Source: Hypanus sabinus
Lineage: Eukaryota
Assembly (NCBI RefSeq): GCF_030144855.1
Contig: NC_082706.1
Coordinates: forward strand, 127,162,001-127,226,000
Length of the DNA: 64,000 nucleotides
Direction: 5' to 3'
The translations under genes and the position numbers were made by a program. The stretch's first letter is position 1, and the number at the start of each line of letters is the position of its first letter. This document shows positions 1 through 64,000 of the stretch, piece after piece. The notes beneath the pieces are model-generated. The model saw only the letters and a program-made list of their open reading frames with translations. It was not told the origin of the DNA and ran no database searches.

Positions 1-1
1 C

Positions 2-436
2 AGGCCAGTGCTGCTCTGGAAACATGCGAGGAGCAATAAATACTCCCCGCTGTTCGACAGGGTTCACCTACTACATGCGAACCCCCAGTATGCCTACGTG
101 GTCTTACCTCATGGGCAGGAGGACACGTTCTCCGTCTGCGACCTGGCGCCCACAGGAGCACCAGACCCCTACCCTGAACACTCCACAGTGACTATGAACC
201 CCGTACCCACTGATGTATATACCCACGAGACACCGCACACAGCAAGCTCTACTGAGACTCCTCATGACACTCCCATACCGGGCGCCATGCATACGCATGA
301 GGGGTTACTGATGCCTAATGGACTGGGCCCTCAAGTCAGGCCATAGCCAGCACAACCACCGTCACCGGTGCAATCACCACCGGTGCTACGTAGATCGCAG
401 CGACAGACTTGGCCGCCTGATAGACTTGACCTATAA
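2..436 (+). pseudogene. C-terminal part of Ty3/Gypsy LTR-retrotransposon pol (integrase C-terminus); 5' part lies outside the window
   Basis: The frame reads RPVLLWKHARSNKYSPLFDRVHLLHANPQYAYVVLPHGQEDTFSVCDLAP, then a Pro/Thr-rich linker with an in-frame TAG at 344-346, then PVLRRSQRQTWPPDRLDL* (TAA 434-436). The LRRSxR..PP.RL ending is typical of Gypsy pol, and a PPT and LTR follow directly. Confidence 0.85.
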
Positions 437-478
437 ATATACTTGTAAGAAACTTTGCCCCGTGGGGACTCTCTTTTA

Positions 479-505
479 AAACAAAGGGGGGGGGGGGGTG
501 GTGAA
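479..505 (+). other. Polypurine tract of the LTR retrotransposon
   Basis: AAACAAA-G13-TGGTGAA lies between the pol stop and the TG that starts the LTR at 506. Confidence 0.8.
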
Positions 506-1810
506 TGTGGTAAACTATGTATACCTGTCTGGACACGCCCCTCTGCTGACTGTGGTAAACCATGTATACCTGTCTGGACACACCCCTCTGCTGACTGTGG
601 TAAACTATGTATACCTGTCTGGACACGCCCCTCTGCTGACTGTGGTAAGCTATGTATACCTGTCTGGACACACCCCTCTGCTGACTGTGGTAAACTATGT
701 ATACCTGTCTGGACACGCCCGTCTGCTGACTGTAGTGAACTACATATACGTGTCTGGGCACACCCCTCTGTTGACTGTGGTGAACTACATATACCTGTCT
801 GGACACACCCCTCTGCTGACTGTGGTAAACCATGTATACCTGTGTGGACACACCCCTCTACTGACTGAGGTAAACCATGTATACCTGTCTGGACACACCC
901 CTCTGCTGACTGTGGTAAACCATGTATACCTGTGTGGACACACCCCTCTACTGACTGAGGTAAACCATGTATACCTGTCTGGACACACCCCTCTGCTGAC
1001 TGTGGTAAACCATGTATACCTGTGTGGACACACCCCTCTGCTGACTGTGCTGAACTACATATACCTGTCTGGACACACCCCTCTGCTGACTGTGGTGAAC
1101 CATGTATACCTGTGTGGACACACCCCTCTGCTGACTGTGGTGAACCATGTATACATGTGTGGACACACCCCTCTGCTGACTGTGGTGAACCATGTATACC
1201 TGTGTGGACACACCCCTCTGCTGACTGTGGTGAACCATGTATACCTGTGTGGACACACCCCTCTGCTGACTGTGGTGAACCATGTATACCTGTGTGGACA
1301 CACCCCTCTGCTGACTGTGGTGAACTACATATACCTGTCTGGACACACCCCTCTGCTGACTGTGGTGAACCATGTATACCTGTGTGGACACACCCCTCTG
1401 CTGACTGTGGTAAACTATGTATACCTGTCTGGACACGCCCCTCTGCTGACTGTGGTAAACCATGTATACCTGTCTGGACACACCCCTCTGCTGACTGTGG
1501 TAAACTATGTATACCTGTCTGGACACGCCCCTCTGCTGACTGTGGTAAACCATGTATACCTGTCTGGACACGCCCCTCTGCTGACTGTGGTAAACCATGT
1601 ATACCTGTCTGGACACGCCCCTCTGCTGACTGTGGTAAACCATGTATACCTGTCTGGACACGCCCCTCTGCTGACTGTGGTAAACCATGTATACCTGTCT
1701 GGACACACCCCTCTGCTGACTGTGGTAAACCATGTATACCTGTCTGGACACGCCCCTCTGCTGACTGTGGTAAACCATGTATACCTGTCTGGACACGCCC
1801 CTCTGCTGAC
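506..1810 (+). repeat. 45-bp minisatellite, 29 copies
   Basis: Consensus TGTGGTAAACCATGTATACCTGTCTGGACAC(A/G)CCCCTCTGCTGAC. 1305 bp = 29 x 45, with substitutions only and no indels. Confidence 0.98.
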
Positions 1811-1840
1811 TGCTCTTGTGGCTCCTCCCACAGACCCCTG

Positions 1841-1847
1841 TATAAAA
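1841..1847 (+). promoter_or_regulatory. LTR TATA box
   Basis: TATAAAA 30 bp after the array and upstream of the polyA signal, the normal U3-R layout. Confidence 0.65.
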
Positions 1848-1901
1848 GCGATTGGGGCACTGCTCCTCCCTCAGGATGTTGTGTGGTGGTCTCTTGCTGC
1901 T

Positions 1902-1907
1902 AATAAA
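1902..1907 (+). terminator. LTR polyadenylation signal
   Basis: AATAAA 47 bp before the terminal CA. Confidence 0.65.
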
Positions 1908-1954
1908 AGCCTATGATTCACTTCCCATCTCAGAGAGTTATTGATGGTGCATCA

Positions 1955-2200
1955 GACATAAAGGTGCACTGTTTCATACCTGCTGATTACAGAGCTTAGC
2001 CTCTGCAGTGTCTGCCTAACGTTGGCCTGAGGTGGAAAGTACACCACTGCTAGCGTAATGGTGGAAAACTTCCTCGACAGGTAAAAAGGATGACATTTGA
2101 CTGCAAGGTGTTTCAGGTTGTGTGAGCAGGACAGACTGAGTTTGTGTACCACAATGAGTTAATTATAAAGCATACTCTGTCTCCTGCGCTTTTGTGGAAA
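1955..2200 (-). mobile_element. Rex1/Babar LINE AP-endonuclease fragment, interrupted by the LTR element
   Basis: Minus frame LKHLAVKCHPFYLSRKFSTITLAVVYFPPQAN matches the Rex1 APE motif (..KCRPFYLPREF...AVYIPPQAN). Confidence 0.8.
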
Positions 2201-2520
2201 AGAGAGGGTAATACTAAACAAATAAATGGCTTCTGGACCCAGAGCTCAGATTGCTGAAACTGCTGCTGATAATTTTAAAGTTATTTTTTTTTCCTTTAAC
2301 GTTGTAAGTGGCAGGACTGTCTCACCTATGAACTTTGCATGAAATCAAGGCCTTACGAAAACTTTGATTATTTGCTTTCCAATTGTCCAGAAGGGCTTGG
2401 CTCCCTGATCAGGCAAAGATACAGCTTGCTCTCAGACACTCACCCCAGCACGTGTTGACAAGGGGATTGGTTGTACATTTACTTTGTGAGCCTGAGGAGT
2501 TTGAATTCAACAAAAACTGA

Positions 2521-2701
2521 GCACACTTTTGGCAGGATAAATGGAGGAGAATCCTAAGGGCCTCTACATGTATATTAAGCACAAAAATACTGAGGAACAA
2601 ACTTGGTCCTCTTGAAGATCAGAGTGGTTATTTATTCACGGAGCTGAAAAAGATGGGAGATCTAAAATGCATTTTTTGCATTAGTATGGACACAGTCTGA
2701 A
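2521..2701 (+). mobile_element. Short CR1 ORF2 fragment, near copy of 5209-5391
   Basis: GGAGAATCCTAAG...GTCCTCTTGAAGATCAGA...GATGGGAGATCTAAAATG is shared with the start of the CR1 at 5209. Confidence 0.75.
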
Positions 2702-3184
2702 GACAAAATGAAGCAAGAGTTCTGGACTAGCTGGAGGTGGAAGGGATATGGAGCTGAGTCCCACCTCTTTTCTCTTTCTACCATTGTAGAGTATAGTTGG
2801 AGAGCCCTGGTGTCCTTATTCCTTGTTTTCACTTAATGTAAGTCATTTTTCTGATATGTTTTCATCAGTTAGTTTATGCATGCTGGAGGGCTGTCTGAGC
2901 AACTATCCAGAGTGAGAACTGTTCTAGGCAGCAAAATTGGCCCTCGGCTCTTGCACAATCATGTCCTGAAGTGCTCTGTGTTTTCAGATTCTGCCTGACT
3001 TACTGAGTTCCAGACGTTTTTTTGCTCTAGGTCACAGCATCTGAATCTCTAGTGTTTCTATCGACAGCCAAGCTGGTATAGCTAACTCAGCACAGATTTG
3101 AGATTGGTCCTCTTGTCCTCTTTTCTTTCATTTTTTTCCTTTCTTTTCTCAAGTTGGGATACAATGCAAGAGCAGTACTGAGTG

Positions 3185-3490
3185 TCAGCATGGAGTGGTG
3201 CAGTTAGTAAAACCATTGTCTTCTTTCTCAAGGAAGTGGACTCAATACTGTTCTCCAATGCTTACTCTGTAAAATTTACACAGTCTCTATGATCACCTGG
3301 ATTTCCTCCAGTTTCCACTCTTACCCTGAAGGTGTCTGGGTTTTTAGCTTAATTGGCTACAGTAAACTGCCTTTAGTGTGTTTGTCCATTGAATTGATAG
3401 GAATACGGGGAACTTAAATGGATCAGTGTGGGATTAGTGTGACTGAGTCAGTATTTGGGCCTTTTTCTACACTCTATGATTCTATGTCTC
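3185..3490 (+). mobile_element. Decayed HE1-like tRNA-derived V-SINE
   Basis: Has a degenerate tRNA-like head, a V-domain-like core (GGATTTCCTCCAGTTTCC...TTAATTGGCTACAGTAAACTGCC) and a CR1-like tail (GGGCCTTTTTCTACACTCTATGATTCTATG). Confidence 0.55.
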
Positions 3491-5134
3491 TCAGATGCTG
3501 TCTGGTTACTTTGGCTACACCAACTGCTGACACCTTGCGGGAGAACACCAAGGGGCAGCCAAACTATGACAGAGACAAGGCATGGAAGAGAGGCGGTTTG
3601 CTTTGGGTCACTTTTGGGTGAATAAGTGACAAGATGCTTCTGGACCTTGCCCAGATCTACAGCTTTCGGAAGCTGGGATCCATAGTCAGCTGTGACAACT
3701 GAGCCAACCTATTTACTGAGGACTGCAGATTGGGATTTGTACTGAGCAGACGCAGAAGGGCTAGGGTAAGTTGAGGAGGGAGAAGGCTGCATAGAGGTTT
3801 TGAGAAGATGAGGAGTAGGTAACTGGACCAAGCACAGATATCCCTGGGCAACAATAATATATAGAGCAAGAAGATTAGCTTCATCTTGTCTCACTTGAAC
3901 CAGATACTGAATTTTTATTTTCAAAAGCTGCTCTTGTATGTAGTATTATTGGTTAAAGCATTTGAATATATCAACACACCTACAAAAAAGTGCACTCAGA
4001 GCATGAGTAGGCCACTCAGCCCTTTAAAACTTTCCCTACTGTTCCTTAAGGTCATGGCTGATATGATTGTAACCACATCTCAGCATTTCTGCATTCCCAG
4101 CTAGCCGCAATAATCCTTGAAAGATTCAAAGTACCCCATACTACAGGCAGCAGACACCAGAATTGATTTTTTCCATCCAATACCACCTTGACATTTTCAC
4201 AACCTTTTGTGGATTAGTTTCTGATCTTCCTCCAAGCAGAGAGGAAACCGTCCACCCGTTATGTACAGCTTGGCCCTCGTGCATATAACCCTTATCGATG
4301 AGCTGGAAAGGGCAATCTTTTTCAGGGCTATAATCTCCTGGTGGTTTATAAAATCTGCTAATGCACATTGCTGGAGCAGATAAATTTCCTTTTTAAATTA
4401 CTGACATGTGCCTGCTCTAATTTATTTATGCATGAAGTTAGACATTTTTTGAATACAATTGTTTTACATAATCTAACTGTTTGTTTAATTCACTTCATGT
4501 TTATTGGAGTTGGAAAAGTTTCAAACTCATCTGTATTTGAATGCTGAAAAACAATTTACCATGGCAGCACTCTAAGACATGGCATGAGCAAGCTTTTAAC
4601 ATGATAAATTATGGCAAAGTTCACAGTTTGCCATGCACTTACCTTCACTTTGCCTTCACAGAGCATCAATAGATCATTTCTTCTGTGCTTTAGCTCAGTG
4701 CTGCTGCGAGCCATTAAGTTCTGCTCCCACTTGTTCACCGCATTTTCCCTCTTTTTAAACAATACTCCTTTTACTTGTCATAACCTCAAGCTGTGTTTCA
4801 TGATTTTGTTTCTCTACATGATGGATTTAGTAAATTCATCTTTAAGCATTGGCATTTTAAAACAATATGAATTCATCCAGGCCACAGGCAACAGAATTAT
4901 TCTTCAATGCTGGATGCATCTATTCATGGAATGATGTGGCATGAAGCTCCAGCCAATTAAAACAATGTACTTAATTCAAACCCGGTAAACCAGAAGGTCT
5001 TTCTTCATGAAACCACGGGAAGGACCTTTTTGAGATTCTCGCACCAAGAGAGGAAAGGTAGTCAGGATTATCTTAAAAAAGTTAAATATAACCTGCGGTA
5101 AAACATGAGCACTAACCAGGTTAGACAGCATCTG

Positions 5135-5208
5135 ACAAGATGCTGGAGGAACTCAGCAGGTCGGGCAACATCAATAGAGAGAAATGGACAGTAGAAGTTT
5201 TAGGTCAA
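5135..5208 (-). mobile_element. Penelope-derived short repeat, split by the CR1 insertion (resumes ~6901-6915)
   Basis: ATGCTGGGAGAACTCAGCAGGTCGGGCAACATC... matches the family seen at 15712, 58721 and 60449. CATCTGGACTGA after the CR1 tail continues the consensus. Confidence 0.6.
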
Positions 5209-6900
5209 TGCACTTTTGGCGCGATAAATGAAGGAGAATCCTAAGAGCTTCTGCATGTATATTAAGCTCAAAGATACTAAGGGACAAATTTTGTCCTCTT
5301 GAAGATCAGAATGGTTATTTATACACGGAGCCAAAAAAGATGGGAGATCTAAAATGATTTTTTTGCATCACTATGGACACAGTCTATAGAAGTGAGCCAA
5401 GACAGCAGTGAGGTCATGAACCATATAAAGATTACGGAGCAGGAGGTGTTTGCTGTCTTGATGCAAATTAGGGTGGATAAATCCCTCTGCCCTGTCAAAG
5501 CCTCTGATCTTGTGGAAGGCAAGTGGAGAAATTGCAGGGCCTTAGCAGAGATATTTAAAATGTCCTTAGCAATGGGTGAGGTGCTGGAGGACTGGTGAAC
5601 AGCTGATGTTCTGTTGTTTAAGAAAGTATCGGCCAGTGGGCCTGATGTCAGTAGTGGGTAAGATATTGGAAGGTATTGTAATCAGATGGATAGAAAAATA
5701 TTTGGATAGATGGGAACTGATTAGGAACAGCTTTGTATGTGGTAGGTCATATCTAACCAAACTTGTGTAGTTTTCAGGGAAGTTACCAGGAATGTTGATG
5801 AAGGCATGACAGTGGATTTTGTCTACGTGGACTTTCGCAAGTCCTTTGACAAGGTCCCACATGGGAGGCTGGTTGAAAGTTTGGTCATTTGGCATTCAGA
5901 ATCGGGTAGTAAATTGGATTAGACATTGGCTTCACTGAAGAAGCGAGAGAGTGCTAGGAGTTAGTTGCCTCTCTGACTAGAGGCCAGTGACTAGTGGAGT
6001 GCTGAAGGGGTTGGTGTTGGGTCCATCGTTGTTTGTCATCTATAGCAATGATTTGTAAACTGGATCAGCAAATTAGTGGATGACACCGAGACTGGAGGAG
6101 TAGTGGACTGTAAGGATGCAGACCAGTTGGAACAATGGAGTGAAAAATGGCAGCTGGAATTTAATGCAGAGAAGTGTGAGGGGTTGGCACTTCGGGATGA
6201 CAAACCAGGGTAGGTCTTGTTCAGTAGGGCACTGAGGAGTGCAGTAGAACAGAGGGATCTGGGATATTTGATCCATAATTCTTTCAAAGTGGCTTCACAG
6301 ATAAGGTTGTAAACAAAGCATTCACCTATGAATTCACCTTCATAGATAAGAATATTGAGTACAGGAGTTGGGATGTTGTATTGAAGTTGCACCAGACATT
6401 AATGAGGCTTAATCTAGAGTATTGTATGTCACTAAGATTGAAAGAGTCCAGAGAAATTTTACAAAGATGCTGGGAGTTATAGCGTCAGGTTGTATAGGTC
6501 AGTGCTTTATTCCATAGAGTGTAGGAGAATAAGAAAATATTTAATAGAGGTATAAAAAGTAATGAAGGGTAGAGATAGGGTAAATGCAAGCAGGCTTTTT
6601 CCACTGAGGTTGAGTGAAGAGTGTAACTGCAGGTCATGGGTTAAAGGAGAATAATGAAATTTTTAAGGGAGCATGAAGGAAACTTTCTTCATTCACAGGG
6701 TTATGAGAGTGGGAAAGCTGCCAACAAAAGTGGTTGATGTGAGTTTGACTTCAACATTTAAGAGAAATTTGGATAGGTACATGGACAGGAAAGCTATGGA
6801 GGGTTCTGGTCCGCATGCATGTTGATGGGATAAGGTATATGAATAGTTCTGCACAGAAGGCTGAAGGACCTGTTTCTGTGCTGCAATGCTCTGACTCTGA
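5209..6900 (+). mobile_element. 5'-truncated, decayed CR1 (HER1-like) LINE: RT and 3' UTR
   Basis: RT motifs YRPVGLMSVVGK, VYVDFRKSFDKVPH, SGVLKGLVLGP and KLVDDT are spread across frameshifts. The tail is GAAGGACCTGTTTCTGTGCTG..CTCTGACTCTGA. Confidence 0.9.
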
Positions 6901-7199
6901 CATCATCTGGACTGAATGATTCAAGTAATAATTTCACTTCTACCTCAAAAGCTTATCTTAAACACTCTCCTCAAGATTTAGCTAAAGGAACGCAGGCTGT
7001 GTACTGCGGCTTCCACTGACATACACAATGTTTGAGGTACCTGCACAATTTTGGCAGATTCCACAAAGCAAAACCAAATCATCTAATTTTAAACTGACAG
7101 TAAGCAGATAGAGTAGACAGCTCACTCTATCTTAACCATTGCTCTCCTCCTACTCAGCTCTTATTTCTACCAGCAGAGATGGGTAGAATTCTTCCCAAT

Positions 7200-7292
7200 G
7201 CTTGTTTTGAAGAATGGTCTTGGCCTGAAACATCTGTTTATTCTGCTCCGTAGATGGCTGTCTGACCTGTTGAGTTCCTCCAGCACATTGTA
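7200..7292 (+). mobile_element. Penelope-derived short repeat with degenerate hammerhead core
   Basis: TTGAAGAATGGTCTTGGCCTGAAACATC...GACCTGTTGAGTTCCTCCAGCA. Confidence 0.6.
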
Positions 7293-7378
7293 CAGTGACA
7301 TAAACACTGCATTGTAAACTCAATGACAGCCTTTGTTCTTGTGTTCTGAATCTGCAATAAAATCTGCATCATCATTTA

Positions 7379-7620
7379 AAAGTTCAAACTTCAAAGTAAA
7401 TTTTATTATCAAGGTACATATATGCCAACCTGAGATTCATTTTCTTGTAGGCATACTCAATAAATCTATAAAATAACCATAATAGAATCAATGGAAGACT
7501 GCCCAACTATGGTGTTCAACCAGAATGCAGAAGACATCAAACTCTGCAAGTACAAAAGGAAGAAAGAAAGAGCTTGATGTGTGGTAACTGTTCCTGAACC
7601 TGGTAGTGTGAGTTGAATAC
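7379..7620 (-). mobile_element. Rex1-type LINE 3' UTR fragment
   Basis: TTCAAAGTAAATTTATTATCAAGGTACATA...CTGAGATTCATTTTCTTG is the reverse complement of the tail that follows Rex1 RT at 30800-30883. Confidence 0.75.
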
Positions 7621-8071
7621 AGATCCCTGGGATTGATGACAGGTATTATCATGGGCTTTTAGGCCAGGCTGCCAGCAGTTACTTCAGTGGATCGAGAAAC
7701 ATCATCAGTTATGTTCATTGTGCTCCCATCACCATTTTAAGTCACCAAGGTTGTGCTACCAGCCAGGATTAACCCCAGTGTCATTAGTCCATGGATGAGA
7801 CTGGCAGTAGTTCTACCAGCAACCAAAATAAAATTTCTCTCTGTAGTTTAACATTTTTTTTCCTTTTGCAAAGATGCCCCTCATGTTAGGATGGAACTTG
7901 CCCATTAGAAAGGGGAAAAGAAAGCACATTTTCTTTTGCTCCAAAGGATTTTCCAACTAGTAGGTCAGACAGTGTACATGCAAATGCATGTGGAAATTGT
8001 TCCAACAGAAGGTAGAGCAGATATTAAAAATCATGGTGAGACACAGAGAAATGCTTGGACATGTTGCTGTC

Positions 8072-8348
8072 AGGTAGGAGGTACAGAAGCCCGAAGGCAC
8101 ACACTCAGTGATTCAGGAACAGCTTCTTCCCCTCTGCCATCCAATTCCTAAATGGACATTGAACTTATGAACACTACCTCACTTTTTTAATATTATTTTG
8201 TTTTTCACTAATTTTAATCTATATTTAATATACATATATAATTTATGTAGTTTTATTTTTTCTTTCTATATTATCATGTATTGCATTGAACTGCTGCTAA
8301 GGTAACAAATTTCACAACAAGTGCTGGTGATAATAAATCTGATTCTTA
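8072..8348 (+). mobile_element. Rex1-type LINE 3' end
   Basis: GAAGGCACACACTCAGTGATTCAGGAACAGCTTCTTCCCCTCTGCCATC (RNSFFPSAI), with tail AATAAATCTGATTC. Same subfamily as 12040-12338, 16604-16810 and 39538-39752. Confidence 0.8.
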
Positions 8349-8526
8349 TTTTTTCAGCTCTAATCTCACTGCTCTATTGGTGCATATATCATACATCACA
8401 CACACTATAATACATTTCTCTTTTCAATGATACTAATTCATGTAGAGTAATGGAGTCATGCAGACATATAACATAGAAACAGGGCTTTTTGTTTACTGAA
8501 TCTGCACTGACCATTAACCACCCACT

Positions 8527-9315
8527 TCAATAGGTTCTAATAGGTACATTTAATGTCAGAGAAATGTATACAATATACATCCTGAAATTCTTTTTCTTCA
8601 CAAACATCCATGAAAACAGGAGTGCCCCAAAGAATGAATGACAGTTAAATGTTAAAACCCCAAAACCACCACCAGCTCCCCCCTCAGCAGCAAAGTGACA
8701 ACCCCTTCCCCGACCAGCAAAAAAGCATCTGCACCCTCCACCAAGCACTCAAGCAAAGCATCAATAAAGGCACAGACTTGCAGTACCCTAAAGATTGTTC
8801 ACCCGGTATTCAACATACCACAGGCTCTCTCTCTCCCTAATAAGGGAAAAAGAGGTGTCACCTTTTCACAACGAGAGAGGAGACATGACAGAACAACTAG
8901 CCAATTTATGGTGTTAAAAGTCTGTTGGGTCGTTTTTTCCGAGCTCTGTGCCCAAAGAACTTGGATCTCCGGGCACACAGCCAGCAGCCAGCTTGCTGCT
9001 TTTGATCTTCCATGTACTCCTACGATACATCAGATGGCAGCGCTGACCTCGAATCTGCCCGCCTTCAGAGCCATGAAAATTCGGCACCCTGAAGGTGCAC
9101 TAGTCTTCCAGGCCGCGCCCTTGGCATATCAAAGAGTGGCCAGTTGTAAGGCCCTGAGAGTGGGTCCCATTTCCGCAAAGAACCAAAGTTCCTGTGTAAC
9201 TTTGGGTCAGGGTCTTCAAAAGAACCCTGAAATGGGGAAAAAGAGATACTAAAGATAGAAATAGAGCTGTTTCCAAAGAGGTAAGCAAGGGAGTCGCCAT
9301 TAGGCACCATCATCC
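8527..9315 (-). mobile_element. Non-autonomous, non-coding retroelement with Rex1-like ends
   Basis: The minus strand starts GATGGTGCC and ends in a Rex1-type tail (GAATTTCAGGATGTATATTGTATACATTTCTCTGACATTAAATGT) plus the short repeat ACCTATTAGA-ACCTATTGAA. There are no RT motifs inside. Confidence 0.55.
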
Positions 9316-9434
9316 TAAGCTCTGTACTATGTTGATCCCATTTTTTGTGTCCACTCACATCAACCATGTTCTATGTTCTAACACAAGGGCCAGTTTTATT
9401 ATCTGTGCCATTGTGCTACTCCAAAGAAACTGTA

Positions 9435-9955
9435 TAGAACAAAGAACAGGCTGCACAGTACAGTCCTTTGGCCCACAATATTGAGCTGACCTTTTAACTT
9501 ACTCCAAGATCAATTTAATGGTTCCATCCAGCGTAGTCCGACTTTTTCTTTCATCTGCCTATCTAAGAGTTCCTTAAATCTTCCTAAAATATTCCCCTCC
9601 ATCACCATCCCTGACAGCACATTCCATGCATCCCACCACTCTCTGTACAAAAAAATTCTATTTCTGGAATCCCCCTATACTTTCTTTCAATCACCTTAAA
9701 ATAATGTCCTCTCATTTCCGCCATCAGAAAATACATTGGCTCTTCACTCTGTCTATGCCTCTTAATATCTTGTACACATCTATCGTCACCTCTCATTTTC
9801 CTTTGATCTAAAGAGAAAAGCCTGACCTTGCTGAACCTTTCCTCATAAGTCCTGTACTTTAATCCAGGCAGCATCTTGGTATATTTCCTCTGCACCCTCT
9901 TTGAAGCTTCCACATCCTTCCCCTCATAAAGTGAGCAGCAATGAACACAATTCTC
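9435..9955 (-). mobile_element. CR1 LINE 3' portion
   Basis: Minus ORF KDVEASKRVQRKYTKMLPGLKYRTYEERFSKVRLFSLDQRKMRGD is the CR1 ORF2 C-terminus, followed by a CR1 tail. Confidence 0.85.
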
Positions 9956-10149
9956 AATTATTACCAGGGTCCACAAGAACATTTTGTGCGTTATCAGGTG
10001 AAGAGTGATTTGCTCTCCAAGCCTCACAATTACATTATTTATTGAGCTAAGCACATAGAATTGTACAGTTCAGGAACAGGCCCTATCAATCCACATCTGG
10101 TTGGATCATTGTACGAAGAAGTGGAAGAGAGTGAAAGTGGAGAAAGACT

Positions 10150-10900
10150 GGACTCCACAGGCATTAGATGCTGGGGAAATGGATATTTACAAATGGTGGA
10201 GAACATGCAAGGTGTATCAACAACTGTTTTGCGGAACATCTCTGCTCAGACTACTCAGAGGCTATCCCCAGCTCCCTCTTCAACCTGCCTGCTTTTAATC
10301 CTCTCCTTTGTCCTTCTTCCCCACCCCGCAGTTCCACTTTCACTGACTTTTGTCCCCCTTCCCCCTCCTGGATCCATCCACTCTGCTCACATGGGCTCCC
10401 ATCCACCCAAGCCCTCTATTTCCTATTGTTGTTTAATAGCTTCCAATCTCACCTTTCCTTATCTGAATCCAGCATGGTAGTGCTTTGTATTTCTGCTTGT
10501 CTCCCTTCAGCAGCTGTTTCCTATTTTCCCACACCCCTCCGTGCCAAACTTGCTTGCTATTGTTTTTCCTTCTTTTCCCCTCCCTCTCTTTGTTTGCCTC
10601 CATCTATCATTCACTTGCCATTTCTTTCAACTCTATCCACAATCAACTCCTCTACCTGACTCTCATCTTCACCCCTCCTTGGTCCACCAGTTGCCAACTC
10701 CCAATGCAGGTTTTTGAACCAAGTGTCAATCATTTCTCCTGTTGACCTGCAGGCTCTATCATCTCTCATCTTGCACCCCTCCTCGGGCCACCAGTTGCCA
10801 ACTCCTGATGCAAGATTTTGAATTGAAGCGTCAACCATTTATTTTCTCCTGCTGACCTGCAGACTCTTTCCCATGGATATTTGCTAGATCAAATTCAGTA
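10150..10900 (+). mobile_element. Decayed Penelope-like element 3' region with tandemly duplicated terminal segment
   Basis: CFAEHLCS at ~10223-10247 resembles the GIY-YIG RFxEHL motif. A long pyrimidine-rich UTR follows, then two ~100-bp direct copies at 10660-10757 and 10763-10868. Confidence 0.5.
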
Positions 10901-11151
10901 TTTTTTGTATTGCTATGTCAACACTTTGTCAAAATGATATTAAAGTGAACATATTTCACATATTTCCCAGTATTAAAAGTAAGGTCAGGAAATCTGACTT
11001 AATAAACCTGAGGAAACTGATGTTGTAAGGATCAATGAGACACTGGGTAACAAACTTTTTGATAAACTACTATCTGATGCCACATTCCACAGGGGGTACA
11101 TTCTGGGTCAATGGACACCTCTAAACACAGCTGGGGAGTAGATTTGAAATT

Positions 11152-11285
11152 ATAAGACCATAAGGTGAGCAGAATTAGGCCATTTGGCCCACAGAGTCTG
11201 CTCCACCATTTCATCATGCCTGATCCAATTTCCTACCAGTCCCAATTTCTTGCTTTCTCTCTGTATCCCTTCATGCCCTGAGCCA
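11152..11285 (-). mobile_element. CR1 3' tail
   Basis: ATAAGACCATAAG...AGCAGAATTAGGCCATTTGGCCC...CTGCTCCACCATTTCATCATG is the reverse complement of the tail at 17030-17115. Confidence 0.8.
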
Positions 11286-11315
11286 GAAAATATGAACAAC
11301 AAAATACAGTTTGAA

Positions 11316-13105
11316 TGTTAAAGTCCAAAATAAATTTGTTATCAAAGTACATATATGTCACCATATACAACCCTGAGAACTCATTTTCTTGGGGGCATTC
11401 TCAACAAAATTCATTGATTCTCTTATGGTATTAATCAATAAAGGTTACATCATCAACTTGTGCATTCAACTAGTGTGCAAAAGCCAAACTGTGCAAATGC
11501 AAAATTAAAGAAATAATAAATATATAATTATTATTGAGAACATGAGATGAAGAGTCATTGAAAATGAGTCCACAGTTGTGGGAACATATCAGTGACAGGG
11601 TAAGTGAAGTTATCCCCTTTGATTCAAGAGTCTGATGGTTAAGGGGTAGTAACTATTCCTTAACCTGATGATGTGAGTCCTGAGGCTCCCGAACCTTCCT
11701 TCTGATGACAGCAGTGAGAAAAAAGTGTGATGGTGGTCCTTGATGCTGGATGATACTTTTCTGTGACAGTGATTCATGTAAATATTCTCTAGACGTAACA
11801 TGGAGAGCATTCTGACAGGCTGCATCAGTCTTTGGTATGGCGGGGTGGGGGAGCTACTGCACAGGACTGAAAGAATCTGCAGAGGGTTGTAACTTTAGTT
11901 GGCTCCATTTTGGGTACTAGCCTATAAAGTACCTAGGACATCTTCAAGGAGTGGTGTCTCAGAAAGGCAGCATCCAGTATTAAGGACCTCCAGCACCCAG
12001 GGCATATCCTTTACTCACTGTTACCATCGGGTAGGACATACAGAAGGCTGAAGGCACACACTTAGCAATTCAGGAACAGCTTCTGCTCCTCTGCCATCCA
12101 ATTCTTAAATGGATGTCAAGCTCTTGGACACTACCTCACTTTTCTAGCGCATATTATTCCTGTTTTTTGCATGATTTGATTTTTAATCTATTCAATATAC
12201 GTTACTGTAATATATTTATTTATTATTATTATTGTTTTGTTTTTTTCCTTCTATATTATGCACTGCATTGAACTGCTGCTGCTGCTAAGTTAACAAATTT
12301 CACGTCATATGCCGGTGATAATAAACCTGATTCTGATTCAGTGGTGGGGAGGGATTTACCCATGATGGACTGGACTCTATCCACTATTTTTGGTTGGATT
12401 ATCCTTTCCAGGACATTGGTGTTTTTAATGCTAGGCTGTGATGCAGCAACGTGATATATTTTCTCCGTATATATTCCGTAGAAGTTTTTCAAAGTTTTAG
12501 ATGTCATGTTGAATCTTCACAGGAAGTAGAAGCGCTGCTGTGCTTTCTTCATAATTGCACTTGCGTGCTGACCCAAGACAGATCCTCAAACAATAACACT
12601 AATGAGTTTAAAGTTACTGACCCTCTCCACCTCTGATCCTCCTGTGAGGACTGGCTCATGAACCTCAGGTTTTCTTCTTAAATAATCAGCTCTTTGATTT
12701 TGCTGACATTGAGTAAGAGGTGGTTGTTATGGCACCACTCAGTCAGATTTTCAATCTGCCTCCAATATTACCATCTTAAGTTCAGCCTATGACAGTGGTG
12801 TCATTAGCAAACTTGAAAATACCATTGGAGTTCTGCTTAACCACAGTAAGTGTAAAGTGTAAATTGAGTAGAGCAGGGGGCGAAGCACTCAGCTTTGTAG
12901 TGCACTTGTGCTAATGGAGGTCATGGAGGAGATGTTGTCGCCAATCCAAACTGATGGGGCCTACAAGTGAAGAAATCTCACAAGGAGGTATTCAGGCCAA
13001 GGTCTTGAAGCTTATTAATTAGTTTTGATGGATGGTATTGAATGTTGAGCTGCAGTCAATAAAGAACATCCTGATGTATGCATCTTTGATCTCCAGATGT
13101 TCCCG
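11316..13105 (-). mobile_element. Rex1/Babar LINE (RT and 3' UTR), interrupted by an opposite-strand Rex1 fragment
   Basis: Minus frame HLEIKDAYIRMFFIDCSSTFNTI at ~13030-13100. 3' tail at 11316-11400. The sequence before ~11785 resumes at ~12339. Confidence 0.8.
11786..12338 (+). mobile_element. Nested Rex1 3' fragment
   Basis: Has MESILTGCI, IIKDLQHPG and RNSF remnants; tail AATAAACCTGATTCTGATTC. Confidence 0.8.
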
Positions 13106-13124
13106 GGCTGAGCCATCCAGGGTG

Positions 13125-13455
13125 GCACAGAGGCTCAGCTGATAGACCCATGGTCTCATAGCTCCAAACACTTGGGTTCTTCCTGATTTCTGGAGCCAAC
13201 TGGGCGAAATTTGTCCTTTTTCTCTCTGAAGGTCAGGCTTTCCACCGAGTGTTCCAGATTCCTCCTGCATCCTCCTACAATGATGCAGAGGTTGCTAAAT
13301 TAATTGTCCATTGTAAGTTGACCACATTAGATAGAATAGTGACAGAGTACTGGGAAAATCATGAAAAGAAATAAAGCGTAAGTACAAAATGGTGGTTGAT
13401 GGCCTGTGGACATGATCAACCAAAGATTGTGTTTCTCTGTGTGTGAGACTATATG
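13125..13455 (+). mobile_element. Decayed HE1-like V-SINE
   Basis: tRNA-like head GGTGGCACAGAGGCTCAGCTGATAGA, V-domain-like core and CR1-like tail. Confidence 0.55.
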
Positions 13456-15711
13456 AATTGGAATGGGTTTTTGGGAATTGGTTTATTATTGTCACCTGTA
13501 CTGAAGTATAATGAAAAGCTTGTCTTGCATACTGCTCATCCCGATTGAAACATTACAACATGTATTGAGATTGGTCAAGGCAAAACAATACCAGAATACA
13601 GAACAAAATGCAGCAGCTACAGTCAAAAGGGGAGTGCAGGTACACAATAAGGAGCATGATGATAATGTGGTACACTGTGAGGTCAAGGGTCCGTCTTGAT
13701 CTCAAAATCTACCTCCTTATGCTTGGAACATGAGGTAGTGTATTACCTAAGGTTTGTAGACTGATTGTACATCAGGTTTGTTGTGATGACCTACCATCGA
13801 GGTGGGATTGAGCAGGAAATCTGAGAGCAGGAATAGATGAAATTTCACATGTAACGTGTATGTTAGAGCTGTCTGCTTTCGAGTTTCCTTTCAAACAGGT
13901 GGCAGATGAAAGAGACAATGAGAGATTAAGACAAATGAGAAATCTCTGATTATGAAGAGTGGGAGATGCAATTGAGTGCTTCATGCAGTCTGGCACTATA
14001 GATTTTATTCACTACATGGTTGTCTGCCTTTATCATAGGTAATGGATGCAGGTTAAATGCAGCAGTTCATTAAACGGAGAAGAATTGATTTGCCATGGGC
14101 TTTCTCAAGTGGAGTTTGTAAAAGGAGTGCAGCTCCCTGGGGGACGATATATTAACAGAATCTGCTTATCTCAGTAACCAAGCAATAAAAATAATCATTG
14201 CTGTGCAAAGGTTCTCAGGGTTAAACCCGACCTATTAATTCAGACATACTGTATGAACCTGATGTTCGGCAGAGGTATAGAGGCAGGTTCGAAGTTCAAA
14301 GTAAATTTATTATCAAAGTACTTGTATGTCACCATATACAATGCTGAGATTCATTTTCTTGTGGACATACAGAGTAAATCTAGGCAACTTTAAAACAGTC
14401 ATGGGGGATTTCAATATGCAGGTAGATTGTGAAAATCAGGTTGGTGCTGAACTCCAGGAGGGTGAATTTCTAGAGTGCCTATGAGATGGCTTTTTAGAGT
14501 AGTCTGTGGTTGAGCCCTCTAGGAGATCACCTGTTCTAGATTGGGCATTATGCAACGAATAAAATTTGATTAGAGTGCTTAAAGTAAAAGAACCCTCAGG
14601 ACAAGTGATCATAATATAATCAAATTCACCCTGAAATTTGAGAAGAAGAAACTAAAGTCAGATGTATCAGTATTACAGTGGAGTAAAGGGAATTACAGAA
14701 GCATGAGGGAAGAGTTGGCCAGAATTGATAGGAAAAGTACACTGGCAGGGATGATGGCAGAGCAGCAATGGTTGGAATCTCTGGAAGCAGTTCCAAAGGC
14801 ACTGGATATATATATCCCAAAGAGCAAGAAGTATTCTAAAGGAAAGATGACACAAGCATGGCCAACAAGTGAAGTCAAAGCCAACATAAAAGCCAAAGAG
14901 AGAAAACATAATAGAGCAAAAATTAGTGGGAAATTAGAGAATTGGGAAGCTTTTCAAAATGAACAGAAGGCAACTCAGAAAGTTATTAAGGTAGAGATGG
15001 AATATGAAAGTAAGCTAGCCAATATTATTGAAGAAGATACCAAAAGTTTCTGCAGATACATAAAGTGTAAAAGAGAGGCAAGAATGGATATTGGACCATT
15101 GGAAAATGATGCTGGAGAAGTAATAATGGGGACAAGGAAATGGTGGATGAACTGAACAAGTATTTTGCATCAGTCTTCATTGTGGAAGACATTACAGTAT
15201 GGTTGAAGTTCCAGGTGTCAGGGGTCCTGAAGTGTGTGAAGTTACCATAACTAGAGAGAAGGTTCTTGAGGAAATTAGATTAGTCACCTGGACCAGATGG
15301 TGTACACACCAGGGTTCTGAATGAGAAGGCCAAAGAGATTGTGGAGGAATTAGTAATGATCTTTCAAGAATCATTACACTCTGGAATGGTTCCAGAAGAC
15401 TGGAAAATTGCAAATGTCACTCCACTCTTCAAGAAAGGAGAGAGGCAGGAGAAAGGAAATGATAAGCCAGTTAGTCTGACCTCAGTGGCTGGAAAGGTAT
15501 TGGAGTTGACTATTAAGGAGGAGGTCTCAGAGTACTTGGAGACATATGATAAAATAGGCTGTTGTCAGCATGATTTCCTCAAGGGAAAATTTTGCTTGAC
15601 AAACCTGTTTTAATTCCTTGAAGAAATAACAAGAGGGATAGACAAAAGAGAATTGGTTGATGTTGGGTACTTGGATTTTCAGAAGGCCTTTGACAAAGTG
15701 TCACTCATGAG

Positions 15712-15842
15712 CACACACAAGGAAATCTGCGGATGCTGGAAATTCAAACAACATACACAAAATGCTGGTGGAACACAGCAGGCCAGGCAGCATCTATAAG
15801 GAGAAGCTCTTTTGACGTTTCGGGCCGAGATCCTTCGTCAGG
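15712..15842 (-). mobile_element. Penelope-derived short repeat inserted in CR1, with intact hammerhead core nucleotides
   Basis: Minus strand 15841-15814 reads CTGACGA-A-GGATCTCGGCCC-GAAAC-GTC, followed by the family tail ...GATGCTGCCTGGCCTGCTGTGTTCCACCAGCATTTTGTG. Confidence 0.75.
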
Positions 15843-16603
15843 TATTACCTATCAGATAAAACCTATGGTATTACAGAAAAGATTCTAGCATGGATAAAGC
15901 AGGGGCTGATTGGCAGGAGACAAAGAATGGGAATAAAGGAAGCCTTTTCTGGTTGGCTACCGATGACTACTGGTGTTCCACAGGGGTCTGCATTGGGACC
16001 AATACTTGCTTTGGATGATGGACTTAATGGCTTTATTGCAAAGTTTACAGATGATAAGAAGATAGGTAGAGGGGCAGGTAGTTTTGAGCAAGTAGAGAGG
16101 CTACAGAGGACCGACAGATTAGACAGGAAAATGAGCAAAGAAATGGCAGATTGGAAGTGTGTGGTCAGGCACTTTGGTAAAAGAAATGGAAGGGCTGACT
16201 GTTTTCTAAAGAGACAAAATACAAAAAAACTGGGATACAAAGGCATTTGGGAGGATCCCCTAAAGGTTAATTTGCAGATTGTGTCTGTAGTGAGGAAGGT
16301 AAGTGCAATGTTAGCATTCATTTCAAGAGGACTAGAATATAAAAGCAAGGATATAATGTTGAGAATTTATTTAGCACTGGTGAGGCCTCACTTAAAGTTT
16401 TTGAGTAGTTTTGGGCTAGTTCTCTTAGAAGGGATGTGCTGAAACTGAAGAGTATGCAAAGGAGGTTCACAGAAGTATTCCAGGATTGAATGTCTTGTCA
16501 TGTGAAGAGCGTTTGATGGTTCTGGGCTGGAATTCAGAACCATGAGGGGTGACCTCATTGAAACCTATTGAATGGTGAAAGGTCCTGATAGAATAGATGT
16601 GAA

Positions 16604-16810
16604 GAATCAAAATCAGGTTTATTATCACCGGCATGTGTCATGAAATTTGTTAACTCAGCAGCAGCAGTTGAATACAATACATAATATCTAAGAAAGAAAA
16701 ATAATAATAATCAATATCAATTACAGTATACATATATTGAATAGATTAAAAATTGTGCAAAAACAGAAATATATTAAAAAAAGTGAGGTAGTGTTTAAGA
16801 GTTTAATGTC
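16604..16810 (-). mobile_element. Rex1 3' UTR inserted in CR1
   Basis: AATCAGGTTTATTATCACCGGCATGTGTCATGAAATTTGTTAAC is the reverse complement of the 12280-12338 tail. Confidence 0.8.
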
Positions 16811-18851
16811 CTATGGTGGGAGAGTCTAAGAACAGAGGACACAGAGGGGCGTCCTTCTAGGTGAGAAATTGCTTTAGCCTATGATTGGTGAATCTGTGGA
16901 ATTATTTGCCAAAAGCAGCTGTGGAGACTAAGTTTGTATTTGTATTTGAGGCAGAGGTTGATAGATTCTTGATTGGCTAGTGAATGAAGGGATACGGGGA
17001 GAAGGCAGGGGATGGGGTTTAATAGGAAAATTGGTTCAGCCATGATGAAATGGTGGAGCAGACTCGATGGACCAAATGGCCTAATTCTGCTCCCATATTT
17101 TATGGTCTTGTGGTATAAATCCAAGAAACACAATCGAATCCATGAAAGATGGCGCCCAACAGGACAGGCAAACACCAATTGGAAAGGTCAATAAACTGCA
17201 AATACAATAAGAAAAGAAAACACAATAAAAATAATTAAATGAGCAATAAATATCAAGACATGAGATGAAAGAGAGTTGCCAGATTGTGGGAACATTTCAA
17301 TGATGGGGCAAGAGAAGCTGAGTGGAGTTATTACCTCTGGTTCAAGAGCTTGATGGTTAAGGAACTATGTCTGGGTCCTGAGGCTCCTGTAGCACCTTCC
17401 TGATGGCAGCAGTGAGATGAGCATTATCTGGCTGGTGGTGGTCCCTGATGAAGGATGCTGCTTTCCTGCAACAGTGCTCCATGCAGATGTGCTCAATGCT
17501 GGGGAGGGACCCATGATGGACTGGGCAGTATCCACTACCTTTTGCAGGAGTTTCCATTCAAAGGCATTGGTGTTTCCATTTCAGGCAGTGGTGCAAATGG
17601 TCAATATACTCTCCACCACACCTATAAAGAAGTTTTATCAAAATTTAAGATGCCACGCTGAATCTTTGCTAACTCCTGAAGAAGTAGAGTCACTACTGTG
17701 CTTCATTCTTAATAACACTGGTGTGCTTGGCCCGGGACAGATCCTGTGAAATGTTAACACTGAGAATTTAAGGTTGTTGACCCTCTCCACCTCTGATTCC
17801 CTGATGTGGTCTGGCTCATGTACCTCCAGTTTCCTCCTGAAGTCAATAATTTGAAGTCAGCTCCTTGGTTTTGCTGACATTGAGTGAGAGGTTGTTGTGG
17901 CACCACTCAGTCAGCCTTTTCATCAGCCAACAACAGTGGTGTTGTCAGCAAACTTGTATATGGTATTGGAGCTGTGCTTAGCCATACAGTCATAAGTATA
18001 ATGCGTTCAAAGCAGGGTCTAAGCATATATCCTTGTGGTGCACTTGTGCTGATCGAGATCGTGGAGGTGATGTTGCCAATCTGAACTGACTGGGAGCTGC
18101 AAGTGAGGATCCAATTGCACAAGGAGGTACTGAGGCCAAGGTCTTGAAGCCTATTAATTAGTTTTGAGGGGATGATAGTACAGTATTGAATGCTTAGCTG
18201 CCATTGATAAAGAGCATCCTGATGTATGCATCTTTGTTATCTAGTTGTTCCAGGGTTGAGTGAAGAGCCACTGAAATGCCATCTGTTATGGATCTGTTCT
18301 GATGGTAGGCAAACTGAATTATGTATAGATATATCTAGGGAACTCTTGACAGATTATGAGTGAGGGTTTTATTCCATGAACAATAAGGTGGATACAATCT
18401 TGAGCAATTACAGTAATCTGCAAAAAATCAATATTAAATTAGTTTTGTGTGATAATGTAACTGAGAATCTGACAATAAAATCGGATTTTTTAACATAATT
18501 TCTTGCAGGCCCAACTGAACCCTGTACTAATTCTACTGAATTATTTGCCTGTAGAGCACCATTGGGAAATGTGTTGGATTAATTGAAATTCTTTTCTTAA
18601 ATAATTCTTAAATGTATCTTGCAGGATATCATTAAAAATATTGTTTTTAAAATGATTGGTTTTTAAAGGATTTAACATCCAAAAGATCATTATTAATGTT
18701 TCTTGATCAACTCATCAAAGTAAACATGCCAGAATGGCAATAAAATGATGTATTGCTTATATTTTTGATTAAATAATGTATTTCATTTAAGAGCTGACAT
18801 TTGAGTCTGATTGAATTCCATGTTCTTCACGCAATTTTTTTTTTGTTTTCA

Positions 18852-19350
18852 TTCTTCCCACCATTGAGCACATCTACATGGAGTGCTGTTGCAGGAAAGC
18901 AGCATCTATCATCAGGGACCCCACCACTCAGGCCATGCTCCTTTCTCACTGCTACCATCAGAAAGAAGATACAGGAGCCTCAGGGCTCACAGCACCATGT
19001 TCATGAACAGTGATTGCCCTTCAAATACTTGGGCTTTTGAATCAGTGGGACTTCTTCACTCAACTTCACACGTCCCATCACTGAAATGTTCCACACCCTA
19101 TGGATTCACTTTCAAGAACTCTTCAGCTCATGTTCTTGATATTTATTGCTTATTTTTAATAATTTTTATTTTATTGTGTTTGCACAGTTTGTTGCCTTTT
19201 GCACATTTGTTGCTTGTCCGACCTGCTGGATGTAGTCTTTCTTTGATTTCTATTATGGTTCTTGGATTTACTGAGTATGCCCACAAGAAAATGAATCTCA
19301 GAATTGTATATGGAGACATATATGTACTTTGATAATAAATTTACTTTAAG
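18852..19350 (+). mobile_element. Rex1 3' end
   Basis: HHSGHAPFSLLPSERRYRSLRAHS, with tail AAGAAAATGAATCTCAG...ACTTTGATAATAAATTTACTTT. Confidence 0.8.
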
Positions 19351-20149
19351 CTTTGGGAACACCAATTAATGTTAACGTATTGTAGAAATAATAGTTGCTG
19401 TGATTAGGATAGGCAGTTCTGAGTGATCCTGTCTTCTGCAGATAGATGTCTTTTTAAGACTGAGTAAAAGTTTGGAAACTGTGTAAACGTACAGCATGAG
19501 AACAGATCCTTTGACCCATCACATCCTGGCCAATCACCAACCCACTGTTTTATATCAATCCTACATTGATATCATTTTTAAATTTTTCACACATTCCCAT
19601 CAGCTCTCCCCAGATTCTACTATTCCCCTAGCCACCAGGCAATTTACTGTGGCCAATTTACATATCAACCCCTAGACTTTGATATATAGGATGGAGCAAA
19701 AGTATCTAGGGGAAACCCAGAGATGAAGCGAGCGTTTATATCTCAGTGGATCATAAATCTGGAACTGCTTTCCTCAAAATAACTGGAGGAGCAGAGTCTT
19801 TGACTAGTAATAAGGCTGAAATAGATAGATTCTACGAAGGATGAGGATATGTGGATCTTTAGCTATAATCTGCTGAATTATGATCTTATTGAATAGTGGA
19901 GCAAGCTTGAGGAGCTGTGGTTCAATCATTCTCTTCATTCACATGGTTATGTCCATGTCCATGTAAATTGTATTAGATGACTATCTGCAGTAGCCAGCAA
20001 GTCAGTCAAATCTATGGTTCATTCAAGTTAAGCTTTGGAGTATAAAATGGGAAAATATGACCTATTTCCTTTGGTTCAAAGAATAGAAAAACAAGAAGTT
20101 TTTTTTTCTTAAATGTTATGAAACTACTGAGAATTGTGAATACTGCTTA

Positions 20150-20565
20150 GCACGTTATAGAAACTGGCCTCCCCTCCATCGACTTTGTCTATACTTCTCA
20201 CTGCATCAGTAAAGCAGCCAACATTATCATATCTAGCCTGGAAATTCTCTTTTCTCCCTGCCATTGGGCAGAAGATACAAAAGCCTGAAAGCACGTACCA
20301 TCAGGCTCAAGGGCAGCTTCAATAAGAAGCTGCTATAAGACTATTAGATAGTTACCTGGTATGGCAAGTTGTACTCTTGACCTCACAATCTACCTCATAA
20401 TGATTTTGCACCTTATTCTTTACCTGCACTGCATTCTATCTGCAGCTGTTTACCACTTGTTGAACCTCAATGCACTATGGAATGATTTGATCTGTATGGA
20501 CAGCATGCAAGACAATTTTTTTCACTGTATGTGAGTACATGTGACAATAATAAACCAATTCCACT
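20150..20565 (+). mobile_element. Rex1 3' end
   Basis: GGCAGAAGATACAAAAGCCTGAAAGCACGTACC (GRRYKSLKART), with tail ACATGTGACAATAATAAACCAATTCC. Confidence 0.75.
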
Positions 20566-20604
20566 ATGCATTAAGACAAAGTAAATGACATTACAAAGAA
20601 GGCA

Positions 20605-21180
20605 TGACAGTGCCTCTGCTTGATTTGAAGTTTACGTAGATTTGGGCTGTCACTAAAAACTTTGACGAACTTCTATAGATACACAATGGAAGTTTCCTAA
20701 TTGGTAGCATCGTGACCTGGTACGGAACCAATGCCCAGGAATGGAAAAGTCTACAGAAAATTGTGGATACAGCCCAGTCCATTACAGTCAAAGCCCTCCT
20801 CACTAGATGATAATTTCCTGTGCAGAGCACATTTACAAAGAACGCTGCCCTGGAAGTTAGCATCAATCATCAAAGACACCCAACATCCAGGCTATGGCTT
20901 CTTGCTACCACCATTGGGCAGAAAGTATAGAAGCCTTGGGTCTCTCACCTCCAGGTTCCATGTGGCTCCTGAAACGGCATGGACAGCTGCATTTACCACT
21001 ACTCAGAACTGATTATATGATCTACTGGTTCCTTTCAAGGACTCTGTACATTCTTTGTATTATTCTCATTTGTGCAGTTTGTCTTCTGTATATTGATTGA
21101 ACAGTTTTTTGTAAAAATCTATTGTATTTCTTTTATTTTCTGTAATAACTGCAAAAATGAATCTAAAGGTAGTATAAAGT
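20605..21180 (+). mobile_element. Rex1 3' end
   Basis: ASIIKDTQHPGYGFLLPPLGRKYRSL; the tail is cut at ~21184 by the mariner derivative. Confidence 0.75.
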
Positions 21181-21184
21181 AAAT

Positions 21185-21468
21185 TACAAGGGGTGATATT
21201 TTAAGTTTGTAGCCTAAGGTAGAAGGAGATGAGTTATTAACTTCAAACTTTCTGCACAATCACTCAAAGAGTTGAACTGTATGTGCATGTAACTAGAGCT
21301 GTATAACTCATCTCTTTCTACCTTAGGTCACAAACCTATCAATCACTCATGCTGTGGACACTTTCTGGAGGTCCAAGATCCGCATGCTCCACGACTGCTG
21401 AACTAAGTGTGTCAATGTAGGAGGGGACTGTGCTGAAAAATAAATGTGCTAGGCTTTCTAAAATTGAC
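21185..21468 (+). mobile_element. Non-autonomous mariner (Tc1/mariner) derivative
   Basis: Begins TA|CAAGGGGTGA. Has a ~50-bp inverted-repeat pair (21187-21237 and 21303-21350). 21390-21443 translates HDC*TKCVNVGGDCAEK*, the mariner transposase C-terminus (RW.KC...GDY.EK*). Confidence 0.75.
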
Positions 21469-21469
21469 T

Positions 21470-21727
21470 TTCAGATATGGAATTTGCCATATGAGATTGA
21501 AATCTTTCCAACTGTGATAGGACTGCTGATCTGGGCCGTACCTTTCAAATATCTGGACCTGACTTGCACTGCTGTACTTTCCCTTTTCTATTTTCTAATT
21601 ATGATTTATAATTTAAATTTTTATTATATCTACTTCGATTTGTACTTCAGGGAGCGCGAAGTGCAGAAACAAATATCACTGTGATGATTGTATGCTCTAG
21701 TATTAATTGTTTGGTGACAATGAAGTA
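21470..21727 (+). mobile_element. Rex1-type 3' end
   Basis: ATCTTTCCAACTGTGATAGGACTGCTG (SFFPTVIRLL-like), then an AT-rich UTR. Confidence 0.6.
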
Positions 21728-23254
21728 TCTGTATTTGTAAATCAGGTGATTTAGTTCATATAGAGCATAATTGTTGTAATTTTCTACCTCAACTTTAAGA
21801 AGATTGAGTTTGATATATTAATGAGCAGACAACCAGGGAATAAGAGTTCATGGGAATCAGGCAGGGAAATAAGGAAGCAAAGGATCAGATATAAACACTG
21901 AATGGCAGAGGAAGTTGAACCCATTCCTGCTTTGATTTATGATATCCTTATGTGTAAAGATGGATCTGTTGAACCAATTTTCTCTCTGTTTTACGAACAT
22001 GATAGACACAATACTACTGTGCCATGATGAGTGGAGCTAGGATTGTTGGTTATGGGCAATCAGTATTGGTCAGCTCATAAAATTGGGCACAGGGTTTGTG
22101 ATCAGGTACCCTACACTTTTTCAATGTAATGCACAGCATCTTACTGTTGGAAATTTGTTGCGAGAACAGACAGTCTCCACAGATATCAGAGTGTTGGACT
22201 GGCAGCTGTAAAGTCAACATGCATGGTCTGCTGTTTTGAAAGCTCAAAGTTACCACATTCAATGAGTCTTACAGATAACCACCATAGTATCGCAATCTGT
22301 TCTCCAACAGATTATTGGGAATGCCTAAGGATCTCCCTGGGGAAATTACACTAACCCTGTGGAACATGAGCCTGCTGTTCTCTCTCAGGATGACAGGATT
22401 CATACAGAAAAAAGAGAATAGACACAAGGTTTGCCAAAAAAAAACAAAAAAAAACCAAAACCAAAAAAAAATTTTCCATTTACAATGCAGCTTTGACATC
22501 TCTTTCGGAATACTTCAAAATGATTAACAGCTGAGTGTAGTCATTGTTATAAAGTAATTCCATTCAGCCATGTTCCGACAAAGGTTCTTCAACTTGAAAT
22601 ATTAACTCTGTTTCTCTTTCCATGGATGTTGCCTGACCTGCTTGCTGAGTGTTTTGAGCATTTCCTGCTTCTCTTACGGGTCTAGAGCATCTACAGTTCT
22701 GGTTTCTTCAAGTAAAGTCATTACTAAGGTGTGATCTGAATACTTTGATGTCCGCATTGTTCCTCTGTATTAAGGCTTCTCCAAAGCCTGGAGCCCATGT
22801 AGAAGGATGATTCAGTTGCAAAAGTCATCCAGGCTTCTTTGTTCCAAGGAATTAGGGATTTTCTACCTGTTCCCATCAATTCCTATTCCATTCCTGATTC
22901 CTCATTTATCAAGGAGTGAAACTGCATGAAAACACCCATTTTGGCCCAATGAAAACCATGTCACTGTCAAGCAGGTCAAACCCCACGCAGATAGCATCAG
23001 ATACCAGCAATGAACCTGGGTTGCTGGAACTGTGGGGCAGCAGTTCTGCTAGCTGCACCACTGTGTCATAAATCAGAGCTTAAACCCTTCAATTCATGGC
23101 GCCATTCACCCTGAATGAGCCACTGTGATGTGGTTACCATTTATTTTAATTTAAAAACTCAGACTGACAAGTTTTGGTTAGGTAGGAGGGCAAGGTTATA
23201 GAACTGAGGCAGGTCACTGCTGTTGTGATACAGTACTGCACTCTGGAACAGAAC

Positions 23255-23512
23255 TGTTGTGTGTTTAATATTATTATACTATAGTAATATTAAGTAATAT
23301 TATACACATATATATAGATTAAGCATTCTTGTTCATTTAAATAATTAATTTTGGTTTATATGTACATATATGTGAGTTGCATACATCATCAAGCTGTTAT
23401 ATATTATACTTGCACCCCTCACTTGAAGTAAACCCTTAACTTAGACCTGGATTTTCAGACATTGTTGTCTTCCTTTGAATTAGTTTAATGTTTTGAAGTA
23501 CAAAACATAGCA
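23255..23512 (+). mobile_element. Solo LTR (258 bp) with 5-bp target-site duplication
   Basis: TG...CA ends with imperfect inverted termini (TGTTGTGT/ACATAGCA). AGAAC on both sides (23250-23254 and 23513-23517). Strand is a best guess from AGTAAA near 23427. Confidence 0.75.
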
Positions 23513-24374
23513 AGAACCAATTCGAAAGACTGAATGGCTTTCTCATGGCCTTGTCATATCAAAAGAGGTGAGCATGTCCATGGGCATTTTACATGGGCAG
23601 ATTGGCAGCATGTGCTGGCAGTTTATATTTGCTCTTGTGGCATATAACTGCTCTCCAAGGGATTTCTTCAAACTCTGAATGTGAATAAGATGGAAGGATA
23701 ATTTCTATGTGAGTGTTGTTTGGTGGTCGATACATTAGAGCCTGAACTATTGTATGCTAGGGGCACCTCAGGAAAGGGTGTATACAATAGCAAAAGAGAA
23801 AGAACATTGCACATACTGTATATGAAAGCCAGGCAGTCTTCTGTCATCATCTCTTGTCATTGCATTCAGCTTTGCTTTGGTGATACTTCCTTTCAAACAG
23901 AGAAAGTGGATTCAGTGCCAGTGTGATGTAGGCCATTGTGTGAGGTCAGTCCACAAGGAATCTGGCAATGTGCCATACTGGTGGACTGAGTTGTGTTGTT
24001 CATTCCCTGCTGGACTGTGTATGCCCTCAATAAAACTTTAACTTACGTGTATAGTCATAGCGGTGGGGCGCGCTCCTTGCATCTGAACTGACTGGATTCT
24101 CTGCGAGTGTGCTTTTACATTCGCAATCAAAATTCTAAACAACTGTATCTGACTTCCCTGTGAGGACTTAGAACAGAGAACTGATTGTCCTGTTGAATTC
24201 TCAACAAGTGTAAATATTCAATTGAATAGATTACTATATTCAAGTATAGTTTATATACATATATTCATTGGGAATATTGTTTTTCTCTGGTTATTGGGAG
24301 GCCAGTAAGAACATAGGAAAAAGAGCAGTGATAGCATTCTAGCCTGCTCTGCCATTCCATAGGATCATAGAAAG

Positions 24375-25910
24375 TCAAGCTGAGTCTATTGTCTGATCCA
24401 CAAGTATGGTGAGGGGTAGGTAAAATTAAAAACTTGCTTGCAACAGCATCATAGGCATGTAGATTCAGATAACACACAAAACAGAAGTTATACGTAAATA
24501 TTGTTCTGTTGCCGAGGTAGATGTATGGTTGTGTAGGTCAGTTCAAGAACATAATGGTTGTAGAGAAAGCAGCTGTTCCTGAACCTGGCAGTGAGGAACT
24601 TCAGGCTTCTGAACTTCAGAATCAGAAACACAATCAGATTTAATATCACTGGCATATGTTGTGAAGGTTGTTATTATGTGGCAGCAGTACATTGCAATAC
24701 ATAATAATCAAACACTGCAAGTTACAATAAGAAGTGTATATATATTAGCAAAGTTAAATAAGTAGTGCAATAAGAGAGAAAAAAGTAGTGAGTTTGTGTT
24801 CATAGGTTCTGTGTCTATTCATGAATCTAATGGTAGAGGTGAATTGTTGAGTATCTGCCTTCAAGCTCCTGTACCACCTCCTTGATGGTAGCAATGAGAA
24901 GAGGGCATATCCTGGGTAATAGGGTCCTCAAAGATGGATGCTGCCTAGTTGAGGCATCGCTCCTTGAAAATATCCTGGAGGCTGAGGAGGCTATTGCCCA
25001 TAATGTAGCTCACTGAGTTTACAATTTTCTGCAGGTAATTTTCATCCTGAGCAGTGCTTCCCCCACCCCAACATACCAAATAGAGATGCAGCCGGTTAGA
25101 ATTTTCTTCACAGTACATCTATAGAAATTTGCAAGTGTCTTTGGTGACTTATCAAATCTCCTCAAACTCCTGTACTGAAGACCATAAGACATAGGAGGAG
25201 AATTAGTCCATTCAGTCCATTGAGTCTGCTCTGCCATTCCATTGCCTTCTTTGTGACTGCATCGAAACTAAGAAGGTCATTAGGAAGCAGAAGATGAATT
25301 AAGAAAGGAAGCTGGTGACTAACATCGAAGAAGATCCTGGATTTTAACACCCAGGAACTAGAAATTGCTCACTTTCACTTTTGGATCCCTTAATGAGGAC
25401 TATTGTGTGGTCCATTGTTTTACCCTCTCTGAAGTCCGCAATCAATTCTTTGGTCTTACTGATGTTGTGCAACCAGCTGATCTATCTCACTCCCATAAAC
25501 CTTCTTGGCACCATCTGAAATTATGCCAACCAGAGTTGTGTCTTCAGCAAATTTATAGATAGCTTTTGAGCTGTGCCTAGTCACACAGTTGTGGGGGTAG
25601 GGAGAGTAAAGCAGTGGGTTAAGCACACATCCTTGAGCTGTGCCAGTGTTGTTTATTAGCGAGGTGGTGATGTTACCTCAGATCCACAAAGACATTGAGG
25701 AAGTCGAGGACTCAGTTGCAGATGGAGGTACAGAGGCCCAGGTTTAGGAGCTTTTTGAACAGAACTATAGGTATTACTGTATCCTCTTGCCCAATGATAG
25801 CAGCGAGAAGAGGGCATAACCTGGATGATTGGCATCGTTGATAATAGAGGCTTGTAGTAGCATATCATGTAGATACTGTCAGTAGTGGGGAGGGATATGC
25901 TGTAGCAGAT
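24375..25910 (-). mobile_element. Cluster of nested Rex1 3' fragments, with a small CR1 tail at ~25178-25240
   Basis: Minus frame SPKTLANFYRCTVKKILTGCISIWY. Rex1 tails at ~24375-24480 and ~24617-24800. Confidence 0.7.
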
Positions 25911-27999
25911 TCTATTTTGTCTTCAAATCCAATTTTCTGTCTATTCCCCACAACAGTTGATTCCCGTACAGTCCTCAAGTCTGTCTCACTCTTGGATATA
26001 CTCAGTGACTCAATATCCACTGCTATAGAATTCCAAAGTTCAGGAACATCTACGAGAAGATAATCCTCCTATTCTCTATGCCCCTCTTTACCAACAAATC
26101 AAACCCACCAAGGGAAAATCTATTATCAGCATCTCAGAGATTGAGACAGTCTTGCATAGAGATGGGATGTTATTTAGTTTCTAGTAAGAACTCAGAGCTG
26201 ACAATAACAAATTACTTACTGTGGATTCCCCCCTAATTAGCTTCAATGGAGAAAAAAATAGGTGAGTGTAACATGGGTGCTGATTCACTCTCAGTAATTT
26301 TTTCAAAGGAACTGAATGCCAGTTTAACCATTGCTGGTAGAATTTGAAGTTCCCTCACACCATTGACTTCGAACCAGTGTATTGCAGATCAGTGTAGGAT
26401 GAACATAAATACCACAATATGACACACTGAGCAGGAATTATTGACTTATAGAGGTTAAGGGAAAAAACCTGGGAGTCGTTAGAAAGTGATAATCTAATTG
26501 AGGGATTCCAAATATAACACAAATCATGAGGGCAAAGCTCAAGAGACTTAAAATCAACAAATGAACTCTGAGGTTATATTTGCAGCTTAGAAGTACTTCT
26601 GGAATCTGTTGTGTAAAAATATATGGTATCAATTTCATCCAGCCTTAATGTTCTTTGTTGGTCAGTATCTGTATCATGTGCTGTGACGCTCTTGCCTTTC
26701 CTGATGCCTGCCAGGTTGCAAAAGGACGCATACTAAGATATTAATACTAAACTATTTTCTAAACCAGAAGAAAATCTGAGGTTGATAGATTCTTGATTAG
26801 TAAGGGTGTCGAAGTTACTTGGAGAAAGCAAGAAAATGGGGTTGAGTGGGATTATAAGTCAGTCATGATGGAATGATGGAGCAGAGCTGATGAGCCAGTT
26901 GATATAATTCTACTATGTTTTATGATCTTTAAAACAATAGTGATATTTTTGCAAACTAATAGGGTGGATGTGTGTGAACCAGGTGCTGGAAAACAAGGTT
27001 AGGCAGGACAGTTCCTTTACGACAAACACAAAGGGTGAATGGCATTCTTCAGTGTTATGATTTTCTATGATTCTGTGATATAGAAATTACATGATGCTGC
27101 AGTTTTGGTTGGGAAGGGGAGAAGCTTCCTCAAAGCTATGTATCTAATTTAGGGAACTAATCTCATACCTAAATAGTTGAGGATTAGGGGAGTAGAGGGG
27201 TCTCCATTAACTTCCAAAAACAGTTAGACTGGGTTAGCAATTTCATTAGGAATTACAGGGTATGGACCACTTTTAGAATCCATCATTAAACTGGGAGTCA
27301 ACTTTGTAGATACAATGGAGTGACAAGGAGTAAGACACCCCCAGACTCTGCACTCAGCAGAAATAATCTCTGTCAACCCATCAGCTCCACACAGTATCTT
27401 GAAAGCTTTAATCAATCTTCTTAGTCTTCTAAATTCAGGGAGATTCACGCTTAGTTTGTGCAAATGAGTTTTGCAATTCCCCCCTCGTAGATCAATAGAT
27501 TCTTCAACATGACAAATACACCTCCAGGTCTGGTCTAAGTAAACCTGACCTTAACCAGTTCTGATCTTAGGAATTCTGAAATCATGGCTGCAGCATTACT
27601 TTTGACTTGGGGTATACTGAATTACTTTCTGCACCTCTGACATTTCAATGCTCCTTCTGCATGAATTGCTGAATTATGCAATAATAAACTTATTATGTGG
27701 TTTCAGCTTCTAAGAGACACTCACCATAATTCTTTTTAGGTCAAATTGAGACCTCACCTGTGCCTATATTGAATTCAAGTTGTCATTGCTTTGTTCACTT
27801 GTTTATCTACTAATATCACTTTGTGATTTTGTTTTTATCAATGGAATCAAAACTGGCAATTTGCACACAACTGGGTCCCATAATGTACAATGTAAGTTTG
27901 AGAGTGAGTGGTCACATGATATGTAATTAAATTTATTAAGGGACCAGGTAATCTGTTGGATTGGTTATCCAATTTTTAATTTTACTTTAAACCATTCAT

Positions 28000-28165
28000 A
28001 AAAGGAAAGAACTTAGTTTACATGACAGTCACTTCTTGTCACTTCTGTCATATGGCTTGTAGAATGTCTCTTTCCCAATGCTTCAAAATGCTTTAAAATG
28101 AACTGTAGTCACTGTTATTAAATAGAAACACAACAACAAACATCTGTGCAGCCTGCTCTTCCAAC
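28000..28165 (-). mobile_element. Deu-domain SINE fragment (SacSINE1/AmnSINE1-like)
   Basis: TGTAGTCACTGTTATTAAATAGAAACAC matches the reverse complement of the Deu-SINE segment seen at 46700-46735 and 58160-58185. Confidence 0.5.
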
Positions 28166-28490
28166 ATCATAGAGTCACAGAGAGAAACAGCATGAAAACA
28201 GGCACTTTGGACCAATGAGTCTGTGCCACCCATCACATATCCAATTGCAGTAATCCCGTGTTCTCCATACCTTTTCATCAATCTGCCACTCTAGAACAAT
28301 TTACAGTTGCCAATTAACTGACCAACCCGATGTGCCTTGTTGGATAATGGAAGAAACTGGAGTGCTTGGAAGAACCCATGCAGTGACAGAGAAAACGTGC
28401 ATACGCGCTCCACAAAGAAAGCTCACGAGGTCAGGGTTGAACCCGGGACTCTGGCACTGTGAGGCAACAGCTCCATTGTGCTCCTCCTTA
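28166..28490 (-). mobile_element. HE1-like V-SINE
   Basis: Minus-strand B box GGTTCAACCC (GGGTTGAACCC at ~28434), V-domain and CR1-like tail. Confidence 0.65.
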
Positions 28491-28699
28491 GGTTAATTCA
28501 AAGAGTTTTCTCTTCCAACAGTACCCATGGTGCAGAAATACTAATTCTTTCTTCACTGGCCTTTCTCTTTGTCTTTTTCACCTTGGTTTCTTCACACCCT
28601 CTTGATTTTGAGAAGCTCATTCTCTTCTGATCTCCTGTCACGGGCATTCCCTTTGTTTTCCCTTGCCTCTCCCTTCACCCTGCAGCATCAAAACTGAAA

Positions 28700-29100
28700 C
28701 CACTACATCTTCAAGTGCCCTCATCATCAAGCCATGCTCTCTTCTTGCTGCCACCATTGGGAAGGAAGTACAGGAGTCTTGGGTTCAGAAACAGGTACAG
28801 AATGGTTATTAATTTTCAACCATCTGGCTACTAAGCCTTTCTGGATAACTTCACTTACTCCAGCTCTGAACTGATTCAAAAATGTCTCAACTCACTTTTA
28901 AAGCTCTACAATGTATCTTCTCAGTATTATTTATTATTATTGTATTTACACAATCTTTCTTTTGCACATTGGTTATTTGTTGGTCTTTGTATGTAGTTCT
29001 TAATCAACTTTAGTGTATTTATTCTACTGTAAATGCTTGCAAGAAAATGAATCTCAAGGTAGTATTGGTGACATATACGTACTTTGATAATAAATTTACT
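28700..29100 (+). mobile_element. Rex1 3' end inserted in a Penelope-derived remnant (~28640-28700 and 29100-29200)
   Basis: GCCATGCTCTCTTCTTGCTGCCACCATTGGGAAGGAAGTACAGGAGTC, plus the standard tail ACTTTGATAATAAATTTACTT. Confidence 0.75.
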
Positions 29101-29424
29101 TAGAATTTCTCTCAGTTCTTTTGAAAGGTTATCGTTCCAAAATATTAATTCTGCTTTTGCGTAGATTCTACTTGATTTACTGTGTATTTCAAACATGATG
29201 TTTTCATTTTACGTATTTAATCATGTTGAATAAGGCAAAATTTACTGGTCAGAACACCAGAGCTAACTCACTTACTCTTAAAAAAATCATCTTTTAAGTA
29301 TTCATCTGAAAAAGCAATATGTTTCTAACAATGTTCTTTCTATTGAAGAAGCCCCAATGAAATGATTATCAAAGCCAAATCAAGTGTATTATCATATGCA
29401 CAAGTAGTTACTTGAAGCAGCATC

Positions 29425-30883
29425 CCAGATGGTACTACTATCGTCCAGTTGCACTTATATTCATTGTGATGAAGAGCCTTGAGAGGTTGGTGATGAAACA
29501 TATAAACTCCTGCTTGAGGGGTGACTTGGATCTGCTCCAATTTGCCTACTATCACAATCGGTCAACACCAGGTACCATTTTGTTTGCTCTTCTCTCAACT
29601 CTGGAAAATCTGGACAGTGAAGTTACATACATCAGGATGCTCTTAATTGACTACAGCTCTGTATTCAATATTATCATCCCCTCAAAACTAATCAATAACC
29701 TCCTTTACCTAGCCCTGAACATGCTCTTGTGGAACTGGATCCTCGATTTCCTCACTTGCAGACCCCAGTCAATTTGGATTGGCAACAACCTCACCACCAC
29801 AATTACCATCAGCACAGATGCACCACAAGGCTGTGTACTTAGCCCTCTGCTCTGCTTACTTTATACTTCTGAGTGTGAGGCTAAGTACAGCTCCAATGAT
29901 ATATTTAAGTTTGCTATTGACACCAGGGTTGTCGGCTAAATCAAGGGTGGTGACAACTCAACATATAGAAGTGAGACTGAAAATCTGGTGGAATGGTGCC
30001 AGCAGCAGCTTCTCACTGACTGTTAGCAAAATCAATGAACTGATTATTGACTACAGGAGGCAAAAATCGGAGGTCCATGAGCCGGTCCTCATCAGGAGAT
30101 CTGAGGTGAGAGGGTCACCAACTTTAAATTCCTTGGGCTTATTATTTCAGGGGGTAAGTCCTTGGCCCAACACATACTTGCCATTACAAGTAAAGTTGTA
30201 GAGGCAAGGGTTGCCTCTTTCTTAGAAGTTTGCAAAGATTTGCATGTCATCTAAAATTTTACAAACTTTTATAGATGTGCAGTGGAAGGAACACTGGCTG
30301 GTTGCATCACTGCCTGGTATGGAAACACCAATGCCCTTGAACAGAAAACCCTACAAAAAGTAGTGGATGCAGTTTAGCCCATCACAGTTAAATCCCATCC
30401 CACCATTGAGCACAGCTACAAGGAGTGCTAATGTAGGAAAACAACATCCATTATGTAGGAAAAACCATCCAGGCCATGCTGTCTTCTTGCTGCTGCCACC
30501 AGGAAGGAGATTCAGGAGCCTTAAGTCCAACACCACCAGGTTCAGAAAAAGCTATTACCCCTCTGTCATCATCCTCTTGAACCAGAGGAGGTAACTTAAT
30601 TCACCTCAATGCTAATCTGATTGCGCAACCTATCGACTCTCTTTCAAGGACTCTGCAACTCATGTTCTCAATATTTATTACGTATTTACTATTATTATCA
30701 TGTTTTTTTCTGCTTTATATTTGGTATCTTTTGCACATTAGTTGCCTGTCTGTCTTTGTTGCGTGCAGTTTTTCATTAATTGTATTGTGTTTCTTTGTGT
30801 TTACCGTGAATGCCTGCAAGAAAATGAATATCAGGGTTATATATGGTGATGTATATGTACTTCGATAATAAATTTACTTTGAA
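29425..30883 (+). mobile_element. 5'-truncated Rex1/Babar LINE (RT and 3' UTR)
   Basis: [58 protein letters not shown] and KFAIDT; tail ends AATAAATTTACTTTGAA. Confidence 0.92.
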
Positions 30884-30997
30884 CAGCACTGCCCACCTTC
30901 AGTACTGCCAGCTTAGGTTTTATATTCAAATGCACAGAATAGGATTTGAACCTTTAACTCTCTGATTCAGTGCTAAGAGTGCCAGTCACTGAGGCTC
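30884..30997 (-). mobile_element. tRNA-derived head of a SacSINE1-like SINE
   Basis: Minus-strand GCCTCAGTGACTGGCACTC...GGTTCAAATCC (B box)...CAGTACTGAAGG, similar to the head at 57863-57975. Confidence 0.55.
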
Positions 30998-32639
30998 AGT
31001 GGACTGACTCTCTTAGCAAAGAAAATGTTAGCAAATTCACAGATATTATCACTATGGAAAGACCTGATGTTGCCATTTGGATTTCTGCCACTCTTGTTTG
31101 GCTTGAGTTCCCTTGTGTACAGCAGCACAGTATAACTTGAGTCTGCCAGCTTTTTAAAGTGATTTCTGATTTCCAGTCACAATAATTGTGCCCCTGTGGA
31201 TCCATAACTGTCAAGGATAAATATGTTTTGGAAAGTGCTGCCATGCAACAGCTTTTAAAATCTGATTTCATTAATTAGATGGCTAATTAATGCAAATGGG
31301 AAAAATCATTAAATGGAGAGTAAAATATTTGGGGTTTATTAATCTAGCTGCAAAAGCTGAATTTGATAAACTAATTCTTGGCAAATCAATGTATTGCAGC
31401 AAAATGAGAGAGCAGTTAATTAAATGAAATTGATAATAAAATGTAAACACAGTTGAATAAACTTCATTATAGTTAAAATACACATCATTATTTATAAGCA
31501 CAGCACATTTATCTGAATAACTATTCTGTTGGGGAATCGAGTCACAGTAAAAAAAATCATTACTTAGTCAATAAAGATTATAATTGGTTCTGTAAATACA
31601 TGGAAAAGCATGCAAAACTTGTATCATTTAAATGTTCCACCAGTCACTTTAGTCCATGAGCAGTGACATGATTATGGCCAATGCTACGGCTTTAGTTTCC
31701 AGCCTCTTTTGAGCCTGATGAGGCAAGCGGAGAACTGCTGGGGAGCAGCGATGGCTGTGATTTCTCTCTCTTTCACTTTATGCAATAAAACATACTAGTT
31801 GTGAGTCTTTATTACACCTGGCATGGACAACAGTGAACTAGGCATTAAACCACACCCTACAAGAGAGTCTCATTAACAGGTTCATGTAGTAATGCTCAGG
31901 AAGTGTACTTAACAATTGATCAAATGTAACTTTCCATTCAAATGTACTGATGCCCTGTTAGTAATGCTAAAGTTTCTAGATTCATTGGACTGATTTGAGG
32001 ATGCACATCCGGTTACGTGAGATGGGTTGGAGGAAAAGTGGCCTATACAACCTGGAGTTTGGAAGAATGGGAGGCAAGATCCTGAGAGTGATTTATAGAG
32101 TTTATTTTAATATTTAGATAGACAGCATGGTAACAGGCTCTTCTGGCCCAATGAGCTGCACTATTCAATTAACCTTCTAACCTATATGCCTTTGGAATGT
32201 GAGAGGAAAGTCACAGAAACGACAGAACCTTGGTCACTGCCACTGTAATAATAGCACTATGCTAACGGTTACATTTCTGTTTCATTCGAAGCTGTCCTCT
32301 GCTATTTCATCTTATTACATGTTGAACAACAAAGCATATCCAATATATACTCTGAGAAGAGAAGAATTTGCATCTGTTCTGTGCCTTTTATTTCTAAAGC
32401 TTTTCACGACCAATAAAATAAAACTGAAATTTAGTCACTACTGTAATTCTCTTCCATAAATAATTTGTTGCTGTAAAGCATATTATTGTTAAAAAACCAG
32501 AGTCATAATCACACAGAAATACTGAAAGATAATATCAATGGGTTGGCAAAGATAAAATGCTGCAGATGATGGAAATCTGAAATAAAAGCAGAAAATGCTG
32601 TAAATACTCATCAGATCAGGCAACATCTATCACAATGTT

Positions 32640-33180
32640 TCAGATCAGCGAATGTTGGTAGAAGGTTGATTTAGTGATTGGTTGCCTGTGACGAGTACAG
32701 TTCCTCAGACACTGGTGCTGAGCCTTTTCTCTGTTTGTAATAAGCATGGATGACTTAGATGTGGATGTAGAAGGCATGATCAGTAAGTTGATTAATGACA
32801 GGAAGATTCGTGGAGCCTTGCTTTGTGTGGAGGGCAGCCTTAGGTGACATTGACATATTGATGAAATGGGCTGAGAAATGGCAGATGAAGTCCAATGCAG
32901 ATAAATTGAGGTAATGCATTTTGGGAGTGCTAACGATGCAAGGAGATACACTATAAAGTGACAGGGCCAGGGAGCAACCTTGAAGTACAAGTCCAGAGAT
33001 CCTTGAAGGTGGCAGCACAGCTAAATAACATGGTTAGGAAGGCATAAGGGATATGGTCTTTATTATCTGGGGATTTATTACAAAAGCACATTTATGCAAG
33101 TCTTATGTTCTAATCCTATAAACTTTGGTTATGCCTATAAATGGAGTACTGCATCTAGTTTTGGACTGCACTGTAGGAAA
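32640..33180 (+). mobile_element. Decayed CR1 RT fragment
   Basis: DDLDVDVEGMISKLINDRKI (degenerate FADD region) and WAEKWQMKSNADK. Confidence 0.75.
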
Positions 33181-34279
33181 TAAAATACAGAATATTTAAC
33201 AAGTATATTAATAATAATAATAACAACATTCATTATACTAAAGAGAAAAAACCTAGCTCCTTCATCCTTTTAATGAAGGTCCATATACATCATTTAAATA
33301 AATGGGATGGTATTAAATGTGATTGGTGTACAGCTTGAAAGGCCAGTTTATCAACTTTAATCATCACATCTCAGAATGCTGTGATTAACAACTGATCCAA
33401 GAAAAGGGCTGGAGGCACCATATTCTGACTTCCAGTGTGCCCTGTATTAATACTCTACAACATGTAGGAAAAGAGTTCTGGAATGTAGAGAAGCTCACGT
33501 TGTCACCAGCTTCCCATCTGGTACAATATCTTTAAGTGGCAAAGTGGGAATTTGATGCATTTCCATTACAGCAGCCTCCGGATCTCTCCGGTTGATGTTG
33601 CAGGCTGCAGAAAGAACTAGAGCACTCCAGAGGTGAATTTTTTTCATTACTGCATTTGTTTCATTGGGAATAATGAGCATGAAGTGGAGTGTGAACAAAG
33701 GTCAATGCCAATAATTATTAAGGGAGATCTTAATAACTGTATTATAATGCAGGCTTCAGTTTGAGAATAGTACTCGTTTTGGAGAATGTTTTGCAGATAA
33801 CTGGTCCCTTTGTGTAGTTGCTGGCAATCTGATTTCTTCATGTAGTCACTGGTTCAGACTTAGGCACTATTGTGGAAAGGTTATCAGTGGTGCCAGTTCT
33901 GTTTGATGATAATTGTATCATTGAAGTCTGTACTGAACTAACAAGTAATTTGCGTTTATTTTGCTGTGGTTCCCCATTCTCCGTTGAATTAATGAACCAT
34001 TTTCAAGAGTGGTCACAGTGAAGCAAGTTTATCTTATCCACAAAATGGATGCTTTTTATATCTCAGATTTACATAAAAAGCTGGAGCAGAAGCAGGTCCC
34101 CTGACTCCATCGAGTTTGCTCTAGTCATCTAGACCATGACTAAACTGCGACCTGAGCACCATTTTCCGGAATCATCCCCATATCCCTTGGTTTCTTCTGT
34201 GTTCAGTTTATGCTTTGAATGAACACGACATCTATCAGTGTCTGTCTTGGTAGCTTAGGGCATAGCACAGCCACATATA

Positions 34280-34600
34280 GGCAGTATGGTAGGGCAGCGT
34301 TTAGCGTCACGCTTTACAGCATATGCTGGAAAATTGCTTGGGGTTCGTTTCCCACTGCTGACTCGAAGAAGTTTGTATGTTCTCCCGTGACAGCTTGGGT
34401 TTCTTCCCGATGCTCCGGTTTCCTCCCATGTCCCAAAAGACATACAGATTAGGGTTAGTGAGTTGTGGGCATGCTATATTGATGCGAGAAGTGTGGTAAC
34501 ACTTGCAGGCTGCCTGGCACAATCCTTGCTGATTTGATTTGATGTAAATGATGCATTTCATTGTGTGTTTCATGTGTCAAATAAAGTTAATCTTAAAAAA
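34280..34600 (+). mobile_element. tRNA-derived V-SINE with a Rex1-like 3' tail
   Basis: B box GGTTCGTTTCCC (34343-34354), V-domain GTTTGTATGTTCTCCCGTGACAGCTTGGGTTTCTTCCCGATGCTCCGGTTTCCTCCCA, and tail CATTTCATTGTGTGTTTCATGTGTCAAATAAAG. Confidence 0.75.
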
Positions 34601-34604
34601 AAAT

Positions 34605-36880
34605 ATATCTTCCATAGCCATCCAGGGGACTGATTTCCAAATGTTCATCAAATACTGAGTGAAGATATCTCAGTCCTAAACAGCCTACTCCTTTTTCACA
34701 AACTCTGCTCTCTGATATCAGCCAAGTGACCAGGTGCTGTGTCTCACCGTGGCCAACGTGAGAAGAACCCTGTGCAGGGTCAACCCACGGAAGGCTGCTG
34801 GACTAGACAACATCCCTGGTAGAGTGCTCAGAGGATGTGCAGACCAGCTAGCAGATGTTCTCACTGACACCTTCAACATCTCCCTTAGCAGTGCCAACGT
34901 TCCAACGTGCTTCAAGGCCGCCACCATCGTCCCCATGCTGAAGAAGTCTTCAGTGCCCTGCCTAAATGACTACCATCCTGTTGCACTTACATCCATCATT
35001 ATGAAGTGTTTAGAGAGGCTTGTCATGAGGCATATGCTGCCCCCCTCACTGGACCCCCTGCAGTTTGCGTACCATCCCAACCGCTCAACAGATGACGCCA
35101 TTGCCACCACCCTCCACCTGGCCCTAACCCACCTGGACAAAAAAGACACATACGTTCGGATGATATTCATGGACTTCAGTTCAGCATTCAACACAATCAT
35201 CCCTCAGAAACTGACTGGAAAGCTGAGCTGACTGGGCCTGAACACCTCCCTCTGCAACTGGATCCTAGACTTCCTGACTGGGAGACCTCAGTCAGTCCGA
35301 ATCGGGAGCAGCATCTCCAACACCATCACACTGAGCACGGGGGCTCCCCAAGGCTGCGTGCTCAGTCCACTGCTGTTCACTCTGCTGACCCACGACTGTG
35401 CTGCAATACACAGCTCAAACCATATCATCAAGTTCGCCGATGACACAACTGTGGTGGGTCTCATCAGCAAGAACGACGAGTCAGCTTACAGAGAGGAAGT
35501 GCAGCAGCTAACAGACTGGTGCAGAGCCAACAACCTGTCTCTGAATGTGAACAAAACGAAAGAGATGGTTGTTGACTTCAGGAGGGCACAGAGCGACTAC
35601 TCCCTGCTGAATATTGACGGCTCCTTGGTAGAGATCGTAAAGAGCACCAAATTTCTTGGTGTTCACCTGGTGGAGAATCTCACCTGGTCCCTCAACACCA
35701 GCTCCATAGCAAAGAAAGCCTAGCAGCCTCTCTACTTTCTGCGAAGGCTAAGGAAAGTCCATTTTCCACCCCCCATCCTCATCACATTCTACAGGGGTTG
35801 TATTGAGAGCATCCTGAGCAGCTATATCACTGCCTGGTTCAGAAATTGCACCGTCTCGGATCGCAAGACCCTGCAGCGGATAGTGAGGTCAGCTGAGAAG
35901 ATCATCGGGGTCTCTCTTACCACCATCACAGACATTTACACTACACGCTGCATCTGCAAAGGAAACAGCATTATGAAGGACCCCATGCACCCCTCATACA
36001 AACTCTTCTCCTTCCTGCTGTCTGGGAAAAGGCTCTGAAGCATTCGGGTTCTCACAGCTAGAGTATATAACAGTTTCTTCTGCCAAGCTATCAGACTCCT
36101 CAATACCCGAAGCCTGGACTGACACATTGCCCTACTGTCCTGTTTATTATTTATTGTAATGCTGGTACTGTTTTTGTGCACTTTATGTTGTCCTGTGTAA
36201 GTTTGTAGGCTAGTGTAGCTTTCTCTGTGTTTTTTTTTTTACGTAGTTCAGTCTAGTTTTTGTACTGTATCATGTAACACCATGGTCCTGAAAAACATTG
36301 TCTCATTTTTACTATGTACTGTACCAGCAGTTATGGTTGAAATGACAATAAAAAGTGATTTGACTTGACTTGAAGTGTCTAACTTTCTTCCACTGGCCAG
36401 TTCACACCCTTTCATAGTGTCGTAAGTTTTGTGAACAGCCCCTCTCATTCTTCTAATCTCTAGATGTTAAAGTTCCATTCTACTTATTCTGTCTTTATAT
36501 GATAATCCCTCCACCAATGCAACTTACCCAATGAATCATTGCCATACTCCCTATGTGGCAAGCACCTAACCTTTAGATAAGGAGACCAAAAGTATATACA
36601 TACTGTACTCAGCTGAGGTCTCAAGTTTCAGTCAAATCCCAGTAAGACTCCCTCTCTCTTGTAATGAAATACTTTCATAATAAAAGTGAACATATCATTT
36701 GATCTTGATTGCTGTGTGAAAGCCAACATGCAGGTACACCAACACTACCTAATCTATCAAGATTTAACATATACTCTGCTTCTGTCTTTGGTACACTAAG
36801 CAGATGACCTTATATTTTTCTGCATTGTATTCCATTTGCTATGTTCTTGTCTACTGACTCCATTTGTCCATAATATCCCT
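34605..36880 (-). mobile_element. Old CR1 fragment hosting the Rex1 insertion (parts ~34605-34721 and ~36374-36880)
   Basis: Reverse-complement CR1 ORF2 3' remnants on both flanks (CCCCTCTCATTCTTCTAA, TAAGGAGACCAAAAG, GTATTCCATTTGC). Confidence 0.55.
34722..36373 (+). mobile_element. Relatively young 5'-truncated Rex1/Babar LINE
   Basis: One frame 34734-36122 with only three premature stops (35229, 35721, 36036). Motifs [45 protein letters not shown] and KFADDT. Tail AATAAAAAGTGATTTGACTTGACTTGA. Confidence 0.95.
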
Positions 36881-39537
36881 TTGTGCAGTTTTAACTTTCT
36901 ATTAAAACCAGACAAACTGAGCAGCAGCGGGATTGCAACTAATTTAACCTGTTTGTTATACTCCTTTTTATCAATGTGCTGCTATTCCCATGCTGTATAG
37001 TAATGCCTCTACCAGAGAGTGCACAAGTCTAGTTGTTCTTGCAATTGGCCTCATTTGTTCCTCCTTCAGAATGCAATAAGTGATTGATACCTGGTGAGGG
37101 AAGATACCAGAGGAGAGCCAAGCCCTTTCATACAATATTCCGATGCAAGGAAGTTATTGGAAGCAAGGAGAGCAAATTAGAGAAACATAGGTGATATGTC
37201 AAAGGAAAGAAACGACCTTTGTGGTATCACACTTTGTCAAATGATGTTGACGTAAAAAACAATTAAATTAACTTTGCTTAAATAACTATTCTGTCACAGT
37301 GAGTAATGAATTAATTAAATCATTCCAGAAAGGGTCCTGTTGTTTTGAAGTGTTGAAATCACCTTAATTAACAAATTGTTGAAGTACCTCTCCAAAGTAC
37401 AAACATATTAATACTGACAGCTTGTACCAAACACAGTGATTTAATAGGCTTTTATCTTACTTCACAAAACAACGTATTTTACAATACAAATGTTAATGAT
37501 TGTGAACCCCAGTCACTGCACGACCATTATTAGTCACAAATACACACACTAACTAGTTTTGTATAATACATGACCTTCAAGCAGAGTGATAAATGATCTG
37601 CTGTGCTTGACATCAATAAACAACAACATGATCAGCACCGGTTCACTTAGTTAGAGTCTTTCATGCAGTGTGACGCCAAGCGAGAAGGTGAGTGAGAGTC
37701 AGAATCAGAGTTTAGAGAGATGATTGAAGGGCTGGTTGAAGTTGAAAGGAGAAGAAAAGGGACTTGGTCAAAAGAACACATCATTGCACAGAAGTGCAAT
37801 GATTGAAGACTTCACTAATGATCTGTTGAAGCCGGAAATGAGTGAATCAGATACATTACGGCAGGTTATGTGAAGTAGACCTTATAGATTGCAAAGATAG
37901 CATGGCTTATAAAGAGGCAAGGAATGGAGTCAGTCTTGGAAATGGATAAAATGAATAGCTTTTACAACTCAATTTTCTTCCCCTCTGAAGTCTGTTCTAT
38001 TATTGTCACACTACTACCAATTTCAGCATTTCAAAATAATTTTGAAATCAGTGTACTGAGAGTTGGAAGTGCGATGGGGGTATTGGGCATGCTGAACGTA
38101 ATGTTGATGGGACAAAATGGATGTTCCATAAAGTGGAAATTCAGTGCATAAGTGCCTAGTCTGAAGGTGACCAGGCATGGGTGTGTGATAATTAGGAAGG
38201 AAATAAACAGCAACATGGAATCAAATGGGTCTGGACTAATATTTTCCTAATCTGAATTCAATGGCCATAAACTAGCTAATGTATTGATAAGCACAGAACA
38301 AGGAAAAGTAATATAGGCAAAACTGAGTATTTTGGCATACATATGAGGGTTGATCACATGCTTGTGGAGCTCACCACTAGAAAATGGGTTTTAAATGAGA
38401 AAGAAAAAGTAGCCAAGCTTTGGAGAATCCTATAGTTTGCTTTAATGGGTTTGAATGAGAGGCCTCTATTATGGAAATATCTGTAACTATCAAAGGAGCC
38501 ATGATTCATGTGATATGCAGCAGGAAGGATCCTGAATAATAACGTTTCGATGAAACACTGGGTCACGCATTGTACTTTTAGTTCACAAAGGATTAAGAAC
38601 TTTGTAACTTGTGGTGTTTACCAGACTGTTCACTTTATTCAAGACAAAATGGAATTTAGGCGATAGTAGACTAAAGTAGTGGGAATATGGGGACAGGCAT
38701 AAGTAACAATAATCTCTCTGAGTATTGGCAAGAAAAACTGTTCCATACCTTGTGCTAAGGTGATGCAGGTTATTGATAAGGGTGTTGAGAACAGTTAGGC
38801 CAATGGTGTTTGTCTTCAGAGCTCCTGCAGTTCTAGATTAGGCTGATATTCTTCTGAGGAAAATGAGGAATGTGTTTAGTATCTTAGGTGAGACTGATAG
38901 ATAACAAAGATACCAATATAGGAGGCAACAAAAGAGGAAGGGGGTAAAGTTTTTGGAAAAATAGGACAGTAAAGTTCAGAGGAGAAATGCAAGAGCACAA
39001 CATGATACTTTACTATTGCGTTGATGGGTTATGGATCTGATTCAGGGCTTTGACCGTTCTCCTCCAGATCCTGCTGGACTTGCTGAGCTCACCCAGAAGA
39101 TTGTTTATTACTCTGCTTGCATTTCTTCTGGTAGTCAATTACTCATATTTAGTCGTGCACTGTATTTATGTCCCATTAATCTGTCTGGTTTGTAAGGGGG
39201 GGGGGTGTGCGAGAGCAAAGAGTTTTTGGTGGTCAGTATGGACTTGTTGGGCTGAAGGCCTGTTTCCCTGTGTATAATTCTATGAATTCACAAGAGATAT
39301 ATTGTCAGATTCTATCTAGATGGGAAATGCTTTGAAAATTGTCCTCAGCTGAAGTTTAGAGAGGAGTGATTGTTAAATAACTGAAAATAACTGGTATTTG
39401 AGAAACTGCAAAAAATCTCCTAAGAGGAAATTTGTTTCATTTTTGCGAAGGACAAATTTGAAACAGGTTAAAGAATTAGCATTAAAACTGTGCTCAGAAA
39501 CTGGACTACAGGTAAGCAATTAGACAAATATATATTA

Positions 39538-39752
39538 TCAGAATCAGGTTTATTATCACCTGCATGTGTCATGAAATTTGTTAACTTAGCAGTTCAATGC
39601 AATACATAATATAGAAAAAAATCAATTACAGTACACATATCTTGAATAGATTAAAATAGTGCAAAAAACCAGAAATAATATATATTAAGAAAGTCAGGTA
39701 ATGTCCAAAGGTTCAATGTCCATTTAGGAACTGGATGGCAGAAGGGAAGAAA
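39538..39752 (-). mobile_element. Rex1 3' UTR
   Basis: ATCAGAATCAGGTTTATTATCACC...GTTCAATGTCCATTTAGGAA; same subfamily as 8072-8348. Confidence 0.8.
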
Positions 39753-40759
39753 TGCATATTGGTCAACACTTGATAATACAATAACACCATAGTATCTAGA
39801 GAAAAAATCCTCATCAGAATCTTCTTTCGTTTACCAAAACCAGAAAGTACATTAGTAAGTCATCAAAGACTTGTTAGTCACTTAAAAGATTGTGTGACAA
39901 TATCTTTCTTTCTCAGGAAACCCAGTTTAAATGCAGTCAGGACTAATGAACTCTAGTCTCCTTACAATATCTGCTGAAAAGATGCCAAATTAAATATATT
40001 GAGATAGTTCTTTATGGAAGCATGTTTGGATCACTGGACTGGCTATGGGGAAAGAGCAGGGGTGTGGGTCTAATTAGACAGTTCTTTCAAAGAGTCAGCA
40101 CAGGAACAGTGGTTTTAAATATCTCTTTCCTGTGCTATAGTCTAATTATGAACGAAACTAACTCATCTCTGAAATTAGACAAAAATCATTGGTTTAGGAA
40201 GTTAGTGTTACTAGTTATTCTTTTAAGTGACTAACATTGTATATGCAGGGGTAAATGAAGAGCCAGTGAATGACAATATACAATAAAGAACCAAAAGCTG
40301 GAAGATTTCACTGATTGGACTTTGTCGGTTTACTTTCCGGTTTTGGTGAGCTAAAGAAGATTTTGATGAGGAATTTTATTATATTGTGAAGTGATGATCA
40401 ATATGCATTTCTAATATATATTTGTCTAATACAAAGGTAGATGAGAGCAGGGGAAAGAAGCTTTATCTTGCAATATCTCAGAATGGGGCGAAGAAGCTCT
40501 CTGAAGCACTCTGAGCGAGAGAACCAGAGCCAACTTGTGATGTGTGACTCTTCCTCCCATCACTGTACATTTCCATGGAAATGTATCAAAAATGAACTTA
40601 AGTTTACCCAGAATCTATAGCACAGTTAATCTATAAATTCACGTGGTTACTAGTATACTCTGGTTGATAGTCTTGAACTCCAAACTATGGATTCTTGTCA
40701 CAATAGTATTAGAGAACAGTAATCATTTATTTTAATAACAATTGTTTAATGATATATAT

Positions 40760-41470
40760 TGGTATTGGCATTGGTGTATTATTGCTTCGTGTACAAAGAT
40801 ACATGGAAAAGCTTGTTCACATACAGTTCATACAGATGAATTCATTATACAGTGCATTGAGCTGGAATAAGGTGAACCAACCACAATGCAGAATGAAGTG
40901 TAAGAACTCACACAAAAGTGCAGTGAGGCTAACGATAAAGTGCAAAATCACAACTAAATAGATTGAGGCCATGAATCTATCTTATTGTACAAGAGGTCCA
41001 TTCAGGACTCTGATAATAGTGGGATAGAAGATGTCCTTGAGCCCTGTGGTATGTTCATTCAAGCTTTTGTATCTTCTGCCTGATGGGAGAGGGAAGAGGA
41101 AAGATTGTCTGTGGTTGGTGGGATCTTTGATTATGCTGACTGCTTTACTAAGGCAACGAGAAATCTAGACAGCATCCATGGAAAAGAGGTTGGATTTTGT
41201 GATGTACTGAGCTGTGTTCACAACTCTCTGCAGTTTCTTGCAGTCGCATTCAGTAGAGTTGCTCTGTGAAGCCTGTGAAGCCGTTATCCATCCAGATAGA
41301 ACGCTTTCATTGATAAAAATTGGTAAGAGAGAAAGGAGGCATGTAAAGTTTCATTAGCTTCCTGAGGAAGTAGAGGCATTGGTGAGTTTTCTTAGTTGTG
41401 ATAGCAACGTGGTCAGTCCAGAACAGGTTGTTGGTGATTCCACACCTTGGAGCTTGAAGCTCTCAATCCT
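40760..41470 (-). mobile_element. Rex1 3' portion
   Basis: TAATAGTGGGATAGAAGATGTCCTTGAGCC...CTTTTGTATCTTCTGCC...CCTGAGGAAGTAGAGGC is the reverse complement of the Rex1 C-terminus. Confidence 0.75.
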
Positions 41471-41728
41471 CTGTCTATTTGTATGAAAATGACAAGAAGG
41501 CTGGCTGACACAATTAAGATTTCTTATGTACTACAGGCTATGCTCTCTAACTTGGCTTTATGAAAAAATACTGTACCATTTTATGTAAAGCTTACTGTGA
41601 ATGCATGAATAATTAGTGTTGATAATGATTTATTATTGTCGCAAGTACAAAGATATAGTGAAAAGCTTGTCTTGCATACTTTTCAAACAGATCAGATCAT
41701 TATACAGTGTATTTTGGTAAAACAGTAA

Positions 41729-41985
41729 TGAAGATGCTGGGGAGTAGGTACAGAGGAGATGTTGGGGGTAAGTTTTTTACTCAGAGAGTGGTGAGTGCGT
41801 GGAATGGGCTGTTGGTAACGGTGGTGGAGGCAGATACTATAGGGTCTTTTAAGAGACTTTTGAATAGGTACGTGGAGCTTAGAAAAATAGAGGGCTATGG
41901 GTAAGTCTAGTAATTTCTATGGTAGGGACATGTTTGGCATAACTTTGAGGGCGGAAGGCCTGTATTGTTCTGTAGGCTTTCTGTG
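41729..41985 (+). mobile_element. CR1 3' end
   Basis: GSRYRGDVGGKFFTQRVVSAWNGL...FKRLLNRYVELRKIEGYG*, then tail GAAGGCCTGTATTGTTCTGTAGG. Confidence 0.9.
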
Positions 41986-44900
41986 AAGCAGTATAAATAG
42001 TAACAGCTACTGAGAGAGTAATGTGTGGGTAAACAACAAAGTGTAAGATCATCACAAGTTTGCAGCCAACCCCTTACATTGATTTCAAGTTCATAATTCA
42101 TCACAACACAGGAGGCTGCCCAGCTTATCAAATCTGTGTCAGGTCCCAGTGCCAGTTCATCATTTTCAATTCTCCACTTACTGCCCAGTTACCTATTCTC
42201 TCTCAGATGTTGGAATGTGGAAGGAGAAACAAACTGCTGGAGGAAATCTGCAGGTAGGGCAGGAGTTGTAGTGGGAAATGTACACTTGATGTTCAGGTCA
42301 AGGCACTTCATCTGAATCAGAATAATAATTGGGTTATTTATCACTGATGTATGCATGCTGTGAAATAGACTGGTGCTAATTCAGTTGAAGGGTTTCAAAC
42401 CTAAATGCTAATTGCCCATTTCACACTACTTGTGCTGCTTGACCTTGTGAGTTCCTTTACCAGTTTGTTTTTTGGCATCTACTTTTCCTCACATGTACAT
42501 GAAACTATTGCCCATCTTCACCAATATTTCAGTTGGGAAGCCGCAGTACTTGAGGCAAACTCACATGATCAAAGAAAAGTGTGCAGAGAGCACCAAAGGT
42601 GAATATTGAACCTAGCTTACTGGAACAGGAAGTAGCAGTTCCACCTGTGGCATCACTGTGCCACCCACAAGTCCCTGGGAGCATCATGAGCCGAATGCTG
42701 CCAACTTAAATACTTGTACTTTAACCCTGCTCAATGTTACCTGTTATCCAATTAGTTTCCTAGCCAGGTCACTTGCAAGGATTTCACTTTTAACCTCAAG
42801 GTTATTCGCTTTAACCTAGAGGTTATTGAAAGCCTTTATCAAAATCTATGCAATTAGCATCCACATACTTGTCTCCTTGTCTGCCACGGTATTCACCTCT
42901 TAAATATATTCAGCTCAGGTCTCAGTATTCAAGAATGTGATAGAAACATGTATTTATTTTACCTGTATCTTGATCTATCACTGTCAATGTTCGTCGACAA
43001 CCATAATCCAAAAACCTTTTGAGACAGCAATAAAAATACTTTCCTGAAGAGATATAATCGAACAACTTTTCCCGACAGCTATCTGTGAACTGCACGCCAG
43101 ACATCACTTGAATTATGTGTCATTCTGTCTTCTTTCTCATCATAATCAGTCTTATCAACTCTTGCGTTTCTCTGTGCTGTCTGAAGCACCCTCTCATCTG
43201 TCACCCTTCCATTTAATTTTCACTATGTCAGCAGCACTCTTGAGCTTTTCTTTCTTGGCCCTCAATAATTAAAATTAGTCACCCATTCCCTCCTCCCCAC
43301 CTCTCCCACCCAACAGCTCCCCACCCACAGCAGTGAAAACTCTGATGGTTTGGAAACCGTAGTGTTATGATCTGGTAAGAATTTAAGCGATGCAAGAGTA
43401 AGTGTACTCTGATTGGAAGTTTTAATTCCACACTGCAGCATCTCTTCTCAATAGCACTGGGAGATCTTTCTTTTAATTTCACGCATCTCTAGTCCCCCTC
43501 CTCCTCCTTTTGTGGTCCACCAACATCTCCAATTTGATTCCTTATCCACTTCCTTTTCCACTTCCACTTATCTCCTCCAAGCTTCTTAAGGCACCCCTGC
43601 TCCCCCACCCACCCACCTTCCCCCTCGCATGATCTCAACCAGCCAACTTGTACTGCTCCCCCCCCACCACCTTTTTACGTTGGTTTCTGTCCTTATCCTT
43701 CCCAGTTTTGATGAAAAGTTTTAGACATTTTGTGTACGTCTCTCAGCATCTGCAGAATCTCTAGTATCTTATAATTTTATTTGCTTATTACCTCACCATT
43801 CAGGAAGATCACAGCTGATTTTTGTGCCTCAGCACCACCTCCCTACCCCAATCTCAATATCTAAAACAACTTTCAATACCTTTCTTGAATATATTGAGTG
43901 AGAGTGCATCCATAGTTCTCTTGAGTGGCAAAATGGCAGCAGGTCTTGCTGCTGTCTCACAGTTACAGGGACCCAGATGTGATCAGACCCCTCGCTTGGT
44001 GTCCGCATGCTTTCCTTATGACCATGTGGGCTTTTGCCAAATGCTCTGTTTTCCACCCACAATCAAAAGGACCATTTTGACAAACTCCACCTTAGTGAAA
44101 GCAAGTGTAAAAAAAGATTCAAGGTGGGGTTGATGGCGTAGTTTGAAGAGGATGAATTGCAGGTGTGCAGAGAAGTAAAGAGAGCAGGAATGAGACTGAT
44201 GGACTTTTTCTGCTGGGATCAGCATGAATGACACATCACTTCAATTATCTGTCACTCAGTCTTCTTTCTGATCACCAGCGGTCTCGTTGCTTCCTTTTAT
44301 CTTTCATCCTGGTTGAAGCTCCCTCTCATCTGTCACGTTCCACAATGGCCTTCTTCCATGTCATAATAAATAAGTAAGAAGTACAACTTTTCAACAGCCT
44401 TTGAGAGAAGTTTTTTCTAACTTGTATTCTGAATAGTTATCTCTTTATTGTGAGACTGTGATCCCTTGTTCAAGATATCTCAGTCAGGCAAGACTTAGTC
44501 CTTGCATCTAGCTCATTGAGCCCTGTGTTCAGTGAGAATGGCCACTCCTCATTCAATGGGGATCTCTAGTGATTGAGCTATCAGGGTTCATTGGGTGAGA
44601 ATATGGCAGGTTAGACCTGTGCACCTGGTCATTTCTAGTCCCAGAAAGACGTTTAAAAATATTAAAAGTAATTTATATTTTGAGTCGCTCTCTGCTGCAC
44701 CACAGTTTTGAATTAACAGAATAAAATATGTAAATAGCCAATCATTGTGAATTATAGCATTAACTTTGCAGTAAATGGGAGACTTCTTTACGTTGTCACC
44801 CGTGCCAGTGTACTGTTGTTTCTTTGTTTTGTTAAATCATCACACAGAATAGTGGGTGGCTCATATGCCCAAAGTTCTATTTTCTGGGACTTGGCAGTAT

Positions 44901-46199
44901 AATTTATCCCTACTTTGAACGAAATATGTATCTTCAATGCACTATCACCTCTCAAGATCCTTATTAAATATTTGTGGGAAAAGCTATGTAAGAACATGCA
45001 GTAAGCAAGAAATAATTTATGTCGCTCAACAGTTGATCCAAAAACATATAACCTTGTAAGATGTTTGTCTTGAGAGAGAATATTATGCTATGGGTTATGT
45101 ATGAAAAGATCATCTTTAAATAATGGCGACTTTTGGTAGCTTACCTGAGGTAATATTTTTTATCAAACACAGGCAGCTGGCATTCTGAGAAATCAGTGGC
45201 AACTTGAAATGCTCAAGTCAACAGATACATTTTACTTCTGTTTTGTACAACATTAAATTGTTCAATGATTTTTCACTAGGCTGCCTGAATAAGGAAATGT
45301 AAATTGTATGACATCATGCACATGTCACAGGGGACATTTTGCAAGTTGTTTGAGGCAGTCTACTCCTTATCATAAATGCAAAATGTCAAATTGCAACAGA
45401 TCGTGGTAAACATGGAGTGTTGATTGACAGGGTATTCACTCGGAATTGTGAATAAGTTATTGAGATTTTGCATCAAAATTCAAAATTTAATGTGCACATC
45501 TATCACAACTTAAAGAGAGCAGGAAGAGTAAGGGTGCCTGGCATTTTGCCTGTATTGGGGAAATTGACCCAAAATTCCCCTTAAACGCATAACAAGTCAA
45601 GGGATGTGAAGCAAAAGCAGAAAAGTGTTGCTAAGGTCAGGACTTGATCAGCCTTGTTGAACAGGCTCGAAAGATTGACTGGCTCCAGCTCGTTTCTCAT
45701 TAAAACCCAATGCCGTGTTTTCTTGTGGACTTTGAAGAGCTTGTTTTTAAAGGAAAGAAATGGAAGCAATTTGCATTGTCGGACACGAAGGTGGAAATAT
45801 TAACAGTGCTGAGAATGCCCTTGGGTCCAAGCCTGTGAATTCACCTATTGTGCTGCACAGTTTGTAAAGCCACAAATAAATTTCTCCTTTATGTCAGCAA
45901 AACGTTAATGTAGTCAAGCAATGCAGGACCACTCAGTGGGGGTAATCTTCCACCACTTGACCTTTACGGAGCTATATTGTAAAGTCTCATTAGTATTACC
46001 AAGTGTAAAATAACTCTACTTCTCCTGAATTCTACAATTATGAGCTTCAAATGACCCATTTCTGCGCTGTGAGTGATTCTTTGACACGCAGCAGTGACTG
46101 ATTCATATTACGAAATTGTAAACATTTTGAGAAACAGAACAAAAATATTCTTCAGCTTGCAGGTTGCTCAGACAACATCTTGCTCTCTCCAAAACACAT

Positions 46200-46810
46200 G
46201 GCCCATTCTGGGCTAGCACTCCAGTACTGAGTGAGTGCAGCTCTGTTGGAGATGAGCTGAGAAGATGCACCTGCTCTCTCAGGTGAATGTACAATGGAGC
46301 TAGCTAGGGTGCCACAGTAGTGTAGCAGTTAATGCAATGTTATTACAATTTGGGGCGTCGGAGTTAGGAGTTCAATCCGGCGCAATCTGTACGGAGTTTG
46401 TACATTCTCCTTGTGACTGTGTGGGTTTCCTCCCACAGTCCAAAGATGTACCAGATAGTAGGTGAATTAGTTATTGTGAAATGTCCTGTGATTAGGCTAG
46501 TGTTAAACAGGTGGACTGCTGGGTGGCATGGCTCATTGGGCCAGAAGGGCCTGTTCCATGCTATTATCTCTAAAATGAAAACAAATCCGGGGATCAGATG
46601 TTGTTGAAACCATGGCCAGAATTTATTCCTCAGCAAACATCATTTAAAAAGTAAAGAATCTGGTCAGCAATCAAGTTTGGATGTAACTGTGCAAAATTGA
46701 TTGCCTTGTTTCCTACATTACAGCATTGACAACACATTAACATTACCTCATTAGCTGTAAAGTCTTTTCAGGGATGTGAAAGATTTTATATATATGTAAG
46801 TTTTTATTTG
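46200..46810 (+). mobile_element. Deu-domain SINE (SacSINE1/AmnSINE1-like), interrupted by an HE1-like SINE
   Basis: 5' part CAGTACTGAGTGAGTGCAGC...CTCTCAGGTG. 3' part ATTTATTCCTCAGCAAACATCA...TTTCCTACATTACAGC...CATTAGCTGTAAAG...TATATATGTAAGT. Confidence 0.6.
46306..46582 (+). mobile_element. HE1-like V-SINE with CR1 tail
   Basis: B box GAGTTCAATCC, V-domain GAGTTTGTACATTCTCCTTGTGACTGTGTGGGTTTCCTCCCACAGTCCAAAG, tail GGGCCAGAAGGGCCTGTTCCATGCT. Confidence 0.8.
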
Positions 46811-47743
46811 TTTTCTTTTGCTCACTAAGCTAAGTTATTGCTTCTTGAAGTGACTTGTGTTTCTTGCCTGAAACACGTCTGAAATTTGTTTGCCGGACTG
46901 AATCCTTGGATAGCTAGTTTATCTCATGAGAAGAGATTAAACTGACTGGACTAATACTGGTGATAATTTAGAGAAACGGAAAGTGATGGAATCTTGATAC
47001 TAGGGGAATCAAGATGTGTGGTTTATTGCTGAAAAGTGGCACTGAAATAGGTCAACTGTAATCTTATTGACTATCACAGCAGGAACACGGGCTGAGTAGC
47101 CTATTCCAGTTTCTATTTCTTTTCTTAATAAGGATATTGGCAAATCTCAGCAGGCAGTACCGTCTATCCTTTATTTTGCTCCCTTTTGTGTAGAATTCCG
47201 AACAGATTGAAACCAGCTTCATTCACCTGTGCAGTGCTACAGCGTATCAGGGCAGGTTGACCATAGAGCAGCAACACTGGCATTGCCTGTGCTTGTCAGA
47301 TGTGCTCCTGAGGGTTTCAACACAATATCTCCTTGCTGTGTCTGTTCCTCTTCAATGGAACGAGTTCTTAAGCCCATCTCAAAACTTTCAAAGCAAATAC
47401 ACATAGAAAGGCAATGAAAATACGAAGCACATTATTTTTAAAATATCATGGGAATTTTTTCCATAATTCCATACAATCTAGATAGAGACCACTCTGGCCC
47501 CTTAACTCTATGCTGGTTCCATTTTCTCACTAAATACTTTTCCATGTAACCGATTCTCTCCATATTCCCATCAATCCTGACCTTCCCCCTACATAGTGTA
47601 GGTAATTTACAGTGGTCAATTAATCCACCAGCTGGTACATCTTTGGGATGTGGGAGAAAACTGAATCATCCAAAGGAAACCTATACAGTCAGAAATTAAC
47701 CTGGAATACTGAGCAACACCAACTGGTGAGCTAATTCCAAGCA

Positions 47744-48150
47744 AATAAACTCTTCTCGGGCTTCCAGCAGGCACAGGTATCGATTATAACTGATGTTTCA
47801 ATGACAAACTATGTCATCTTCCTCAGGGTTGATTCCTGGCCTGATGATATTTATACCCCTGAATACAGTCCCTTCTGATTGGTTAGTCCTCATCCAGTCA
47901 GCTTTCCACTCTTCCATCTTGCTTAGAACGAGACTGGAATTCGATTGTAAGCAAGGTGAGACAGCGGAAACCTGATTGGACGAGAATTAACCAATCATGA
48001 GGGATAGAATGAAGGTGTATTAATACCACTGGACTAGGCATGCCCAGGCATCATCCTTGAAGAACTTGGCAGAGTTTGCTGGTTATAATCGATACCTGTA
48101 CCCGGCTGGAAGCCCGAGAGGAGTTTATTCGTCATATATTCCGGGAAAGC
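47744..48150. mobile_element. Fold-back pair of Penelope-like terminal repeats with hammerhead remnants
   Basis: Arms 47744-47928 and 47945-48129 are imperfect reverse complements around a 16-bp centre. A hammerhead-like motif lies on the minus strand at 47826-47792. Confidence 0.75.
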
Positions 48151-49007
48151 AAAGATCAATTCAAGATGTGCCTATCTAGAATTTAGAAGATTTACTAAAA
48201 ATTAAGAGCAAAGTTGAACAAAGTTGAAATGTATGACTATAACTGAAATTTGTGTGTCTGTGTCTCAGCTACTGATAGTAGACACTTGCTCAGTTCTGGG
48301 TAAACACTGCTGTATAAAATTTTCTGCTAAACTAAATTCTAATGTGATTGTGTACCTTGTTGTTAACTTGAATTATTTCTGTCAGGTCTATTAAACATTT
48401 GATAGCACACATGAGGTCTCTGAAATTGAAATCAACCACAGTTTGCATGTTCTCCCAGCAAGATTCCTCTGGATGCTCCAGTTTCCTCCTGCATCCTAAA
48501 GTCTTAACAATTGGTAGGTTAATTGATCCCTGCAAATTATCAGTAGTATGTGACAGTGGATGAAATCTGAAGAGATAATAGTGGGATTGATGGGGATATG
48601 TGGAGAAATTATTTCATGGAAAAAAGTTATTGAGGGAATGGAATTAATCTGTGAACCTGCATAGACTCAATGGATGCAAGAATCAACTTCCAAGTTTAAA
48701 GAAGTGTGAATGAAATATCTAGAGTATTTTTTAAATGATGTGCTTTTCTTGACATAACTTTATTTATTAGTTATGAAGTTTTGGTTTTGGGCAGAAAATT
48801 TAAGTTTGCACTAATTTCATGGACAGGTACCAGAACATTACTCTAGTTAGAAATTAAACTCAGTGTTCATTATGAATTCTGCATTTTTCTGTTCCTTTCT
48901 GCCGTTGATAGGATACTGACACTTCCTGCTATTTTCATCCTCATTTTATATCAACCTCATTTTAAGTCAGTCTAGCACCTTTGCAGCCAACACAAGCATC
49001 CTCTTCA

Positions 49008-49232
49008 GAATCAGAGTCAGATTCAAGTTTATCATTACTGCCTTACATGGCAATGACATTTATTATTACAGTGGCAAGACATAAAATTGCCATTAAATAC
49101 AAAATAAATAAACTAATATAAAATAATAAAGAGGTAGTGCAAATTAAATAATAGTGAAGCAGAGTCCATGGGTTCAGAAATCTGATGAAGGGGAGAAACT
49201 GTTCCTGAGTCACTGAATGTGGGTCTTCAGCC
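49008..49232 (-). mobile_element. Rex1 3' UTR fragment
   Basis: AATCAGAGTCAGATTCAAGTTTATCATTACTG...CTGTTCCTGAGTCACTGAATGTGGGTCTTCAG. Confidence 0.65.
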
Positions 49233-50057
49233 ACTGCTATTAGATTTGAAGCTTACACCTTCTCCTGCAGATGATAAAATTGGAGATGCCTAGTGCCAAA
49301 TAGGAGCCATTCAGCCCATTGTGTCCAAGCTAGCTAACAATGCTTCCATTTAGGTTACTCTTGTTGTGTAGACTGGAATACCTCAAGTGCACATCTCAGT
49401 GCATATGAAATATTTCCACTACACTTTCGAACAGTGAGTTCCAAACCCCAAACTCATATTACTTGAAATTCCTTTTCCTCAACTCCTCCTGATCTTTCCA
49501 CCATTTATTTTAAGCCAGTCCTGTACTTTATTGGTAAGCGAAATACATTATTTCAATTGACCCCTTCTACATCTCATAATTAAATCCTCTAAAGAAAACC
49601 ACTGCAGCCTAAGTGGTCTCTCACAGTTATAATTCTCCAGCCCTGGTACAGTACTTCTCAATCTCCTGTAGGCCCACTGTAGCAGCAGCATATCCTTCAT
49701 GTAGTATGTAGTGCGGTGACGTGCTATAAGGTGTTTCATGGTACTTGAGCAATATTAACTGCTTTGTTAACCTGTTCTGACACCAGCAAGGATTTAACAA
49801 AATACAGAACACTCTTACAGCCAGTTACAAATTGAATCATCTGGTTAGTATTTAATTATTTTGCTTTTGCACCATAGGCATTTCACCACACACTCCTTTT
49901 TAGATGAAACCTGCGTGTTTTCTTACAAAGTCCACTGATGTCTTCTTCATGGTTTACTCCATTTCCTAGTTTTCTGCCATATCCAGAGCTGTTTCCAGTA
50001 ATCCATCATTACCGTATTTCAGGAATAATGGTAGTCTCTGCAGTAAAGCAGCATTCA

Positions 50058-50360
50058 ATTCAGAATCAGATTTATTATTATTGACTTTTACGGCAGCAGT
50101 ATAGCTCAAAGACATAGAACTGCCAGAAGTTATAAACATAAATAAATATAAAGGTAGTGTTCATTTGTTTCACATACTCCACAGATTCGATGGTGGAGAG
50201 GAGGAAGCTGTTCTTGAATTATTGAGTATGGATCTTCAGACTCCTGTGCCTCCTCTCTGATGGTAGTAATGAGAAGAGGATGTGTTTTGGATGGTGAAGA
50301 CTTTAGTGATGGGTGCGACCTTCTTGAGGCACCACCTCCTGAAGACGTCCTCTCTCCAGG
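50058..50360 (-). mobile_element. Rex1 3' fragment
   Basis: CAGAATCAGATTTATTATT...GAAGCTGTTCTTGAAT...CTTCTTGAGGCACC. Confidence 0.7.
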
Positions 50361-51489
50361 CCTAAAAATGCCATTCTCCTTTACTTCATGCCTCTGCATT
50401 TTGATAACAGCCCTGTTACATGCTGCTTTGTGAAACACCATCTGAAGTATAACGTATGATTTCAAATCCACTGCCATAATTCATCCTCAAAATAAAGCAT
50501 AATGAAGTTGTTGGGAAAACAGTGTAGTAAGTGATGTGTAAAGGGAGCAGGCAGATAGTTCATTGTTTGCATTATTGAAGCCAGGGTGGTACATTGTCTT
50601 TCTGCTGTTGAAGTTAAAGGTACTACTGAGCAGCCATGGAAAAATCTGAAGGGAAAGGCAAGAACACTTGAAACAATTAGCAGGTTAGACAGCATCTGTG
50701 GGAAGAGGAGTAGAATTTCCATGGTATATTGGTGACTTTCATCAGAACTAATGACTTCTAATCTAGAGTGGAAAGGCTGAAATACTGAATTCAGAGTTGA
50801 ATCCTGCAGAGTATAGCTGGAAGATAAGATCCAATGCATTCAGGTTACATTGGGTTTTATTGGAGCTATGTAAGAGAACAAAGACAATGAGGCAGTGGGA
50901 GTGAAGTATCAAAGTGAGTTTTGGTTCTTGTATAAGTTATTGCTGGTTCTCAATTTATTCTGTGATTAGCCAAGTGTCTGAGCAGAAGAAATACACAAAC
51001 GTAGACAGCATGATTATAGGTTGGGGTGATGCTGAGAGACCTGCTGGTGTCTAGATCGTGAAGCACATTCTTCAAAGTGTTGGATTACTTAACCTTAGAA
51101 AATTCCCAGAGAAATGGAATATATTGTAGGTTGGAACGATAAGTAGGCTCATCATTGTGAGAAAGAGATGGGTAAAAATAAATTCTCAAGGAAATTCCAG
51201 ACGGGTGAGAATGGATGAGATGATTGGAGAGAATAGGGGGAAGCTAGGGTGATCATAGTTATGAAGAGACTATTGAGATTATATTAATACCAATTATCCT
51301 GATTAAGTCATCGAATTAAAGCTTTGTGTTGGTATTGCTGAGACTAGGAAAGTCACAGGTTTAAATTTCAGATAGTGATAGGTTTATTGATTTTGGTGAG
51401 AGTTAAGACAGAATAATTGTACTGGTCAAACTAGATAAAAGAGAGAGTGGATGAGTTATAGTTCTCAGTTATAGTTACTGTCTTATGTA

Positions 51490-51700
51490 ATTGGAATTGG
51501 TTTATTATTGTCACATATATTGAAGTACTGTGAAAAGCTTGTCTTGGATCTGTTCATACCGATCAATTTGTTATAAAGTGTGATCTTAGTGTACTAGGCA
51601 ACCATTCATTATTCTTATAATAGCTATCCTTGAGCCTGGTGCTACATGCTTTCAGGCTTTGTATTTTCTGCCAGATGGGAGAGAGCAGAAAAGAGAAACA
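51490..51700 (-). mobile_element. Rex1 3' fragment
   Basis: TTGGAATTGGTTTATTATTGTCACA tail; minus frame QSLKACSTRLKDSYY. Confidence 0.7.
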
Positions 51701-51814
51701 TCTGACCCTCATGCTCTTCCAGTGATCACATGATTTTTGATATGACCACATTCATTGTCCAGGCTCGCGCGTGTTTGTGTGTATATGTATATTTATAACC
51801 ATTTTAGAGATATA

Positions 51815-52100
51815 CAGTCACGGAGTCATACAGCACGGAAACAGGCCCTTTGGGCAGACTGAGATGGCTTCTATCCCTCTAAAGATTTTCTTTCCAAGTG
51901 TTCTTTAAATGTTGTTAATGTTCTTGCTTTAACCACTTCCTCTTGCATCTTATTCTATGTATGGACCACCTTCTGGGTGAAAATGTTGCCCTTTAAGTTG
52001 CTATTAAATCTCTCTCCTCACAACTAAAACCTATGCCCTCTAGTTTTTGATTATCTTAACCATGGGAAAATTCTTGATTCCTAAATCTTTCATGATTCCC
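51815..52100 (-). mobile_element. CR1 3' fragment
   Basis: CACGGAAACAGGCCCTTTGG...CTATGCCCTCTAGTTTTTGA. Confidence 0.7.
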
Positions 52101-53774
52101 CAGTACTCATGGATATATTCTCCAATATTGGCAGTTAAGTCTATAAGTGGAATACGATTGAGAGTAAGCTGATGTAGTTCAGGACACCTGTGCTCATGGA
52201 ATTTATCACTGAAGAGCTAACTTCCAGCTCTTAGTCTATGAAACCTCCCCTCTGAACCTGTACCCTGTAAACCTGGTGTAAGTACAGCAGTGCCATTAAA
52301 ATGAGTAGAGAAATAGACTGCTGTGAGGGAGGTGAGTTACACTTTACTGATTTAAAGAGATTTGTTTAACTGTTGTTTAATGTGTCCATTTTAGGTCTTA
52401 TAATTCTTAAATAATCTATTTAATGACTTTAATTTAGCATCCATTTTGTTTGTAAACTGGGTGATTTAGATCATTTGTGAATCCAAGAGGAAACCAGGCC
52501 TGTGAGCCCCGACTCTGTGTTACTGTGGCTGAGTCAGGGTCTTAGCTGAAGACTGTATCCAAGGCCTCACAGGAAGAGCAGTCAGTTAGCCATCCGAGCG
52601 GATGGAAGATGATTGGCTTAATAGGTTGCTGATGGTCAGTGTGGCATTAGGTGGGCTGAAGGGCTTGTGTACTGTATGTCTCTGTAACTCTAAGATGTGT
52701 CCCAGTGGAGTTCATACAAATTAGTTAAAATACACTAATTTGACCAAAGTTTTGGTCACCTGGTCTATTACCTACTTGAGCACCACATTTTGTCTGCTAA
52801 TTCTCTTGTGATTTGGGTTGAATCATTTATTATGTCGGAGGTGCTGTGTAAATGAAAGCAATTCTTGTTGACAATGGTACCTGTTTTCTTCAGGGAATAA
52901 TATCCTTTATAGCAGGTTGCACTGCACTTGTGGCATCCAATTGATTTGCAGAACGTAATTTTAGGGAAAACAAACAAAGATTTGAAAGTCAGTCATTATT
53001 ACAGAGCGATAAAGGGGCAACCTGCAGATATTGGGCTCAGAAAGAATAAAGAATGGCTTATCCTTTATCTGGGTCTTTGTGGCCTGGGCAGGGTGTGAGT
53101 ATGTGAGAAAACAGCTGGAAATGTGATTGAAAAAATGGAAAAAGATTAACCTTGGAAATCAGGCATCAACCATTTATTTATCACAATCTAAGAGAGTACT
53201 GCTTTTTCAGATTAGTGATGATATTGAGAATGACTTTTTCAATCTGTTTGGAAGTGCAAAAGCTGACAGCCACACTGGACACAATCAATCCAGGCTTTAA
53301 CTTCCAATGGGGACTGGCAGTGCAGAATTCGACTAAAGCTGTCTTGCATTTCCCAGATGGATTGAGCAGTAAGATTTTGGGTTTAAACAGACAGTGGATG
53401 GAGAAGTCATTAGACGTTGGTTTAAAATTACTTGAGATTGCTCTGTGGCTTCTGTCCTCTGGGAAACACAAAGACAAGATATTCATTTAAGTGACTAGCA
53501 CTATGGAGGAAGATTGAGCAAAAAGCGCTCTTGAGGTTCACTGAAAAGCACATGCAAGGCTGATAAAGCTGAGTAGGCAGAAGACCAAAGAGGGAGGGGG
53601 TATTGATGAACAGATAGTGTTACAGTATGCCAGATAGGGATAGCTGGAGGACTTTGTAGTGTTGAGCAGTTTGCAGTTGTTTGAGCAATAAGGGTTGGGG
53701 CAGGGGACTGAGGAGGTACTTGAGTAGTGCCATGGACTTGTCCTCACCCACCCATTTTGCCTTTAAGGGAATAG

Positions 53775-53970
53775 TAACACAAGAACCTGCAGATGTTGGA
53801 ATCTGGAGCAACAACGTACTGGGGAACTCACGGCATCTTGGGGGTTGGGGGAGGGAATGGGACACTTTGGGTCAAAACCCTGCCTCAGTCCCGAAATGTT
53901 AATTCCTCCTCCTCTCCCTCCCCATGAATGTTATTCAACCCATTGAGTACCTCTAGCAGTTTGTATGTAA
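53775..53970. mobile_element. Head-to-head inverted pair of Penelope-derived short repeats
   Basis: CACAAGAACCTGCAGATGTTGGAATCTGG...GGAACTCA is in minus orientation, followed by CCCGAAATGTTAA...TGAGTACCTCTAGCAGTTTG in plus orientation. Confidence 0.55.
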
Positions 53971-54019
53971 CTTAAATGGGATGGAACCTCTTCTTCAGTG
54001 TAACAGGGTGTCATAATAA

Positions 54020-54410
54020 CATGAGAAATAGGAACAGGAATAGACCTTCTGAACTGTCAAGCCTTCTCCATTCGATCAGATCATGTCCGATCTGGCCGTG
54101 AACTCAGCTCCACCTACCTGCTTTTTCGCCATTACTAATTCCCCTGCTATGCAAAAATCTATCTAACTCTCATAAAATATTCTTAATGGATTTTTTTTGC
54201 TGATCCCTGGGCAGAGAATTCCACTGATTCTCTACTCTCTCAGAAAAGGAGTTTCTGCTCATCTGCATTCTTAATCTATTCCCCTGAATCTTGAAGCTAT
54301 GTCATCAAGTTCTATTCTCACTTATCAGCAGAAACAACTCTCTTCTCTCTATCTTATCTATCCCTTTCATAACATTATGATTTTATAGGATCTCTCCTCA
54401 TAGGCTAACT
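54020..54410 (-). mobile_element. CR1 3' fragment
   Basis: ACATGAGAAATAGGAACAGGAATAG...GGGCAGAGAATTCCAC...CTTATCTATCCCTTTCATAA. Confidence 0.75.
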
Positions 54411-57400
54411 CCTTGTCTCCAGAGTCAACTACTTCTGCATTGCAGCAAAGATAGTTTATCTTCACTCAAGAGGTTTAACTTGCTGGATTGAGGATTGGAC
54501 TTGGAGTTTCCTGACATGAGACGAGGGAGCTTTCCAATGAGCCTCGGTGAACAACAATAAGCATGAGGTGGAAGTTTATTATAGCAATCCTGTCAATTCA
54601 TGACAGATTGAGCATTGACCCTGTGGTTATACTGTGGCTCAGTAATGCAAAAGATGGTACATATGGTCACTTGAGCCAGCAGAGTTCATTATTGCACCCC
54701 CATCTTCCTGTGATTGCTATGCTACTTTTAAAAGTCCTTGCCACTGCATGAATTTTAATGGGTGCTAGAAAAGGTCACAGCAAATTACATTTATCAGGGG
54801 GACAGAAAGGTAAAACACTTGAAGGTCTAAGTAATGAATGAATGAAATTTTCATGACATTTGCATCTCTCTGTGGGTTCTATGAGGGAAAAAAATATTCA
54901 TTCCAGAAGCCATTGATTTTAATATCAAAAAGGGAGCAAAAGCAATTTAAGCAATTCATGAGCTACCTCATTCTGAGAAAGGGCTGAATAAGTCATTGCT
55001 TAGAATAAGAACTTCTGAGCATTTGCCAATTACACCTAGATATTGACAGGGAAAAATACTTTGAAACAAATTACATCGGATGCAAGATAATAGTTTTAAT
55101 CTTGTGAACTTGAATGCTTTCCCATTCTATGATTCTGTTTTCTGTGTACTTGATTGTAGAAAGTAAACCAATGAACTTGAGAGTGGTTGGAGTTCTTTAC
55201 AGCAACTGGTAGAAAACAATTAATAGTACAAAATGTATTAAGGAATATAAATAACTTGATTCTTTTATAATGAAATCTCAGGACTAATAGAAGAAATATT
55301 GGAGAATTTTACAGTGCTGAATCTTGAATTGATGAAGGCAAATATCAGGAGAAAATTATTAATAGAAAATGACAAGGACTTAAGCAGTCCTCAGGCTGAA
55401 ATGTACACTGTGATATCTTTTACTGCAATCTGTGATGGTTACATTATTACTTTAATATCCATGTCACTGCCCTTCCATAATAGAATAATGATGGGAAGAA
55501 CAGAGTCTTCTTTGAGTGTACTTTTGCAAGCTTCATTTCCCCATATTAATAAGTATTGGGATGACCAGTTAGGAATAGCTGGTACTGGAAGTTGGCTTTC
55601 TTTCCTCATACTTCAGTCTTTTCTTTGGTGCTTGTCATGGATGTATATGGAAATGGGTTTCTCTGACAAAAGCACAATGCCTACCAACAGTTCTACATGC
55701 CCAGAATCTCAGTGAGGTTACCATTGGGGGCATTTCAGGAAGGGGCATGCGATGATAGGGCAGTGCTAAAAAAGAATTTCTCACTAGTACTTATTGTAGA
55801 GCCTGACGTGTGAAGACGACTCTTTCTGGCTGGGTTCTAAAAAAGTACATCCTAAGGGGGAGGATAATAGTGTAATTGGCACTTGATACTATTTTGATTT
55901 AATATGTTTTTGACCACAAAGGGCTCTGGTGTCATGTAAATGAAAGTGAATGAAGAAATATTCTTTTTGATATTTGGCCAGTAGTCAGTTTTGCCACTGA
56001 AGCCATAAATGCATTTGTTCCTATTCTCCTTCATCTATCTAGTCTGCTTGACCTTCCTGCTCTTCCTCTCACCTCATGTGAGATCTGTTAATGTTAATCT
56101 GTTAATGTAACATCTGTTAATGTTAGCTTGGCAGGATTTAATTTATAAGATTTAATAGTTTTGACAGGTACAATGTATTATTTTTGGGCATTTATTTTCA
56201 TTTTTATTGATTTGAGTTTTCAAAATTGTACATTAGGTTTATGGGACAGACAATTTGTCAAGACAGTAGACCATTAAAACCTTTGTGCAGAATCACCCGT
56301 CAACATACAAAAGGTCAATATGCATAAACAAATAATATTCATCTTACCAGCTGTAGATCAGACTTGAATTGGCAGTTGTGTTCAACTTGTGTGAATAAAA
56401 CATAGAAACATTTCAGGTATTGGTAATGGTTACTGCAAAGTTTACTTGATCTAACAAGCCAGGAGCCATCTGCTCCATTTTAAAATGTTTGTCTGATTAC
56501 TAATGTTGGGAGTATATTTTCATGGACTCTGAATGCAAGGCAAAAATTGATATTTATTGGAGTTTATTATTGAGAAATTACACCTGCAAGCCTCCTTAAG
56601 TACATCAATGGATTTTCCCTCACTTTCTTCTTCTGCTGTCAGGTCCACATTCTCACCACTCTTTTGGTAAACAAACCATTGCTGAATTTTTATCTCATTT
56701 GTAGCCACTACATGTGGAATTCTCCAGAAGCAGAGAATTGAATTTAAATTTATTGGCTTCAAGAGATGCATCTTTCCTGTGTGTTTAACCTTACAAGGAG
56801 AACATCTGAATATATCCCCATAATCTCATGTCCAACTTATTTCTTCAGGTAGTAACAGGATGGTCCGTACCTCTTCCTGATTACTCATCTCACCCACCAC
56901 AATCTTGCAAAGGTTCTTGTCCTGAAGTGAAAACATTCATTCTATCCAAACTTTTCATAGTTTTTAAAATCCTCCATCTCAGCTTGTTTCCTTTCTTGAA
57001 TCAGTTACACAGCCAGCTGAAAGAATTACAGCTGGTTTAGGCTGATGTTAATATTTATAATGAATTCAGTCAGAGGAGATTTTTCACAGTTTCACTGATA
57101 GTAGTTGGTTATTGTCCCAATATACTGAGACCTCTTAATAAAGATGGAAATTACTTGCATGTAGTTCAGTTGTAAAGATTTCAAGTTGGGTTTGTCTTTT
57201 GCATAAGTAGAGGTAAAAATGAAAAGTTTGCTTGCAGCAGCATCTCCTGCTATCTGGCCTGTGAATTGATTTGTCATTTGGTATTATGCTTGGCAAAATA
57301 TGCCTTTTACTTCAAGAGGAACAGTGTGACTTGTCATTAAGTTAATTTCCAGGAACCTGAAGCAAATGCAGGAGAGTAAATGAGCTTCACTGTTAGAGTC

Positions 57401-57862
57401 TTGTTCTGTGAGATGGGATCATAAGGTACCACCTGACACCTTAGGAAAACCTTTGAGTTCTGGTGGAGTTCTGGTGACTGGAGTGGAGCTTTCTGAATTC
57501 CTTGTTAATGCTTGTGGAAGATCCTCAGATCAGAAATCGTGCCTCTAACTGCTTCGTTATTGCCTTAGTACAGGAGCACATCCAGCAGTGGAAATTGCAC
57601 AGTGCTGATAACCTAAGGATTACTGAACCACTTCATGAAAATGTTTGAAGCAGGAGCAGAGCAATAATCTGTGTCTGTGTAAGATGCTAAATATCAAAAA
57701 TGGGGATTCCAAGAGGGCATTTATTTCACTACAGCTATAGAATACAATCATTCTTGCAGATGTATAATTTATTGTTAAAACTCCAACTTGACAGCAAATG
57801 CACAAGCCTGCTTGAACTGGATAATCACTGAGTCTTGATTCCTGTATTTCATAATTGTGACT

Positions 57863-58190
57863 ATGGTGCTAGCCATGGTTCATTTGGAACTCTCTCAGCT
57901 GTAACGCAGAAGGCTGTGCATTCAATGCCCCACCCATTTCATTTGGCGGATTATTCAGTGAAGTACTGAGGGAGTGAATTGCCGCCATATGTATCTTTGT
58001 TCCTGTGAAACATTCAACCAAAGGTTCATTGGTTTGAATGTATTAAAAAAATCTGTGTCCAGAATCTATCCTCTAACTAATATTGCCTAAAACAGATTTA
58101 TTTGCTCTTGATTGTTAGTGGGCTGTGAGATATTGCTGTGCACAGATTGGCTGACACAATTCTTATATTAACACAGTGACCACTGCTCCA
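57863..58190 (+). mobile_element. Deu-domain SINE (SacSINE1/AmnSINE1-like)
   Basis: tRNA-like head, then AGTACTGAGGGAGTG, then Deu-like ATCTATCCTCTAACTAATATTGCCTAAAACAGATT...TTGCTGTGCACAGATTGGCTG...ACAGTGAC. Confidence 0.6.
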
Positions 58191-58720
58191 TGAGATTATG
58201 GAAAGTGCAATATTAGCTACATCTTGACCTGTGAACCTGAATATACCTCATAGAGCTACTTCATCATACTGTCAGCCCCTTGTGCCTCCGTATGCCAGAA
58301 GTCACCTTTTCCATTAGTTTTTTACACTCTTGGAGCTGTTCAACTTCAGTGTGCACTGCAGTTGACCCAAGCTTTCCTGTTATTTAAAAGTTTGTTGGCA
58401 TGCTCTTCCATCAAATCCATTTTTTACTGATTGACATGAACTAACTGCGTAGAAAACTCCCTACAAATTAAAGGAAAATGAAACAGCTGTACAACATACA
58501 GTGTTACATCTTTTTACATGCATGAAATAAGTAAGGAAATGTCACAGATTCTATTTGGCCCATCATTTCCAGCTAGGTTTTAAATTAGACCCTTGCTGTT
58601 AGACGGTGTCATTTCTTACCCTTTATTGCAAAGAATTGTGTAGTAATATCCTTCCTACTTGCATTACTATGCAACTCTAGTCCTTGTTACATAAGTACTA
58701 GCACATGTATACAATTGCCA

Positions 58721-58795
58721 CACACAAAATGCTGGAGGAACTCAGCAGGCCAGGCAGTATCCATGGAAAAGAGCACAGTTGATGTATCAGCTGAA
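58721..58795 (-). mobile_element. Short Penelope-derived insert with 16-bp flanking direct repeat
   Basis: CACACAAAATGCTGGAGGAACTCAGCAGGCCAGGCAG..., flanked by ATGTAT(A/G)CAATTGCCA at 58705-58720 and 58796-58811. Confidence 0.75.
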
Positions 58796-59049
58796 ATGTA
58801 TGCAATTGCCAAGATTATACCGGATATGTGTTTCACTGCACACTTTTTCTTTAAAATTGCTGACCATTGAACTAAATATTAGAAGCTCCGGTGTGAACAA
58901 ATAATTTTCCTCTTAATCACTGCCTACTTTCTTAAGATAGATTTTATTCAAATCACATACTTACCTCACTAACTCCTAGCTCTTCTTAAGTCTTTGATCC
59001 CTCATTATTGATATCTCTGCTATTCACTTGACCTATGCATACCTATTAC

Positions 59050-59373
59050 ATCATCTTTTGGCTGTTGTATCCAAAAGCAAACTTACAGTTCCACTAGGTT
59101 CAGGAACAGCTACTTTCCTACAACAATCTGATTTTTGAAATAACCTACACAGCTCTAATCGTACCTCAGCAATGGAACACAATGGGCCATCTCTTGCAAT
59201 ACCATGAGCTTTGACCCTGATTTTTTTTTGCACTTGTATCTTGTTTTGCACAGTCTTTTTCTTCACTGTTTCAAGTGTTGTCCAAACCTATGTGTACGTG
59301 ATGCTGCTGCAGGCAAATTTTTCATTTTACCTGTATCTCACTGTATTCTGTACATCAGCCAATAAACTTGACT
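59050..59373 (+). mobile_element. Rex1 3' end
   Basis: ACTAGGTTCAGGAACAGCTACTTTCC (TRFRNSYFP), with tail AATAAACTTGACTT. Confidence 0.7.
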
Positions 59374-60090
59374 TATCTTTCTTATCCCTGGCAAAATCCT
59401 TTTATACCTTTTCAATAAAGCCCTTCTATGGTTGTCATGTGGTACCCAGGTCTTTTCACAGTGGCCTAGTCAGGGCTTCTTTTGGTACCAGCATGCCCCT
59501 TGTTAGTCTTTCCTCTGAAAAGAATCATGCCTCCTTAACCCACCTGTTCTGCTGCCTTGACGGGGTTGATGGGTATGCACACCAAACAACTATCACACCC
59601 CGACACTTTTTAGAATCAATTGAACTCAAAGCAATAAGAGCCGTGAACAAGAGAGCTCTGAGGTACAACTGGAGATGCCGTCCATAGAGACGTTGAGAAA
59701 TTCAGCATGGAAGCAGGCTCTTTGGCCCATGGTGTCTGTACTCTCTTCACTTTCACAATTCTTGCAGCAATCCCAATTTTTAAAATTTCCTCACATTCCC
59801 ATCAACTCCACCTAGATTCTACCACTTAATTACATGCTGTAGATAATTTACAGTGGCCAATTTACTAACCAAACCAAACATCTGTACTTGATGAGTCAGC
59901 CAGAATCTAAGAGCATAACAGACATCTGGTATATTTCTAATAGTATTTGATTTTGGTAACTTACTTTCTTGTTTCACGGCTGAAATATCTTACATTTTTA
60001 ATACTGGTTGTTTAAGTCAATCAAGAAATTGAACCACTGTAATGAAGCATTTACAATTCTGGCAAGTAATGAGCAATCAAATCCTGTTAC

Positions 60091-60115
60091 TATATATATA
60101 TATATATATATATAT
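60091..60115. repeat. (TA)12 microsatellite
   Basis: Read directly from the sequence. Confidence 0.95.
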
Positions 60116-60448
60116 GTTCTTGTCAAACTTATACCAAACCTTCCTGTCTCAATAACTGAGTTCTGCTGACCACGAAGACTTGTCTCAGCTGATGTGAGTC
60201 TGAGACCTTTCAGTGGACTTGTCTATTTGACAGGGCAGTAGTGGATCATCTTAGTCAGATATTTTGGGTCTAATCGAAATTTTGAACAGGAGCTGCTGCA
60301 AATCATTAGCCACTGAAATTTAATAAGACAAGGTCATTTCAAAGACACATGATCCATTCCTTTCTTATTTAAAATAAATCTTTCATGTGCATAATAAAAA
60401 CAGAAATTGTTGTAAACTTTCAACAGAGCACGCATAACAAATCATAAA

Positions 60449-61010
60449 CACAAGAGATTCTGCAGATGCTGGAAATCCAGAGCAACACTCACAAAATGCT
60501 GGAGGAACATAACAGGTCAGGCAACTCTAGGGAAAGGAATAAACAGTCAAGGTTGTAGGCTGAGACCTTTCATCAGGACTGTAAGGGAAGTGGGGAAGAT
60601 GCCAAGATAAAAAAAAAGGTGGGGGGAAAAAGAGTGACAAGCTCTGGGAACTGGAGAGTGAAGGGGAGGTAAAGATGAGTTTGATAGTAAGATCCCTTTG
60701 AAGATGGCAGAGGTTGTGGTGAGTGATGTGTCGCATGCAGAGGCTCGTAGGGTGGTAGGTGAGGAGAAGAGGAGCCCTATCAGGTGGTGGGACAATGGAG
60801 TGAGGAAATGCAGGTGAGGACAGCATCATTTGTGGAGGATAGTGAAAGGAAATCTTATCCTTTGATGTCCTGGAGAAGAATAGTTGCAGTGGAAATGAGG
60901 GAACTGAGAAAAACTAGCATTTCTACAGGAGGCCTGGTGGGAAGAGGAACAACCAAGATAGCCAAGGGAATTGGTAGGTTTATAAAAGATGTCAGAAGAC
61001 AGTTTGTAAT
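60449..61010 (-). mobile_element. Internally deleted Penelope-like element remnant (RT C-terminal/linker fragments plus terminal repeat)
   Basis: Minus frames LSSDIFYKPTNSLGYLGCSSSHQASCRNASFSQF and RAPLLLTYHPTSL..HIT.HNL.HLQRD are PLE RT thumb and linker motifs. They are followed by CAGTC-CTGATGA-AAGGTCTCAGCC...TTGACTG and the family tail. Confidence 0.8.
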
Positions 61011-61070
61011 GGCCAGGAAGCGGTGGCAGCCAAAGTCTGGGCTGGAGCTGGAGCTGGAGGTCACGTAATT

Positions 61071-61207
61071 CATGGTCTGGAGGCATCCAGGGTCATTGGA
61101 ACTAGAGTTGGAGGTGGCGGGATCCATGGTCTGGAAGCATCCAGGGTAACTGGAATGGGAGTTGGTGATGGTGGATGGTGGAATCCACGGTCTGGAGGCA
61201 TCCAGGG
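61071..61207. repeat. Diverged tandem repeat, 3 copies of a 22-bp core (periods 54 and 61 bp)
   Basis: CA(T/C)GGTCTGGA(G/A)GCATCCAGGG at 61071, 61125 and 61186. Confidence 0.85.
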
Positions 61208-61467
61208 CATTCTGAGCCTTAGTTGGAGATGGTGACAAATCAGCTGCATGCTGCTGTGGAGCAACTGTGGAGAGAAAAGTAAAGTTAACATTTCAAGTTC
61301 TCCCTCTGAAAGGTATACTGTTTCTACTTCCAGCTGACCAGCTGAGTGGCCTTCCATCATCTTCAATTGTTTTTCAATTTCATTTTCTTTTGCATAAAGC
61401 CAGCATGAATTTCAGGCCATATCACAGTACCTTGTAGGTAATGAAATATCTCTGAACAGTTGGGCAT

Positions 61468-62105
61468 GGAACATAGAACAGCATGGTAGAGAAACAGGCC
61501 CTATAGCCCACAATGTTGTGCCAAACTGATTAAGCTAATCCCAGTTGCTTGATACTGTCTATATCCATCCATTCTCCAAACATTCAATTGCCCATCTAAG
61601 AGCCTCTTAAGTTCCTGTATTACATTTGCCATCAACATCACCCTGGCAATACATTCCAGGCACTCCATGGAAAAAAACAAAATTTGCCCTGCACATCTCC
61701 TTTTGAACTTTCCTCTTCTTACCTTAAATTCCTGTCTCCTAGCATCAGACAGATCTACCCTGGGGAGAAAAAAGGTGTCGACTCTATCTACGTCTGCATG
61801 ATTTTATTAACTTCTGTCAGGTCTCCCCTCAGCTTCCATCCCTCCTGAGGAAGCAACCTTAATTTGTCCAATCTTTCCTCATAGCACATAGCCTCTAACC
61901 CTTTACACCCTTTCCAAAGCCTTCCTAAAATGGGGCAACCAGAAATTAATATCATACTTCAGGAGCAGCTTAACCAGTTTTTATAAAGTTGTATCATAAC
62001 TTCATTACTCTTGAACTCAGTGCCATGACTCAAATAGGCAAGCATTCCATGCTCTTTCTTTGTCACCCTATCAACCCTCTGTCTCTTTCAGGAAGCTATG
62101 GACTT
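61468..62105 (-). mobile_element. CR1 3' fragment
   Basis: GAACATAGAACAG...AAACAGGCCCTATAGCCCAC...CAGGTCTCCCCTCAGC. Confidence 0.75.
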
Positions 62106-62818
62106 CAGAATCAGTATCAGACTTATCACTGACATATGTTATAAAATTCATTGTTTTGTGGCTGCAGTACTGTGCAAGACATAAACATTACTATAAGTTG
62201 CAAAATCCAACTATTAAGTAAACAACCATTGCAAAAGAAGAATACTGGGGTCATTTTCATGGATTTATGTACTATTCAGAAATCCCCCACTTCTGCTGAC
62301 AAGCCACTCCTACAACTGCAAATAACTTTGAAGATTTTATATTTGATGATGTCAGAAGGCTGAAGTTCAGTCTTCATTTGGTGAGGGCAATGCTTTCATG
62401 TTCAAACCAATAGTATGTCAGGTTGGTCTTCCAGATAGCTCTTGCAACAGCCCTTCATCTTCTTATACTAGATACTTTCCCTCTGTTTTTCATCACAGAT
62501 AAAGGGTCTCAACCTGATACGTTGACTGTCCATTTCCCTGCATGGAAGCTGCTCAGCATGCTGAGATCATCCAGCATTTTGTGTGTTACTCCAGATTTCA
62601 GCATTTCTGGTTTCTTGTGTCTCCATGTCGGAGTGGTCCATTATTGGGCTAAAAGTCATCTCTAAGCCATTTTGAAGCTGGCAATATGCACATCACCCAT
62701 TTCATGGGCAAACTTGAAAATGCTTCCACTGATCTGCTGGGGTTGACAATCAAATGGATTCAAAACATTTAGCAGCCCAGCTCGATTACATGTCATTTTG
62801 AACAAGTGTCTCTGAGAA

Positions 62819-62990
62819 TCAGGAGCAATACATACAAACTACTAGAGGAATTCAGGCTCAAAATGCTGGAGGCCTTGGCCTGAAATGTTGACCGCACATT
62901 TCATTCCGTAGGTGCTGCCTGACTTGCTGAGTTCCTTTAGCATGTTGTGTGTCTGTTGCTCAGGATTTCTAGCCACTGCAAAAATCGCTT
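62819..62990 (+). mobile_element. Penelope-derived insert flanked by a 13-bp direct repeat
   Basis: GTGTCTCTGAGAA at 62806-62818 and 62991-63003. Internal GGCCTGAAATGTTGAC...GCTGCCTGACTTGCTGAGTTCC. Confidence 0.65.
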
Positions 62991-63284
62991 GTGTCTCTGA
63001 GAAGGAAATCAAAATTGCTGGTCGTTGAGATCTGCCTGAATGATATCAGGGATGAGGCTTAGACATATGAGAAGAGAATCATTGTGCAGCAGGGTTAAGG
63101 AAGGATCTGATAATATTCACAATTATGAGGAGCTTTGATGATAAATAACAGCGATCTGTTTCCTCTGATCAGTGAGCTGATAAACTAAAAGTATAGCTAA
63201 AAGTTTATTATCAAAAGTACAACAAAACAATTGGAACTTTGTTATGACATGAAGAATTTTTTGTTAATTCTAAAGACTTAGAGA

Positions 63285-63862
63285 CCATAAAAGCAGGATA
63301 TAGTGCTGAGGCTTTAAAGGATATTGGTCAGACAATATTTGAAGTATTGTGAGCAGTTTTGGGCTTTATTTCTAAGGAAAGATGTGCTGTTGTTGGTGAG
63401 AGTCCAGAGGAGGTTTACAAGAATAATCCCAGGGATGAGAGAGTTAACTTATGAGGAGTGTTTGATGGTATTTACTAGAGTTTGGAAGGGCGAAGGGTGT
63501 GGGGCTCTGACTGAAACTTAACAAATATTGAAAGGCCTGGATAGAATGGATGTGGAGAGAACCTAGGACCAGAGGGCACAGCCTCGGAAGAAAAGGACTT
63601 CCCTTGAGAGCAGAGTTGATGAGAAATTTCTTTATCCAGAAGATAAAGATCTATGGAATTCATTGCCACACCCAGCTATAGAGGTCGAATTACTGGGTAT
63701 ATTTAAAGCAGAGGTTGATAGGGTCTTGATGCGTAACAGTGTCAAAGATTACCTGGAGAAGATGGGGGAATAGGGTTGGGAGTGAATAATAAGTTAGCCA
63801 TGATTCAATAGTGGAACAGGTACACTGGGCTGAATAATCTAGTTCTGCTCCTGCTTTATAGT
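63285..63862 (+). mobile_element. CR1 3' portion
   Basis: LVRQYLKYCEQFWALFLRKDVLLLVRVQRRFTRIIPGMRELTYEE, then a CR1 tail. Confidence 0.85.
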
Positions 63863-64000
63863 GTAATTTTACATTGTGTTTTTTTGTGTATAAATTTGTA
63901 TTCATTGCAATATTTAGGCAATATTAGTGCATAAAATCAGAACTAGTTCCAACAGTTATAATTCTCTGACCAGCATGATTATTTATTTGTAGATTAGCTA

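Follow-up and report, generated by a model that had tools for sequence, protein, structure and literature searches.

We found that a 29-unit minisatellite in a Gypsy long terminal repeat (LTR) of the stingray Hypanus sabinus belongs to a local cluster of such arrays. The arrays appear to have arisen after their host elements had inserted; several contain units foreign to those hosts, and they share units with their neighbors. They probably spread from LTR to LTR by non-reciprocal repair and grew by unequal exchange, a reading to which we assign a probability of roughly three in four; it rests on one assembly, and all array lengths are assembly values. The array lies in a 64,000-nucleotide stretch of contig NC_082706.1 (assembly GCF_030144855.1, forward-strand positions 127,162,001 to 127,226,000), called the window here; its scaffold is called C1. 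Table 1 lists the features and loci.

Table 1. Features around the window array, and LTR-end array loci on chromosome-scale scaffolds
Feature	Position	Strand	Units or content	Basis
3' end of second near-identical 1.35-kb RNase H-end/integrase copy, Gypsy element	window 1-482	+		sequence; Pfam in copy 1
Polypurine tract abutting 3' LTR (G run 486-498)	window 483-505	+		sequence; same arrangement before the one-unit 3' LTRs of sibling elements
Minisatellite, copies of the LTR first segment	window 506-1810	+	29 x 45 bp	TRF; units cut in LTR register
Remaining 3' LTR (TATA-like box 1841-1847, AATAAA 1902-1907, CA end 1954)	window 1811-1954	+		sequence
Right 5-bp target-site duplication, GACAT	window 1955-1959	+		left copy at C1:127,155,680-127,155,684
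Part of insertion outside window	C1:127,155,685-127,162,000	+	42-unit array, LTR stub, integrase copy 1, polypurine tract, 48-unit array, stub, integrase copy 2	
Array locus	C1:117.98 Mb		13 units	
Array locus	C1:120.60 Mb		21 units	
Array locus	C1:123.10 Mb		13 units	
Array locus	C1:123.92 Mb		about 1,420 units over 64 kb, 200-N gap inside	
Array locus	C1:124.58 Mb		about 2,050 units over 92 kb	
Array locus	C1:124.89 Mb		18 units	
Array locus (window locus)	C1:127.16 Mb		42+48+29 units	
Array locus	C1:127.64 Mb		3 units	
Array locus	C1:130.36 Mb		58 units	
Array locus	C1:139.22 Mb		62 units	
C25 cluster	99.9-104.2 Mb		three loci	
C28 cluster	71.9-74.9 Mb		three loci	
C38 cluster	61.6 and 62.3 Mb		two loci	
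Lone loci	C19, C26, C29, C31		one locus each	

We examined the structure of the window array and the LTR that contains it. TRF reported a repeat at 502-1812 with a period of 45, 29.1 copies, 94% matches, 0% indels and a score of 2202. Cut in register with the LTR, it yields 29 units of exactly 45 bp, as an earlier note on this DNA had counted. The units comprise 13 distinct sequences. That note had described a Gypsy 3' LTR whose first 45 bp are amplified, and the sequence agrees. The array starts at the TG terminus of the LTR (position 506), directly after a G-rich polypurine tract, the arrangement of Ty3/Gypsy elements, and stops 30 bp before the TATAAAA motif at 1841. The LTR ends in CA, GACAT flanks the insertion on both sides, and integrase sequence lies upstream. 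Judged by motif and position, the TATA-like box and AATAAA would provide promoter and poly(A) functions. Long reading frames (478-522 amino acids) cross the array because the 45-bp unit contains no stops. Folding the unit or the unit junction gave nothing unusual (z = 0.05 to 0.75 in four of four folds), and we found no evidence for any effect of the repeated integrase-attachment end. Elsewhere in the window, reverse transcriptase fragments at 29361-29939 and 34716-35723 (Pfam RVT_1 in 3 of 10 frames scanned) are unrelated to the array-bearing LTR family by blastn, and a 54-bp unit is present in three degenerate copies at 61043-61211.

One unit joined to 1811-1954 makes a compact 189-bp LTR, and this sequence does recur in the 4.04-Gb genome, as the note had proposed. 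A first-look search returned 2,823 candidates, and the best 40 of these, which were scored, showed 88-100% identity. All 29 other copies that were fetched had TG...CA ends and one unit, a count to be read with the query in mind, which favors one-unit copies. A 29-mer from the LTR body had 17,874 exact genome matches, and nearly all of the family's other ends (18,000 or more) carry the repeated segment as a single copy. At the 5' LTR end located at C1:120,597,687-120,597,708 (minus strand), and at others, the bases that follow the LTR are a 15-nt perfect complement of the LTR poly(A)-signal region rather than a tRNA site.

We surveyed the genome for similar arrays using a 28-mer that spans the junction between two units. 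It had 2,476 exact matches, compared with 0 for a control; 2,468 were placed in fetched DNA, 2,201 of them on C1. Array-end searches were run, and all 55 matches of one of them were examined, together with 100 of the 271 matches in a search for a 44-bp period; this census would miss arrays whose junctions have diverged further or whose units have another length. We found 22 loci with at least two units on chromosome-scale scaffolds, a count that omits both the partial duplication on C43 and C1483, where the C26 locus occurs a second time. Eighteen of the 22 fall in four clusters (C1, C25, C28 and C38), each locus having a neighbor within 10 Mb, whereas the LTR family is present on all large scaffolds. 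When loci were placed uniformly along 3,800 Mb, 100,000 runs averaged 2.3 clustered loci and never exceeded 12. The ten C1 loci span 21 Mb (118-139 Mb) and range from 3 to about 2,050 units.

Arrays were also present on unplaced contigs C2607 (18 kb) and C2521 (at least 33 kb). The C2521 array, which runs from 120,718 to beyond 154,000, consists of 43-44-bp LTR-end units of a type seen nowhere else and ends in a normal LTR tail. The array-end matches with one mismatch were rejected as arrays: all 18 that were fetched last, and two on C87, were one-unit LTRs with a flank that resembles the unit end by chance. The C87 pair (46.58 and 46.62 Mb) has identical flanks 34 kb apart and represents a local duplication. 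Contigs from related organisms contained other tandem joints of this LTR: in run X16 (depth 97) 1854 is joined back to 1723, and in X14 and X15 the joint leads from 1837-1839 to 1803-1808. Units of other lengths may therefore exist.

The window array is the last of three arrays in one insertion that begins upstream of the window. Its order is GACAT, 42-unit array, stub, integrase copy 1, polypurine tract, 48-unit array, stub, integrase copy 2, polypurine tract, 29-unit array, LTR end, GACAT. The stubs are 34-39 bp of LTR cut at the TATA box. The two 1.35-kb RNase H-end/integrase copies differ at 5 of 1,351 bases, and a frame without stops in copy 1 matched Pfam rve (E=1.1e-18). This element keeps integrase only; the sibling element at C1:130.36 has the order protease, reverse transcriptase, RNase H and integrase (matches in 4 of 5 frames, that of reverse transcriptase below the Pfam cut-off). 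Among 40 scored matches, the deletion junction between LTR stub and RNase H occurred twice, both times in the window-locus insertion, and the LTR and pol have three bases (GGC) in common there. The 5' and 3' arrays share 0 derived unit types, and their stubs differ at 3 of 33 bases. The middle array has a stub identical to that of the 5' array, first six units that match the first six of the 3' array, and derived unit types shared with both (four with the 5' array, one with the 3' array). Unequal crossing-over of the 3' array with the 5' array would be expected to produce this mixture. We envisage an internal deletion that fused the 5' LTR, cut at the TATA box, with the end of RNase H; arrays would have been gained by both LTRs, and a recent unequal crossover likely generated the LTR-IN-LTR-IN-LTR tandem. 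The 64-kb array, at a distance of 3.2 Mb, contains seven of the 12 derived unit types of the 5' array, although such sharing with the giant arrays is partly expected because single-site variants can recur by mutation among their 3,400 units.

We next compared the units themselves between loci. Position 11 of the unit is T in 60 of the 62 one-unit LTRs examined and C in the other two, and the C11 form occurs at only 154 LTR ends genome-wide. Eight of the ten C1 loci contain C11, at 31-92% of their units; the window array has it in 19 of 29. A 33-mer that combines C11, T19 and C27 occurs 31 times in the genome, confined to four C1 arrays within 6.6 Mb (2, 25, 2 and 2 occurrences). LTR tails of the GGCCTGAG type provided a test of foreign origin. 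One-unit LTRs with this tail have a 44-bp first segment in 22 of 23 cases and a 45-bp TCTG-type segment in 0 of 23. Arrays in four hosts with this tail contained TCTG-type 45-bp units (8 of 13, 16 of 18, 1 of 3 and 57 of 58), and in three of the four the array was closed by a 44-bp unit of the host. These monomers are discordant with their host site and common to several loci, as in the Rsp-like/1.688 case described below.

Other clusters showed local sharing as well, and the C25, C28 and C38 clusters each have their own shared variant. A T variant marks C25, where the loci at 99.89 and 104.24 also share a composite of LTR stub and two units. All four junctions in the three C28 loci carry a G8 variant; a giant donor array of this variant was ruled out, as these four junctions are all that exist. 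C38 and C2607 contain poly-C-extended 44-bp units. We did not find a long ordered run of units common to two loci and traceable to a single donor. The longest runs in common were 4-6 units, and the one with p=0.005 (uncorrected, among dozens of pairs) is made of common unit types. Some C1 loci share less. The 127.64-Mb locus lacks C11, and the one at 117.98 Mb has C11 with neither of its two derived types found at other loci. The locus at 139.22 Mb lacks C11 and has variants of its own, two of which recur only at C1:130.36; its flank matches the unit end over 7 bp, and it may be a separate birth.

We considered whether a region-wide tendency toward repeat expansion had led each LTR to duplicate its own first segment, with shared variants produced by parallel mutation. 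Unrelated long minisatellites are plentiful in this genome, where they fill 7 of 19 sampled unplaced contigs end to end, each with another family (26-57 bp) and with no single dominant satellite across the 19. The C25, C38 and C2521 arrays adjoin other minisatellites, and the lone arrays on C19, C26, C29 and C31, perhaps with C1:139.2, look like separate births. Independent births would, however, yield C11 at eight of ten loci with a probability of about 1e-15 if the background is 0.9% and 4e-7 if it is 10%, and they fit poorly with a three-change unit confined to four arrays, 45-bp units in hosts from a 44-bp-segment subfamily, and a composite common to two C25 loci. The foreign units largely refute this explanation for C1 and C25, and it stands for first births; for the arrays in general we regard it as unlikely. 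The same evidence bears on the earlier note, which offered as one option, correctly, that the minisatellite came from an LTR end, and which suggested that microhomology at the polypurine-tract junction could have seeded it. Birth at the window locus from this microhomology is rejected: the main unit type, rare in the genome, is common to seven other C1 loci, and almost all other arrays are in solo or 5' LTRs, which have no polypurine tract.

Sampling for a possible centromeric setting, as with the maize repeat CRM1TR described below, gave no clear regional signal. Minisatellites of at least 200 bp with a period over 10 were present in 5 of 20 samples from C1:100-146 Mb and 1 of 20 elsewhere (Fisher p=0.18), and in 0 of 11 samples from C1:117-137 Mb. 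In the red stingray, simple tandem repeats are abundant in a central region described as a putative centromere (bioRxiv 10.1101/2025.06.08.657570). A 31-bp minisatellite extends throughout the 10-kb sample at C1:100,000,001-100,010,000. Contig C1250 is filled from 2001 to 7000 by a 57-bp minisatellite whose unit resembles, by eye and on the other strand, a dispersed repeat; other mobile elements may thus also feed long arrays.

We also weighed whether assembly or read correction could have created the arrays as such, or else their lengths and mixtures of units. The 64-kb array contains a 200-N gap, and no contig has 31 bases on both sides of a unit junction. Target-site duplications nevertheless match across every array, including across 92 kb, and the units vary in sequence (235 and 371 types), with variants particular to a locus. 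Three independent public runs crossed the junction with 13-30 bases a side. A contig from X1 crosses it with 24+30 bases at a depth of 59-80, compared with 5-9 in single-copy contigs; one from X2 does so with 13+30 bases, no difference and the C11 form; and X19 has 44-base contigs at the junction with depths of 326-535. Among the matches listed for run X14, none crossed it. No public run held half or more of the window-locus flank words, and runs X2 to X13, with a small share of them, were not counted as containing the window locus. These contigs support the junction as real DNA in several organisms, a support that excludes array lengths and the window locus itself. We consider an artefact very unlikely.

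The insertions that carry arrays are separate and probably older than the arrays. Each C1 locus has its own flanks and a different 5-bp target-site duplication (perfect in eight of ten, one mismatch in two), and the hosts lie in both orientations with LTR tails of three subfamily types. Six two-LTR elements carry an array, and five of these, at C1:120.60, C1:123.10, C1:130.36, C28:74.87 and C19:46.06, have it in the 5' LTR opposite a one-unit 3' LTR, with tail divergences of 4.6, 4.1, 6.5, 8.1 and 9.7%, respectively. The end of the host LTR at the window locus is also present in a related organism. A contig from run X19 spans 1917-2170, with 38 bases in the LTR end and 216 in the flank, and contigs from X14 and X15 cover the same joint with 27 and 30 LTR bases, under the bar for bridging; the X14 flank differs at 42 of 1,193 bases. 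Because of the target-site duplications, the diverged one-unit partners and the LTR end in a relative, we infer that the host insertions are old and that the arrays came later, so that the recipient sites predate the repeat, as in the Rsp-like/1.688 case.

These observations bear on the proposal, also made in the earlier note, that an array-bearing family retrotransposed and copied its U3 array into both LTRs, with tails mixed by template switching. At the window locus the 5' LTR and the 3' LTR each contain an array, and many other loci are solo LTRs, beyond the reach of a partner-LTR test. Among the six two-LTR elements, however, none has matching arrays in two near-identical LTRs, and the one-unit partners, the LTR end in a relative and the clustering of arrays with three tail types on C1 all argue against the proposal, which we judge highly improbable. 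The note had suggested inspecting the 5' LTR at the window locus, where arrays in both LTRs would mean expansion before transposition. Both arrays exist, but the test is misleading here because they share no derived unit types, which warns that arrays in both LTRs are no proof that an element moved with them. Solo and 5' LTRs predominate among the hosts, and the excess of 5' LTRs in one-sided elements (5 of 5, two-sided binomial p = 0.06) is suggestive of a bias; a speculative reason is the upstream homology of a 3' LTR to one-unit donors. Local segmental duplication of one array-bearing locus was suggested by the clustering and by the tandem at the window locus, itself a local duplication. 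The loci are unlike in their flanks, target-site duplications, orientations and tails, which refutes this idea and leaves it a negligible probability.

We propose that post-insertion spread between LTRs would begin when a resident LTR with one unit is broken within its first 45 bp and the break is repaired from a nearby array-bearing LTR. Repair synthesis would cross one or more unit junctions and then re-anneal to the host's own half-unit. The host would gain a foreign block, with its flanks and target-site duplication unchanged. The trace would be the same if an excised circle of units were re-inserted through one crossover; we include this route in the proposal, and the products of the two routes are indistinguishable. 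Unequal exchange would then expand and reshuffle the units, which may explain why long ordered tracts are missing. A nested insertion might have supplied the first junction; so might flanking sequence or a target-site duplication with a likeness to the end of the unit, of the kind present at C1:139.22.

A broader idea, which we advance tentatively and hold to be somewhat doubtful, is that the unit junction behaves as a contagious element without genes. Repair would add units more often than it removes them. Arrays would then be able to colonize any LTR of the family lying within contact range, about 10 Mb, and round after round of such transfer would build chromosome-specific satellite fields, all descended from very few junction-forming events. 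If this is true, a dispersed transposon family can be converted into such fields, which have already reached 64 and 92 kb. Debate over the way tandem repeats arrive at new sites usually rests on the resemblance between arrays. Here the target-site duplication, the subfamily tail and, often, an unconverted partner LTR allow transfer after insertion to be told apart from in situ birth and transposition, and the range of transfer can be measured (a few to 10 Mb, on one chromosome). The series of 2, 3, 13, 21 and 58 to about 2,050 units presents satellite formation at all stages in one vertebrate genome.

We compared the stingray arrays to published tandem repeats that derive from, or move between, repeated sequences. 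A published account of an LTR-end minisatellite spreading between neighboring LTRs was not found among literature listings and the openings of abstracts, subscription papers and supplements aside. Minisatellites are known to have grown inside vertebrate LTRs: mouse Ms6-hm and Hm-2 lie in MaLR LTRs (Kelly 1994, per review PMC9659126), where they are given as single-locus origins. Human LTRs undergo non-allelic gene conversion, for which the same chromosome supplies most donors (Trombetta et al. 2016, PMC4921805). This too is LTR-to-LTR transfer, concentrated in U3 for one LTR, but its tracts of 3-450 bp replace bases, with no gain of tandem units described.

Two systems resemble the stingray arrays more closely in structure. 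In the squamate SINE-derived satellites sSat1-3 (Vassetzky et al. 2023, PMC10702118), part of an element is amplified inside many copies; arrays reach about 1,000 units, the terminal unit is longer and extends to the element end, and units are similar between loci. These differ in deriving from a SINE rather than an LTR, in the 115-215-nt units of the variants considered and in a subtelomeric bias; the likeness between loci is attributed to concerted evolution, and the term gene conversion is absent from the main text. The maize repeats CRM1TR and CRM4TR (Sharma et al. 2013, PMC3648361) derive from Gypsy LTRs at neighboring loci, and gene conversion was proposed for their growth and possibly for seeding the second locus. 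They comprise two loci 1.4 Mb apart with monomers of about 700-800 bp, and little or no movement between loci is reported there, whereas the stingray has ten C1 loci with 45-bp units and rare units in common.

The closest published case, in our analysis, appears to be the spread of the Rsp-like satellite into 1.688 clusters on the X chromosome of Drosophila simulans and D. mauritiana (Sproul et al. 2020, PMC7403614). There, too, a tandem repeat occupies pre-existing homologous sites on one chromosome, with foreign monomers beside host sequence and shared junctions, and interlocus gene conversion or circle re-insertion was proposed. The Drosophila recipients are unrelated satellite arrays that were joined through microhomology across the whole X. 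The stingray recipients, in contrast, are single LTRs of the source family within a range of a few Mb, and a target-site duplication and often a partner LTR serve to date and control each event. Spread of the stingray arrays would work like the Rsp-like invasion of 1.688 and resemble CRM1TR and the squamate satellites, but with single-LTR recipients, a range of a few megabases and built-in controls.
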